The notes under the pieces: model-generated
The model's input: only the letters and a program-made list of their open reading frames with translations
Databases searched by the model: none
What the model was told of the DNA's origin: nothing
Assembly (NCBI GenBank): GCA_964202905.1
Contig: CAXNJO010000003.1
Span: 320,001 to 384,000 of the forward strand
DNA: 64,000 nucleotides
Reading direction: 5' to 3'
Source of the DNA: Polyangiales bacterium
GTDB lineage: Bacteria; Myxococcota_A; Polyangia; Polyangiales; JADJQN01
Made by a program: the position numbers and the translations under genes
Part shown: positions 1 to 64,000 of the stretch, piece by piece
Layout of the letters: each line of letters opens with the position of its first letter
How positions within the stretch are numbered: the first letter of the stretch is position 1

Positions 1-427
1 CATCGCCGGCCGCCACCCGAGCAGGATGGCCGCCGCCACCACCGAGCCGATGAAGTTCGCGGCGTAGACGCCCGCGGTCGCCCCCGGTGAAGACCCCCGG
101 CACCGCCGCGAGCCACAGATTCACGACGATCCAGCCGACGCGGACGGTGAGCGGCCAGCCCGAACGCCACGCCACGAGCACGCTCGTGCCCACCAGCCCA
201 AGCGCGAGGCCCACGACCCCGTACGCCTCGGCCGCGAGCATCGCGGGGAGGTACAGCGTGACCAGCACGATCCCGCCGACCGCGAGGATCGCGAGCAGCG
301 CCGTCGCCGCGCGCTGCCGAAACGCCTCGACCATCGGGCCGATGGATGCGGCCTCGGCGCCTGCCCCGGATTCCTCGGCAGCCTCGCCCTTCGACGGATC
401 TCGGGTGGCACGAACAGGCGTCGTCAC
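1..427 (-). CDS. Partial multi-pass membrane protein (N-terminus; runs off the window edge; possible sensor input region)
   Basis: Manual translation from GTG at 427 gives successive hydrophobic helices (ATALLAILAVGGIVLVTLYL, YGVVGLALGLVGTSVLVAW, VGWIVVNLWLAAV). Probable indel in the C-run near 81-85, after which YAANFIGSVVAAAILLGW continues. Not in the ORF track. Confidence 0.5.
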   Translation of the reverse strand, partial: MTTPVRATRDPSKGEAAEESGAGAEAASIGPMVEAFRQRAATALLAILAVGGIVLVTLYLPAMLAAEAYGVVGLALGLVGTSVLVAWRSGWPLTVRVGWIVVNLWLAAVPGVFTGGDRGRLRRELHRLGGGGGHPARVAAGD

Positions 428-719
428 GGCGGCGTCGAGGGTAGTCGCGAGAGCGCACGCGTGTCCAAGCACAACGGCGCCGCCCCGCATCCGGCGCAGG
501 CTCCCGGCACGCGTCGTGCCGGCCCGCGGAATCCGGCGCCGGTGCTTGACCCGCGCAGCCCGTGCACCCAAAGCAGCGCGCGCCCGCAGACGTGAATGTC
601 TGGAGGGACACAGCCTCGCTGACGGACTCGACATGACCGGCGGCGCAGCGCTTCAGACCGTGCGGTGCAGGCTGGTAAAGCGCAGCGCACGGGGGACTCG
701 CCGCCCGCGGGGGCGGTCG

Positions 720-1178
720 ATGCGGAAGTCGCACGACGAGGAGGATGAGAGCGTGTACGTCCGGCATCGAAGCCGCGTCGAGTGGGGCATCGGGCATGCC
801 TCGGTCTCGGGGGACTACCTCGAGGTCCGATTTTCCCTGTGCGACGCGAGCCACAAGCGTTTCCTCAAGGACAACCGCCTCCTCAGCAGGGTCATGCTCG
901 AGGACGAGGCGCGGGCGGCGCGCGCCAATCCGGCCCGCCGAGAGTCGCTCATCGCCGCGCTCCGCAAGGGATTCGTGGGCGAGTGGGAGACCGTCCGCGC
1001 GCTCCTCCAGATCCTCGACCCCTCGGGCCGCGAGGAGCGCAAGCTCGTGATTGCCGGCTACGTCCCGCTCAAGAAGGAATTCTCCATCCCCGTCGTGCCG
1101 CGCGAGGTCGGCAGTCACGACATCTGGGGCAGGCCGCGGACCCCCGGCAGCGCCTTCTCCGGCCGCCGCACCCGCTGA
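720..1178 (+). CDS. Hypothetical protein with N-terminal SH3/Tudor-like (DUF3553-like) motif
   Basis: The 3' part of ORF 87..1178 has protein-like composition from ATG 720. YVRHRSRVEWGIG...LEVRF resembles the 'VRH..pdWGiG.V' small beta-barrel motif. Confidence 0.5.
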   Translation: MRKSHDEEDESVYVRHRSRVEWGIGHASVSGDYLEVRFSLCDASHKRFLKDNRLLSRVMLEDEARAARANPARRESLIAALRKGFVGEWETVRALLQILDPSGREERKLVIAGYVPLKKEFSIPVVPREVGSHDIWGRPRTPGSAFSGRRTR

Positions 1179-1411
1179 CGCCTCGACCCGCACCGAGCGC
1201 GCCAACACCGTCGATCGAGGCGCAGATGCCCTGTCTCGTCAGGGCTCGTTGGGGCCAACGGCCGCCGCGGGGCCCCATCCCGCAGCGGCTCTCGTCGAGG
1301 GCGAAACCCAGCGAGTCGTGATGGCGCCGCGGCCGGCCCCCTGACCTCTTCGCATCGGCGGCAACGCGCTGCGCCGCGGCAAACCGAGCGCCGCCACCGA
1401 CGGACACCCCG

Positions 1412-2563
1412 TCAACGCCGGCAGCCGATGCGCTCTTCTGCGACGACGACATCATCGTAGAGGATGGTCTGCTCGTCCGAGACCGTCAGCCCGCGCATCT
1501 CCATGGCTGCGCGGCGGCGCGCGGTGGTGTCGCGCTCGTAATAGGCGTCCATCACGAAGGACTTGAATCCCACGCGCGCGTCGGTGCGGAAATCGAACCC
1601 TTCGAAGGACACAGGCGGCGTGCACGCGCTGAACCCACAGCCACCTTCGTGAAAGGTCGCGCGCAGCCACGTGCCCTCGGGCTCGCCGGGCGCGTAGCGA
1701 CCCACCTCGACGTCGTCGATCCAGTAGGCGAGCCAACCATCGCTCTCCCCCACGGTGTTCGCGTGCGCGCCCATCTCGATGCAGAACCACTCGTCCCGCG
1801 GATAGGGAGACTGCCCCGCGGGGCTGAAGACGTTGCCGTAGTAGTACGTGGTCCCCTGATCGCCGGGGCAGCCCGTCACCGCGCTGCCGTCGTTGCAGCG
1901 GCCGGAGCGCATGCCGTACCAATACACGTAGAAGTTGAAGAGATCGGTGTCGTCGATGTCGAAGTCGAACCAGAACCCCCGGTCCCCCGGCGGGACCATG
2001 TTCGCGCGGCCCGAGCCATCCCAGGTGTCGTCCCCGGCGCTCATGCGCACCCAGTGATGCGGATTGGGCGCGACGTTCGGGAAGCGCGCATAGAAGCGCC
2101 AATAGACGGTGTCGACGCGCCGATCGAACGCAAAGCTCGACTGCGACGAGATGTACATGTCACCCGCGAGGTCGGCCTCGGTGACGGTGGAGCGCAGGTA
2201 GCGCGTCCCCGCGTGCGCGCGCGCCGCGTCCGACTCCATCGTGAGATAGACCGTGTCGGCGCGGGGCGCGTCCCACCGCCCCCAGCCCCCCTCGAAGTCA
2301 TCGTGAAACAGCACCGAAGGTGCGCCCGCGATCCCCTCATCACCGGGATAGCGATCGCGCAACAGCGCCCCGGGCGGCCCCCCGGCATCCGCGCCCGGCC
2401 CGGCGTCCGCGCTTGGTCCGGCATCCGCGCGCGGCCCGCCCCCATCCCCGCGCGCAGCATCCATCGCGACCGCGCCATCCGCCCCACCCGTGACCGCGCC
2501 CTCACAGCCGAGAGCGAGCCCTGCGAGCGAGACGAGCCACGTGATGCGTGCGCCGAGTTGCAT
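1412..2563 (-). CDS. Lipoprotein with polysaccharide-lyase/ConA-like beta-sandwich domain
   Basis: Lipobox LALGC, DAG-repeat linker, LFHDDFEGG, aromatic-rich body with WFCIEM, GWLAYWIDD and YDDVVVA.ERIGC. Confidence 0.65.
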   Translation of the reverse strand: MQLGARITWLVSLAGLALGCEGAVTGGADGAVAMDAARGDGGGPRADAGPSADAGPGADAGGPPGALLRDRYPGDEGIAGAPSVLFHDDFEGGWGRWDAPRADTVYLTMESDAARAHAGTRYLRSTVTEADLAGDMYISSQSSFAFDRRVDTVYWRFYARFPNVAPNPHHWVRMSAGDDTWDGSGRANMVPPGDRGFWFDFDIDDTDLFNFYVYWYGMRSGRCNDGSAVTGCPGDQGTTYYYGNVFSPAGQSPYPRDEWFCIEMGAHANTVGESDGWLAYWIDDVEVGRYAPGEPEGTWLRATFHEGGCGFSACTPPVSFEGFDFRTDARVGFKSFVMDAYYERDTTARRRAAMEMRGLTVSDEQTILYDDVVVAEERIGCRR

Positions 2564-2696
2564 GCCCGCACGATAGCGCCGCGCCGCACGCCGGCCGTCA
2601 TCGTCGGTGACGTCTGCGCCGCTCGAGCGGCCGTGGACATGTGTCGGGGCGAGGTGGGCGAGACTGGCTTCGCGCGTTCGTGGCCGAGCGGTGCGC

Positions 2697-5600
2697 TCAT
2701 CCGTTTAATGTCTCGTAGAGCTGCGAGTTGTTGAGCAGGATCTCCATGATCCCGCGCTGCACGACCTCTGAACCCAGCGCCTGCGTGCTCATGGCGGTGT
2801 GGGCGTCGAACGCCCCCATGATCGCGTTCATCAACTCCCTGCGGAGATCCGGCGAGCTGGCGAACTGCTCTTTGGTGTTGTTCGCGGCCTGCTCTCGCAG
2901 GGTCGCGGACTCCAACAGCTTGCCTTTGATGACGTTGTTCACGTAGACGAGCTTGTCTTGATCGGTCAGCTCGCCCTCGAAGAGGTCATTCACCTTCTCG
3001 ATGATCTCGATGAGCAGCGCCTTCTCCTTCTCCTGCACGGAGCCGCTGCCTGCTTCGGTCAAGGGGTCGAGCTTCGGTGTCTCGCCCGTGGTCGAGGGAG
3101 AGGGTACGCTTGCCGAGATCCTTGAGGTGGTGGTGGGTCAGCACGACCTTCGAGAGGTCGATCTCCTCGCGCTCACGGCCAAACTCCAGCAAAGGCATCC
3201 AGCTTCTTGAAGAAGATGGCCCGCTTCTCGATGGCGGTGTTGCCGTAGTCGAAGATCTGCGAGAGGAAGGTGTAGAGGCGCAGGAACGCCCCCATGTCGC
3301 CCTTGAAGAGCATGAGCGCGTTGAGCTCGGCATTGGCTGCCGTGATGGCCTCTGGGTCGTTGCTCGCCTTCGCGGCCTTCAAGGCCTCTTGGGCCGCCTT
3401 GTACTTCCGCATGATGCGGTCGACGCACGGCTCGAGGCGCAGCGACCAGTTCGCCCTGCTTCGACTTCGGGTTGAGCTCGACGCTCGACGACGCGCTCGA
3501 CCTCGAAGTCGTCGTAGTGCGCCGGCGGCATCGAGCTTGGCGCGCAGGTTGAAGACGAGGTTCGGGGTCGGTCGTCGCCGGAGAGCTCGGCGGTGGTGTG
3601 ATAGGTCTTGAAGGCCGCGAGCACCTCCTCGGCGTCGTTGACGAAGTCGAGGACGTAGGTGGTGTCCTTGCCCGGGTGCGCGCGGTTCAGTCGCGAGAGG
3701 GTCTGCACCGCCTGGATGCCCGGCGAGGCGCTTGTCGACGTACATGCCGCAGAGCAGGGGTTGGTCGAAGCCGGTCTGGAACTTGTTGGCCACGAGCAGC
3801 ACCTGGTACTCGTCGCCCTTGAAGGCCTCGCGGATGTCGCGCCCTTGAGGCCGGGGTTCAGCGCCGGGCTGCTGCTCGGTGAACGGGATCGGGGCCGGAT
3901 TCCTCGTCGAGGATCTCGCCGGAGAAGGCCACCAGCGGTGCCGATCTTGTAGCCGCAGTTCTTGGATGTACTTCTCGATCGCGAGCTGCCAGCGCACCGC
4001 CTCGAGGCGGCTCGCGACGACCACCATCGCCTTGGCGCGGCCCATCGAGCAGCGGGGCGACGTACGTCGCGGAAGTGCTCGACGACGATCTGCGACCTTC
4101 TGCGCGATGTTGTAGGGGTGCAGCTTCACCCAGCCCATGACCTTCTTGAGCGCCGCGCTGCGCTCGACCTCGCGCTCGTCGAGCTCCTTGCCCTCGTGCG
4201 CGAGCTTGAAGCGCCAGGCTGTAGGGCGTGTAGTTCTTGAGCACGTCGAGGATGAAGCTTCTCCTCGATCGCCTGCCGCATCGAGTAGACGTGAAACGGC
4301 GTCGGGAGGTTGTCGTCGGCGCGGCTTGCGGGTCGGGTCCGGCCGCGTGCCGAAGAGCTCCATCGTCTTGTTCTTCGGCGTCGCCGTGAAGGCCACGAAG
4401 GTGATGCCCGCGTCGTCGGCGCGCGCCGCCATCTGCGCCGCCAGGATGTCCTCGGTGCTGACCTCGCCGCCGTCGCTCGAGCTCTGCGACTCCTCGGCGG
4501 TGAGCACGGCCTTGAGCTTCGTCGCGGCCTCCCCGGTCTGGGAGCTGTGGGCCTCGTCGGCGATCACCGCGAAGCGCTTGCCCTCGCGTGGCCGCCAGCT
4601 TGCGCACCGCCTCGAGGGCAAGTGGGAAGCGTCTGGATGGTGCAGACGACGATCTTCTTGTCCCCGGAGAGCGCCTCCGCGAGCTGCCGCTCTTGCTGCC
4701 GTCGTTGTCCGTGATCGTCGCGACCACGCCGGCGGTGCGCTCGAAGTCGAAGAGCGCCTCCTGCAGCTGCGAGTCGATGACGTTGCGGTCCGAGACCACC
4801 AGCACGGTGTCGAAGACCTTCTTGTCGCGCGCGTCGTGCAGCTCCGCGAGGAAGTGCGCCGTCCACGCGATGGAGTTCGTCTTGCCGGAGCCGGCCGAGT
4901 GCTGAATCGAGGTACTTGCCGCCCGGGCCCTCCGTCGAGCACGGCGGCCTGGAGCTTGCGCGTGACGTCGAGCTGGTGATAGCGGGGGAAGATCACCCGC
5001 GCGATCTGCTTCTTCTTGTCGCGCTGCGCGATGAGGTAGCGCCCGAGGATCTCGAGCCAGCTCTCGCGCTCCCAGACCTGCTCCCACAGGTACGCGGTGC
5101 GGTGCCCGCCCACCGGGTTCACCGGGTTGCCCGCGGCCCCGTCGTTGCCCTGATTGAAGGGCAGGAACAGGGTGGCCGGGCCGTCCAGCCGTGGTCACCA
5201 TGCACACCTCGCTGTTGCTCACGGCGAAGTGGACCAACGCGCCCATCGGGAACGAGAGCAGCAACTCAGGGGCCTGCCCCTTGGGCCGCGGGTTCCGGTC
5301 GAAGCGGTATTGATCGACGGCGTCCCCGATGGACTGCGTGAAGTCCGTCTTCAGCTCGACGGTCGCCACGGGCAAGCCGTTGAGGAAGAGCACGAGGTCG
5401 ATGCTGTTCTCGTTGTGCAGCGAGTACCGCACCTGCCGGACGACGCGGAGGCGGTTCGCCGCGTAGCGGGCGAGGATGTCCGCGTTGATCGCCAGCGCAG
5501 GCTTGAACTCGGCCAGCTTGAGCGGCTGCTTCAGCCCGAGCAGCTCGATGCCGTGGCGGAGCACGTCGAGCGTGCCCCGCTGGTCGAGCTGGTCCCGCAG

Positions 5601-5822
5601 CCGGTCGAGCAGGGTCTCCGCGGCCTGCGCCGCCGTGGTTCTTCGTGCAGCGCTCTCCCACGCCTTCGGCTGCGTCGCCTGCACCCACGCGAGCACGTCC
5701 GCCGGGAACAGCGCCCGGGCGCGGTCGTAGCCCGCCGCGTCGCCCTCGGCGTAGAGCCAGCCATGCGCCGCGAGGTGCTCGCAGACCTCGTCCTCGAAGC
5801 TGACCTCCTTGTGCAGGCTCAC
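2697..5822 (-). CDS. hsdR: Type I restriction endonuclease subunit R (multiple frameshifts)
   Basis: Segments in several frames: SLHKEVSFEDEVCEHL (start), IDLVLFLNGLPVATVELK (nuclease), HSAGSGKT (Walker A), ADEAHSSQ, AFTATPK, VANKFQTGFDQPLLCGMYVDKRL, QTLSRLNR, and C-terminal IIEKVNDLFEGELTD...QAANNTKEQF. Confidence 0.9.
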
Positions 5823-5824
5823 GC

Positions 5825-6692
5825 TCAGCCTCCGGGCCGATCGCTTGGTCGGTCGAGCGTCGTGCCGTCCTGGCTCTTCCACTCTTCCAGCCGTTGGACG
5901 GTGCGGCCGAGCAGCGCGATCGCCGCCATGCTCGGCGAGTTGAACAGGTGGTCCTTTGCGAAGACGACCTTGTCCCCCTTCTCGTGCATCACGCCGGCAG
6001 CGACGAGCTTGTCCCGGAAGTGCTCGTTTCGAGTGCCCACGATGGACGGCACGTTGGCTTCGCCGGCCGATCGAGCCCTTCAGGACCACGAAGCCCTCCG
6101 GCGTATAGAGGCCGCGCCCGTCGATGCCCGGACGCTTTGCAGTGAAGACGCTCCTCGGCGTTCGAGGCGAGCTGCCGATGCCGACGGGCTCGAACACCGG
6201 GTAACCGAGCGTCGCCAGCAGCGTGCGGCCGGTCTCGAAGATCTCGAGGCAATCCGCCTCGAAGCGGGGCCGGGGTGTGCGGCTTGGTGCCGCTGTTGCC
6301 GTTCTCGTCGGCGTAGCGCCCTGCCTTCTTCGCAGCCTGGAGGCAGTGCCACTCCAGGAAGAGCGCCGTGGGTCTGCGTGAGGCTGTTGGTGCGCGAGAT
6401 CAGCACCAGCGCCCGCTGCCAGAAGTCCTTCTTCTGGTTGTGGCTGATGAGCCGGGCGCTGAGATCTCCGGTCTGGCCGACGTACACGCGATGGCTCGCT
6501 GCCATCCTCCGCGTCCCCGAACAGGAAGTAGAGCGCGACCTGGTCGCTCTCGTCCATCTTGAGGAAGTCCTGCAGCAAGCTCCGCAGGCCTCGATCACCT
6601 GCACGATGCGGGTCGTGATCTCCGCGATGCGGATGCCGCGCGGGTCGCCGCCCGGCAGGAAGATCTGGATGGTCTTCGGCGTCGGCGTTCAT
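5825..6692 (-). CDS. GIY-YIG nuclease family protein with C-terminal DUF4357/RAMA-like domain (frameshifted)
   Basis: Reassembled across frames: [87 protein letters not shown]...EEWK. The ATG overlaps the hsdS stop (ATGA). Confidence 0.8.
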
Positions 6693-8033
6693 GCGGCGGC
6701 CCGTTCGGCGACGGGGCGGACGTCGATCTGTCCGGTGACAGCGGCGGAGATCAGCGCGGTGCGGCGCTCTTGCAGGAGGTCGATGGCGCGTTGGGCTTCG
6801 GCGGTGAGGGTGTTGAGCGATCGCGTTGCTCGATCCAACTGCGATAAGACTCACGCTGCTCAACGACAGGAGGCGGCAGGCATGACAGCGTCTTCGATCG
6901 TGCACTCGTCTGACGTTGAGTTTGAATCATGCGTGTCAAGACGCAGCGTCAAGGTCACTGCGTGCGATTGGCACAAGTAGCTGACCAGTTCAGACCGATA
7001 GCACTGCGGACGTCTACAGCCGGCGAAGTCAGGTAGCCAGCCATGAGCCGACTCAGCCCACGGGTTGAGTAGTGCAACACTCGCCCGACGGTGCGCCCCA
7101 ATTCGCGCGAGAAGAACATCGCCCTCGCTTAGAAGATATCGGCTCCGCAACGTGGACAGGCAGCGACTGAAGGTCTCGTCGGACGAGTCCAGCCACTGTC
7201 ATCGGTATCGGTCATGCGAACGAATCCGCGCAGATTGCCGCCGTCAGTCCGCGGCTGCCGTTTGCGCCATGACTCTGACCAGGCTCCGTCGACGAGATCT
7301 GCTTCAGCTCGCGTCACCTCCCAATGCGTCCGGCACCTGCCCCAAGCCACTCCACGCCGGAGTCCTTCATCGGGGCGTCGGGGTTCAGGCCCTTGGTGAC
7401 GGCAGTGGGAGATGACGGCCTGGCGCTTCTCCTTCAGCAGTTCCATCAACCGCTGCTGCTCGCGCCACGAGCGCGTCGATCTTGGCGGTCTCGCGGTCGA
7501 GGAAGGCGGCGATGGCGTGAGCTTGCTCGATCTCCACTGGCAGGCAATGGCGACGAAAATTGTCTCACACTTGCCTGGCACGACGATGTGTTCGACGGTC
7601 GACTGGCGTGCCTTGCAATCCGCTTGATCTGCCTTCAGCGGAATCGGAAGACATGATCCAGACGATCCAGTGAAGTGCGGACCGCCCCGCTGCAGCACAG
7701 CACTGCGGTTGATGTCAACAAGCGCCTCCATCAGGCCGTACCACCGACCGACGTTGAAGTCACCGTCCATGCTGTGAGTACGTCGGCCGCCGTGACGGCA
7801 ACTCGATCGAACGCACCATGTCGTAGTACGATCGCGGCTGTCTTGCTTGTTGAGACCTGCCAATTCTTATGAACGGATAACCTGTCCGCCGGATCGAACA
7901 GTTCCGAGTCAGAATGCGTAGCCTTGACGTGTCGCGCCAGCTTTCTAACAGGAAGCGCACACGTCCCAATGTTCTGGCACCTCCCCAAGCCACTCCACTC
8001 CGCTGTCCTTGTACTTCGCATACCGCGGGAAGC

Positions 8034-8037
<4 letters not shown>
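6689..8037 (-). CDS. hsdS: Type I R-M specificity subunit S (frameshifted)
   Basis: [24 protein letters not shown] start, central [23 protein letters not shown], second [10 protein letters not shown] repeat, terminal [23 protein letters not shown]. Two lower-GC variable (TRD) regions. Confidence 0.88.
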
Positions 8038-9790
<1,753 letters not shown>

Positions 9791-10054
9791 CCCTGCGAGC
9801 GCTCGCGGCGTTGAACAGCGCGTAGACGTCGGACGCGCGGAAGCGACGACGCGCTCGACGCGCGCGGGCTTTCTACGGGCAAGCGCCGAGCGCGCAGCGA
9901 GCCGCGCCCGCGGTGATGCTCTGCGAGGCGCCGCGGGGGTCAAGGCGGGAGTGCGCTGCGCGGAGGCGGAGAGGACGTCGGGCGGAGCGATCCTCGCATG
10001 TTGGTCACCGGCCCGAGTGACGACCCGCGCGAGATCGACCTACCGATGGGCAAC

Positions 10055-10261
10055 TCAAGCCGCGCTCCCCGCGTGATCGGCGACCGATCGGAGTTCGGCG
10101 AGCCGATGCGGCTCGATGGGCCGCACGGCCGGCTCTCCACGGTCACACTTCACCTGCGACATCGTCACGGTCGCATCGCCTGACCGACAGGAACACAGGG
10201 GGGCGACTTCTTCGACACCGCCACGGACGCGCGCGACGAGCTTGCTGACCTCAGCGGCCAC
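10055..10261 (-). pseudogene. Possible truncated partner gene remnant overlapping the stop of 10251..10499
   Basis: The GTG at 10261 overlaps the upstream gene end. MAAEVSKLVARVRGGVEEVA looks coding for about 20 codons and then loses protein-like character. Confidence 0.25.
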
Positions 10262-10499
10262 GCGGCCACCCCGCCTCGCGCCGGAGCCGCGCCAACGCGC
10301 GCACCGTCGACTCCGGCAGCGGGTCCTCGTACGACAGGATCTGCTCCGCCCGCCCGCTTGCGTGGATCGCCCACATCGCATCGCGCGAGCAGCGTTTGGC
10401 GAGGTCCCAGAGCGCGGCCTGCGATAGCCCGCGCCACTCCGCGACCTCCTGCTTCACGGACGTCACGTCGTCGACCACCCATCCCGGCAGGCGCGTCAT
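10251..10499 (-). CDS. Small helical hypothetical protein (82 aa)
   Basis: MTRLPGWVVDDVTSVKQEVAEWRG...YEDPLPESTVRALARLRRE; good GC3 codon pattern; ATG at 10499. Confidence 0.65.
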   Translation of the reverse strand: MTRLPGWVVDDVTSVKQEVAEWRGLSQAALWDLAKRCSRDAMWAIHASGRAEQILSYEDPLPESTVRALARLRREAGWPRGR

Positions 10500-10623
10500 G
10501 GCAACGAGCCTGTCTGACGCTTCATCGAGCTGCACGTTCGCGCAGCGTCCTGGTTTGCCTCAGCGAACAACGCGTAATCGCGGCGCGTCGTCTTGGTGCT
10601 TCAAGCACACACTCCGAGTGCGT

Positions 10624-11460
10624 TCACGCCAGCGCCACCCGTTGACCATGCGAGAGTCGCTCAAAGTTCGACATCCATGAGCGCAAGCCTCGGAACCAAA
10701 CGAAGCTATGCGCAAGAACACCATCGACAAAGTAAGTGTTGTTTCCTCTCGTGATGATACTGCCGACCCCAATTGGGTGTGTTTGTCGAAATAGACCTGT
10801 TACCGCTTTCCAAGCGATCTGCCCATCCTCACTCCGGATGAGCAGCCTCATACCAGGACGAACATCGCGGATGCGCGTCCAGCCGTCATGCGCGCGCACA
10901 GGATGGAGCCGCGTTCCCGACAATGCATGGCCCCCGTCGATCTCGACACGAAACACGTCGACCATTTCGTGCCCCGAGACTTTCGCTACATTCGTAGAGA
11001 CGATGGACTTCTCGGCGTCGCTCCAGCTCAACACGGAGTCTCCTTCACGTATCGACGACAGCAGACGCGGACCAGAAGGTGTTGCGATACGTGAATCAAG
11101 GGCGAAACAGCTGGACGCTTCGCGATCATGGAACCGGACCGTGATGCTTGACACGGCTCTGGCGGCATAGTGCAGAGCCTTCTGTGCATCGGCGAGCACG
11201 TCCGCTTCCGGTGCTTCGGCTTGCTCCGCGATATGGCGAGCCTCAATGAGCAAGCGCGCTGCGTGCGCGATATGGGTATCGGCTTCGGACACAAGTAGTC
11301 GAAACCGCTCCCGCGGTGACTGAGGATTGCTGTCGTAATCGACACGCCGCCGAGCGTCTTCAGGGTGATCGCGCATGACTGCAGATTCTAATGGAAGCGT
11401 ATTGATACACGAACAAAGATCAACATCGTTGAGCCTCGTCGCATTCGGCGTATCGATCAC
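10624..11460 (-). CDS. Hint (intein-like/BIL) domain protein with helical N-terminal extein
   Basis: Block A CFALDSRIATPSG, IREGDSVLS, block B TRLHP, GWTRIRDVRPGMRL, blocks F/G GNNTYFVDGVLAHSF. Lower GC than flanks. Start uncertain (11460 or internal ATG 11376). Confidence 0.85.
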   Translation of the reverse strand: MIDTPNATRLNDVDLCSCINTLPLESAVMRDHPEDARRRVDYDSNPQSPRERFRLLVSEADTHIAHAARLLIEARHIAEQAEAPEADVLADAQKALHYAARAVSSITVRFHDREASSCFALDSRIATPSGPRLLSSIREGDSVLSWSDAEKSIVSTNVAKVSGHEMVDVFRVEIDGGHALSGTRLHPVRAHDGWTRIRDVRPGMRLLIRSEDGQIAWKAVTGLFRQTHPIGVGSIITRGNNTYFVDGVLAHSFVWFRGLRSWMSNFERLSHGQRVALA

Positions 11461-11683
11461 GACATGGCCTAGGGCTCCGATACGACCGCGTACCCTTCCC
11501 TGCGCTATTCGTTGAAGACGTCGTTTGTATCGACATCTTCACCGAGTACGTATCATTTTGCCACTCCCACTCTCGCCACTGCGGCCGCGAAGCCGGCCGC
11601 CTCGCGTATTCCCTCTCCCCTGTTCGACTCCCCTCTCCCACTCGCCCCGAATCCCGCGCATCGCCTCCATTCCCCAAAGCCCC

Positions 11684-11715
11684 AAAAAAGAAAAAGGCGC
11701 CGCACGGGCGCCCTT
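11684..11715 (-). terminator. Intrinsic (Rho-independent) terminator of the beta-barrel operon
   Basis: Minus strand reads AAG-GGCGCC-CGTGC-GGCGCC-TTTTTCTTTTTT, about 80 bp downstream of the stop at 11793. Confidence 0.8.
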
Positions 11716-11761
11716 CTCACCATCCTAGGCCGCGCTTCCATGCGCGGATACTCCGGAAGAA

Positions 11762-11794
11762 CCCCTCCCTCCAGGGAGGGGCAGGGGAGGGCTC
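11762..11794. repeat. REP-like palindrome CCCCTCCCTCCAGGGAGGGG followed by CAGGGGAGGG
   Basis: 8-bp stem CCCCTCCC/GGGAGGGG directly after the barrel stop codon; single copy seen in this window. Confidence 0.45.
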
Positions 11795-13715
11795 AAAACA
11801 CCATTGCAATCCGCGTCTGCAGCGTCCAGAGCATGTCGTTCTGGAGCTCGGGGGCGAGCGCGCCGCCGGCGTTCATGAGGCCGAACTCGGTGCTCCAGCG
11901 GAGGATGTCGTTCTCGCCCCAGGTGACCTTGAGGGCGAGGTCGAGCTCCCAGCCGAGGAAGCAGTCCGGGTCGAAGGCCGAGCACTGGGTGGCGTTCGCG
12001 TCGCCGGGGCGGGCGGTCTCGCGCTTGCCGGCCGCGGCCGGGAAGGCCTCGTTGAGCGTGTCCGCCCAGGCGAGCAGGAACGCACCGACGGCCTCGACGC
12101 CGTTGATCAGCTGGTAGCGGAACTGCGGGAACCAGTACATCGAGTTCCACACGCCGCCGCGCGACCAGAGCGCGCGCGAGGGGAGCGTGTCGGCCGTCTG
12201 GACCGCGAGCGCCACCTGATAGAGCAGGAGGCCGACGTGGTAGTCGGGGTGCAGCGGGCGCTGGTCGAAGCGGCGATCGCTGCGGAAGAAGAGGTTGGCG
12301 TCGCCGGTGGAGTAGCCCCACTCGAGCATCGCCTGCCACTTCTTGTCCATCGCGAGGCCGCCCTGCACGACGGCGCCCCACACGTTGGCGTCGACGGGGA
12401 GCGCGGTGCGGCCGGTGCTGACGCCGCCCTCCTCGACGAAGTCCTGGCCGATCGCGAGGCCGCTCGAGGTGCCCTGGATGGTCTCGACCTCGCCGTTGAA
12501 GACGAGCTGCGGGGCGCGGTTGCCGAAGGGCGAGAGGCGCGCCTTCCAGAAGAGGTCGGGGATGAAGATGTTCGAGTCGGTTTGGTTCTGATAGCGGTAG
12601 ACGCCGATCGCGCCGATCTGGAGCTCGTCCGTCGTGCGGAGCGGGTTGATCTTCGGGTCGTTCCACGCGAGCACGACGATCGACTGGCCGACGTCGTCCT
12701 GGCCGTTGAGCACGTTCTGGAAGGGGAGCGTGCTGCGCGCGAGGGTCCCGGGCGCGGGGGATGCCGTCGTGCCGCCCGTCGGGTCGACGGGCACGTAGGG
12801 CGCGCCGGTCTCGAAGCCGATCGGGTCCTCGACGAGCCAGTCGTGGCCGATCGCGAGGATGAGCGGCGTCGGCCGCGAATCACCCTTCGTGAGGGCGTTG
12901 AAGATCGTGAGGGGACGGGTCGCGAAGAGGACGCGATCGAACGTCGTGCCGTACTGCGCGTCGCCCCAGTCGTTCTTGAAGCCGTTGCCGTCGTTGAAGA
13001 GGATGCCCATGCCGCCCTGCGAGCCCTGGCGGCCGATGCGGAGCTGGCCGATCGGGAGGAGGAACTCGAGCCACGCGCGGCGCAGGCGGAAGGGCTGGAC
13101 GTCGAAGCCGTCGATGTCCGTCATGCTCGGCGTCTCGCCGAAGAGCGGCGTCGACTGGATGCGGGCGTTGTCGCCGAACATCACGTTGTCGAGCGCGTCG
13201 ATCTGGAAGCGCGCGGCCGCGATCGGGTTGAGCGGATCGGTGCCGTAGGTGATCGCCGGGTCGAGGCGCAGGCGCATGAAGGCGTACGCGGCCATCTCAC
13301 CCGGCGCAGGCGTGGTCTCGCCATCGGCGACGGGGACGTCGTGCGTCCACACGAGGCGCGCACGGTAGTAGCCGTGCAGCTCGAAGCGCAGCGGGATGCC
13401 CGCGCTCGCGGGCGCTGCGGCCGTCGCCATGGCCGCCGCGGGCGCAGGCATCGGCGCCGTGGTGGACACCGGCGCGACGGTGGTCACCGGTGTGGCCTCG
13501 ACCGGCTCGGCCTCGGCCGGCTCGGCCTCGGCCGGCGCGGCCTCGACCACCTGGTCTGCCCATGTTGCGCTCGGCGCGACCGCCTCGACGGACGTCGCTG
13601 CGGCTCCCGTCGCTGCCACCCCGGCGTCCTGCGCTTCTGCGCTCGACGCGAGGCCCGCGATCCCGAGGACACACGCCCACATTCCCCAACTACCTGCTCG
13701 CACGAAGCGCCTCAT
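11793..13715 (-). CDS. Outer-membrane beta-barrel protein (myxobacterial, TIGR04551-like)
   Basis: Signal peptide, Ala/Pro linker, FELHGYYRAR, RLRRAWLEF..GQLRIGRQ..GMGILFNDG, DRVLFATRP, HPDYHVGLLLY, LGWELDLAL, C-terminal LQTRIAMVF (terminal Phe). ATG at 13715. Confidence 0.75.
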   Translation of the reverse strand: MRRFVRAGSWGMWACVLGIAGLASSAEAQDAGVAATGAAATSVEAVAPSATWADQVVEAAPAEAEPAEAEPVEATPVTTVAPVSTTAPMPAPAAAMATAAAPASAGIPLRFELHGYYRARLVWTHDVPVADGETTPAPGEMAAYAFMRLRLDPAITYGTDPLNPIAAARFQIDALDNVMFGDNARIQSTPLFGETPSMTDIDGFDVQPFRLRRAWLEFLLPIGQLRIGRQGSQGGMGILFNDGNGFKNDWGDAQYGTTFDRVLFATRPLTIFNALTKGDSRPTPLILAIGHDWLVEDPIGFETGAPYVPVDPTGGTTASPAPGTLARSTLPFQNVLNGQDDVGQSIVVLAWNDPKINPLRTTDELQIGAIGVYRYQNQTDSNIFIPDLFWKARLSPFGNRAPQLVFNGEVETIQGTSSGLAIGQDFVEEGGVSTGRTALPVDANVWGAVVQGGLAMDKKWQAMLEWGYSTGDANLFFRSDRRFDQRPLHPDYHVGLLLYQVALAVQTADTLPSRALWSRGGVWNSMYWFPQFRYQLINGVEAVGAFLLAWADTLNEAFPAAAGKRETARPGDANATQCSAFDPDCFLGWELDLALKVTWGENDILRWSTEFGLMNAGGALAPELQNDMLWTLQTRIAMVF

Positions 13716-13824
13716 TGAACCCTCCACCTGTCCACCACGGATGCGATCGATTCCCCCGGATGCGCAAAGAGGAGGCACGTCGTCCGTGCCTCCTCTTCAC
13801 ACCGTCAGCCCGCGAACGGGCGCG

Positions 13825-14877
13825 TCACTCGGTGCAACCCGTGATGTCCGCGCGCGTGGGCCGGATGTTCACGATGGTCACGCCGTTCGGGAAGACGCGG
13901 ATGCGCTCGCAGCCCCAGAGCTGCGGGTCCGGCGCGCTCGCGGTGCCGGCGTTGTACCAGGCCTCGACGCGCACGGGCGCATCGACCGGGAGGTTCGCGG
14001 CGGCGAAGAGGCCGTCGACGTTCGAGTAGGGCTGGTCGCCCGCGGGGAAGCCGTCGCCGTCGAAGTAGCGGAAGCCGGGGCCCGTGCGCGTGCCCGAGTC
14101 GGGGATGAACGTGTCACCCGTCGCGGTGGCGTTGTCGCCGTCTTCCTTGAACATGCGGACGACGAGGCCGCGAACGGGCTCGTCCGCGCAGTCGTAGACG
14201 GTGCCGGCGACGATCGCCGTGCCCGACTGGCGCGTGAGGCCGAGGACGGTGGGGATGATGTTGAGCGTCGACTGCGCGACGCTGTTGCCCGTGACCGAGG
14301 CGCCGGCGGCCTCGTTGTACTGGGCGGTGTCGACCGGCGTCGAGGCCGGCGTCGGGCCGGTGCGGCCCTTGATGAAGTAGGCGTACCAGGAGCCCCCGGC
14401 GTCCATCACCGCCGGCACGACGCCCGTGGCGTCGGACGTGCCCATCTGGCAGGGGAAGGCCGCGTCCGAGCAGGAGAAGGTGCCGCCCATCGGAGGGGGG
14501 AGCTGGTTGTCGCGGTAGAACTGCACGACGACGTTGTCGACGGCGGCGTCGGACTCGAAGTCCTTGACCGTCATGGTGACGGCGACTTCCGGGGTCGTCT
14601 CGACGGGACGGACGTTGGTCGCCGCACCGGCGCACGCGCTGTTCGCTGCGGTGCCCGAGCCGGGGGCGGAGGCCACGGCCGCGTTGATGTCCGGGGCCGC
14701 GAGCTCGGTGCGCGCGCCGGTGTCGGGGTCGAGGTAGAAGATGGTGGCGCGGACGCCGGTGCCCATCATGCCGCCGTCGGGGGACGGGGGCGGCGGGGCG
14801 TCGTCGTCGTCACCGCAGCCGACCAGCGCCGCCCCGGAGAGCGCGCCCACGATCATCAGTTTCATCCAGGTCTTCAT
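13825..14877 (-). CDS. Lipoprotein with carboxypeptidase-regulatory-like beta-sandwich repeats
   Basis: Lipobox LVGC-GDDDDAPPPP; AIVAGTVYDCADEPV and SNVDGLFAAANLP motifs. Confidence 0.7.
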   Translation of the reverse strand: MKTWMKLMIVGALSGAALVGCGDDDDAPPPPSPDGGMMGTGVRATIFYLDPDTGARTELAAPDINAAVASAPGSGTAANSACAGAATNVRPVETTPEVAVTMTVKDFESDAAVDNVVVQFYRDNQLPPPMGGTFSCSDAAFPCQMGTSDATGVVPAVMDAGGSWYAYFIKGRTGPTPASTPVDTAQYNEAAGASVTGNSVAQSTLNIIPTVLGLTRQSGTAIVAGTVYDCADEPVRGLVVRMFKEDGDNATATGDTFIPDSGTRTGPGFRYFDGDGFPAGDQPYSNVDGLFAAANLPVDAPVRVEAWYNAGTASAPDPQLWGCERIRVFPNGVTIVNIRPTRADITGCTE

Positions 14878-14905
14878 GTCCGTCCTCTTCTCCGCGCTGC
14901 GGCCA

Positions 14906-16681
14906 TCAGGGGGCGAGCAGCGACTTGATGTTCTCTTCGATGGCGGGCCAGCCGCTTGGACCGATCGAGTTGGTCTCTTCGTAGTGGTCGCCCTCGGCCT
15001 CGGCGAAATAGGGCGATGCGGGATCGAGCTTGTAGTCGAATGCGGGAATCAGATAGCCGAGGAAGTCGTTGGCGAGACCGAGCGCGAACACGTACTCGAC
15101 CCCCGGGCGGCTCCCGCGGGCGAGCTCCCGCAGGTAGGGCGCCTCCGGCGCGGCCGTCAGAGCGGGCGGATTAGAATTGGTCGGATCGATGATGTCAACA
15201 CCGTCGGGCGTGAACGCGCCGTCGTAGCCGCCCACGAAGAGACAGGGGTCGAGCTCGCCGGGGAAGGTCAGCAGCCGCGCGCGCCCGATGTCGAGCACGG
15301 CGACCTCGGTGAGCACCTGCGGGCGGTTGCTGCGCGAGACGACGCGGTCGGGGTTCCAGTTGAAGAGCTGGCGATCGAAGATGCCCTGGTTGAAGGCGAT
15401 GACGAACGCGGCGTTCTCGACGGTCAGGTAGAAATAGCGGTTGGCGAAGGCGATGTCGGCCGTCTCGTCGATGACGCTGGCGCCGCCGGGCGCGAGGGCG
15501 TCGAGCACGCCCCACGCGATCTGCGCGCCGACGGTCTGTCCAATCTCGATCGTCTCGTCGTCGATCGGGGTGCGCGCCGTGGGATCCGCGGGGACGCCCG
15601 CATCCGCGTCGGCGGGCGTGCCCCAGCGCCGCGCGTCGAGGCCGTTCGGGCCGATCTGCGAGCCGAGCGGGCCCTGGAAGAAGGTCGTGATCCCGCCGAC
15701 GCCGGGGAGGTCGCGGGAGTCGTCCGCGAAGTCGACGCCGTTGGAGACGCCTTCGCGGAGCGCGTGCGCGAAGTCGCTCGAGAGGAGCGTGTTCGCGTCG
15801 CCCGCGTACTCGGGGTGAGAGGCCCAGTTCACGAGGGTCGCGATGGTGTCCGTCGTCGAGCCGGCGCGGAGAAAGCGCAGGACGCGGACCTCGTCGTCGA
15901 TGATGATCGGGTCGCGGAGATCGCCGTGGTAGGCGCGCATGCCGCCTTCGAGGTCGCGGGTGCGGAAGTTCGCGTATTGCACGTTCGCGGGGGCGAGGGC
16001 GGCGACCGCCGCGCGGATCGCGGCCGCGGAGCGCTCACGGAGCGTCGCCATGAACGCGGGGTCGAGGCCGGTCGTGCCCGTCTCGATGCCCCAGAGGCCC
16101 GCGGTGTCGCGCGATTCGTGGGAGTGCGTCGCGCTGAAGACGACGTAGTCGACGCCCGCGTCCGCGACGAGCGCGCGGGTGAGGTCCATCTCGCCCTTGA
16201 AGTAACCGATGCAGTCGATCGACACGAGCGCGAGGGTCGTGTCGTTCTGGCGGAGGACGATGGCGCTCGTGTACTGCGGGTCGTGCACGCCCGTCGCGCC
16301 GCGGCCGTTGCCGAAGCCGGCCATCCACACGCCGTCGAAGCGGCCGTTGCCGTTCGTGTCGCGGAACTCGTCGCCGACGTTGTATTCGCCGTTGCCGTTG
16401 CGGTCGTTGGTGAGGATCTCGGTGGTCGCGTCGATCGTCGGCGTGATGTCCTCGCGCGCCGTGCCGACGTAGAGGACGTCGTCGCCGACGCCGGTGCAGC
16501 CCGGATCGCCGGGGCAGCGCTGCGCGGGCGGGAGCGGCGTGATCGTCACGCCCCCATCGGCGCCCGCGTCGGCGCCCGCGTCGGGCACGGGCGGTGGGGG
16601 CGCGTCGTCGTCGCCACACGCGGGGACGACGAGGAGGCAGGCGAGCGCGGCCACGAGGCGGGCGGACATCGTTCGGTTCAT
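14906..16681 (-). CDS. Lipoprotein with neutral/alkaline ceramidase-like metallo-amidase domain
   Basis: Lipobox VPAC-GDDD; DxNxNG Ca-binding loops; MAGFGNGRGATGVHD, VSID, ATHSHES, NWASHPE, SSDF, FPGE, GLANDFLGY, YEETNS. Confidence 0.75.
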   Translation of the reverse strand: MNRTMSARLVAALACLLVVPACGDDDAPPPPVPDAGADAGADGGVTITPLPPAQRCPGDPGCTGVGDDVLYVGTAREDITPTIDATTEILTNDRNGNGEYNVGDEFRDTNGNGRFDGVWMAGFGNGRGATGVHDPQYTSAIVLRQNDTTLALVSIDCIGYFKGEMDLTRALVADAGVDYVVFSATHSHESRDTAGLWGIETGTTGLDPAFMATLRERSAAAIRAAVAALAPANVQYANFRTRDLEGGMRAYHGDLRDPIIIDDEVRVLRFLRAGSTTDTIATLVNWASHPEYAGDANTLLSSDFAHALREGVSNGVDFADDSRDLPGVGGITTFFQGPLGSQIGPNGLDARRWGTPADADAGVPADPTARTPIDDETIEIGQTVGAQIAWGVLDALAPGGASVIDETADIAFANRYFYLTVENAAFVIAFNQGIFDRQLFNWNPDRVVSRSNRPQVLTEVAVLDIGRARLLTFPGELDPCLFVGGYDGAFTPDGVDIIDPTNSNPPALTAAPEAPYLRELARGSRPGVEYVFALGLANDFLGYLIPAFDYKLDPASPYFAEAEGDHYEETNSIGPSGWPAIEENIKSLLAP

Positions 16682-16789
16682 CGGGGCTCTCCGGGCGTCG
16701 ACGCGGGAGGCGCCGTCGCGGGGGCCGAGGGTAGCAGCGCGCACGGACGCGCCGACACGGACCTTGCTCACAAGGTCGGCGGTGAGCGT

Positions 16790-18677
16790 CTACCAGCGGA
16801 GGCCGACCCGCGCGCGGACGAGCCCGACGTCGGCCATCGGCGCACCGCGGGCGTCGTCGAAGGCGCGCCCCGGGAACAGCACGCCGCCCTCGACGCCGCC
16901 CGTGAGCGTCACGCGGTCGCGCAGCTCGGTCGCGACGAGCAGCGCCGCGTCGAGCTCGAGCCCGAGGTCGCGCGGCTCCGCGTCGCCGCCGCGCACGTTG
17001 CGGCGCCCGAGCCCGCGCCGCTCGGCGATGGGGTCGACGTTCGCCGCGCTCGTCCGCGCGACGACGGCGCCGAGGCGCAGCTCGAGCCACGCCTTCGGCC
17101 GCCACAGGAGCGTCGGGGCGAGGTACATCGCGCCCGCGACGCCGCCGCTCGTCGGCAGCTGCGCGAGGGCGCGCGCGTCGTCCCCCGCGAAGGGCAGCGC
17201 CGCAGCGACGGAGCGCGCGCTCAGCCAGTTGAGCACCTCGGGGAAGAGCACCAGCCCGACGCGGTGATCGCCGTCGAGCGCGCCGCGGCGCTGCACGCCA
17301 TCGGTCGCGCGCGCGTCGCCGCCCGCGTAACCGGCCTCTACGAAGGCGTCGAGGTGATCGGCGCTGCGGCCGACCTGCGCGGCCCAGACGAGCTGCGCGA
17401 CGCGCTCGGACGCGCGGTCGGGGGCGAGCGAGAGCTCCGTCGTGCCGAGCGTGTACGCGCCCTCGAACGCGGCGAACACGCGGCCGCCGCCCGGCTCGCG
17501 CACGTCCCAGCGCGCGTAGAGGTCGAGCGTCGCGAGGTCGAGCCGGGCGCCGCTGCGATCGCGGCCGCTGCGCACCGCGACGAAACGCGCCGAGCGCGCG
17601 CTCGCGGCCGAAGACCGTCGCGTGTGTGCCGCCCGCTGCGGCCGTGACGGGCGGGCCCTCGCCCTGCTGCCAGAGCACGCTGAGCACGCCCTGCGCGAGC
17701 GTGTCGCCGCGGCGAAGGTCGAACGGCCCCTCGTCGTAGACGAGGTCCGCGGCGACGCCGACCGCGAGCGGGTGCCGCGGGCCGAAGGGGCGCGCGACGA
17801 ACGAGGCGCGCTCGACGAGATCACCGGACTGCGCGTCGCCGAAATACGGGCGTCGATCGCCGTCGTTCGCGACGACGCCGAGCCCCCAGTGGAAGCCCTG
17901 CTGACCCACGCGCAGCACGCCCGCGCGCGTCGTCCACTCCAGGTAGAGCTGCCGCAGCGCGAAGCCCGCGGACTGCCGCTCGCAGCGCGCCTCGCGGGCG
18001 CAGCCGTCGTCGCCGTCGAAGCCGATGCGCCGATCGCGCCGCCACGCGCTCGGCGCGATGCCCTGCGCGGTGTCGCCGAAGAGCACGCCGCGGAGGAGAT
18101 CGGCGTGCAGGACGAGGCGCAGATGGGGTCGCAGACCGAGCTCTCCGCGGAGGCGGAACCAGTGCGTCGTGAAGGCGCGCTGGCCGAGCGAGGTCGTCTC
18201 CGGCTGGCCCGGGAGCGGCGGCAGCGGCACGACGGAGAGGGCGTCGAAGCGGAGCTCCCACTCGCCGTGCACGAGGCCGTAGACGACGAGCGCGGGACCG
18301 GCCGCGGACGGGCGGGCGGGCACGGCGGGACGCGCGGGCGCGTCGTCGTCCTCGGCGAGCGCGGCCTCTTCGGCGGTCTCCTCCGCGGAGGCCGTGCCCA
18401 CGACGCCGGACGCCTCCTCGTCGGAGGTTTCGTCGCCGCGCACCGCGTCCGCGGACATCGCGTCGTCGGAGGTGTCGTCGTCGGGTGCCACGGCGACCGG
18501 GAGCCCGGCAGGCTCCTGCGCGGCGGCCGGGCGCGGCGGGAGGGCGAGCGCGACGCAGGCACAGGCGCAGGCGAACACCGCGCAGGCGAGCGCGACGCAG
18601 GCGGGCCGCCGAGCGGGGCGCGCGGGGGGCGGGGTGGGCGCAGGCGCGGGCGACCGGTCGCGCGGGGAAGAGGGCAT
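16790..18677 (-). CDS. Second outer-membrane beta-barrel protein, related to 11793..13715 (one frameshift near 17584)
   Basis: Signal peptide, acidic linker, ALRQLYLEW..GVLRVGQQGFHWGLGVVANDG, DLVERASFVARP. After an extra base in the AAA run at 17583-17585: DHRVGLVLF, LGLELDAAL, C-terminal RARVGLRW (terminal Trp). Confidence 0.7.
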
Positions 18678-18787
18678 CGTGGGTCGGGGCTCCGGTCGGG
18701 GGCGCAGCGTAGCCCGGGCGTCGCAGCACCGGGGTGCGCGGGGCGCGTGGGCTCTGCGGGGTGGACGGGGCCTGCTATACGGACGAC

Positions 18788-20723
18788 GTGCGGACCCCGG
18801 GCCGGCCCTTTCACCGCGTTTTCTTTGCGCTTTCGGGCGCGCTCCTCGCGGCGCTGCCTTCGTGCGGCGAGTGCGGCGGCTCGCACGCGGTGCCGTTCCG
18901 CGCCGACGCGGGCCGCGCCGCGCTCCCGAGCCCGCCCTCCCCGCCCCCGGCGGCCGCGCCGTTCGCGCCGTTCGACGGCCTCGCGCTCCCGCCCGGCACG
19001 CGCGCCTTCCCGCTCGACGGACTGCCGCTCGCGGTGGCCGGGCGCCTGCTCGCGGCGGCCGCTGCGCTCGACCTCGACGCGGACGGCGACCGCGACGCGC
19101 TCGTGGTCGCCACCGACGACGCTGGCCGGGCGACGCTCGAGGTGGTGCCGCGCGAGACACGCACCTTCGGGGCCGCGCGGTCGCTCGGCCCGCTCGTCCT
19201 CGGCGACGGCTGCGCGCTCGAGTCGGCTGCGCTCCGCGTGCTGGCGCCATCGTACGCGCTCGTGACCGTCACGCCGCGCTGCGCGCCCGCCGTCGCGCTC
19301 GCGGCGCCGCCGCAGCTCCCCAGCGCGCCGACTCCACCCGCGGCAGCGCCCGCCACGGACGCTGCGCCGCGCCTGTTTCTCGTCGGGCTCGGGCCGACGC
19401 CGCGGCTGCGCGAGCGCTTCCGCGTGCTGCCCGAGGCCGGCCGCGAGCCCGGCGTGGTCGCGCTCACGGTGCGCATCGAGGACCGCGACGCGGACGGCAG
19501 CGACGACGTCGTGCTCGAGGTCGCGGTGACGCCGCCCGGCGCGGCGGCCCCGGCGCGGCTGACGCTCCCGTGGCTCGAGCGCCCGAGCGGCCTCGCGCGG
19601 GACACGCAGGAGCCGGAGACGCAGCTCGCGGAGCGGGCGGCGCGGGCGAAGCGGGCGCTGCGACGCGACGCCGACGGCGCGCTCGCGCTCGCGCGGGAGG
19701 TGCTGGCGCTGCACGGCGTGCTGTGCCGCGAGGCGGGGCTGGCGCGCGTCGTGTTCGGGTCGAGCGAGGGGGTGCCTTGCCGCGCGTCGCAGGCCGCCGG
19801 CACCGCGGCCGCGCTCGCGGCGCAGGCGCTCGCGCGGAAGGGCGAGGTGCTCGCCGCGCTCGAGGCCTGGGCGTCGCTCGAGCGGCCCGGCGCGACGGTC
19901 GCGCGGGCCGAGCGCGCGGCGGCGAAGCGCGCGCTCGAGGCGATGCCCGCGGAGCCCGGCGTCACGTGGCGCGTCGGCCCCGCGCACGTCGCGCGGGGGG
20001 CCGGCCGCGCGGCTGTCGAGCCTCGCGTTCACGCCGGGCGGCGAGGCGCTCGTGCTGCGCGGCGGCGCGACGGCGCGCACCTGGAGCCTCGTCGACGGCG
20101 CGACGGGCGCGGCGCCCCCCGAGTGGGGTGACGTCCTCGTCCGCGAGCCGGGCGGGACGCTCGCGATCGTCGACGTGCACCGGACCTGCCGCGGACACGT
20201 GCTCGGCGTCGTCCCCGCGTCGAGCGTCGTCGAGGGCGTCGTGGTGGGCGGCTACGCGGCCGAGCCGCTCATCGCCCCCGCGGCGCCGCCGCAGGGCGCG
20301 CGCTGCGAGGCGGGGAAGGACGCCCTGCCCGAGGCGTCACGGCGGGACGAAGGCGGGTGGCGCCTGCTCGGCTGGGCGCCGCAAGGCGCAGTGGTCGCGC
20401 GCGGTGCGGCGTTGCGCGTGGTGTCGCTCGGCGCGGGCGGGACCGCGACCGGAGACGCCACCCTCTTGCAGGATGGTGTCCCCTCCCCCGCGCCGCTGGC
20501 GTCCGGCGCGATGAACCCGGACGGCACCGCGCACGCGTGGGCCACGCCGTTCGGCGTCGTCGTGCACGAGCGCGCGCCGCGCGGCCGCGTCGTGCTGTTG
20601 CGGCCCGAAGGCTGGGCGACGAGCGGGGCACGCGCCGGCGACGTGGCGGTCTCCTCCGACGCGCGGCACCTCGCCGTCGCGATCGACGGGACCGTGCACC
20701 TCCTCGAGCGAGCGGCCCCATGA
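18788..20723 (+). CDS. Hypothetical lipoprotein (frameshift in the G-run at 19995-20000)
   Basis: ALLAALPSCGECGG lipobox-like segment; DLDADGDRD and DRDADGSDD loops. ORF 18734..20131 continues as 20052..20723 through PAARLSSLAFTPGGEALVL, with a propeller-like end (VAVSSDARHLAVA). Confidence 0.6.
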
Positions 20724-20783
20724 GCGCAGCCCCGTGAGCCCAGCGGGCGGAGGCGTGCGCGGCCTGCTACGGTCCCGCCGCTG

Positions 20784-22106
20784 ATGAGGATCCCGCGCGC
20801 CCCGGGCGGCGCACCTGCACTCGCGCTCGCTGCGCTGAACTGGCTCGCCGCGTGCGGCGGCGCACCGCCCCATGCGACGGCGCCGTGCATGTCCGACACC
20901 GAGTGCCGCCTCGACCGCATCTGCCACGAGGGGCGCTGCCGCTTCGTGGACGAAGTCCGCGCGAGCCTCGCGCGCGAGGCCGCCACCATCCCCGCCGCGG
21001 ACACGCCGCCCGACATCGACGGCGGCGCCGCGAACGCCGCCCGGGACACGACCGACGCGGGCGCGGCCGAGGCGCCCCGACCCGAGCAGGCGCAGCACAT
21101 GGGCGGCCCGCTCCGCAACGGACGCACGCACCTCGAAGGGCCCGCGGCAGCGCCGACCGAGCGCTGGGCCTACCGAACGAGCGGCCGCATCTCCGCCTCA
21201 CCGGTGGTCGGGCCGGACGGCACCGTGTACGTCGGCTCGCTCGACCGCTCCTTCTCCGCGATCGCGCCCGACGGCACCCTGCGCTGGCGCTACGTCGCCG
21301 CGGATCGCTTCCACGGCAGCGCCGCGATCACCCCCGACGGCACGGTCGTCGTCGGCTGCGACGACGGCGTCGTCCTCGCGCTCGGCCCCGGCGGCCAGCC
21401 CGTTTGGCGCAGGCCGCTCGGCGCGCGCGTCGAGGCGGGGCTCGCGCTCGACGCGGACGGCACGATCTACGCCGCGGCCGCCGACGGCCTGCACGCGCTC
21501 GACCCGCGCGGGAACGTGCGCTGGCACCTGCCGCTCCCGGGCCCGATCACCGGCGCGCCCGCCGTGCACCCCGCCGGGCTCGTGCTCGTCGGCACGCCCG
21601 ACGGCCGCCTCGTCGCGGTGCGTCGCGACGGCGCGATCGCGTGGGAACACCCGACCGGCGGCGCGGTCGAGGGCGGCGCATCCGTCACCGACGATGGCGT
21701 CATCGTCGTCGGCAACGCACGCGGCGCCGTCGTCGCCGTGAACGCGGACGGCACCGAGCGCTGGCGCTTCGCGACGGGCGCGACGGTGCTCGCGACGCCT
21801 GCCATCCGCCGTGATGGTGTGGTCGTCGTGGGCAGCTACGACCAGCGGCTCTACGCGATCGACGCCGCAGGGCGGGAGCTCTGGCACGTCGAGACGCACG
21901 GGCGTGTCCGCTCCTCGGCGCGCATCGACGCGGCCGGCCGCATCTACGTCGGCTCGCAGGACGACGGCGTCTACGCCGTCTCCCCCACGGGCCAGCTGCT
22001 CTGGCGCCACACGATCGGCCAGGACGTCGACTCCACGGCCGCACTCGGCCCGGGCGGCGTCCTCTACGTCGGCGCGGACGACTACGCGCTCCACGCTCTT
22101 CGATGA
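20784..22106 (+). CDS. Lipoprotein with small Cys module and PQQ-like (BamB-type) beta-propeller
   Basis: LAAC lipobox, CMSDTECRLDRICHEGRC, repeated SP.VG.DGTVYVGS.D...A...DG..RW blades. Confidence 0.85.
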   Translation: MRIPRAPGGAPALALAALNWLAACGGAPPHATAPCMSDTECRLDRICHEGRCRFVDEVRASLAREAATIPAADTPPDIDGGAANAARDTTDAGAAEAPRPEQAQHMGGPLRNGRTHLEGPAAAPTERWAYRTSGRISASPVVGPDGTVYVGSLDRSFSAIAPDGTLRWRYVAADRFHGSAAITPDGTVVVGCDDGVVLALGPGGQPVWRRPLGARVEAGLALDADGTIYAAAADGLHALDPRGNVRWHLPLPGPITGAPAVHPAGLVLVGTPDGRLVAVRRDGAIAWEHPTGGAVEGGASVTDDGVIVVGNARGAVVAVNADGTERWRFATGATVLATPAIRRDGVVVVGSYDQRLYAIDAAGRELWHVETHGRVRSSARIDAAGRIYVGSQDDGVYAVSPTGQLLWRHTIGQDVDSTAALGPGGVLYVGADDYALHALR

Positions 22107-22196
22107 CCCCCACCCGGCGCGCCGCCCCGCCGCGCGCCCCCCGCCGGCACGACCCACGGCACACGCCGCATGGGCCCGGCAAACCGAAGGATTCCC

Positions 22197-24766
22197 ATGG
22201 ATAGAGAGATCTCGAGAGAACTCGTGCTCGCCGCGCTGCACGAGCGCGGCATCCGCGCCGTGCACGTCGGCGAGCTCGCGCAGAACCTCGACGCGAAGGA
22301 TCGCCGCGCGGAGATCGAAGCCGTCCTCGCCCTGCTCGCCGAGGATGGACTCGTGAAGGAGCTCCCCGGGCGCCGCTTCCGGCTCGCCGACAAGAAGGCC
22401 GCCCGCGCCGCGCGGACCGCGCCCGCGCCGACTGCGCCCCGCCCCGCCGCGCGTCCGACGCGCACCACGCTGCGCCCCGGCGGCGCGGCCTTCGACGCCG
22501 AGGAGACGGTCGGCGTGCTCTCGATGACGTCGCGCGGCTTCGGCTTCGTGTCCGTCCCGGGCGGGGCCGGCGACGTCTTCGTCCCGCACACCTCGCTCGG
22601 CGGCGCGCTGCACGGCGACCGCGTCCGCGTGCGCACGCGTCCGAGCGCGAAGGGGCGCGAGGGCGAGATCGTCGGGATCGAGGCGCACGGCCTGCAGCGC
22701 GTGGTCGGCGTGCTCGAGCGGCGCGGTCGCGCGCTGGTCATCGAGCCCACGGACGCCCGGCTGCGTGGGCCCTTCGTCGTCGAGGGCGCGCTCCCGCCGA
22801 ACGCCGACGAGGGCCTCGTGGTCGTCGCCGACATCCTGCGCTTCGCCGAGGGTCACGAGCCCACGACGGTGCGCGTGGTGCAGGGGCTCGGTCGCCCCGG
22901 CGTCGCGAGCGTGGAGATCGCGGCGATCAAGGCGCGCGACGGCATCGTCGAGGCCTTCCCCGAGGACGTCACACGCGAGGCCGACGCCCTGCCCGCCGAG
23001 GTGCCCGAGGCCGACAAGATCGGCCGCGAGGATCTCCGCGGCTTCGACCTCGTCACCATCGACCCCGAGGACGCGCGCGACCACGACGACGCGGTGTGCG
23101 CGGAGCGGCTCCCGGATGGCGGCTTCCGCATCCTCGTCGCGATCGCCGACGTCTCCCACTACGTCCGCGAGGGCACCGCGATCGACCGCGAGGCCGCGGC
23201 GCGCGGCTGCTCGATCTACCTGCCCGATCGCGCGATCCCGATGCTGCCGCACCAACTCAGCTCGACGCTCGCGTCGCTGCTGCCGAACGTCGATCGGCTC
23301 ACGCTCGCCGTCGAGGTCGAGATCACGAAGGAAGGCGTCGTCCGCGACTTCCGCTACGTCGAGGGCGTGATGCGCTCGGGCGCGAAGCTGCATTACGGCG
23401 CGGTCGCGCGCGCGCTCGGCCTCACCGATCAGGTCGAGAAGCTGCAGGCCGCCGAGGATCGCCGCGACGCGCTGCGCGTGCTCTTCGACGCGTCGAAGGT
23501 GCTGCGCGCGCGGCGCCGCCGGCGCGGCTCGCTCGACTTCGATCTCCCCGAGGCGCGCGTGACGCTCGACCCGGCGACGGGCGAGCCGGTGGACGTGTAC
23601 CGCTCGCGCACCGACCCGGGCGTGCGCGCGGCCTACGCGCTCATCGAGGACATGATGCTCCTCGCGAACGAGGTCGTCGCCGCCGACATGGCCAAGCGCG
23701 GGATCGCCACGATCTACCGCATCCACGGGGCGCCCGACGCGAAGAAGATCGGCATCTTCAGCGCGGTCGCCGCGTCGCTCGGCCACGTGCTCGACCCGGA
23801 CGCCGGCGAGCACCCGCGCAAGCTCCAGCGCTTTCTCGCCGCGATCGAGGGCACCCCGCAGGCGCAGGCGCTCTCGTACCTGCTGCTGCGCGCGATGCAG
23901 CAGGCCGTCTACGACACCACGAACATCGGGCACTTCGGGCTCGCCGCGCCGGACTACCTCCACTTCACCTCGCCGATCCGTCGCTATCCGGACCTCGCCG
24001 TGCACCGCGTGATCCGCGAGGTCATCCGCGGGCGGCGCGTGGATCCGAAGACGTGGCAGCCGAAGCTCGCGACCTGGGCCTCCGACTCGAGCCGCCTCGA
24101 GCGCCGCGCGATGGAAGCGGAGCGCGAGGCGGTCAACGTGTACCGCGCCATCCTCGTGCGCGATCGCCTCGGCGAGGTCTTCGACGCGACGATCACGAGC
24201 GTCGGCAACCAGGGCTTCTACGTCGCCTTCGACGCGCCGTTCGTCGAGTCGCTCGTGCCGCTCGAGGCGCTCTCCGGGCCCGTCGGCGGACGCGGGCGCG
24301 GCGACGCGTACGAGGTCGACGAGCTCGGCATCGCGCTCGTCGGCGTCGTGAGCGGCAAGCGGTACGCGATGGGCGATCGCCTCCGCGTGCGCCTGACGAG
24401 CGTGAACGTGCAGCGGCGCGAGATCCTCTCCGAGCCCGCGGGCGTCGAGGACGGGGACGCGCGCGATGGCGACACGGACGACGGAGCCGACGAAGGCGCC
24501 GACGACGCGGCGCCTCGGGCGGATCGCCCCATGATCCGGCCGACCTCGCGGCGCGAGCGCCCGCTGCTCGGCAAGAGCCTGAAGCGCGCCGGCACCAGCA
24601 CGAGCACGCGCGCGGCCGCGGGCAGTGCGCCCGGCCGCGACGGCAAGCCCGCCCGGAAGGGCGCCGCGGGCGGCAAGGGCACCGGCGGCAAGGGCACGGG
24701 CGGCAAGGGCACGGGCGGGAAGGCCGCAGGCGGCCCGAAGAGCACGAAAGGCAAGGGGAAGCGCTG

Positions 24767-24767
<1 letters not shown>
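22197..24767 (+). CDS. rnr: Ribonuclease R (RNB family)
   Basis: RGFGFV cold-shock domain, TIDPEDARDHDDA, AIADVSHYV, HFGLA..YLHFTSPIRRYPDL, S1 domain, basic GGKGT-repeat tail. Confidence 0.95.
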
Positions 24768-26197
<1,430 letters not shown>

Positions 26198-26247
26198 AGG
26201 CGCCTCCGCGCATCGGCCCCGCGGGGTCGACGTCGAATCTCGCGAGG

Positions 26248-26307
26248 GAGAATCGGATTCATGCAGCGTGATGAATGGGATTCATCCGCCGCGAGAATCC
26301 GATTCTC
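26248..26307. terminator. Long stem-loop between convergent genes (bidirectional terminator or REP-like element)
   Basis: Perfect 13-bp inverted repeat GAGAATCGGATTC/GAATCCGATTCTC with an inner GATGAAT/ATTCATC hairpin. Confidence 0.6.
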
Positions 26308-27457
26308 AATACCCCTCTACCTTCGAGATGATCTCGTTCATGATCTCGCGCGTGCCGCCGCCGATCGGGTAGAGGCGCGCGTCGCGGTAGAGGCGCTCGA
26401 CGAGCACGCCGCGCGTGTAGCCCGCGCCGCCGTGCAGCTGCACCGCCTGATCGACGACGAACGAGCACATATCCGTCGCGGTGTTCTTCGCCATCGCGGC
26501 CTGCGCCGGGTCCTGCTCGCCCCGCACGTAGCGGGCGGCGCATTCGCCGGTGAGCGCGCGCGCCGCGGCGAGGCGGGTCGCCATCTCGGCGAGCTTGTGG
26601 CGCGTCACCTGAAAGCCCGTGAGCGGCTTGCCGAAGGCGCTCCGCAGGCGCGCGTACGCCACGGACTCGCGGTAGGCGAGCTCGGCGATCGCGACGCACT
26701 GCCCTGCGAGGTAGAGCCGCTCGGCGACGAAGTTCGCCATGATCGCGACGAAGCCCGCGTTCTCGAGGCCGACGAGGTTCTCGACGGGGACGCGGCAGCC
26801 CTCGAACGTGAGCTCGGCGGTGTCGCTCGCGCACCAGCCCGTCTTCTCGAGCTTCTTCGAGACGACGTAGCCGGGCGTGTCGCGCGCGATCACGAGCAGC
26901 GAGACGCCCCCGTGCCCCGGCCCGCCCGTGCGCACCGCGCAGGTGATCCAGTCGGCGCGCGTGCCCGAGGTGATGAACGTCTTCTGGCCGGTGACGACGT
27001 AGTGATCGCCGTCGCGCTCGGCGCGCGTGCGGAGCGACGCGACGTCGGAGCCGCCCCCCGGCTCGGTGATCGCGAGCGCGCTCACCTGCTCGCCGCGCAG
27101 CACGGGCGCGACGAAGCGCTGCTGCTGTTCGGGCGTGCCGAACTTCACGATCGGCGGCGCGGCGATGCCGTGCGAGCCGAGCCCGACGACGGCCCCGACG
27201 CTGCGGCCCGCGAGGACGAGCTCCTCGCTCGCGACGAGCGTGTGCGTGAGGTCGCCACCCGTGCCGCCGAGGGACTCGGGGTAGCCGATGCCGAGCACGC
27301 CCGCGTCGGCCGCGGCGCGGTAGAGGTCGCGGGGGAACTCGCCCTCCTCTTCCCAGCGCGTCGCGTGGGGCGCGATCGCGCGCTCGGCGAAGCGGCGCAC
27401 CTGCTGGCGGAGCGCGGCGTGCTCGCTCGTCTCGAAGAAGTAGGTCGAAGAGGCCAT
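26306..27457 (-). CDS. Acyl-CoA dehydrogenase
   Basis: ALAITEPGGGSDV, GQKTFITSG, R.AFGKPL..FQ, QLHGGAGY, ERLYRDARLYPIGGGTREI. Confidence 0.95.
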   Translation of the reverse strand: MASSTYFFETSEHAALRQQVRRFAERAIAPHATRWEEEGEFPRDLYRAAADAGVLGIGYPESLGGTGGDLTHTLVASEELVLAGRSVGAVVGLGSHGIAAPPIVKFGTPEQQQRFVAPVLRGEQVSALAITEPGGGSDVASLRTRAERDGDHYVVTGQKTFITSGTRADWITCAVRTGGPGHGGVSLLVIARDTPGYVVSKKLEKTGWCASDTAELTFEGCRVPVENLVGLENAGFVAIMANFVAERLYLAGQCVAIAELAYRESVAYARLRSAFGKPLTGFQVTRHKLAEMATRLAAARALTGECAARYVRGEQDPAQAAMAKNTATDMCSFVVDQAVQLHGGAGYTRGVLVERLYRDARLYPIGGGTREIMNEIISKVEGY

Positions 27458-27528
27458 CGGCGGTTCGTGTACCGCGCCCGCGCTGCGGCGGGAAGCGGCG
27501 CGCGCGGACACGGTATGCTCCGCCGCGC

Positions 27529-28797
27529 ATGTCGCCCCCCGCTGCCAGCCTCGTCGTCGTGATCGGGAGGGCGGAGGACTGCGATCTCCGCCTCGACGAG
27601 CCGACCATCTCCGGTCACCACGCGCGGCTTTCGTGGTCGGCGCGGCGCATCGTCGTCGAGGATCTCGGCAGCGCGAACGGTGTCTTCGTCGCGGGCCAGC
27701 GCGTGCCCCGCGGGCTCGTGCGGCCCGGCGACGACGTGCGCCTCGGCGACGCGCCGCTGCCGTGGAGCGACCCGCGGCTCCGCGCCTTCCTCCGCGGCGG
27801 CGCGCGCGGCGACACGATGGTGGGCGTGCGCCGACCGGGTCGCGCGTTCACGTGTGGCGCGTGCGGCGCGGGCGGGATCTTGCCGCCCGGCGCGAGCGGC
27901 GCGCTGATCCGCTGCGGCGCGTGCGGCGAGCAGCTCTCGCTCGAGCGCGGCGCGTCGGGCGGGGGGCTCGCGTGGGCGGGCGTCGGCGCGCTGCTCGTCG
28001 TGGCGCTGCTCGTGGTCGGCGCAGCCTGGTGGGCCTGGTCGAACCCCGACGCCGCGCGGGAGACGCTCGCCGTCGCCGCCCCCACGGTGCTGCCCATGCG
28101 CGAGGCGACGCCCGACGCCGGCCCGCCCGCCGCGAGCCCGCAGGAGGCCGCGATCCGCGCGCAGGTGGCGCAGGACATCGCCCGCGCGATCGACGCCGAC
28201 TCACCGATCACGCGCAGCCTCGCCGTGCGCATCGCGGCCACGTCGGAGGGGGCGTTCCACGTCGAGCAGGTCGCGCAGCTGTGGACGTACGTGCGCGGCC
28301 GCTGGAAGTACGTGAACGACCCGCGCGGCAAGGAGTACTTCGCGCGGGCGAGCGAGACGGTCACCAACGAATTCGCCGGTGATTGCGACGATTTCGCGAT
28401 CGTACTCGTCGCGCTCGTGAGCGCGATCGGGGGCGAGGCGCGGCTCGTCATGATGGACGGGCCGGAGGGCGGCCACGCGTACGCGGAGGCGTGCGTGCAG
28501 CAGTCGCCGGAGACCGTCGCCGCGAAGCTGAAGCGGCACTACGAGCGGAGCTGGGACCGCTACCTCGGGCGGCAGCGCGTGCGCAACATCAGCTTCCGCG
28601 CGTCCTCCGGTTGTCCGGTGTGGCTCAACCTCGACTGGAGCGCCGGCGTGCCCGGCGGCCCGTACACGCAGGAGCGCTGGGCCGTCGCCGTGCGGCCCGA
28701 CGCCTCGACGGAGACGCTCGGCGCCGCGGGCTCACCGAGCGCGAGCGCGCAAGCGGGCGGCTCGCACGTGCAGACCGCCGCGCTGCCGCCACGATGA
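27529..28797 (+). CDS. FHA + Zn-ribbon + TM + transglutaminase-like (BTLCP/LapG-like) cysteine protease
   Basis: FHA motifs IGR, ISGHHA, DLGSANG; CGACG...CGACG; TM GVGALLVVALLVVGAAWWAW; GDCDDF, HAYAE, WLNLD. Confidence 0.8.
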   Translation: MSPPAASLVVVIGRAEDCDLRLDEPTISGHHARLSWSARRIVVEDLGSANGVFVAGQRVPRGLVRPGDDVRLGDAPLPWSDPRLRAFLRGGARGDTMVGVRRPGRAFTCGACGAGGILPPGASGALIRCGACGEQLSLERGASGGGLAWAGVGALLVVALLVVGAAWWAWSNPDAARETLAVAAPTVLPMREATPDAGPPAASPQEAAIRAQVAQDIARAIDADSPITRSLAVRIAATSEGAFHVEQVAQLWTYVRGRWKYVNDPRGKEYFARASETVTNEFAGDCDDFAIVLVALVSAIGGEARLVMMDGPEGGHAYAEACVQQSPETVAAKLKRHYERSWDRYLGRQRVRNISFRASSGCPVWLNLDWSAGVPGGPYTQERWAVAVRPDASTETLGAAGSPSASAQAGGSHVQTAALPPR

Positions 28798-29630
28798 CCC
28801 GCGCACGCGACGCGCGGCCGGCGGATGACGCGTTGCGTCAAGCCGACGACGCGCCGCCTGTCATGGGCGATGTGCGCCCCGCCGCGGGCGACGCCGCGAC
28901 CGCCGCGCCGCTGCTCGTCGTCGGGCTGCGCGGCGAGGTGCGCGTGGTCGCGCTCGCCGACGCCGACCGCGCGACCGCCCTGCGGCGCGGCGTGACCGAG
29001 GCCCAGCACGACGCGGCCCCGCACGCGGCACGCGGCACGCTCACGACGCTGCGCGCGGCGGGCGCGGCGTTCGCCACGCTGCGCGCGCCCGACCGTCGGC
29101 CGCATCCGGCGTGCGCTCGCGCGCTGCTCGCTCGGATCGATGCGCGCGCACGGGCCACCGGGCTCCGCGTGCTCGTCGGGGCGCCGGAGGGCGGACCGCT
29201 GCACGCGCCGCAGGCCTGGTGCGACGCGCGCGCCGCGTCGACGGAGACGGAGTTCGCGCTGCGCCTCGCGCTCTGCGACGACGTGGACGAGCCCGCCGGC
29301 GCCGTCGCAGCCACCGGGCCGGTGCGGGACCGGTTCGCCCGCGCCGTGCGCGCTGCGCTGCCCGCGCTCGAGGCCGCGAGCGGCGCCACGCTCGCGCTCG
29401 CGCCGTCCGCAGAGGGGGCCCTCGTCGTGCGCGCCGAGAGCCCGGCGCTCGGCCCGCACGCGCTGCTCGCCGCGTTGATCGCCGCGGGCGTCGATCTGCT
29501 TTCCGCGCACGGGCTCCGCGATGGGCCGCACGCGCCGACGCTCGCGGCGCTGCTCGGCGACGCCGTCGCGGCGCGGCTCGCGCTCCCGGACGGTGCGCCC
29601 TCCACGCCCACGGAGCGCCCGAATCGTTGA
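28794..29630 (+). CDS. Hypothetical protein
   Basis: ATGA overlap with the upstream gene; Ala/Leu-rich protein-like frame with GC3 bias. Confidence 0.55.
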   Translation: MTRARDARPADDALRQADDAPPVMGDVRPAAGDAATAAPLLVVGLRGEVRVVALADADRATALRRGVTEAQHDAAPHAARGTLTTLRAAGAAFATLRAPDRRPHPACARALLARIDARARATGLRVLVGAPEGGPLHAPQAWCDARAASTETEFALRLALCDDVDEPAGAVAATGPVRDRFARAVRAALPALEAASGATLALAPSAEGALVVRAESPALGPHALLAALIAAGVDLLSAHGLRDGPHAPTLAALLGDAVAARLALPDGAPSTPTERPNR

Positions 29631-29654
29631 CACGCCGACCGTCGCCGCTCTAGC

Positions 29655-31583
29655 GTGCCAACCGTTCTCGTGAAGCCCCTCCCCGGCCCGGACACGTCGC
29701 GCGGCACGGATCCGCCGCTCCATCTCGAGCCGACGGAGGCCCTGGCGTTCCAGTGGCGGATGACGCGCGGCATGCTCATCGCGATCAGCGCGCTCGGCGT
29801 CGTCGTCACGGGCCTGACGACGAGCGACGCCCTCGGCTGGACGCAGCTCGGGACCGCCGACTCGTTCGCCTACCCTTCGCTCGGCCCGGCGATCGTCGGG
29901 GCGACCACGCTCGCGTTCACCGTCCTGGTCGAGTTCCACCGGCGCGGCGCGGAGTGGCCCCTCCGCGCCATCACGCTGGTGCTCGTCCCCATGCTGGTCG
30001 CCGGCGCGCGGGGCGCGTCCTTCCATGCTTCGGTGCCACAGGTCGTGTGGATTCCGACGCTGCTCGCGTACGCGCTGACCACGCAGCGCTGGTCGCTGTT
30101 CATCGCCGCGGTCAGCGTCGGCACCGCGGTGCTCACGCAGCCCGAGGTGCGCAGGTTGGAGTCCCCGGTGCCGTTGATCGTCTCGGTGCTCATCGTCGCG
30201 ATCCTCGCGACCTCGCGCGCCATCCACGACAAGCTCCACGGCGACGCACGCGCGCACGTCGCGCACGTCGCGCGGCTCGCGGCGACCGACGACCTCACGG
30301 ACCTCCCGAACCGCCGCGCCCTCGGCGCCCGCCTCGAGACGCTGCTCGAGCAGGCGCGCCGCCGCGGCGAGGGCGTGGCCGTGCTCTTCGTCGGTCTCGA
30401 CGGCTTCACGGCCGTCAACGAGACGCTCGGACACGCGAAGGGCGACCGCGTCCTCATCGAGGCGGGCGCGCGGCTCCGCGCCTGCGCGGACGACGGCGAC
30501 TTCGTCGCGCGCTTCGGCGGCGACGAGTTCGTGGTGCTGCTCACCGGGCTCCGCGACCGCGCGCGCATCGACGAGATGGCGGCGCGGATCCTCGCGTCCC
30601 TCGCGCGTCCCTACCTCTTCGGCGAGGAGCAGGCCTTCCTCTCCGGCAGCATCGGCGCCGCACAATCGCCGACCGATGGCGCGCTCGCGACGGACCTCCT
30701 CCGCGCGGCGGACCAGGCGCTCGCGGCGGCGAAGGAGTCGGGGCGCAACCGCTTCACGCACTTCAACGCGCGCCTGCAAGAGGACGCGGAGCAGCGCACG
30801 CGCCTCGCGCACGACCTCCGCGCCGCCCTCGCGAACGGCGAGATCACCGTGCACTACCAGCCCATCGTCGAGCTCGCGACGGGCGCGATCCACAAGGCCG
30901 AGGCGCTCGCGCGCTGGAAGCACCCCACGCGCGGCTGGATCAGCCCGGCGATCTTCATCCCGATCGCCGAGTCCACCGGGCTCATCCACGACCTCGGCGA
31001 CCAGATCTTCCGGGAGGCGGTCGAGCAGGTCGCGCGTTGGCGCGCCGCGCACTCGCCGCGTTTTCAGATCAGCGTCAACCGCTCGCCCGCGCAGTTCCGC
31101 GTCGGCGGCGGCGACCGCATCTTCTGGCCGCGGCACCTCGAGGAGCGCGGGCTCGCGGGCGACAGCATCGTGCTCGAGATCACCGAGGGTCTCCTGCTCG
31201 ACGACACGCGCGGCGTCCTCGAGCACCTCGAGGCCCTGCGCGACGCGGGCATCGGCGTGTCGCTCGACGACTTCGGCACGGGCTATTCGGCGCTCGCCTA
31301 CCTGCACAAGTACCCGATCGACTACGTGAAGATCGACCAGTCCTTCGTGCGCGCGCTCGCGCCGGCGTCGAAGCACCTCGCGCTCTGCAAGGCCATCGTC
31401 CACATGGCGCACGAGCTCGGCATGAAGGTCGTCGCCGAGGGCGTCGAGACGCCCGAGCAGCGCGCGCTGCTCCACGCGGCGGGCTGCGACTACGCGCAGG
31501 GCTACCTCTACGCGCGCCCCCTCCCAGCGGCCGACCTCGAGCCGCTGCTCGCGTCGCCGCCGTCCCACGCCGTCGCCAGCTGA
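29655..31583 (+). CDS. Membrane-bound GGDEF-EAL protein (diguanylate cyclase/phosphodiesterase)
   Basis: About 5-6 TM helices, [54 protein letters not shown]. Confidence 0.93.
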
Positions 31584-31625
31584 CGGGTCCGCGACGCCGG
31601 GCCGGGCGTTGTAAGCTCGCGGGCG

Positions 31626-33338
31626 ATGAAGCTCCTGCCGACGAGGTTCCTCCCGGAGCGCCCGCTGCGGCTCCCGCGCCTGCGCCCGTACGTCCCGCAG
31701 CCCACGGACCCGCCCATCTTCTGGTTCAACCCGGAGCGCGACGACATCGTGCGCGAGGCCGTGCGCCGCATCGTCGAGCAGAAGGCCGAGAGCGGTCGCG
31801 TGGAGCTCGTGCTCAACGACGTCGCCTACCACGAGGCCGAGCGCCTCGAGCGCCAGCGGGACGCCGAGTCGCGTGAATCGCTCGGGTTCTGGCGCGGCGT
31901 CTTGCGGCGCGTCGGGCGCATGTCCGACGCCGAGAAGCGCGAGACGCTGCGCTCGATCACCGAGCACATGGTCCGCGACATCGCGGGCAACTTCGATCCG
32001 CGCGTCTACGCCTTCGCGACGAAGGCGCTGCCGAAGCTGCTCACCGGCGTGATGAGCCCCTCGCAGCTGCACACCGCGATGTTCGAGGCGCAGCCGCACG
32101 CGCTCGACAGCTTGCTGATCACCGAGGGCGCGATCGAGAAGCTCCGGCACCTCGCGACGCGCGGCACGCTCGTCTTCGTGCCGACGCACTCGTCGAACCT
32201 CGACTCGATCGTGCTCGGCTACGCGCTCATGCGCGAGGGGCTCCCGCCCGTCAGCTATGGCGCGGGGAAGAACCTCTTCACGAACCCGATCATCTCGTTC
32301 TTCATGCACAACCTCGGCGCGTACCGGCTCGACCGACGCATCAAGGCGGGGCTCTACAAGGACGCGCTGAAGTCCTATTCCACCGTGCTGCTCGAGCGCG
32401 GCTACCACTCGCTCTTCTTCCCCGGCGGCACGCGCTCGCGCTCGGGGATGATCGAGCAGCACCTCAAGCTCGGCCTCGCGGGCACGGCGATCGAGGCCTT
32501 CGCGCGGAACCAGTCGCGCGGCATCGACCGGCCGCTGTGGTTCGTGCCCACGACGATCAACTACGCGCTCGTGCTCGAGGCCGAGACGCTCATCGAGGAC
32601 CACCTCAAGGAGCAGGGCAAGGCGCGCTACATCATCGAGGACGACGAGTTCTCGTCGGTCGAGCGCTGGGTCGACTTCTTCCGCAAGCTCTCGCTGCTCT
32701 CGTCCGCGTGCGTCGTCCGCTTCGGCGAGCCGATGGACCCGTTCGCGAACCCCGTCGACGCCGACGGACGCTCGCTCGCGCCGGACGGGCGCGTGGTCGC
32801 CGCGGGCTCGTACGTGCGGCGGCGCGGCGAGCCCGTCGTCGATGCCGCGCGCGACGCGGCCTACACGACGCTGCTCGGCGAGGCGATCGCGGAGCGCTTC
32901 CTGCGCGAGACGGTGATCATGAGCACGCAGCTCGTCGCGCACGTGCTCTTCCGCGCGATCGTGAGCGCGACGCCGGGCACCGATCTCTTCGGCCGCATGC
33001 GACACCGCGGCGACATCAGCGTGCCCATCGCGAAGCTCTGCGCGGAGGTGGGCGAGGCCCGCGACGCGCTGCTCGCGCTCGAGCGCGAGGGCCTCGTGCA
33101 CGGCAGCCCCGCGCTGCACGGGGACCCACCGGAGCAGCTCGTCGAGCGTGCGCTGCAGTTCTGGACGGGGTATCACACCGCGCCCGTGGCCACGCACACC
33201 GGCGCCGAGGTCGTCTGCGAGGACCCCGCGCTGCTCCACTACTACGGCAACCGGCTCGTGCCCTTCGCGACGCGCATCGCGACGCCCGCGCACGCAGCCG
33301 CCGCGCGCGAGATCGCGCTCCTGGGGCAGCGCGCGTGA
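31626..33338 (+). CDS. Glycerol-3-phosphate/DHAP acyltransferase (PlsB-like)
   Basis: PTHSSNLD (HxxxxD), GAGKNL, LGAY, FFPGGTRSRSG. Confidence 0.85.
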   Translation: MKLLPTRFLPERPLRLPRLRPYVPQPTDPPIFWFNPERDDIVREAVRRIVEQKAESGRVELVLNDVAYHEAERLERQRDAESRESLGFWRGVLRRVGRMSDAEKRETLRSITEHMVRDIAGNFDPRVYAFATKALPKLLTGVMSPSQLHTAMFEAQPHALDSLLITEGAIEKLRHLATRGTLVFVPTHSSNLDSIVLGYALMREGLPPVSYGAGKNLFTNPIISFFMHNLGAYRLDRRIKAGLYKDALKSYSTVLLERGYHSLFFPGGTRSRSGMIEQHLKLGLAGTAIEAFARNQSRGIDRPLWFVPTTINYALVLEAETLIEDHLKEQGKARYIIEDDEFSSVERWVDFFRKLSLLSSACVVRFGEPMDPFANPVDADGRSLAPDGRVVAAGSYVRRRGEPVVDAARDAAYTTLLGEAIAERFLRETVIMSTQLVAHVLFRAIVSATPGTDLFGRMRHRGDISVPIAKLCAEVGEARDALLALEREGLVHGSPALHGDPPEQLVERALQFWTGYHTAPVATHTGAEVVCEDPALLHYYGNRLVPFATRIATPAHAAAAREIALLGQRA

Positions 33339-34273
33339 CGCTACGCGTCGGGATCGTGGGCGGCGGGAGCTTCGGGCGCGGCCTGGCGACGGCGGCCGCC
33401 CGCGCCGGCAACGACGTCGTGCTCTGGAGCCGCTCCGCACGCGGGGGCGAGACGGCCGGCTTCCGCACGACGGACGCGCTCGGCGAGGTCGCGAGGGCCG
33501 AGCTGCTCTTCGTCGCGGTGCCCTCCCCGCACGTCCGCGAGGTCGCGCGCGCGCTCGGCGCGCACCTCGACGGCGCGCACCTGCTCGTCCATGTCTCGCG
33601 CGGGCTCATCGGCGACGAGCTGCGCTCGATCACGCGCGTGCTGCGCGAGGAGACGCCGGTCGTGCGGCTCGGCGCGCTCGCGGGCCCGCTCGTCGCGGAG
33701 GCGCTCGCCGCCGGCACGCCGAGCGGCGCCGTCGTGGGCACGCTCTTCCCGGAGGTGGGCGCGGCCGTGCGCCAGGCGATCGGCGGCGAGACGCTGCGCA
33801 TCTACACGACGGACGACGTGGCCGGCGTGGAGGTGGGCTCCGCGCTCGTCGGGATGCTCGCGCTCGCGACGGGCTTCGCGATGGGCATCGGCAGCGGGCC
33901 GGCGGCGCTCGCGGTGCTCTGCACGCGCGGCCTCGCGGAGGCGCAGCGCGTCGGGGCGCGGCTCGGCGCGCGCGAGCGGACCTTCTCCGGGCTCGCGGGC
34001 TTCGGCGATCTCGTCTCGGCGGTCGCGGGCGACGAGCGCCCCGAGATCCGGCTCGGTCGCGCGCTCGCGCAGGGCGCCTCGCTCGACGAGGCGGCGCGCG
34101 CGGCCGGTGCGTACATCGAGGGCGTGAGCATCGCGCGGCGGGTCACGCGGTTCGCCGAGGGGGCGGGCGTCGAGGCGCCCATCGCCGCCGCGACCGCCGC
34201 CGTCGTCGACGGCGTGCTCAGCCCGCGCGACGCCATGCGCTCACTCATGGCGCGGCAGGCCACCCCCGAATGA
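33335..34273 (+). CDS. gpsA: NAD(P)H-dependent glycerol-3-phosphate dehydrogenase-like protein (degenerate active site)
   Basis: GIVGGGSFG, LFVAVPS, LAGP, DVAGVEVG, RGLAE, TFSGLAGFGDL, IEGV. GTGA overlap with the upstream gene. Confidence 0.8.
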   Translation: MTLRVGIVGGGSFGRGLATAAARAGNDVVLWSRSARGGETAGFRTTDALGEVARAELLFVAVPSPHVREVARALGAHLDGAHLLVHVSRGLIGDELRSITRVLREETPVVRLGALAGPLVAEALAAGTPSGAVVGTLFPEVGAAVRQAIGGETLRIYTTDDVAGVEVGSALVGMLALATGFAMGIGSGPAALAVLCTRGLAEAQRVGARLGARERTFSGLAGFGDLVSAVAGDERPEIRLGRALAQGASLDEAARAAGAYIEGVSIARRVTRFAEGAGVEAPIAAATAAVVDGVLSPRDAMRSLMARQATPE

Positions 34274-35421
34274 CCGTCACCTGGACGTTCCCGACACGCA
34301 TCCTCTTCGGCGAAGGCGCCGTGGAGGAGCTCGGCCGCGAGGCGACGCACCTCGGCGCGCGACACGCGCTCATCGTCACCGAGCCGGGCGTCGCCGCCGC
34401 GGGCATCGCGTCGCTCGTCGGCCGCGCGCTCGACCTCGCCGGCGTCGCGTTCACGGTCTTCGAGGGCGTGGGCACGCGCCCCACCGCCGCGCAGGTCGAC
34501 CGCGCGAGCGAGGCCTACCGCGGCGCGCACGCGGACCTCGTCGTCGCCGTCGGCGGCGGCGCGGCGATCGACGTCGCGAAGCTCCTGCGCGTCCGCGTGA
34601 CGCTGGACGTCTCACTGGTCGATCTCGACGGGGACGGCGCCGCGCGCATCACCACGCCGCTGCCCCCGCTGTTCGCCGTCCCGACGACGGCCGGCAGCGG
34701 CGCGGAGGTGAGCGCACGCGCGCGCGTCGCGACCGGGCACGAGGCCCCGCACCGGCACGTCGTCGTGACCGCCCCCGCGCTCCTGCCGATGCTCGCCATC
34801 CTCGATCCGCGGCTCACGCTCGCGCTGACCCCGGAGCTCACCGCGGCGACGGGCTTCGAGGCTTTGACGCAGTGCGTCGAAGCGGCGTGCTCCCCCGCGT
34901 TGCATCCGATGGCCGATGCCATCGCGCTCGAGGGCATCGCGCTCATCGCGCAGCACCTCGAGCGCGCCGTGCGTGAGCCCCGCGATCTCGTGGCGCGCGC
35001 GGCGATGCTGCAGGCGTCGATGATGGGCGGCGTCGCGGCGCAGAAGGGGCACGGCGCCGCGCATGCGCTCGCGCACTCCGTCGCGGGCGAGCACGACCTG
35101 CACGCCGGCGTCGCGGCAGCGCTGTGTCTGCCGGCGGTGCTCGACTTCAACCGCAGCGCCGCGTTGCTTCAGGTCGCGCACGTCGGCCGCATCCTCGGCG
35201 CACGCGGCGACGACCTCGAGACGCTCGCCTTCGAGGCGTCGGGCGCCGTGCGGGCCCTGCGCAAGCGCGTGCACCTCGTCGGCGGGCTCGCCGAGGCGGG
35301 CATCGACGAGGACGCGCTGCCCGGCCTCGCGGCGCTCGCGGCCGCCGACCGGGCGCACCTCGGCAACCCGCGCCCCTGCGACGGCGACGACATGCTCGCG
35401 CTGCTGCGCGCGTCGGTCTAG
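34270..35421 (+). CDS. Iron-containing alcohol dehydrogenase family protein
   Basis: FPTRILFGEG, AVGGGAAIDVAK, VPTTAGSGAEVS, AILDP.LT, HALAH, NPR. Confidence 0.88.
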   Translation: MTVTWTFPTRILFGEGAVEELGREATHLGARHALIVTEPGVAAAGIASLVGRALDLAGVAFTVFEGVGTRPTAAQVDRASEAYRGAHADLVVAVGGGAAIDVAKLLRVRVTLDVSLVDLDGDGAARITTPLPPLFAVPTTAGSGAEVSARARVATGHEAPHRHVVVTAPALLPMLAILDPRLTLALTPELTAATGFEALTQCVEAACSPALHPMADAIALEGIALIAQHLERAVREPRDLVARAAMLQASMMGGVAAQKGHGAAHALAHSVAGEHDLHAGVAAALCLPAVLDFNRSAALLQVAHVGRILGARGDDLETLAFEASGAVRALRKRVHLVGGLAEAGIDEDALPGLAALAAADRAHLGNPRPCDGDDMLALLRASV

Positions 35422-35436
35422 ACGCGCGGCGCCGGT

Positions 35437-36504
35437 TCAGCTGGCGGTGGCGTCGTCGATCGTGCGCACGGGACGCCCCTCGGGCGGCGGCGCGAGGCGG
35501 CCCGCCTCGTACGCGTCGAGGATCGCGAGGCAGCCCTCGAGGCTGTCGCAGAAGAGCAGGTGCCGGCGCAGCGCGCCTGCGCCAGGCAGGCCGCTGAGAT
35601 AGCCCGAGAGGTAGCGGCGCGTCGCGCGGACGCCGTGCACCTCACCGCGCTCGGCGGCCGCAGCGCGCAGATGTTCGCGGCAGAGGCCGAGGCGCTCTTC
35701 GGGCGTCGGTGGCGCGATCTCCGTGCCCGTGTCGAGCAGCGCGCGCACCTCGCGGAAGATCCACGGATGGTCGATGGCGCGGCGCCCGACCATCACGCCG
35801 GCGCAGCCCGTCTCGCGGAGCGCGCGCTCGGCCAGCGGGGCGCTGTTCACGTCGCCGTTCACGATGACCGGCATCGACACGCCTTCGCGGGCGCGCGCGG
35901 CCCAGCTCCAGTCGGCCGCGCCCGAGTGGCCCATGTCGGCCGTGCGGCAGTGGATGGTCAGCGCGCGCACGCCGACGTCCTCGAGCCGCCGCGCGAGGTC
36001 GAGGATCGGCATGTGCGACTCGGGGCCCCAGCCGACCCGCGTCTTCACCGTCACCGGCAGCGACACCGCGCGCACGACCTCGGCGGCCATCGCGACCATC
36101 GCGTCCGGGTCACGGAGCCAGCCGGCGCCCGCGCCGCGTCGCGCGATCTTGGGCACCCAGCAGCCGCAGTTGATGTCGACGTACGAGGGCCCGGACTCCT
36201 CCGCGACGCGCGCCGCCTCGACGAGCCGCTCCGGATCGGCGCCGTAGATCTGGATGGCCGTCGGCTGATCGTCGGGCGCGAGATCGATCTTCTTCGCGGC
36301 CTTGCGGCAGCCGCGCAGGAGGCCCTCGACGTTGACGAACTCCGTCACGCAGAGGTGCGCGCCGCGCGCGCGGCAGAGCGCGCGGAAGACGTGGTCGGTC
36401 ACGTCCTCCATCGGCGCGAGGATCACGGGGCGCGACGTGAAGAGGGCGCGGAAGCGCGCCTCGGGCGTGTCGAGGGCGGGTGCGGCGGTGGCGGGCGAGC
36501 TCAT
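35437..36504 (-). CDS. dusB: tRNA-dihydrouridine synthase (DusB family)
   Basis: LAPMEDVTD, IQIYG, DINCGC, TVKTR, TIHCRT, VNGDV, VMVGR. Confidence 0.9.
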   Translation of the reverse strand: MSSPATAAPALDTPEARFRALFTSRPVILAPMEDVTDHVFRALCRARGAHLCVTEFVNVEGLLRGCRKAAKKIDLAPDDQPTAIQIYGADPERLVEAARVAEESGPSYVDINCGCWVPKIARRGAGAGWLRDPDAMVAMAAEVVRAVSLPVTVKTRVGWGPESHMPILDLARRLEDVGVRALTIHCRTADMGHSGAADWSWAARAREGVSMPVIVNGDVNSAPLAERALRETGCAGVMVGRRAIDHPWIFREVRALLDTGTEIAPPTPEERLGLCREHLRAAAAERGEVHGVRATRRYLSGYLSGLPGAGALRRHLLFCDSLEGCLAILDAYEAGRLAPPPEGRPVRTIDDATAS

Positions 36505-36618
36505 GGCGTGGGTCGTCGACGCGCGGCGTGGCCGCACGCGAGCAGCGGGTTCTGACGCGGAACCCGCGCAGCGTAAAGGCGACGCGCGCGGCCCGGCGCC
36601 CGCGCGGAGTCGCGGTGG

Positions 36619-36688
36619 GGGGAAGCGGCGGGGCGGAAGCAGTGGGGCGGAAGCGGTGACGCGGAAGCAGTGGAGCGGAAGCGGCGCA
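36619..36688 (+). repeat. Intergenic 14-bp tandem repeat, 5 copies (GCGGAAGCRGYGNN)
   Basis: Units: ggggaagcggcggg / gcggaagcagtggg / gcggaagcggtgac / gcggaagcagtgga / gcggaagcggcgca. Confidence 0.75.
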
Positions 36689-36709
36689 GCGGATCGGCGC
36701 CGGCCCCGG

Positions 36710-37483
36710 CTACGCGGGCGATCGCGGCGGCGCGGCGAGGGCGCGCACGAGGGGGAGCGCGAGGCCGCAGGCGTCGGCGTGCGCGATCGTCCGCGCGAGG
36801 CGGGCGGGGGCGCTGCGACCCGCGCATGCGTGGCGCGGGTCGGCGGCGCAGGCGCGGTCGAACACGGCGCGCGCGGCCGCGTGATCGACCGGGCGCGGCG
36901 CGAACAGCGCGGACTCGAGCGCGAGCAGCTCGCCCGCGAGCGCGTCCACGAGCGCGCCGTGCTCCGAGCGCAGCGTGCCGACGTCTCCGCCGACGCGCAG
37001 GCCCGCGAGGTTCATCGCGAGGATGTAGAGGTTCTTCGCGGCGAGCGCGGCGCACGCCTCGTCGGGGGTGACCTGCGCGACGGCGAGGCCGAGGGACGCG
37101 AGCGACGCGGCGAGCAGCGGCGCACCCGGCCCGGCGACCTGCGTCGGCAGAAGCACGCGGGCCTCGCCGCCGCGCTTCTTCTCGAACCAGACGATCGCGA
37201 GCGTCGGCGCGTCGAGGCCGTGCCGCGCCCAGTCACGCGGCCGGAGCTCGTTCTGCAGCAGCGCGACGCGCGCGCGCCACGGCGCCGGCAGGCGCGCGAG
37301 CGCTCCGTCGAGGTCCGCCTCACCGACCGCGACGAGCACGAGCGCCGGCGCAGGCAGACGCGCCGCGAGCGCGGCGACGTCGGTGTCGCGCAGCACCGGG
37401 ACCACCGTGTGTCCCGTGCGCAGCAGCCCGCGCGCGAAGACGGCGCCGAGCTCGCCCATCCCCCACACGACGACCTCGCTCAC
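36710..37483 (-). CDS. Rossmann-fold protein, ketopantoate-reductase-like
   Basis: VVVWGMGELG dinucleotide-binding motif, LVAVGE, LLQNEL, KNLYIL..N. Confidence 0.65.
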   Translation of the reverse strand: MSEVVVWGMGELGAVFARGLLRTGHTVVPVLRDTDVAALAARLPAPALVLVAVGEADLDGALARLPAPWRARVALLQNELRPRDWARHGLDAPTLAIVWFEKKRGGEARVLLPTQVAGPGAPLLAASLASLGLAVAQVTPDEACAALAAKNLYILAMNLAGLRVGGDVGTLRSEHGALVDALAGELLALESALFAPRPVDHAAARAVFDRACAADPRHACAGRSAPARLARTIAHADACGLALPLVRALAAPPRSPA

Positions 37484-38667
37484 GGGGCGCCCCCCGACGC
37501 GCCCGGTCCCGCGGCGCGCGCGGCAGCGAGCACGGCGAGGAGCGCGTCACCATCACGCACGATGCGCATCGCGCCGAGCCCGCGCACCGCGTGCAGCGCG
37601 CCGAGGTCCGCGGCGTCGCGCTCGGCGAGATCGGCGAGGCAATGGCCGGGCAACACGGCCTGCGCGTCGACGTCGCGCGCCGCCGCGAGCTCCCGGCGCC
37701 AGGCCTGCAGCGCCTTCTCACGGGTTCGCTGCGCGGCGCGCTCGGCCGCCGGCATGGGCTCACCGCGCGCGGGCCGCAGCTCCTCGGGGGGCACGTCCCC
37801 GGCGGCCTCGCCACGGCGCACCGCCTGGAGGAGCCGCTCGGCGAGCGGTGCGCTCCGCACGACGAAGTCCCCGCCCGCGGCGCGCAGATCCTGGCGCGTC
37901 CGCGGACGCCGCCGCGCGACGGCGAGGAGCACCTCGTTGCCGAGCACCTTGAAGGCGGGCACGTCGCGCCGCTCGGCCTCCTCTTCGCGCACGAGGCAGA
38001 GCTCGCGCAGCGCCGCGCGGGCGAGCGCGGGGAGCTCGACGCCGCCCTTCACGCGCGTCCAGGGCGGCGGCGCGGGCGGCGGCTCGTCCGCGGCGCGCGT
38101 GAGCACGTAGCGGCACTCCTCCTCGATCTCGGCGACGATGCCGCGCGTCTCGGCCGCAGCGAGCAGGCGCTCCGCGAGCGCGTGCAGGTGCAGGACATCG
38201 CCCGCGAGGTAGCGCACCGCGCCCTCGTCGAGGGGTCGCACGCCCCAGTCCGCGCGCTGCCGATCCTTGGGGAGCGCGACGCCGAAGTGCTTCTCGACGA
38301 GCGCAGCGAGGCCCTGCGCGGGCTCGCCGAGAAAGCGCGCGCACACGGAGGTGTCGAGGACGTTGCCGAGGGGCAGGCCGCGCTCGCGCAGCAGGCGCGC
38401 GTCGAAGGCCGCGTCGTGCAGCAGCTTGCACGGGCCGCGCTCGGAGAGGGCCGGCGCGAGGACGCGGAGGTCGTCGAGCACGAGCGTGTCGACGATGGCG
38501 AGCGCGTCGGGCGTCGCGACCTGCATCGTGCAGAGGCGCGTGCGGTAGCGGTAGAGGCCGTCGCCCTCGACGTCGAGCGCGATGCGCTCCGCGCGGGCGA
38601 GCGTCTCCGCCAGCCACGCCAGCCCGGATGGCGTGTCCACCAACCGCGGCGCCAGGGGTCCCTCCAC
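37480..38667 (-). CDS. rnd: Ribonuclease D (DEDDy exonuclease + HRDC domains)
   Basis: ALDVEGD, LHDAAFD, DTSV.ARFLG, ADWGVRPL, YLAGD, REEEAERRDVPAFKVL. GTG at 38667. Confidence 0.88.
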   Translation of the reverse strand: MEGPLAPRLVDTPSGLAWLAETLARAERIALDVEGDGLYRYRTRLCTMQVATPDALAIVDTLVLDDLRVLAPALSERGPCKLLHDAAFDARLLRERGLPLGNVLDTSVCARFLGEPAQGLAALVEKHFGVALPKDRQRADWGVRPLDEGAVRYLAGDVLHLHALAERLLAAAETRGIVAEIEEECRYVLTRAADEPPPAPPPWTRVKGGVELPALARAALRELCLVREEEAERRDVPAFKVLGNEVLLAVARRRPRTRQDLRAAGGDFVVRSAPLAERLLQAVRRGEAAGDVPPEELRPARGEPMPAAERAAQRTREKALQAWRRELAAARDVDAQAVLPGHCLADLAERDAADLGALHAVRGLGAMRIVRDGDALLAVLAAARAAGPGASGGAP

Positions 38668-38736
38668 ACCGCGCACTCTACACAGCTTCGCGCGCGGCGC
38701 GTGCCCTCGCCGCGCATCCGCGATAGCTTCCGCGCG

Positions 38737-39342
38737 ATGCCGGCCGGCGCGCGTTTCGGGGGAGGGGATGCGCCGGGCCGTCGCGGGCGCGGCGATGGCA
38801 CGGGCGGTCGGCCGCGCCGCGTGATCCCGCCGGGCGCGACGATCATCGGCAAGGGCAAGCCGCGTGGCGGCGAGCCGGCGGCGCTCGCGGGGCTCGTCTC
38901 GCGCGCCTATCCGAGCGCCGAGCCCGACGACATCGCGGCCCTGCGGGCATTCACGTGGTGGGCCCGCGCGGTGCCGCCGCGCGTCGCGAAGAATGCGCGG
39001 CCCGTGCGCGTGCACGGCGGCGTCCTCACCGTGCACGCGGCGACGAGCGCGTGGGTGAGCGACCTCAGCTTCCTGCGCGAGCAGATCCTCACCGCGATCC
39101 AGCGCTTCGCCCCCGCCGCGCGCATCCGCGACCTCCGCGTGAAGGTCGGGCCGCTGCCGCCCATCCCGCCTCCGCCCGAGCGCCGCAGCGACTCGTCGCC
39201 GCCCCCGGCCCCGCGCGACATCGCGCTGCCCGCGGACATCGCAGGCGCGCTCGCGCAGGTCGGCGACGACCGCCTCCGCGAGGTGCTCGCCGACGCGGCC
39301 CGCGCGACCCTCGCGCCCGCCGTGCCACGCCGGCGCCGATAG
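38737..39342 (+). CDS. dciA: DUF721/DciA family protein
   Basis: W..AVPPRVAKNARPVRVHGGVLTVHAATSAWVSDLSFLREQIL. Start is 38737 or GTG 38821. Confidence 0.8.
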   Translation: MPAGARFGGGDAPGRRGRGDGTGGRPRRVIPPGATIIGKGKPRGGEPAALAGLVSRAYPSAEPDDIAALRAFTWWARAVPPRVAKNARPVRVHGGVLTVHAATSAWVSDLSFLREQILTAIQRFAPAARIRDLRVKVGPLPPIPPPPERRSDSSPPPAPRDIALPADIAGALAQVGDDRLREVLADAARATLAPAVPRRRR

Positions 39343-39433
39343 CCCTGAGCCCCGTCGACCGCACGCGCGCGGCACCCGCTCGCGCATCGACGCGCCTTGC
39401 CCGCCGCGTCCGGCCGGGCCAGAGCAAGCCGCG

Positions 39434-40063
39434 ATGACGTCCATCCAGGTGACGGGCATCCGCACCGTGGCGGACGCGGAGCGCGCGATCGCGATCGGCG
39501 CCGCGGCCCTCGCGCTGCGCCTCGGCGCGGGCCTGCCGGGGGCCATCGACACCGCGACCGCGCGCGCGATCGTCGACGCGGTCGGCGCCCGTGCGCTCGT
39601 CGTGGGCGTCTTCGTGGACACACCCCTCGCGGCGGTCCGCGCGGCGAAGGACGCGGCGCGACTCGGCTGCGTGGAGCTCGCCGGCGACGAGCCGCCCGAG
39701 CTCCTCGCGCCGCTCCTGCCGCACGCCTACAAGGTGCTCCGCGCGCGCGACGCCGGGCTCGTCGAGGCGGCGCGTCGCTACGGCGGTCGCTACATGCGGC
39801 TCGAGCTCGGAGGCGCCGCCGACCCGGACGCGCTGCAGGGCGCGCTCCAGCGGGCTGCGCACCTCGCGCGGGCGCGCCGCGTCACGCTCGCGGGCGGGCT
39901 CGGGCCGGACGACGTCGGCGCCGCGATCGCGCGCGTCGCCCCATTTTGCGTGGACTTCGGGGTCCCTCCCGACGCAGACGGGCTCGACGCCGCGCGGCTC
40001 GCTGCGTTCGTCGCGGCGGTGCGGGCCGCGGACGCGCAGATCGTCAGCGCGCGGCCCGGCTGA
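39434..40063 (+). CDS. trpF: Phosphoribosylanthranilate isomerase-like TIM barrel (degenerate)
   Basis: VGVFVD, VELAGDEPP, YKVLR, LAGGLGPDDV, PFCVD. The canonical KICG and LLD motifs are altered. Confidence 0.7.
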   Translation: MTSIQVTGIRTVADAERAIAIGAAALALRLGAGLPGAIDTATARAIVDAVGARALVVGVFVDTPLAAVRAAKDAARLGCVELAGDEPPELLAPLLPHAYKVLRARDAGLVEAARRYGGRYMRLELGGAADPDALQGALQRAAHLARARRVTLAGGLGPDDVGAAIARVAPFCVDFGVPPDADGLDAARLAAFVAAVRAADAQIVSARPG

Positions 40064-40180
40064 TCGGCGGAGGACGCGGTGACGGCGCCCGGCGCCGTGT
40101 GCGTCAGGCGTCAGGCGCCGTGCATGCGGTGTCAGGCCCGCCTGGCGGCGCAGCGCGCGCCGTGCGCGGGCGCCGTGCCG

Positions 40181-40558
40181 TCAGCGGACGCCGAGCAGCG
40201 CGCGGACCGTCGCGACGACCTCGGGCGCCTGCACGGGCTTGGTGAGGTAGGCGTTCGCGCCGAGCGCGAGCGCACGCTGCCGGTCTTCGCTCGCGCCCTC
40301 CGTGGTGACGACGACGATCGGGACGTCCTTGTGCAACGGGTCCGCGCGCATGCGCCGGATCAGCTTGAGACCATCCATGATGGGCATGTTGATGTCGGTG
40401 ATCACGAGGTCGAAGCGCCGCCCGGCGAGCGCGCGCAGGGCGTGCACGCCGTCGTCGGCCTCGCTCACCTCGAGCCCCTTGATCCGCGCGAGCGCGAAGA
40501 CGAGGAGCTGCCGCATCATCGGCGAGTCTTCGACGATCAGGCAGTGTTGAGGGGTCAT
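40181..40558 (-). CDS. cheY: Single-domain response regulator (CheY-like)
   Basis: LIVEDS, ITDINMPIMDG, VTTE, YLTKP. Confidence 0.9.
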   Translation of the reverse strand: MTPQHCLIVEDSPMMRQLLVFALARIKGLEVSEADDGVHALRALAGRRFDLVITDINMPIMDGLKLIRRMRADPLHKDVPIVVVTTEGASEDRQRALALGANAYLTKPVQAPEVVATVRALLGVR

Positions 40559-40590
40559 CGGGGCCTCTCGCCGGAGGGGTGGATCGGCAC

Positions 40591-41241
40591 TCACGCGCAG
40601 AGTTGTTCGCGCAACGCCGCGAGCGCGGCCGCAGGTCCGGGCGCCCGCGCGTGCAGCGCCGCCGCGAGGAGCGCGGGCCCGGCCTGCGCGGCGAGGAGCC
40701 GGAAGAGCGCGTCGTCGATCTCGGCCCACCCGCGCTTCTGCGGCAAGAGCGCGACGACGGTGAGGACGCCGACGACCTGGCCGTCCGCGCGGAGCGGGAC
40801 GACCGCGAGCGGCGCGTCCACCGAGCCACGCGAGGGGGGCCCACCGAGCGGCTCGACCGAGGGCACGCCCGCGACGAAGGCCGCCCCGACCACGCCCTCC
40901 CCGACGGCCACCGGCGCGAGGCCCGCTTCGGGCACGCCGTCCGACGCGATCGGGTGCAGCAGCTGCTGCGCCGCGTCGACGACGTAGACGACATACGCCT
41001 CGGCGCCGACGAGCTGCGCGAGCACCTCGCGCACGTGGTCGAGCACGCGCGGCGGCGACAGCGACGCGTGGAGCCGGGAGCCCGCCGCGTGCAGCGTGGC
41101 GAGGTCGCCGACCTCCCGCTCGAGCGCGGCGTTCTGCGCGCGCTCGTCGCGGAGCGCGGCCTCGAGCGCGGCCACGCGCGCCGGCGCCGGGGCGTCGTCC
41201 GCGCCACCCGCGGGATCCCCGCTCGCCCCTTCGCCGCCCAT
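40591..41241 (-). CDS. Coiled-coil + GAF domain protein
   Basis: Heptad stretch, then LHASL, VGEGVVG, PLAVVPL..DGQVVGVL, LLPQK, LFRLLA. ATG 41241 chosen (GTG 41298 possible). Confidence 0.8.
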   Translation of the reverse strand: MGGEGASGDPAGGADDAPAPARVAALEAALRDERAQNAALEREVGDLATLHAAGSRLHASLSPPRVLDHVREVLAQLVGAEAYVVYVVDAAQQLLHPIASDGVPEAGLAPVAVGEGVVGAAFVAGVPSVEPLGGPPSRGSVDAPLAVVPLRADGQVVGVLTVVALLPQKRGWAEIDDALFRLLAAQAGPALLAAALHARAPGPAAALAALREQLCA

Positions 41242-41439
41242 GCTCGCCCGCCGCTCCACCGTGCGGCGACCGTACACCAGCCGAGGCGCCGCGGTCACGT
41301 CCGCGCGCGTTGCCCCGCACGCACGCGTCGAGGCGAAAGGTGGCCCCCCGTCGACGCGTCGCCATCGACCTCGCCGCGCGCGCGAGGCCGCACCGCGCTC
41401 CCCCCTCGACGCCCGCCGACGCGCACCGCGCGGCCGCGC

Positions 41440-41967
41440 TCAGGGCAGATAGCGCCGTATCACCATGTTTTCGCTGATTTTTTCAGCGACTCCCGTGGCC
41501 GGATCATCCCCCGCGAGCGCGACGCCGCCCATGAGACGCGCGGCGTCGAGCACGAAGACGAGCGCGCCCTCGTGCGCGTAGACCGCGCTCACACCGCGCG
41601 ACGCGTCCCCGAGCGAGGGCACCTCGCGGCGCGCATCGGGGGCGAGGCCGAAGACGTCGGTGACGGAGTCGACGACGAGCCCCACCGACCGCGTCCCCAC
41701 ACGGAGCACGAGCCACTTCGTCCGGCGGGTCGCCGCGAGGGGCGGGAGCCCGAAGCGGCTGCGCAGGTCGAGCACGGGCACGACCTCGCCGCGGTGATCG
41801 GCGACGCCGACGACGCCGGGCGGCGCGTGCGGCAGCGCGATCACCGGCTGCGGATTCACGATCTCGCGGACGCAGCCGATCTCGACCGCGTAGCGCGCGC
41901 CCCCGACGACGAAACCGACGAGGCTCTTCGTGCGCTCCGAGCGGCTGCGCGACGACGTGGAAGGCAT
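41440..41967 (-). CDS. cheW: CheW adaptor
   Basis: VREIV, LPHAPPGVVGVADHRGEVVPVLDLRSRFG, GLVVDSVTDV. Confidence 0.9.
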   Translation of the reverse strand: MPSTSSRSRSERTKSLVGFVVGGARYAVEIGCVREIVNPQPVIALPHAPPGVVGVADHRGEVVPVLDLRSRFGLPPLAATRRTKWLVLRVGTRSVGLVVDSVTDVFGLAPDARREVPSLGDASRGVSAVYAHEGALVFVLDAARLMGGVALAGDDPATGVAEKISENMVIRRYLP

Positions 41968-41971
41968 GCGC

Positions 41972-42598
41972 TCATCTCCTCAAGAGCGGGCCGGGATCGA
42001 GGAGGATCAGCACCTCGACGGCCGCAGCGGGGGGCGCCGACGCGTGCACGGCGCGCGCCTCCAGCGAGCGCGGGGGCCGCGCCGTGGCACGGGCCGGTGC
42101 AGGCCGCCCGATGCCGAACACCGCGTCGCCGGGCTCACCGGGACGCCCCGCGCCGACCTCGATCTCCTCCTCGCGGAGGCGGTACACCTGCAGCACCTCG
42201 TCGACGAGCAGGCCGAGCACCTCCGCCCCGCCGTCGACCATGAGCACCCGCGCGTGACGCGTCGGCGCGCCCGCCGGCAGGCGCAGCCGCCGACGCAGGT
42301 CGAGCACCGTCGTCACGCGACCGCGCACCGACACGACGCCCAGCACGTCCTGCGGCGCGCGCGGGACCTCGGTCAACGGCCCGAGGCGCCCGATCTCGCG
42401 CACGCTCGCGAGCGGCAGCGCGTAGGCCTCCGCCCCGAGCCGGAAGGCGAGCAGCTCGCGCACGCCCTGCGCCCCGGCGCGCGGCCGCGCCACCCGCTCG
42501 CGCGCCGTCGATCCCGGCAGGGCGGGCGGCCCCGCGATCGCGCGCCCCTCGGCAGCAGCCGACGCAGCGGGTCGGCGGGCCGGAAGCCCGTCACTCAC
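41972..42598 (-). CDS. cheW: CheW adaptor
   Basis: LAFRLGAEAYAL, TEVPRAP..VLGVVSVRG.VTTVLDLR, GLLVDEV. Confidence 0.88.
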   Translation of the reverse strand: MSDGLPARRPAASAAAEGRAIAGPPALPGSTARERVARPRAGAQGVRELLAFRLGAEAYALPLASVREIGRLGPLTEVPRAPQDVLGVVSVRGRVTTVLDLRRRLRLPAGAPTRHARVLMVDGGAEVLGLLVDEVLQVYRLREEEIEVGAGRPGEPGDAVFGIGRPAPARATARPPRSLEARAVHASAPPAAAVEVLILLDPGPLLRR

Positions 42599-44787
42599 GA
42601 CGCCGCCCCCAACGCGATCGCCTCGCCCACGAGCACCTCCTCGATGAGCCGCCCGACGTCGAGCACGAGCGCGATCCGCTGATCGCCGAGATCCGTCGCC
42701 CCCGCGAAGCCCGGCACCGCGCGCAGGCTGGGCCCGAGCGGCTTGATGACGATGTCCTGCTGCCCGAGCAGTTGATCGACGACGAACCCGACGCGCCGCT
42801 GCCCGACCTGCGCGACGACGACGTAACCCCGCGCGCCCTCGTCGTCCGCGGGGTGCTCGAAGTGCCGCGCGAGGCGGCAGAGCGTGAGCGACGCGCCGCG
42901 CAGCGTGAACACCTCGCGCCCCTCGACGAGGTGCACCGCGCGCGGGTCGAGGCGCAGCGCCTCCTGCACCGCCGAGAGCGGGATCGCGTACACGCGGCCC
43001 GCGACGCGCACGACCAGCGCGCCGACGATCGCGAGGGTGATCGGCAGCGTGATGGTGAACTTCGTCCCGATGCCGTGCGCGCTCACGACGTCGACCGCGC
43101 CACCGAGCCGCGAGATGTTGGTCTTCACGACGTCCATGCCGACGCCGCGCCCCGAGAGATCGGTGACCGCGTCGCGCGTGCTGAAGCCGGGCAGGAAGAT
43201 CAGCCCGAGCGCCTCACCCCGCGAGAGCTCCGCGGCCTGCTCGGCGCCGATGACCCCACGCCGCACCGCCGTCTCGCGCAGGCGATCCGGGTCCATCCCC
43301 GCCCCGTCGTCCTCGACCTCGATGATGACGTGGCTGCCCTTCGGGAAGGCGTTGAGCGCGAGCGTCCCCGCACGCGGCTTGCCCGCGCGACCGCGATCGG
43401 TGACGGACTCGATGCCGTGGTCGATCGCGTTGCGGATGATGTGCATGAGCGGGTCGCTCAGCTCCTCGACGATGAGCTTGTCGACCTCGGTCTCGGCCCC
43501 CGTGACGACGAGGCGGATCTCCTTGCCGTGATCGCGCGCGACCTGCCGGACCACGCGCGCGAGCTTCTCGAACACCTGCCCGAGCGGCACCATGCGGACG
43601 TCGAGGATCCCCTCCTGCAGGTGACCGAGATGGCGCTCGAAGCCGCGCTGCACGCGCTGCAACTCCGCCGCGAGCTGCCGCACCTCAGGGCGCCCGCGGA
43701 GCTTCTCGGAGACGCGCCCGACGGCCGAGCGCACGAGCGCGAGCTCGGCGACCACGTTCATCAGGTGGTCGAGCTTCCCGATGTCGACGCGCACCGTGTT
43801 CGAGACCGAGCGCAGCGTGAGCGCGTCGATCGCCGCGCCCCCGTCTCGCGGCGCAAAGAGGCTGTCGCCCGCGCGGGATCCCGCGGACGCCCTCACCGGC
43901 GGCTGGCTCGCGGCGTCGGCGAGCGCCGCGCCCCCCGCACGCAGCGCGTCCCCGGCGATGAGCCCCGTCGTCGGCTCCGCGCGCGCCTCCCCCATCGCCG
44001 CGCCCGACGGCTCGAGCCCCCCCTCGGCGGCGCGCGGGCGGCCGAGGGTGGTGAGCGTCGCGCCGCCCGTCGCGAGCACCGCCGCGAGCTCCGCGTACGG
44101 ACGGCGGCTCGCGAGCAGCACGTCGAGCGCGATCGCGTCGCCGTCGTCCGGCCCCACCGTCGGCAGGTACGTGAGCAGCTCGGCGATGGGCTTCGCGCGC
44201 GCCTTGAGCTCCTCGAGCGCGGTGTCGATCGTCGAGAGCGGGAAGGACACCGCGAGGCGATGGAGCGCGCAGCCCTGCGCGACGCTCGTGCGGAGGCGAT
44301 GCTCCTCGTACTCCGTGAGCACCGAGAGCAGCCCGGGGTCGAGGTCGAAGTCATCGAGGCTCGGCGGTGCGGGCGCGCTCGAGGCGCTGAGCCGCCGCAG
44401 GCTCTCGCTGAAGCGCGGCAGGTCCACGTCCGCCGGCGTGCCCGGATTCTTCGCCTCCGCGAGCAGGCGCTGGAAGCTCTCGACGCCCTCGAAGAGCACG
44501 TCGAGCACTTCCTGCGAGAGCGCGACGCGTCCGACGCGCAGGTCGTCGAGCAGGTTCTCGAGCGCGTGCGCGAGCCCGGCCAGCTGCGCGTAGCCGAACA
44601 TCCCTGCGAGGCCCTTGAGCGTGTGGACGCCGCGGAAGACCTCGTTCACGAGGTCCGGATCGGCCGCGCCCTGCTTCTGCCCGTGGTCGAGCAGCAACAG
44701 ATCGCGCGAGAGCGACTCGATCAGCTCCTGCGTCTCGGAGAGGAACTCGGCGCGGACGCTGTCGCCGCTGTCCCCGGCCCCTCCCAC
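42595..44787 (-). CDS. cheA: Chemosensory histidine kinase CheA
   Basis: Hpt FRGVHTLKG, TVRVDIGKLD, HIIRNAIDHGIE, DDGAG, FLPGFST, SGRGVGMDVV, C-terminal CheW domain. GTG at 44787. Confidence 0.95.
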   Translation of the reverse strand: MGGAGDSGDSVRAEFLSETQELIESLSRDLLLLDHGQKQGAADPDLVNEVFRGVHTLKGLAGMFGYAQLAGLAHALENLLDDLRVGRVALSQEVLDVLFEGVESFQRLLAEAKNPGTPADVDLPRFSESLRRLSASSAPAPPSLDDFDLDPGLLSVLTEYEEHRLRTSVAQGCALHRLAVSFPLSTIDTALEELKARAKPIAELLTYLPTVGPDDGDAIALDVLLASRRPYAELAAVLATGGATLTTLGRPRAAEGGLEPSGAAMGEARAEPTTGLIAGDALRAGGAALADAASQPPVRASAGSRAGDSLFAPRDGGAAIDALTLRSVSNTVRVDIGKLDHLMNVVAELALVRSAVGRVSEKLRGRPEVRQLAAELQRVQRGFERHLGHLQEGILDVRMVPLGQVFEKLARVVRQVARDHGKEIRLVVTGAETEVDKLIVEELSDPLMHIIRNAIDHGIESVTDRGRAGKPRAGTLALNAFPKGSHVIIEVEDDGAGMDPDRLRETAVRRGVIGAEQAAELSRGEALGLIFLPGFSTRDAVTDLSGRGVGMDVVKTNISRLGGAVDVVSAHGIGTKFTITLPITLAIVGALVVRVAGRVYAIPLSAVQEALRLDPRAVHLVEGREVFTLRGASLTLCRLARHFEHPADDEGARGYVVVAQVGQRRVGFVVDQLLGQQDIVIKPLGPSLRAVPGFAGATDLGDQRIALVLDVGRLIEEVLVGEAIALGAAS

Positions 44788-44791
44788 GCCC

Positions 44792-45169
44792 CTAGCCCTG
44801 CGACACGCGGGCGAGCGCGGCGCGGACGGCGGCGCGCAGCGACGGCGCGTCGAAGGGCTTCGAGAGGTAGGCGTCGGCGCCGAGGCTGAGCGCGCGCTCG
44901 CGATCACGGGGCGCCGCCTCGGTCGTGATGATGAGCAGGGGCGTGTCGCGGTGCGCCTCGCTGCGCCGCATGAACGCGACCACCTCGAGCCCGTTGATGT
45001 CGGGCATGTTGATGTCGGTGATCACGAGGTCGAACGCGTCGCGGGGCAAGATCCGCAGCGCCTCGAGGCCGTTCGCGGCCTCGATCACCGACAGCTCGCC
45101 CTCTACCTCCAGCGACGCGCGCACATACGCGCGCATCGCCCGGCTGTCGTCGATGATGAGGATCTTCAC
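44792..45169 (-). CDS. cheY: Single-domain response regulator (CheY-like)
   Basis: LIIDDS, ITDINMPDING, ITTE, YLSKPF. Confidence 0.9.
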   Translation of the reverse strand: MKILIIDDSRAMRAYVRASLEVEGELSVIEAANGLEALRILPRDAFDLVITDINMPDINGLEVVAFMRRSEAHRDTPLLIITTEAAPRDRERALSLGADAYLSKPFDAPSLRAAVRAALARVSQG

Positions 45170-45178
45170 GGCCCGCCG

Positions 45179-45208
45179 ACTATATCCGATGCGCCTGTGA
45201 TTCTGTAA
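45179..45208 (-). promoter_or_regulatory. Possible sigma70-type promoter of the che operon
   Basis: AT-rich patch; minus strand TTACAG-N18-TATAGT ending about 10 nt before the cheY GTG. Confidence 0.3.
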
Positions 45209-45247
45209 CGTGGAGTACGCACTCGGCTTGGAAACGCGCGGCCCGCG

Positions 45248-45598
45248 TCAGCGCCCGTACGAGCGCTCCTCGAGCGGACGCGCGTCACACGCAGCGCAGG
45301 CGCACAGCGCGCGCAGGTAGCGGAACGCATAGATCCCCGTGCCGTGTCCGTCCGCCCACTCGAGTCGGATCGCGTAGTTGCCGACCTCCTCGAGCTCGGC
45401 GAGCAGCCGGTCGCCGCCCGGTTGAAAGCGGATCGGGCCCTGGTGTCCCTGGCAGTGCGCGCAGGGGCAGAAGCCCCGCAGGACCTCGTGCGGCAGCACG
45501 CCGAGGTGACCGTCCGCCCAGTCGATGTGCATCACGAGCGCGCCGCGCGGCGCCCGGATCTCGCGTGCGGTGAACCGCGCCGCCGTGTCGTCGGTCAT
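45248..45598 (-). CDS. DUF971 / GBBH N-terminal-like metal-binding protein
   Basis: IDWADGH, LRGFCPCAHC, VGNYAIRLEWADGHGTGIY...YLR. Confidence 0.85.
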   Translation of the reverse strand: MTDDTAARFTAREIRAPRGALVMHIDWADGHLGVLPHEVLRGFCPCAHCQGHQGPIRFQPGGDRLLAELEEVGNYAIRLEWADGHGTGIYAFRYLRALCACAACDARPLEERSYGR

Positions 45599-45679
45599 CG
45601 CGGCGCACTGTGGCGCCGCGCGACGCCGCCGTAAAGCGCGGCGGCGCGTTCTCCATGGGCTCGGCGGGGACGCGCGCCC

Positions 45680-46405
45680 TCAGGTCCCCCGCGCGAGGTG
45701 CGCGGCCACGAGTCCGTTCGCGACGCGCCGCACCTCGTCGTGCTCGGCCTCGGGCCACGGCAGCGCCGCGAGCGCCGCCCAGCCCGGCGTCGCGAGGCCC
45801 TCGAGCAGCCGCCGCGTCGCGCCCCCGAGCCGGATCGGCGCACCGCCGCACGCACGACACACGACCACCGAGCGGCGCGGATCGAAGAGCACCGCCTTGC
45901 CGGGCGGCGCGTCGAGGCCGCAGCGCGCGCAGCGATCGAGACGCGGCGCGAAGCCGAGCAGCGCGGCGAGGCGCACGGTGAACGCGAGGAGCAGCGTCTC
46001 GTACGGCGCGGCGGCCGCCTCGAGCACCTCGAAGAGCTCGACGCAGACCTCGAAGACGCGCGGATCGACCGGCCCGCTCGGCAGCGCGTCCCGCACCCGC
46101 TCGAGCGCCCGCCCGCCCGCCCGCATGCGCTCGAGACTCGCGAGAATGCCCGGAAAAGGCCGCACGAGCGTCGCCGAGGCGAGCCGCGAGACCTCTCCGC
46201 GCCCGAGCGCGATCTCCGCGGCGAGCACCGCGAACGGCTCGAGCGCACCGGCGAAGCGACGCTGGCTCTTGCGCGCCCCCCGCGCGAGGACCGCGACGCG
46301 CCCCAGCTCGGGCGTCAGCAGCGTGAGGATGCGGTCGGCCTCACCGTAGTCGATGCCGCGCAGCACCAACGCGCGGGTCGGCGTGGTGCGCTGCGACCCG
46401 CCCAT
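45680..46405 (-). CDS. recO: DNA repair protein RecO
   Basis: DYGEADRILTLLT.ELG....ARGARKSQRRF.GALEPF; CARC...CRAC zinc finger. Confidence 0.93.
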   Translation of the reverse strand: MGGSQRTTPTRALVLRGIDYGEADRILTLLTPELGRVAVLARGARKSQRRFAGALEPFAVLAAEIALGRGEVSRLASATLVRPFPGILASLERMRAGGRALERVRDALPSGPVDPRVFEVCVELFEVLEAAAAPYETLLLAFTVRLAALLGFAPRLDRCARCGLDAPPGKAVLFDPRRSVVVCRACGGAPIRLGGATRRLLEGLATPGWAALAALPWPEAEHDEVRRVANGLVAAHLARGT

Positions 46406-46412
46406 CGGCGCC

Positions 46413-46853
46413 TCAGCCCGCGCGCGCGGAGACCTCGAGCGCCGGGACGTCACGCCCCGAGAGCTCGATCTGCGTGTCGCGCTGCCGCGGCTTGAGCACG
46501 ATGGACAGCGCCAGCGTGAAGAGGATGAGCAGGATCACCAGCGCGATCGCGATGCCGAAGCGCCGACCGCGCTCCGGCGGCTGGATCGCGAGGATCGGCG
46601 CCGGCGCGACGACCGCGGCGCGGCGGTTCTGCTGGCCATACACCGCGAGGACCTCGTCCGGCTCGACGCCGAGGGCGCGCGCGTAGCACTTGAGAAAACC
46701 GCGCGCGAAGATCTCCCCCGGCAGCTTCTCGAAGTCGTCGGCCTCGATGTGCTGGAGCATCTTGAGCGGGATGCGCGTCGTCTGCGCGAGCTCCTCCAGG
46801 GAGACCTGGCGCAGCTCCCGCTCTCTCCGCAGATAGCGTCCGATCGACTCCAT
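46413..46853 (-). CDS. RodZ-like HTH membrane protein
   Basis: MESIGRYLRRERELRQVSLEE, IEADDFEKLPGEIFARGFLKCYA, single TM helix. Confidence 0.85.
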   Translation of the reverse strand: MESIGRYLRRERELRQVSLEELAQTTRIPLKMLQHIEADDFEKLPGEIFARGFLKCYARALGVEPDEVLAVYGQQNRRAAVVAPAPILAIQPPERGRRFGIAIALVILLILFTLALSIVLKPRQRDTQIELSGRDVPALEVSARAG

Positions 46854-46900
46854 CGAGCTCCTCCGGGCGGGCGCCGCCGAGCCGGCGACGCCACGCACAC

Positions 46901-47758
46901 TCAGTGGTGGATGGTCTCCAGGTGCTGGCGGCAGGCGCGCCCCGAACCGGTCTCCGGACCGAGTTCGACGCAGCGCTCGAAGTCGGACGCGGCGTCGTCG
47001 GGGTGGCCGAGGCCCGCGCGGGACTCGCCGCGCAGCTGCCAGGCTTCCTGGGTGGTGTTGCAGGTGCGGTTGTCGACCTCGACGACGCGCGTGAGCGCCG
47101 CCTCGGCCCGGGTGAAGTCGTCCGACGCGAGGTACGCCTTGCCGAGGCGCAGGTACCCGAGACAGAAATCGCGCTGGAGGCGCACCGACTCCTCGAGCGC
47201 GGCGATCGCCTGGCGGAAGTCGTCCTTCTCGAAGTGGGCGAGCCCGAGGTTCGCCCACGCGAGATAGGGAGTGGTGTAGAGCAGGTCCGCCGCGGCCGTC
47301 CGGAGCTCGGCGACCGCCGCGTCGTACCGCCCCTGGTGGATGAGCATCACGCCGTGGCTGTTGCGGATCTCCGAGCGCAGGCTCGGCCGGACGTCGATCT
47401 CCGGATCGTCGGCCAACCGCGCCGCCTCGGCGAGGTGGCGCTCGGCCGCCGGGAAGTCGGCCCGTGCCGTGAACAGCACGCCGAGCACGTGGTGCGCCTC
47501 GGCGTTCTCCGGGTCGAGCTGGACGGCGCGCAGCAGATGCTCGAAGGCCTGCGGCAGGCTGGCCTCCCGCATCAGCGACACCCCGAGCTCGAACTCTCGC
47601 TGCGACCGCATCGTCTCCTCCGGCGAGCTGCCCCCGCCGCCGCAGCCGACCGCCGACCCGATGGCCAGCGCGACGAGCACGGTCGCGAGCGTGATCCCAT
47701 GTGTTCTTGCGCGCAGGAGGTCTGATCTACCGATCATGGTCTGGAGCGTCAACCGCAA
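46901..47758 (-). CDS. tgl: TPR lipoprotein, Tgl/PilF-like type IV pilus secretin pilotin
   Basis: Lipobox AVGC, tandem TPRs, LLYTTPYLAWANLG, paired Cys; upstream of a rodZ-like gene as in pilF-rodZ synteny. Start uncertain. Confidence 0.7.
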   Translation of the reverse strand: MRLTLQTMIGRSDLLRARTHGITLATVLVALAIGSAVGCGGGGSSPEETMRSQREFELGVSLMREASLPQAFEHLLRAVQLDPENAEAHHVLGVLFTARADFPAAERHLAEAARLADDPEIDVRPSLRSEIRNSHGVMLIHQGRYDAAVAELRTAAADLLYTTPYLAWANLGLAHFEKDDFRQAIAALEESVRLQRDFCLGYLRLGKAYLASDDFTRAEAALTRVVEVDNRTCNTTQEAWQLRGESRAGLGHPDDAASDFERCVELGPETGSGRACRQHLETIHH

Positions 47759-47869
47759 ACTCCCCGGGGTCCGCAGCCCCCGTGCGCGCCGGCGACCCTG
47801 GGTCGCGAACGAGGCTTCGGGTGGGGTGTCGGCCGGCCGACAGGGGGCTGGGCCCCGCAGGCGCCGGGA

Positions 47870-48532
47870 TCAGTCACCGCGGACCTCCTCTTTCAGGCCG
47901 AGGAGCTGGTAGAGGCGACGCAGGGCGGCGACCTCGGGGACGACGATCCGCTCGTCGACGATCGCGAGGTGCCCGCCGTCGCGGAGCTGCTGGACGACCC
48001 GCTTCACGGTGTCGACGTCGAGGCCGACGCGGCTCGAGAGTTCGAGCGGCGAGATGCGGAGCGCGATCCCGGCCGGGCTCGCCTCCCCGGTCGCCGCGAG
48101 GCGCAGGAGCGTGTTCACGACGCGCGAGGGGTGGTCCCGGAGCATCGCGTTCTCGAGCTGCTCCTCCGCGTCGCGCAGCCGGCCGACGAGCTGCTCGACG
48201 AGCCGCGTCGCGACGGCCGGGTTGCCGGAGAGCAGCAGCCCGAAGGTGCGGCGGTCGAGCGCGAGCGCGGTCACCTCCGTCACCGCCTCGGCCGACGCGC
48301 TCCGGACGGCGCCTGCGAGCAGCGCGTCCTCGCCGAAGAGGCCGCCCGCACGGAGCACCGTGAGGCTCCGCTCGGCCGAGCGGATGCGCTTGACGAGCCG
48401 CACGCGCCCCTCCTGCACGAGGAAACACAGGTCGGCCGCGTCGCCCTCCGCGTAGATCGCGGCGCCCGCCGCGTACGTGCGCCCAAAGCGCTCGTAGAGG
48501 CGCGCCCGCTCGTCGGCCCCAAGCTCGTCCAT
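47870..48532 (-). CDS. Crp/Fnr family transcriptional regulator
   Basis: EGD.AD..FLVQEGRV, GLFGE.ALL, RSASAEA, C-terminal HTH. Confidence 0.9.
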   Translation of the reverse strand: MDELGADERARLYERFGRTYAAGAAIYAEGDAADLCFLVQEGRVRLVKRIRSAERSLTVLRAGGLFGEDALLAGAVRSASAEAVTEVTALALDRRTFGLLLSGNPAVATRLVEQLVGRLRDAEEQLENAMLRDHPSRVVNTLLRLAATGEASPAGIALRISPLELSSRVGLDVDTVKRVVQQLRDGGHLAIVDERIVVPEVAALRRLYQLLGLKEEVRGD

Positions 48533-48624
48533 GCGGGGCGCTACCTACGACGCTTCCCCCCGCGCCGCAACGGCGCGCATCCCCGGACCCCAGCGGCGTG
48601 TCGGGACGTCCGCGCAGCACGCGC

Positions 48625-50730
48625 TCAGCGAATCGCGCGCAGATCCGCGCGGTCCGCGTCTCGCGAAAACACGGGCGGACTGCCGATCGGCGCCTCTGCG
48701 GTGACGGTCCGCCCACCGTCGTAGACGGCGCCGGTCCACACGTGGAACCACCTCCCCGGCGGGAGATACACGGACTTGGTGACGGCGCCCTCCTCGACGA
48801 CCGGTGCGATCAAGAGATCACGGCCGAGCATGAATTGGTCGTGGATCGCTCGGCTCGCGAGGTCGTCGGGGAACTCGTACGCGAGGTGACGGATCATCGG
48901 GGCGGAGGTCGTCGCGGCGTCGTCGGCGAGCGCGCGGAACTCCGGGCCGAGCGCCTCGTGGATCCGCGCGAACCGCGCGAAGTGCGCGATCGTCTCCGCG
49001 TCGCGGTTCCAATTCCAGTTCGCGGCCGGCATCAAGCCCTCATGCGTCCGCATGATGGGCGAGAACGCGCCGAGCTCCGTCCAGCGCAGATAAAGCTCTT
49101 TGCTGCTCGGACCGCCGCTGTATCCAGCGATGTCGTGCGTGACGTACGGGACGCCGGAGACACCGAGGTTGAGCAGCGCGGGGACCACCGTGGGCAGTCC
49201 GTCGGTTTCCAGGAAGTCAGCCTCCTGATCACCAATCCACACGATCTGCTGCACCGCGTGGTCGCGCGTCCAACCGCTCCGCGAGAAGACCGCGTAATCG
49301 CCGTCGGGGCGCAGCGCGTCCATCACGTCACGCGAGGCTTTGTGCCACGCGGCCGGATACAGGTTGTGCAGGAGCCGCGCGTCGCCCGCGAAGAGCTGCG
49401 CGTCGGTCGGGAGCCACTCGCCGAAGTCGGCCATCCAGCCGTCGAAGCCGAGGTCGGTGACCATCGCGCTCAAGAAGCCCTCGACGTAGTCGTACGTCGC
49501 GGGGTTCGTGAAGTCTGCGAGAGAGCCCGGCGTGAACGTCGCGGGGAAGACGTACGTCGCGCCGGTGGGGTCACGAATGAGCAGCCCTCGCGCCTCCATC
49601 GGCGCGAAATGCTCGAGGTCTTCGATGACGAAGGGGTTGGCGTACGCGAGAAAGCGGACGTCGTGGTCGGTGCGGAGTGTGCGCACGAGCTCGGCGAGAT
49701 TGGGATAACGCGCTTCGTCCGCGGTCCAGCGATAGTAGATGTCGAACACCGTCGGCGTGATGTTTCGTCCGCCGACCCAGTCCTGGACCCACACCGCCGA
49801 GAACGGAACGGCGGCGGCCTCGAGCTGCGCCACCTGCGCGAGCACGACGTCGCGCCCGCCTTGCATGCCAATCCACGGCGAAAAGGCCCAGTCGGGTGGC
49901 CGCTGCGCACGGCCGATCTCGTCGCCGAGGGCACGCACGACGTCGCTCGGCCGGGGTCCGTGGAAGACCAGCACATCGAACGGCGCCGCGTCCTCGACCT
50001 CGACCCAGGCGACCTGCGGGTTCGATCGGCAGAGATCGACGAGGGTGCGGACGGGTGTGTCGATGAGCACGCCGAATCCGCGCCAATCGAGCCACCATGG
50101 CATCGGGAAATAGGTGGTGTGCGCATTGCCACTCAGCAAACTGCGGCCCGAGCGCCCAATCCCCTGCTCCTGCACCCAGAGCGGGAATGCGTCACCACGC
50201 TGGTCGGTGTCGTCGTACTGCGCGCCGAAGCCCGCGAAGCTCGCCGCGGCGTCGCAGGCGAATGGCACCGCGATGGAGGAAATCGTGGGCCCCGCGGCGG
50301 TGTAGCGGATACGCGTCGACTCGGCGGGCCGGGCGACGCTGACCCGCGCTTCGATGGTGAGTCCGTCGTCGCCGGCGTAGCGCAGCGTCACGCCGTCCGG
50401 GCCCTGCTCGCTGCCGAGGAAGCGAGAGGCCGGACGCACGACCTCCTCGCTGCGTGTGAAGCGGAAGAAGCCCGAGGCTCGCGACACCCCCTGCGCGAAG
50501 CTGCGCGCCGTCGGCGCGTCCGCGGAGGTGGTCGACGCGAGCGCGCGGCCGTCCGCGGTCTGCACGGCGATCGCCCCGCGGCCATCGATCTCGATGCGCG
50601 TTCCGTCCTCGAGGGTGTAGCTCGCCGGCGGGAGAGCCGGCGGGGCGGCAGGTGTGTCGTCCGCGGAGCAGGCCGACGCGCAGAGGAGCAGGGCGAGGGC
50701 CAGCGGGCGGGAGAGCGCGGGGCGGGGCAT
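48625..50730 (-). CDS. Glycoside hydrolase family 31 lipoprotein (YihQ/sulfoquinovosidase-like clade)
   Basis: Lipobox ASAC; WVQDW, YANPF, GWMADFGEWLP (nucleophile), WIGDQ, HDIAGY, MRTHEG, QFMLGRDLLIAPV. Confidence 0.9.
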   Translation of the reverse strand: MPRPALSRPLALALLLCASACSADDTPAAPPALPPASYTLEDGTRIEIDGRGAIAVQTADGRALASTTSADAPTARSFAQGVSRASGFFRFTRSEEVVRPASRFLGSEQGPDGVTLRYAGDDGLTIEARVSVARPAESTRIRYTAAGPTISSIAVPFACDAAASFAGFGAQYDDTDQRGDAFPLWVQEQGIGRSGRSLLSGNAHTTYFPMPWWLDWRGFGVLIDTPVRTLVDLCRSNPQVAWVEVEDAAPFDVLVFHGPRPSDVVRALGDEIGRAQRPPDWAFSPWIGMQGGRDVVLAQVAQLEAAAVPFSAVWVQDWVGGRNITPTVFDIYYRWTADEARYPNLAELVRTLRTDHDVRFLAYANPFVIEDLEHFAPMEARGLLIRDPTGATYVFPATFTPGSLADFTNPATYDYVEGFLSAMVTDLGFDGWMADFGEWLPTDAQLFAGDARLLHNLYPAAWHKASRDVMDALRPDGDYAVFSRSGWTRDHAVQQIVWIGDQEADFLETDGLPTVVPALLNLGVSGVPYVTHDIAGYSGGPSSKELYLRWTELGAFSPIMRTHEGLMPAANWNWNRDAETIAHFARFARIHEALGPEFRALADDAATTSAPMIRHLAYEFPDDLASRAIHDQFMLGRDLLIAPVVEEGAVTKSVYLPPGRWFHVWTGAVYDGGRTVTAEAPIGSPPVFSRDADRADLRAIR

Positions 50731-50870
50731 CGGGCGAACCTACAACGCTTTCACGGTCGCGCTGCGGATCGAGGAACGATGGCTCGCCCGCGAGGAGCGA
50801 GTGGTTGGTGGGCCCGCTACGGCCAGCGCGGCGGGTGAGCACACCACGCCGCGCCGGTGTCCGCGGGAGC

Positions 50871-52628
50871 TCAGCGGTTCGCGCGTCGGGTGACCGAGAA
50901 GGTCACGCGACGGTTGGCCGCGTGGTCTTCCTCGGCATCGCCCTGCCGCTCGAGCCGGGTGCGTCCATGCGCCGTGGTCTCGAGCCTCGACGCAGCGACG
51001 CCGAGCTCGATGACCATCTGCCGTACCCGCGTCGCGCGACGGCGGCTGAGGTCCAGGTTGTACTCGGGATCGCCCATGTCCGAGGCGTGCCCCTCGAGCG
51101 TCACGACGAGCCACTCGGGGTGCGCCGTCATGAGGCGCACGATCTCCGCGAGCCCTTCGCGCGACGCGCTGGTCGGCTGCGCGCTGTCGTGCGGGAAGTA
51201 GATGCGCGCGGTGAGACCGCGGAGCGCGGCTTCCTCGGCGGACTCGTCGGGACAGCCGTCCTCCTCCTGCCAGCCGTTGACCGTCTCCGGCTCACGCGGG
51301 CAGCGGTCCTGCGGGTCGAGGATCCCGTCCGCGTCGTCGTCGGGGTCGGGGCAGCCGTCTTCGTCTTGCCAGCCGTCCGCGTCTTCGGGTTCGTTGACGC
51401 ACGCGTCGGTCGCATCGAGGATGCGGTCCCGATCGGTGTCGGCGCCATCGGGGTCCGGGCAGCCATCTTCGTCGGCGACGCCGTCCCGATCCTCGGGCTG
51501 CCGCGGGCAGGTGTCGGCCGCGTCGAGAACGCCGTCGCCGTCGTCGTCCGGGTCAGGGCAGCCGTCGTCGTCCTGCCAGCCGTCCGCGTCCTCGGGCGCT
51601 TCCGGACAGCCGTCCACGGGGTCTCGCAGACCGTCTCCGTCGCGGTCGGCGTCGCGGATCGGCCGCTCCGCGTAGCCCACGGTGAGCACCGCGCGGACAT
51701 CCGGCGCGCCGACGCCGCGCGTCAAGCCCGTGCCCAGCGCAGCGCCGATCTCGAGGCCGGGAATCGCCTGCACGCGCGCCCCCGCGAGCGCCTCGATGGG
51801 CGCACCGACGCGGGCCGCGGGGGTCCCGAGGGCGTCGAACGCCACGCCGCCAAACCCCTCCACGTAGACCGCCAGCAGGTCTGGCACCGCGTCGAAGGTC
51901 GTCCCCAGCGCCCAGGTCAACTCCGGGCCAATCGTGAGGTTCGCGACCTCGGCCGCGCCGCTCGTGCGGAAGCGCCCGCCGATGTTGCCCGTCACGCGCA
52001 GGCGCGTCATCGGGCGGAGCTCGAGCAACACCGTCGGGGCGACGGTCGCGCCGACCTCTCCCGAGTAACGCTGCGCAGCGTTCGCCGCGCCCGCCGTGGG
52101 CAACGTGAGCGTCAGCTGCACGCCGACCGCGAACACCTCGCCGGGCTCACCCCAGAGGCGGCCGCGCGCGCCGAGCCAGACGTCGCCGAGCCCCGCGCCG
52201 GCTCCCGCCGGAAGGCCCTCGATCGCCGTGCCCGATTGCACGAGATCCACGGGCAGGTTGGCGAACACGACCAGCCGATCGAAGAGGCCGAGCGAGAGCC
52301 CGAGGTGCGCCCGCAGGGCGTGTTCGACCAGCGCGCCGGACTCGCTCGACGCGGTGCCCGCGACGGACTCGACGACCAGCGGCGCGAGGGCGTAGTCGAG
52401 GTCGAGCCGGGCGCCCATCTGCAGATGACCGCGGTCGTCGGGGCGCGACACGACGAATCCGTCGTCCACGCTGACCGCCGGCCGGTACTGGTCGAGTTGA
52501 AAGGCGTTGGTGATCGTCCTGGGCGGAGGCTGCGCCTGGGCAACGCCAGCGCCCCCTCCCACGAAGACGAGCCCGAGCGCGAGTACGAGCCGCCCCGCCA
52601 CGCGGAGCACCGCATGCCGGAGCCGCAT
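50871..52628 (-). CDS. Outer-membrane protein: N-terminal beta-barrel + TSP3 Ca-binding repeats + OmpA-C (TraB-like)
   Basis: Signal peptide, barrel strands (GLGDVWLGARGRL, APDVRAVLTVGY), DRDGDG..D..DGCP..PED.DGWQD.DGCPDPD repeats, IYF..DSA, LEGHA, NLDLSRRRA, NRRVTF. Confidence 0.9.
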   Translation of the reverse strand: MRLRHAVLRVAGRLVLALGLVFVGGGAGVAQAQPPPRTITNAFQLDQYRPAVSVDDGFVVSRPDDRGHLQMGARLDLDYALAPLVVESVAGTASSESGALVEHALRAHLGLSLGLFDRLVVFANLPVDLVQSGTAIEGLPAGAGAGLGDVWLGARGRLWGEPGEVFAVGVQLTLTLPTAGAANAAQRYSGEVGATVAPTVLLELRPMTRLRVTGNIGGRFRTSGAAEVANLTIGPELTWALGTTFDAVPDLLAVYVEGFGGVAFDALGTPAARVGAPIEALAGARVQAIPGLEIGAALGTGLTRGVGAPDVRAVLTVGYAERPIRDADRDGDGLRDPVDGCPEAPEDADGWQDDDGCPDPDDDGDGVLDAADTCPRQPEDRDGVADEDGCPDPDGADTDRDRILDATDACVNEPEDADGWQDEDGCPDPDDDADGILDPQDRCPREPETVNGWQEEDGCPDESAEEAALRGLTARIYFPHDSAQPTSASREGLAEIVRLMTAHPEWLVVTLEGHASDMGDPEYNLDLSRRRATRVRQMVIELGVAASRLETTAHGRTRLERQGDAEEDHAANRRVTFSVTRRANR

Positions 52629-55619
52629 CACGCGCCCCTCCGACGGCGCAGGACGAGCGCCAGCAGGCCGAGCGCGAACAGCACCGAAGCGCCCCATGAC
52701 CCGCCCGTCGCCGGGTGCGCGGAACAGCCCGCGCCGCCCGCGACGCCGAACAGGCGCGGACCGGCGTCCGGCTCGCCCGCATCCGGCATACCGGCGTCCG
52801 ACTCGCCCGCATCGGGCGCGCCGGCGTCCGGCTCGCCCGCATCCGGCGTGCCCGCGTCGGGCATGCCCCCGTCGAGTTCCTCGCGACACGTCGCGGAGCA
52901 GCCGTCGCCGGACATCCGTGTTCGCCGTCGTCGCACATCTCGCCGGCCGGGGCGTTCAGCACGCCATCCCCGCACGACACCGCCGTGCAGTCGGCGTCGC
53001 AGGCCGCCGTCTCGGTCAGCGTCGTCGCACACCTCGCCGGCCGCCACGTTCACGGTGCCGTCTCCGCACGACACCGCCGTGCAGTTCCCATCACAGAGGG
53101 GGGTCTCCGTGCCGTCGTCGCAGGCCTCCCCGGCGTCGATGACGCGGTTGCCGCAGCTCTCGAGCGCGCACGTCGCGGAGCAGCCGTCGCCGGGCACCGT
53201 GTTCCCGTCGTCGCAGACCTCGTCCGCGAGAGGGTTCAGCGTCCCGTCGCCGCACATCACGGCCGTGCAGTCCGCGTCGCACACGGGCGAGGCGTCGCCC
53301 GCATCGCAGGCCTCACCCGCCGTGGCGTTGGATGTCCCATCGCCGCAACGCGCGAGGGAGCAGTCTGCGTCGCACATCGCGCTCTCGGCCCCGTCGTCGC
53401 AGGCCTCCCCCGCGTCGACGACCGCGTTGCCACACGCTTCCACGCGGCAACGGGTCGAGCAGCCGTCGCCGTCCGTCGCGTTCCCGTCGTCGCACTGCTC
53501 GGCGGCGAGCGCGTTGAGCGTCCCGTCGCCGCAGACGGCGGTCGAGCAGTCCGCATCGCACATCGCGCTCGCGGCCCCGTCGTCGCAGGCCTCCCCGGCC
53601 GCCGCGTTCCGCGTCGCATCGCCGCACGATGCGACCGTGCAGTCCGCATCACACGCCGCGCTCTCGCCGCCGTCGTCGCAGGCTTCGCCCGCGGCCCCGT
53701 TCAGCGTCCGGTCACCGCAGAGGGCCGCCGTGCAGTCCGCATCGCACATCGCGCTCGCGGCCCCGTCGTCGCAGGACTCCCCGGCCGCCGCGTTCCGCGT
53801 CGCATCGCCGCACGATGCGACCGTGCAGTCCGCATCACACGCCGCGCTCTCGCCGCCGTCGTCGCAGGCTTCGCCCGCGGCCCCGTTCAGCGTCCGGTCA
53901 CCGCAGAGGGCCGCCGTGCAGTCCACGTCGCACGTCGCGCTCGCCCCCGAGGTGTCGCACTCCTCGAGCACGTCGGTGAATCCGTTGCCGCAGACCTCGC
54001 GTCGGCAGGTCGTCGAGCAGCCGTCGCCACCGACGACGTTGCCGTCGTCGCAGGCTTCCCCCGCGGCGCCGTTCAGAGTCCGGTCGCCGCAGAGCGCCGC
54101 GGTGCAGTCCGCGTCGCACGTCGCGCTCGCCCCCGAGGTGTCGCACTCCTCGAGCACGTCGGTGAACCCGTTGCCGCAGACCTCGAGTCGGCAGGTCGTC
54201 GAGCAGCCGTCGCCACCCACGGCGTTGCCGTCGTCGCAGGCTTCCCCCGCGGCGCCGTTCAAAGTCCGGTCGCCACAGAGGGCCGCGGTGCAGTCCGCGT
54301 CGCACGTCGCGCTCGCGGCCCCATCGTCGCAGGCCTCGGCACCGACCCGCAGGCGGTCGCCACAGATCGACGTGCAGACGCTGGGCGAACCCGCGCAGTT
54401 CCAGCCGGGCTTCGACACCGCACGCGGCGTCGCACCCGTCGCCGGACCCCGCGTTTCCGTCGTCACAGGACTCCGTGCCTTCGACCACCCCATCGCCGCA
54501 CACCGAGGGCGTCGTGCAGGAGACGGATTCGGCGACCGAGCCTGGCGAGAGCGCGTACACGAAGGAGAACGAGCTCGACGCGCCCGGGGCCAGCGTCTTG
54601 CGGAACGCGATCGAGATCGCGATGTCGCCCGTCACGACCGACCCGGTCGCACACGTCAGACCGGCGCAATTCCAGACGCCATCGACGTCACGGTTCGAGA
54701 AACCGCCGTGCGTCACCCGCGCGTCGGGATCCGACGAGCCCAACGCGATGTAGGAGTCCGGGGCGCTCGTGGTCGCGCTGACCAACGCGAGCGAGGTGGG
54801 CGTCCCGTCGCCCTGCGCGACGATCGTGTTCGTCGTCCCGTAATTTCTCGTGACCGAGACCATGTTGTCCGGATCGACGTTGCGCATGTAGTAGACGGTC
54901 TGCGTCGAAGACGTCCCGTTGGTCAGGGTGACCTGGACGAGGATGAACACACCCTCGTTGAACACCGAGTAGGTCTGGTCGACCCCGATGCCGGCGGCGC
55001 TGCCCGACCAATACGTCGAGGCTCCCCCGCGCAGACCGCAGATGCGAGGGCGGCAGTCGGTTCGGGCGCCGGTGAAGTCGCCCACGATGCCGCGCTGGCT
55101 CATCAGCCGACTCGTGAAGTAATCAACGCCGCCGACGTTCAGACCAAAGCCCTCTTCGGGCGTGCCGGGCGTGAAGAAATCCCCTTGGAAATTGACCCAG
55201 CCGTCGTCGCTCGGGTTGGCGACGAACCCGAACCGGCTGGGGTTGTCGGGATTCCGGGGATGCCAACCGGCGGGCGGGGGTGTCGGGGTCCCGAAAGACC
55301 CCCAGTCGGTCGCGCCGACCTCGATCAACCTCGAGCGCAGGAACGACGAAGTCCCGACCGGGTCGTAGAGGACCTCGCAAAAGGCATCGCAGCCCGCCAG
55401 GTCCACCGAGCGCCCGCCGCGCGTGCGTGGGCAGATGTCACGGACGTTCGGCACGCCGTCGCCATCACCGTCCTGGGCGAACGCCGTGGCCGGCGCGAGC
55501 ACGGCGAGGACGAGGCCCAGCCGAAGGAGGCCGAGGCCCTGCAGCCTGCGTCGCACAAGGCCCACATCCTTCGAGCGCGATCGCGACGACACGTTCACGA
55601 CTGGGGCAGTCTGAGACAT
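52628..55619 (-). CDS. Cell-surface Cys-rich repeat adhesin with MYXO-CTERM (TraA-like architecture; frameshift near 54410 and a compensating pair near 52910-53020)
   Basis: Signal peptide ...APATAFA/Q, one TSP3-like motif, head of about 300 aa, many CGDG...GEACDDG (DUF4215-type) repeats, PDAG linker, GGAGC + TM + RRRR tail. Stop overlaps the next ATG (TGATG). Start is 55619 or GTG 55565. Confidence 0.85.
53546..54300 (-). repeat. Four in-frame 186-bp (62-aa) tandem blocks forming two near-identical pairs
   Basis: Blocks start at 53546, 53732, 53918 and 54104; 1 vs 2 and 3 vs 4 are near-identical at DNA level. Confidence 0.85.
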
Positions 55620-55752
55620 CGTGAATCGACTCTCCTGCCGCCCGGGCGGCGCACGAACCTTCCGAACCTGACCCTGGAACCGGACCGCTGCGTGACCGAA
55701 CGTGAGCGGGGGCTCCCGAACGCCGCTGCGACGACCGCGGCGCGCCTCCCCA

Positions 55753-56768
55753 TCAGCCCTCTTCCGCCTTGTGACACGCGACCTCGTGCCCGGGCGCGAC
55801 GGCGCGGAGCGGCGGGGGCTTCACGTCGCAGAGGCCGCGCTCGACGATCGGGCAGCGCGGGTGGAAGCTGCAGCCCGTGGGCGGGTCGAGAGGGCTCGGC
55901 ACATCGCCCTCGAGCAGGATCCGCACGCGCTTCTTCGTCGGGTCGGGGACGGGGATCGCCGAGAGCAGCGCGCGCGTATACGGGTGTTTGGGGACGTCGT
56001 AGATCCGCGCGGAGGGCGCGATCTCGACGACGCGCCCGAGATACATGACCGCGACGCGGTGACTCATGTATTCGACGACCTTCAGGTCGTGGGCGATGAA
56101 CAGATACGAGAGCCCGAGCTCGTCTTGAAGGTCTTTGAGCAGATTGACGATCTGCGCCTGAATCGAGACGTCGAGCGCGCTGATCGGCTCGTCAGCGACG
56201 ATGAAGCGGGGCTGTACGGCGAGCGCGCGCGCGATGCCGATGCGCTGCCGCTGCCCGCCCGAGAACTCGTGCGGATAACGCGTCATCTGATCGGCGCGCA
56301 GGCCGACGCGCACGAGGAGCTGCGCGACCTTGTCCTCTTCGTCCTTGCCCGAAGTGACGAGCCCGTGGATGCGCATCGCCTCGCCCACCGTCTGCCGCAC
56401 GGTCATGCGCGGATTCAGCGAGCTGTACGGATCCTGGAAGATGATCTGCATCGAGCGGCGCAGCGGGCGGAGCGCGCGCTGCGGCACGTGCGTGATGTCC
56501 TGACCATCGAAGCGGATGGTGCCGCTCGTCGGCTCGATGAGCCGCAGCACCACGCGGCCGAGCGTGCTCTTGCCACAGCCCGACTCGCCGACGAGCCCGA
56601 GCGTCTCGCCGGGCGCGATCGAGAGCGACACGCCGTCCACGGCGCGCACGGCCCCCTTCGCGCGGCCGAAGAAGCCGCCGCGCACCGCGAAGTGCCGCGT
56701 GAGCCCTTCGAGCTCGACGAGCGGCGCCCTCGCGTCGGTCGATGGGGCCTCGTTCGTCTCCGCGCCGC

Positions 56769-56772
<4 letters not shown>
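55753..56772 (-). CDS. oppF: Oligopeptide/dipeptide ABC transporter ATP-binding subunit
   Basis: [44 protein letters not shown]. Confidence 0.92.
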
Positions 56773-57767
<995 letters not shown>

Positions 57768-57852
57768 CGACGCGCGACTCTATCAGCAGGTGGGGCTGGA
57801 CACGCAGCTTCGTGCGGAGGATCGCGGCGATTCCGCGCGTGGACCGGCGCGC

Positions 57853-59223
57853 TCACACACGCGCGACGGCGCGCCGCGTGAGCACGACGAAGCGCGCGAG
57901 CAGCGCGGCCGCGACCCCCGTGAGGCCCGCGCTCAGGCCCCACCAGAGCCCCGGCGCGCCCCAACCCAGCCCGAACGCCAGCACGAGGCTGGTCGGCAGC
58001 CCGATCACGTAGTGCCCGACGAGGTTGGAGAGCAGCGGCCAGCGCACGTCGCCCGCCCCGCGCAAGGCCCCCGACGCGACCGCCTGCACTCCGTCGGAGA
58101 GCTGAAAAAACGCGGCGATCGCGACGAGCGGCACCGCCGCGCGCACGACGCGCGCGTCCACCGCGAACACCCGGGCGAGCGGCTCGCCCGCCGCGACGAA
58201 GAGCAGCGCGCAGAGCAGCATGAACGCGGCGCCTGCGCCGATCGCGACGAGCCCCGCGCGGCGCGTGCCTTCCGCGTCCCCCCGACCGATCGCCTGACCG
58301 ACGCGAACCGACGCCGCCGAGCCGATCCCGAGCGGCACCATGAAGGTCGTGCTCGCGAGCTGCAGCGCGACCTGGTGCGCCGCGAGGCTGGTCCGCCCGA
58401 GCTGGCCCATGACGACCGAGGCGAGCGCGAAAATCCCGACCTCCGCGAGCATCTGCAGGCCGATCGGCGCGCCGAGGGCGAGCACGTGCCACGCGATCGC
58501 GGGCTCGAGCCGCCGCACCGAGCCCGGCCCCGGCGGTGTCGGCATGCGGCGCAGCGCGAGGCCGACCACGAGCAACTGCACGAACGTCGCGACCGAGCTC
58601 GCGAGTCCCGCGCCGAGGAGCCCGAGCGCAGGCACGCCGAGCGGCGGCAGCCCGACGCGCACGAGCGCCGCGTCGCCGAACACGAGCAGCGCGCACAGCG
58701 GCGCGTTCACGAGGTTCGCGGCGAGCACCGCGAACACCATCGCGCGCGTCGCGCCGCGCCCCTGGAGGTAGCTCCGCAGCGCGGCGAACACGAGGAAAGG
58801 CAGGATGCTCGGCAGCCGCCCGAAGAGGAAGGCGCGCGTCGGCGGCAGCGTCTCCGGGTCCTGGCCGGTGAAGCCGAGCAGCGCGGCGCACGCGACCACG
58901 AGCGCGACGAGCGGCAGCGTCAGCCCGCATGCGCTCCACACGCCCTGCCACATCAGCGCGCGCGCGCGGCGCTCCTCCCCGGCGCCGATCGCCTGCGCGA
59001 TGAGCGGATCGAGGCCGAGCATCGCGCCGAGGCCGAGCACCGTGATCGCGAAGAACACGGCGTTTCCGAGGCCGATGGCCGCGAGCGCGGTCTCGCCCGC
59101 GCGCCCGACGAGGATGGTGTCGACGACCGAGAGCAGGATGTTCCCGAGGCTCGCGCCGGCGATCGGCAGCCCGAGCCGCAGCAGCGCGGCGAACTCCGCG
59201 GCGATGGGGCCGCGGACCGTCAC
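57853..59223 (-). CDS. MATE family efflux transporter (NorM-like)
   Basis: VDTILVGR, LAAHQVAL, ASVRVG..IG, FQLSDGVQ, GALRGAGD, GLWWGL. GTG at 59223. Confidence 0.9.
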   Translation of the reverse strand: MTVRGPIAAEFAALLRLGLPIAGASLGNILLSVVDTILVGRAGETALAAIGLGNAVFFAITVLGLGAMLGLDPLIAQAIGAGEERRARALMWQGVWSACGLTLPLVALVVACAALLGFTGQDPETLPPTRAFLFGRLPSILPFLVFAALRSYLQGRGATRAMVFAVLAANLVNAPLCALLVFGDAALVRVGLPPLGVPALGLLGAGLASSVATFVQLLVVGLALRRMPTPPGPGSVRRLEPAIAWHVLALGAPIGLQMLAEVGIFALASVVMGQLGRTSLAAHQVALQLASTTFMVPLGIGSAASVRVGQAIGRGDAEGTRRAGLVAIGAGAAFMLLCALLFVAAGEPLARVFAVDARVVRAAVPLVAIAAFFQLSDGVQAVASGALRGAGDVRWPLLSNLVGHYVIGLPTSLVLAFGLGWGAPGLWWGLSAGLTGVAAALLARFVVLTRRAVARV

Positions 59224-59867
59224 TGCACGGACGTGATGCGCGCGGAGATCATGAAGATGCCGAGCGTCCCGCTCGCATCGTCGCGCAACGTGAGCGTGCC
59301 GGCCCGCGTGTCGAGCATGAGCGCTCCGTCGCCGTCGGCGCTCGTCGTCTGGCCGTCGTCGCCGACGACCACGGGCGGCTGCGCGTCGAACGTGCACGGG
59401 AAGAAGCCCGACGCACCACCCCCATACACGAGGGTATCGCCGCAGCGCACCGCCGTGCGGCACCAGCGCTCGGACGAGTCCGTCGCGCGCGGCGGGTTCT
59501 CGACCACGAGCGTGCAGACCTGCCCCGCGCGCACCGCGAGGCTGCTCCCGAACGCGCTCTCGACGGTCGCCTCGATCGCGACGCGCGGGACCGCGCCCGG
59601 GTTGCCGAGGCAGCGCCGCTTGAAGTCCGCGAACGACTCGCCGGGGTTCGGCTGATCGCAGTCGGTCGCCGGGGGACGTTCGCCCGCGGCGGGCTGGCGC
59701 GGGCGCACCTCCAGCCGGGCGCGCTCCGCCTGCTCGCGCGCCTGCTGCTCCTGCCTGTAACGGTGCAGGAGCAGCCCGCCGGCGCCGCTCACGCAGCAGC
59801 CGAACAGCAGGAAGAGCGCGGCCCCGCCGAGGATCCACGGGACGTTCGAGCGCTGGCCGGCCGTCAA
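59220..59867 (-). CDS. Hypothetical membrane-anchored Cys-containing protein
   Basis: TTG overlapping the speB stop; TM WILGGAALFLLFGCC; CRTAVRCGDTLVYG..GFFPC, TSADGD. Confidence 0.65.
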   Translation of the reverse strand: MTAGQRSNVPWILGGAALFLLFGCCVSGAGGLLLHRYRQEQQAREQAERARLEVRPRQPAAGERPPATDCDQPNPGESFADFKRRCLGNPGAVPRVAIEATVESAFGSSLAVRAGQVCTLVVENPPRATDSSERWCRTAVRCGDTLVYGGGASGFFPCTFDAQPPVVVGDDGQTTSADGDGALMLDTRAGTLTLRDDASGTLGIFMISARITSVQ

Positions 59868-60829
59868 GGGGCGTTGCCCGCGCGCGTCGCGGCGAGCGAG
59901 GCGAGCAGCTCCGTGAGCAAGGTCGCCGCGAGGAGCGTCGTGCCGCCGCTCGGGTCGTGCTCGGGCGAGATCTCGACGACGTCGAGGCCCACCATGTCGA
60001 TCCCGACGAGGCCGCGCACGAGCGTGAGCGCCTCCCAGCTCGTCATGCCGCCGGGGACCGGCGTGCCCGTGCCCGGCGCGTAGGCCGGATCGATCCCGTC
60101 GAGGTCGAAGGACACGTAGAACTTCCCGCGGCCGCGCAGCCCCGCGAGCTCCGCGAGCACCGCGTCGAGCGAGCGCTTGATCTCGTCGATCATCACGACG
60201 CGGAAGCCGTGTTCCCGAGCAAAATCGAGGTCGTTCGCGGCGGTGAAGGGGCCGCGAATGCCGAGCTGGACGACGTCGCGCGGCCGCAGCAGACCCTCCT
60301 CGACCGCCTTGCGAAAGACGGTGCCGTGGTGGAGGTCGATGTCCCACGCGGGGCCGAAGGTGTCGCTGTGCGCATCGAAGTGCACCAGCCCGAGCGGGCC
60401 GTGCACCCGGGCGAGGGCGCGCAGCGGCGCGAGCGAGATCGTGTGATCGCCGCCGACGAAGACGGGCACCGCGCCCGCGGCCGCGATCTGCGCGGCGCGC
60501 GCCTCGATCGCCGCGAGCGAGCGCTCGACACTCATCGGCACGCACGCGACGTCGCCGCCGTCCGCGCAGCGCAGGTGCGCGAAGAGATCGACGCCCTGCG
60601 CGGGGTGGAAGCCGCGCGTCAGGGCGCTCGCCTGCCGCACGCCGCGCGGGCCGAAGCGCGCGCCCGGGCGGTACGTGGTGCCGCCATCGAAGGGCGCGCC
60701 GCAGATCAGCACGTCCACGTCGTGCGGGTCGTCGCGCAGCGGCAGCCGCAGGAAGGTGGGGACGCCCGCGAAGCGCGGCACCTCGCGCGTGGAGACGGGC
60801 CTCAACTCACTCGTGGACGGCTTCTTCAT
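59864..60829 (-). CDS. speB: Agmatinase (ureohydrolase family)
   Basis: PRFAG..TF.RLP, GARFGP, GGDHT, HFDAHSD, HGT, SFDLDGIDP, PGTGTP, DVVEISP. Confidence 0.9.
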   Translation of the reverse strand: MKKPSTSELRPVSTREVPRFAGVPTFLRLPLRDDPHDVDVLICGAPFDGGTTYRPGARFGPRGVRQASALTRGFHPAQGVDLFAHLRCADGGDVACVPMSVERSLAAIEARAAQIAAAGAVPVFVGGDHTISLAPLRALARVHGPLGLVHFDAHSDTFGPAWDIDLHHGTVFRKAVEEGLLRPRDVVQLGIRGPFTAANDLDFAREHGFRVVMIDEIKRSLDAVLAELAGLRGRGKFYVSFDLDGIDPAYAPGTGTPVPGGMTSWEALTLVRGLVGIDMVGLDVVEISPEHDPSGGTTLLAATLLTELLASLAATRAGNAP

Positions 60830-61779
60830 GGTCCCCCCGAAGCTCCAGATTCTCCAGATTTTTGTCCTGCGCGCGCGCCCTGCGCCCCACCGTCGGCAGC
60901 GTCTTCCGCGGCGACGTCCGCAGCGCCGGGCGGCACGAAGTCCTCGTCGCAGCGGGCTTCCCGCACGGCGAGGCCGGGCGCCGGGGTCTGCGCGAACGCG
61001 CCTTCGGGGACGCGGACGTTGAGCGCGATCTCTTCGAAGCGCAGGCGCAGGTCCGTGCCGCGCCCCGGGTGCTCGAAGAAGACCTCGTACGGCACCGCGA
61101 CGCCCTGCGCGCCGATCGGCACGACCCGGTAGTCGTCGTACGTCACGCGCCAACGCGTCGCGCCGCGCGGGTCGAAGACTTCGGTGCGCAGCAGGCGCAG
61201 GCGCTGCGCGTCGGGGGCCGCGTCCGCGTCCTCCGCGCGCACGGCGAGGTCGATCTCCTGACGCCCCCCGTCGCGCCCGTGGAGCACGATGCGGTAGCGG
61301 CCGTCGTCGGGGTCGACCGCGATCGACGTGCGCACGCTCGCGATGCGCGGCGTCCCGCCGAGCAGGAGCCGCCCGACCTGCTCGCTCGTGAGCGGCATCG
61401 CGAGCAGGCGCGCGATGTTCGAGGCGCACGCGCGCCCCGTGAGGAAGGTGCGCTCGCGCAGGTCCGAGAGCGCGAAGCGCGTGCCGTCGCTCGTGAGCAC
61501 GGCCGCGGGGCCGAACTGCGTCATCACGTCGAAGCGCACGCGGTCGGGCCGCTCGACGAACATCAGCAGCGTCCCGCGCACGCGGCCGTCGCTGCCGCGC
61601 TGATCCGCGCGCGCTTCGGCGCGCAACGAGCGCACGCGGGCGCGGAGCGCGTCGTGGGTGTCGAGCGCGCGCTCGGCGTCGACGAAGGCCTGGCTCGGAC
61701 GCACGACGCGCGGACACCCCGCGAGGCACGGCAGCGTGAGCGTGAGCGCGAGCGCGAGCAGGCTGATCGGCAGGCGCAT
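60826..61779 (-). CDS. Lipoprotein of LolA/LolB-like fold (DUF4292-like)
   Basis: Lipobox LAGC, ERPDRVRFDV..FG, LTSDGTRFAL, A...NIARLL, LN....AF. Confidence 0.6.
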   Translation of the reverse strand: MRLPISLLALALTLTLPCLAGCPRVVRPSQAFVDAERALDTHDALRARVRSLRAEARADQRGSDGRVRGTLLMFVERPDRVRFDVMTQFGPAAVLTSDGTRFALSDLRERTFLTGRACASNIARLLAMPLTSEQVGRLLLGGTPRIASVRTSIAVDPDDGRYRIVLHGRDGGRQEIDLAVRAEDADAAPDAQRLRLLRTEVFDPRGATRWRVTYDDYRVVPIGAQGVAVPYEVFFEHPGRGTDLRLRFEEIALNVRVPEGAFAQTPAPGLAVREARCDEDFVPPGAADVAAEDAADGGAQGARAGQKSGESGASGGP

Positions 61780-61854
61780 GCGGTCGCGAGCGTAGCCCCG
61801 CGCCCCGGCCGCGCCACCGACACCACGGGGCCACGCGGCCCGCGCGCGCGGGGC

Positions 61855-63747
<1,893 letters not shown>

Positions 63748-63814
63748 GGTCGCGGCCGATTGTGGTGCGACGACCGGCCTTGTCGAGGCGGGGCGCGGCC
63801 GTCGCGCGCGCGGA

Positions 63815-64000
63815 TCAGCGCGGTGCGCCGTCGGCAATCCAGGCGCGGAACGCCTCGATCGTCGCGGGCGGCAGATACGGACCGCCGAGCGGCATGCGGC
63901 TCCCGCAGGCGGCGCCATCCGGCGTGCCGTCGCCCTCGAGCTTCTGGATGAGGAGCGAGCCAGCCGGGTCGCCCGGGACGACGCGCGTGCGGGGCGCGTC
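63815..64000 (-). CDS. Partial CDS: C-terminus of a Planctomycete-type cytochrome c-like domain
   Basis: Manual translation RVVPGDPAGSLLIQKLEG...GSRMPLGGPYLPPATIEAFRAWIADGAPR*; any haem motif would lie outside the window. Confidence 0.65.
   Translation of the reverse strand, partial: DAPRTRVVPGDPAGSLLIQKLEGDGTPDGAACGSRMPLGGPYLPPATIEAFRAWIADGAPR

Follow-up and report, generated by a model that had tools for sequence, protein, structure and literature searches.

A MYXO-CTERM passenger coupled to a TraB-paralogous barrel/OmpA protein in a Polyangiales genome: a putative display module with an unnamed head domain

Does a gene pair that is laid out like traAB of Myxococcus xanthus also belong to that system of self-recognition and outer-membrane exchange, or does it put the same layout to another use? 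The question is raised by two minus-strand genes, here termed A and B, in the window, i.e., the whole stretch of 64,000 nucleotides of contig CAXNJO010000003.1 (Polyangiales bacterium) that was analysed. A preliminary description made from the sequence alone had seen a gene for signal peptide, head, Cys stalk, linker and MYXO-CTERM coupled by TGATG to a barrel-TSP3-OmpA gene, and had suggested a modular variant of TraAB. Profile searches and coordinates confirmed this pair at the limits first given (50871..55619). The stop codon TGA of gene A (52630-52628) overlaps the ATG of gene B (52628), for which an in-frame GTG at 52631 is an alternative start; gene A starts with the ATG at 55619.

The assembly reads gene A in three frames. 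Contigs from four lake metagenome runs of a single study were used to check the frameshifts (Table 1), which are extra assembly bases. After scripted removal of four bases, the repair that the preliminary description had called for, gene A is one frame of 995 amino acids with 79 cysteines and no internal stop. Intact relatives were found as well: the head of protein P0001 is 91% identical, and locus L213 carries an intact pair in the same gene order.

Table 1. Coordinates of the two genes, their domains and the assembly errors within the window.
Feature	Position	Strand	Basis
Gene A, MYXO-CTERM passenger, 995 aa discounting four extra assembly bases	52628..55619	-	Profile searches, frame analysis
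Signal peptide (predicted), ends A-F-A; GGAG ribosome-binding site ahead	55476..55619	-	Read from sequence
Single TSP3-like acidic repeat, mature N-terminus	55383..55475	-	PF02412, 18.5 bits, under cut-off
Head, unnamed 273-aa domain, predicted galactose-mutarotase-like beta-supersandwich	54540..55358	-	
Cys-rich stalk, 17 CG[DN] repeats, TIGR02232/DUF4215, not TIGR04201	52886..54506	-	
Linker, low-complexity DAG-x-P	52760..52885	-	Sequence
MYXO-CTERM tag, hydrophobic-small-Gly-Gly-Ala ahead of Cys	52631..52759	-	TIGR03901 over cut-off; alignment of partnered tags
Frameshift 1, extra assembly base	54407..54411	.	Base absent in 4/4 lake metagenome runs
Frameshift 2, extra assembly base	53016..53018	.	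Base absent in 3/4 runs
Frameshift 3, two extra assembly bases	52914..52922	.	52914/52917: 3/4 runs; 52922: 1 run; frame analysis
Gene B, TraB-paralogous barrel-TSP3-OmpA protein, 585-586 aa	50871..52631	-	
Outer-membrane barrel, predicted 12-stranded, ordered N-terminal coil ahead	51666..52517	-	Structure model
TSP3 calcium-binding-type repeats	51222..51656	-	PF02412 over cut-off
OmpA peptidoglycan-binding domain	50889..51206	-	PF00691, 55.6 bits

Gene A shares with TraA the C-terminal MYXO-CTERM tag, including its invariant Cys, TM helix and Arg tail, and the order of its parts, and it overlaps a barrel-TSP3-OmpA gene of a homologous family as traA overlaps traB. The parts themselves differ. 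Neither the pieces of gene A nor the intact P0001 and P0002 matched the TraA models TIGR04566 and NF033759, which the TraA controls matched at 342-374 and 682-1061 bits, and profile comparison of the head with a TraA N-terminus gave a probability of 0.2%. All three head motifs quoted in the preliminary description are present, and its view that the head is unlike that of TraA is supported at the level of sequence profiles. The same holds for the DUF4215-type stalk: its repeats matched TIGR02232/DUF4215 at 155.9 and 86.1 bits, and TIGR04201, which control TraA proteins match, was not found in it. The TSP3-like repeat at the mature N-terminus recurs in P0001-P0004.

Gene B has the barrel-TSP3-OmpA architecture of TraB, with a barrel of the PF13557 type, and its TSP3 part matched the periplasmic part of a Capnocytophaga OmpA in Foldseek. 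It scored only 133 bits with the TraB model NF033763 (cut-off 700), compared with 525-570 bits for TraB orthologues within the same order and 954 in Archangium (A.) gephyra. Grouping gene B with the TraB clade was rejected (delta logL 145, AU p 0.0015; 43 of the 106 barrels, 2,000 replicates); gene B is a paralogue outside that clade. The preliminary description had held that a place outside the TraB clade, among generic paralogues, would speak against its proposal. The place is as described, but the paralogues are not generic, as most of the closest ones have MYXO-CTERM passengers of their own. Membership in traAB was thus rejected on the TraA models, the NF033763 score and the tree, and relatives of the pair, unlike traAB, show reversed order or fused genes. 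What stands of the earlier proposal is a modular TraAB-like layout with a head and stalk other than those of TraA, kept as a pair in relatives.

The head is predicted to represent an unnamed domain family of about 270 amino acids with a galactose-mutarotase-like beta-supersandwich fold. It occurs across phyla, and conservation over 243 sequences reaches 80% or more at 51 of its 273 positions, among them D60, E68, D162, D164, D245, W54 and W117. Of 42 Bacteroidota proteins that carry the head, 35 have a type IX signal at their C-terminus; identity between the head and this type IX cargo is about 40%, a degree of sharing that suits a common external ligand better than a kin badge. This bears on the proposal of a new system for self-recognition and outer-membrane exchange, in which heads would bind their like on cells of their kin and membranes would fuse with the help of the anchored barrel, and which would replace TraAB in a lineage without it. 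Such a system would agree with the traAB-like layout and gene overlap (PMC6372800), with the report that OmpA anchoring turns TraAB adhesion into exchange (PMC12045341), with the lack of a TraA match in profile searches of this 94%-complete genome, and with the tree, where barrels that accompany this head in Haliangium/Kofleriaceae-labelled loci cluster near the TraB clade. Gene B itself, however, lies outside that clade, the head is shared with Bacteroidota and other phyla, and the PA14 paralogue MXAN_4924 is described as dispensable for exchange (PMC3325183). The 11 differences listed between near-identical contigs gave two conservative substitutions (one study with few conspecific data, a weak test). 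Head versus barrel conservation had no discriminating power, and TraA and this head look alike when genera are compared. The specific role in self-recognition or exchange is not supported beyond the layout, and we consider it improbable.

It is also improbable that the head is an enzyme (mutarotase-, lyase- or hydrolase-like) that works on carbohydrates at the surface, with a stalk that serves nutrition instead of adhesion. The structures that match it best are N-terminal domains without catalytic function (those of GH94, GH116 and GH15, besides YidC P1), with identity to all solved matches of at most 14%; the head differs from these in standing alone, at the tip of surface proteins and without a catalytic partner domain. 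No GH31 relative was found in the other head loci searched, and the stalk and distal position are adhesin-like, as the first 130 amino acids contain the start of the head in 217 of 242 cases. A glycan or another ligand outside the cell is the likely target of the head, although a common fold by itself shows no function.

The pairing of tagged passengers with TraB-family barrels is not due to chance. Such a barrel was found at 11 of the 19 Myxococcota/deltaproteobacterial head loci (fused in 3, upstream in 6, downstream in 2) and at 1 of 57 other head loci; four more head proteins (P0080, P0121, P0127, P0156) are head-tag-barrel fusions. The remaining 19-locus cases comprise 2 at a contig edge and 6 without an adjacent barrel, among them L021 (74% identical); a barrel in cis is thus no requirement. 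In the genome studied here tagged genes are fused with or adjacent to 4 of the 9 barrels, namely the four closest relatives (P ~2e-5 given ~34 tags in ~5,100 genes, the paralogues not being independent). In A. gephyra 10 of 13 barrels have a tagged gene fused or adjoining on the same strand, with unrelated heads, and in genome G302 passenger and closest barrel are arranged divergently. Passenger domains vary widely (Big_13, Kelch, NIDO, PA14, DUF11, ASH, TSP_C), and the head of gene A occurs with barrels just 23-36% identical. Some barrels inside the clade of gene B lack a tagged neighbour (L194, L201, L202, L209, L055). The design, in which a tagged surface protein is joined to a PF13557-type barrel with TSP3/OmpA or encoded next to one, is present here and kept in relatives, and the locus is one of its many mix-and-match versions. 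It was already known from one fused case, MXAN_5598, which by its published description joins a non-TraA adhesin with an internal MYXO-CTERM to a TraB-like barrel and OmpA part (PMC11980579). Fusions of this type occur in relatives of our locus (L022, L037 and the four proteins above), whereas genes A and B are separate. What this locus adds is the family of the head and a subtype of the tag.

This subtype tentatively goes with barrel partnership, judging from tag sequences. The strict motif (hydrophobic-small-Gly-Gly before Cys), which was derived from partnered tags seen first, is present in 3 of the 33 tags listed for this genome, all partnered, as well as in the fused C5 tag, in 1 of 66 tags of genome G332, which is its fused tag, and in the passenger beside the closest barrel of G302; elsewhere it was found in none of 25 A. 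gephyra tags and in one non-adjacent tag of genome G394. In A. gephyra a looser form occurs in 6 of the 9 tags close to a barrel and in none of the 16 distant ones; it also occurs in 12 of 65 unpartnered tags of G332 and in 2 of 29 readable tags of G394. True TraA lacks the pre-cysteine motif. The genome studied here also encodes a myxosortase-type protein (Mrt_core 119.7 bits, cut-off 100).

Domain order, gene overlap, recurrent pairing and fusion, and the myxosortase-type gene are all observed, and with them we regard it as fairly probable that the pair forms a display module, in which the barrel/OmpA protein would hold the passenger, an adhesin that likely binds glycans, at the cell surface and tie it to the wall. 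Following established MYXO-CTERM biology, gene A would be exported by Sec, cleaved at its tag and delivered to the surface. It would then dock on gene B, probably via the short segment right before the tag Cys, as this is the sole part common to otherwise unrelated passengers; load would pass through TSP3 and OmpA to peptidoglycan, and the head would bind a carbohydrate-type ligand. A barrel-based display scheme has been demonstrated for PorP-PorE-cargo, where type IX type B cargo resembles gene A in being a C-terminally tagged surface protein with a co-encoded PorP/SprF barrel and an OmpA-type link inward (PMC9143113). For PorE the OmpA domain is indicated by an NF052230 match and a structure title; type B cargo carries the head too, and in 6 of 16 carriers of the type B signal the next gene encodes a PorP/SprF barrel. 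Tag, secretion route and barrel family all differ, which makes this an analogy and not membership.

Alternatively, the barrel could, like FapF, serve mainly as a channel specialised in exporting or assembling the passenger rather than as its anchor. The solved 12-stranded folds nearest to it in Foldseek are the polypeptide transporter FapF and a COG4313 channel (PF13557), from which gene B differs by additional TSP3 and OmpA domains and the lack of an amyloid operon; passenger and barrel are often co-encoded and fused. Yet a barrel of 12 strands whose N-terminal coil is ordered offers little room for a folded, disulfide-rich protein of 995 amino acids, MYXO-CTERM proteins are described as using the type II system (PMC11980579), and TraA and TraB are reported to localise independently (PMC12045341), all of which leaves the channel quite improbable. 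That the two are co-expressed envelope genes without physical partnership is very improbable: either gene occurs alone in some genomes, but fusions recur, both gene orders and the divergent arrangement in G302 are found, and enrichment is far over chance.

The putative display module bears on a wider question, as of 90 Myxococcota genomes 85 are reported to have TraB homologues and only 29 TraA (bioRxiv 10.64898/2026.07.10.737566). The locus shows the partners of many of these surplus TraB-family barrels, and it cautions against equating "TraB homologue" with membrane exchange. The unnamed head, as a cross-phylum surface domain, merits a family model. A bolder and rather unlikely generalisation would be that TraB-family barrels are a general wall-anchored docking platform that reads a MYXO-CTERM sub-code and takes interchangeable heads, with TraAB as one specialised member; in myxobacteria without TraA, of which this would be one, such modules, with a new lectin-type supersandwich head in common with type IX cargo, would give anchored contact and perhaps membrane exchange. 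The locus also bears on what TraB does for TraA.

The translational overlap (TGATG) between gene A, the cysteine-rich passenger with a MYXO-CTERM tag, and gene B, the TraB paralogue, was confirmed in the sequence. Gene A as assembled contains three frame switches, which were repaired, as the preliminary description had proposed, by dropping four bases to give a single 995-aa frame; single bases are absent at these sites in contigs of four lake metagenome runs of one study. The frameshifts look like assembly errors, because others occur elsewhere in the same assembly, in a paralogue of the barrel gene and in a fused paralogue. Gene A comprises, in order, a signal peptide, one weak TSP3-like repeat, the head (no family match in the domain-profile search), TIGR02232/DUF4215 repeats, a DAG linker and the tag; profile searches of gene B returned a PF13557-type barrel, TSP3 repeats and OmpA. 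The DUF4215-type stalk of gene A and the barrel-TSP3-OmpA build of gene B were thereby borne out. The closest named relative (head identity 91%) is labelled uncultured Sandaracinus. The pair moves as a unit, because its neighbours differ in relatives: there it is flanked by genes other than the oligopeptide ABC ATPases, and at locus L213 the same pair, intact, has different flanks. The GH31-like gene was absent beside other head loci in the neighbourhoods searched.

Coordinates of the gene pair, its neighbours, internal-tag frames and related loci
Feature	Location	Strand	Remark
Gene A	window 55619 to 52628	minus	from sequence
Gene B	window 52628 (or GTG 52631) to 50871	minus	from sequence
GH31 alpha-glucosidase-like gene, probable lipoprotein	window 48625-50730	minus	140 bases downstream of gene B
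Two oligopeptide ABC ATPase genes	window 55753-57767	minus	immediately upstream of gene A
Internal-tag frames of this genome (eight)	C1:260368-268518, C4:69728-78517, C5:309630-316673; also C2:762035, C6:126355, C6:352983, C3:414205, C10:115628		in-frame sequence after tag
Head protein and barrel	L074:8848-15291		Spirochaetales-labelled bin
Barrel and two passengers	L024:373-7816		
True traA and traB	L187:5355-9785		genome G380

The definition of TraAB calls for a PA14-like variable domain, for TIGR04201 repeats and for a TraB orthologue (available parts of PMC3325183, PMC6372800, PMC13184517). The TraA models TIGR04566 and NF033759, which match control TraA proteins strongly, had no match in gene A, among its intact relatives or elsewhere in this genome, which is 94% complete. 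On the TraB model NF033763 gene B scored 133 bits, against 525-570 for TraB adjoining true TraA in genomes of the same taxonomic order and 954 for that of Archangium gephyra. In a tree of 106 barrels the five TraB grouped in a clade of their own with support of 1.00, and gene B was placed in a distant one that also contains three paralogues of its own genome; constraining gene B with TraB, using 43 of these barrels, was rejected (AU p 0.0015, 2,000 replicates). These model, score, tree and AU results rule out traAB itself: of the proposed TraA/TraB-like pair the layout and the non-TraA head and stalk stand, but gene B lies outside the TraB clade. The pair is a real, new version of a known design, and no description of its head or tag subtype was found in the literature searched, within the limits of its coverage. 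Kin recognition with membrane exchange is an improbable role for it. TraB homologues occur in 85 of 90 genomes vs TraA in 29, according to the accessible part of a 2026 preprint (bioRxiv 10.64898/2026.07.10.737566).

Four fused PA14-head/tag/barrel genes (L102-L105), with barrels sister to the TraB clade, were found in a genome (G135) that also carries true traAB; they are candidates for the origin of TraAB. In G380 a single 1476-aa frame covers the true traA and traB, and a tag lies in a different frame, which probably reflects a frameshift in the assembly.

Tags beside or fused to TraB-family barrels (partnered tags) share a hydrophobic-small-Gly-Gly(-Ala) segment before the cysteine in the alignment, and most unpartnered tags have acidic residues there. 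In A. gephyra the loose pattern was found in 6/9 tags near a barrel vs 0/16 far from one (Fisher p 0.0005, most positives being already known when the pattern was set), and it also occurs in 12/65 unpartnered tags of genome G332. The strict form was found in 3/33 tags of this genome, 1/66 of G332 (the fused gene), 1/30 of G394 (no known adjacent barrel) and 0/25 of A. gephyra, as well as in the passenger adjoining the closest barrel of G302, a locus that had not contributed to the pattern. Tag subtype tentatively tracks barrel partnership, and the segment may be a docking element or merely reflect shared ancestry of the tags. In three of the eight internal-tag frames the tag is followed by a start resembling that of a lipoprotein (..GC[ED]VDPYC) and by Cys-rich repeats, and LAS-GGG stands before its cysteine; these may represent a second subtype of tag and a polyprotein of tag and lipoprotein.

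Myxosortase cuts exported MYXO-CTERM proteins at the tag, and they are then displayed on the cell surface via a lipid (PMC11980579, in part). Myxosortase is present in the genome, and gene A would follow this route. A catalytic head is about as doubtful as the kin-recognition role. In the gene B model an ordered N-terminal coil precedes a 12-stranded barrel, whose nearest matches are FapF and COG4313, and TSP3 and OmpA come after the barrel; that the barrel is an export channel is slightly less probable again. We infer instead that gene B would dock gene A and tie it to peptidoglycan, forming a load-bearing adhesin. By analogy, type IX type B proteins are held by a barrel with an OmpA-type partner (PMC9143113, in part), as proposed here, and a 1:1 complex and an OmpA anchoring role are described for TraAB, the former as a prediction (PMC12045341, in part).

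The head also occurs, at L074, on an MBG/fn3 protein that ends in a shortened tail, GGGCSC; the very next gene encodes a TraB-family barrel-OmpA protein. Two low-GC head proteins (P0023, P0029) contain an internal stretch resembling the tag and end in a divergent, barrel-like part with no more than a marginal score against the barrel profile, and at L024 one barrel gene precedes two consecutive tagged-type passengers. Neighbours of the head from protein P0050 include, by feature, a cluster with the label 96% Archaea (Promethearchaeota) and, by structure, ones from tailed phages.

At 11 of the 19 myxobacterial/deltaproteobacterial head loci a TraB-family barrel is fused, upstream or downstream (six have none and two stop at contig edges), vs 1/57 other loci. 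Same-strand tagged genes are fused to or beside 4/9 barrels of this genome and 10/13 examined in A. gephyra, where two further barrels have opposite-strand tagged neighbours; that gene A and gene B have no physical link is the least likely alternative. The fused design was noted for MXAN_5598 in one paragraph of PMC11980579. Passengers of these barrels have unrelated domains, and barrels carrying the same head are only 23-36% identical to one another. Counting against the pairing, several barrels of gene B's clade stand alone, and tagged neighbours are absent from other barrel clades of this genome. Heads, stalks and barrels are therefore mixed and matched, with TraAB as a single case within a wider design.
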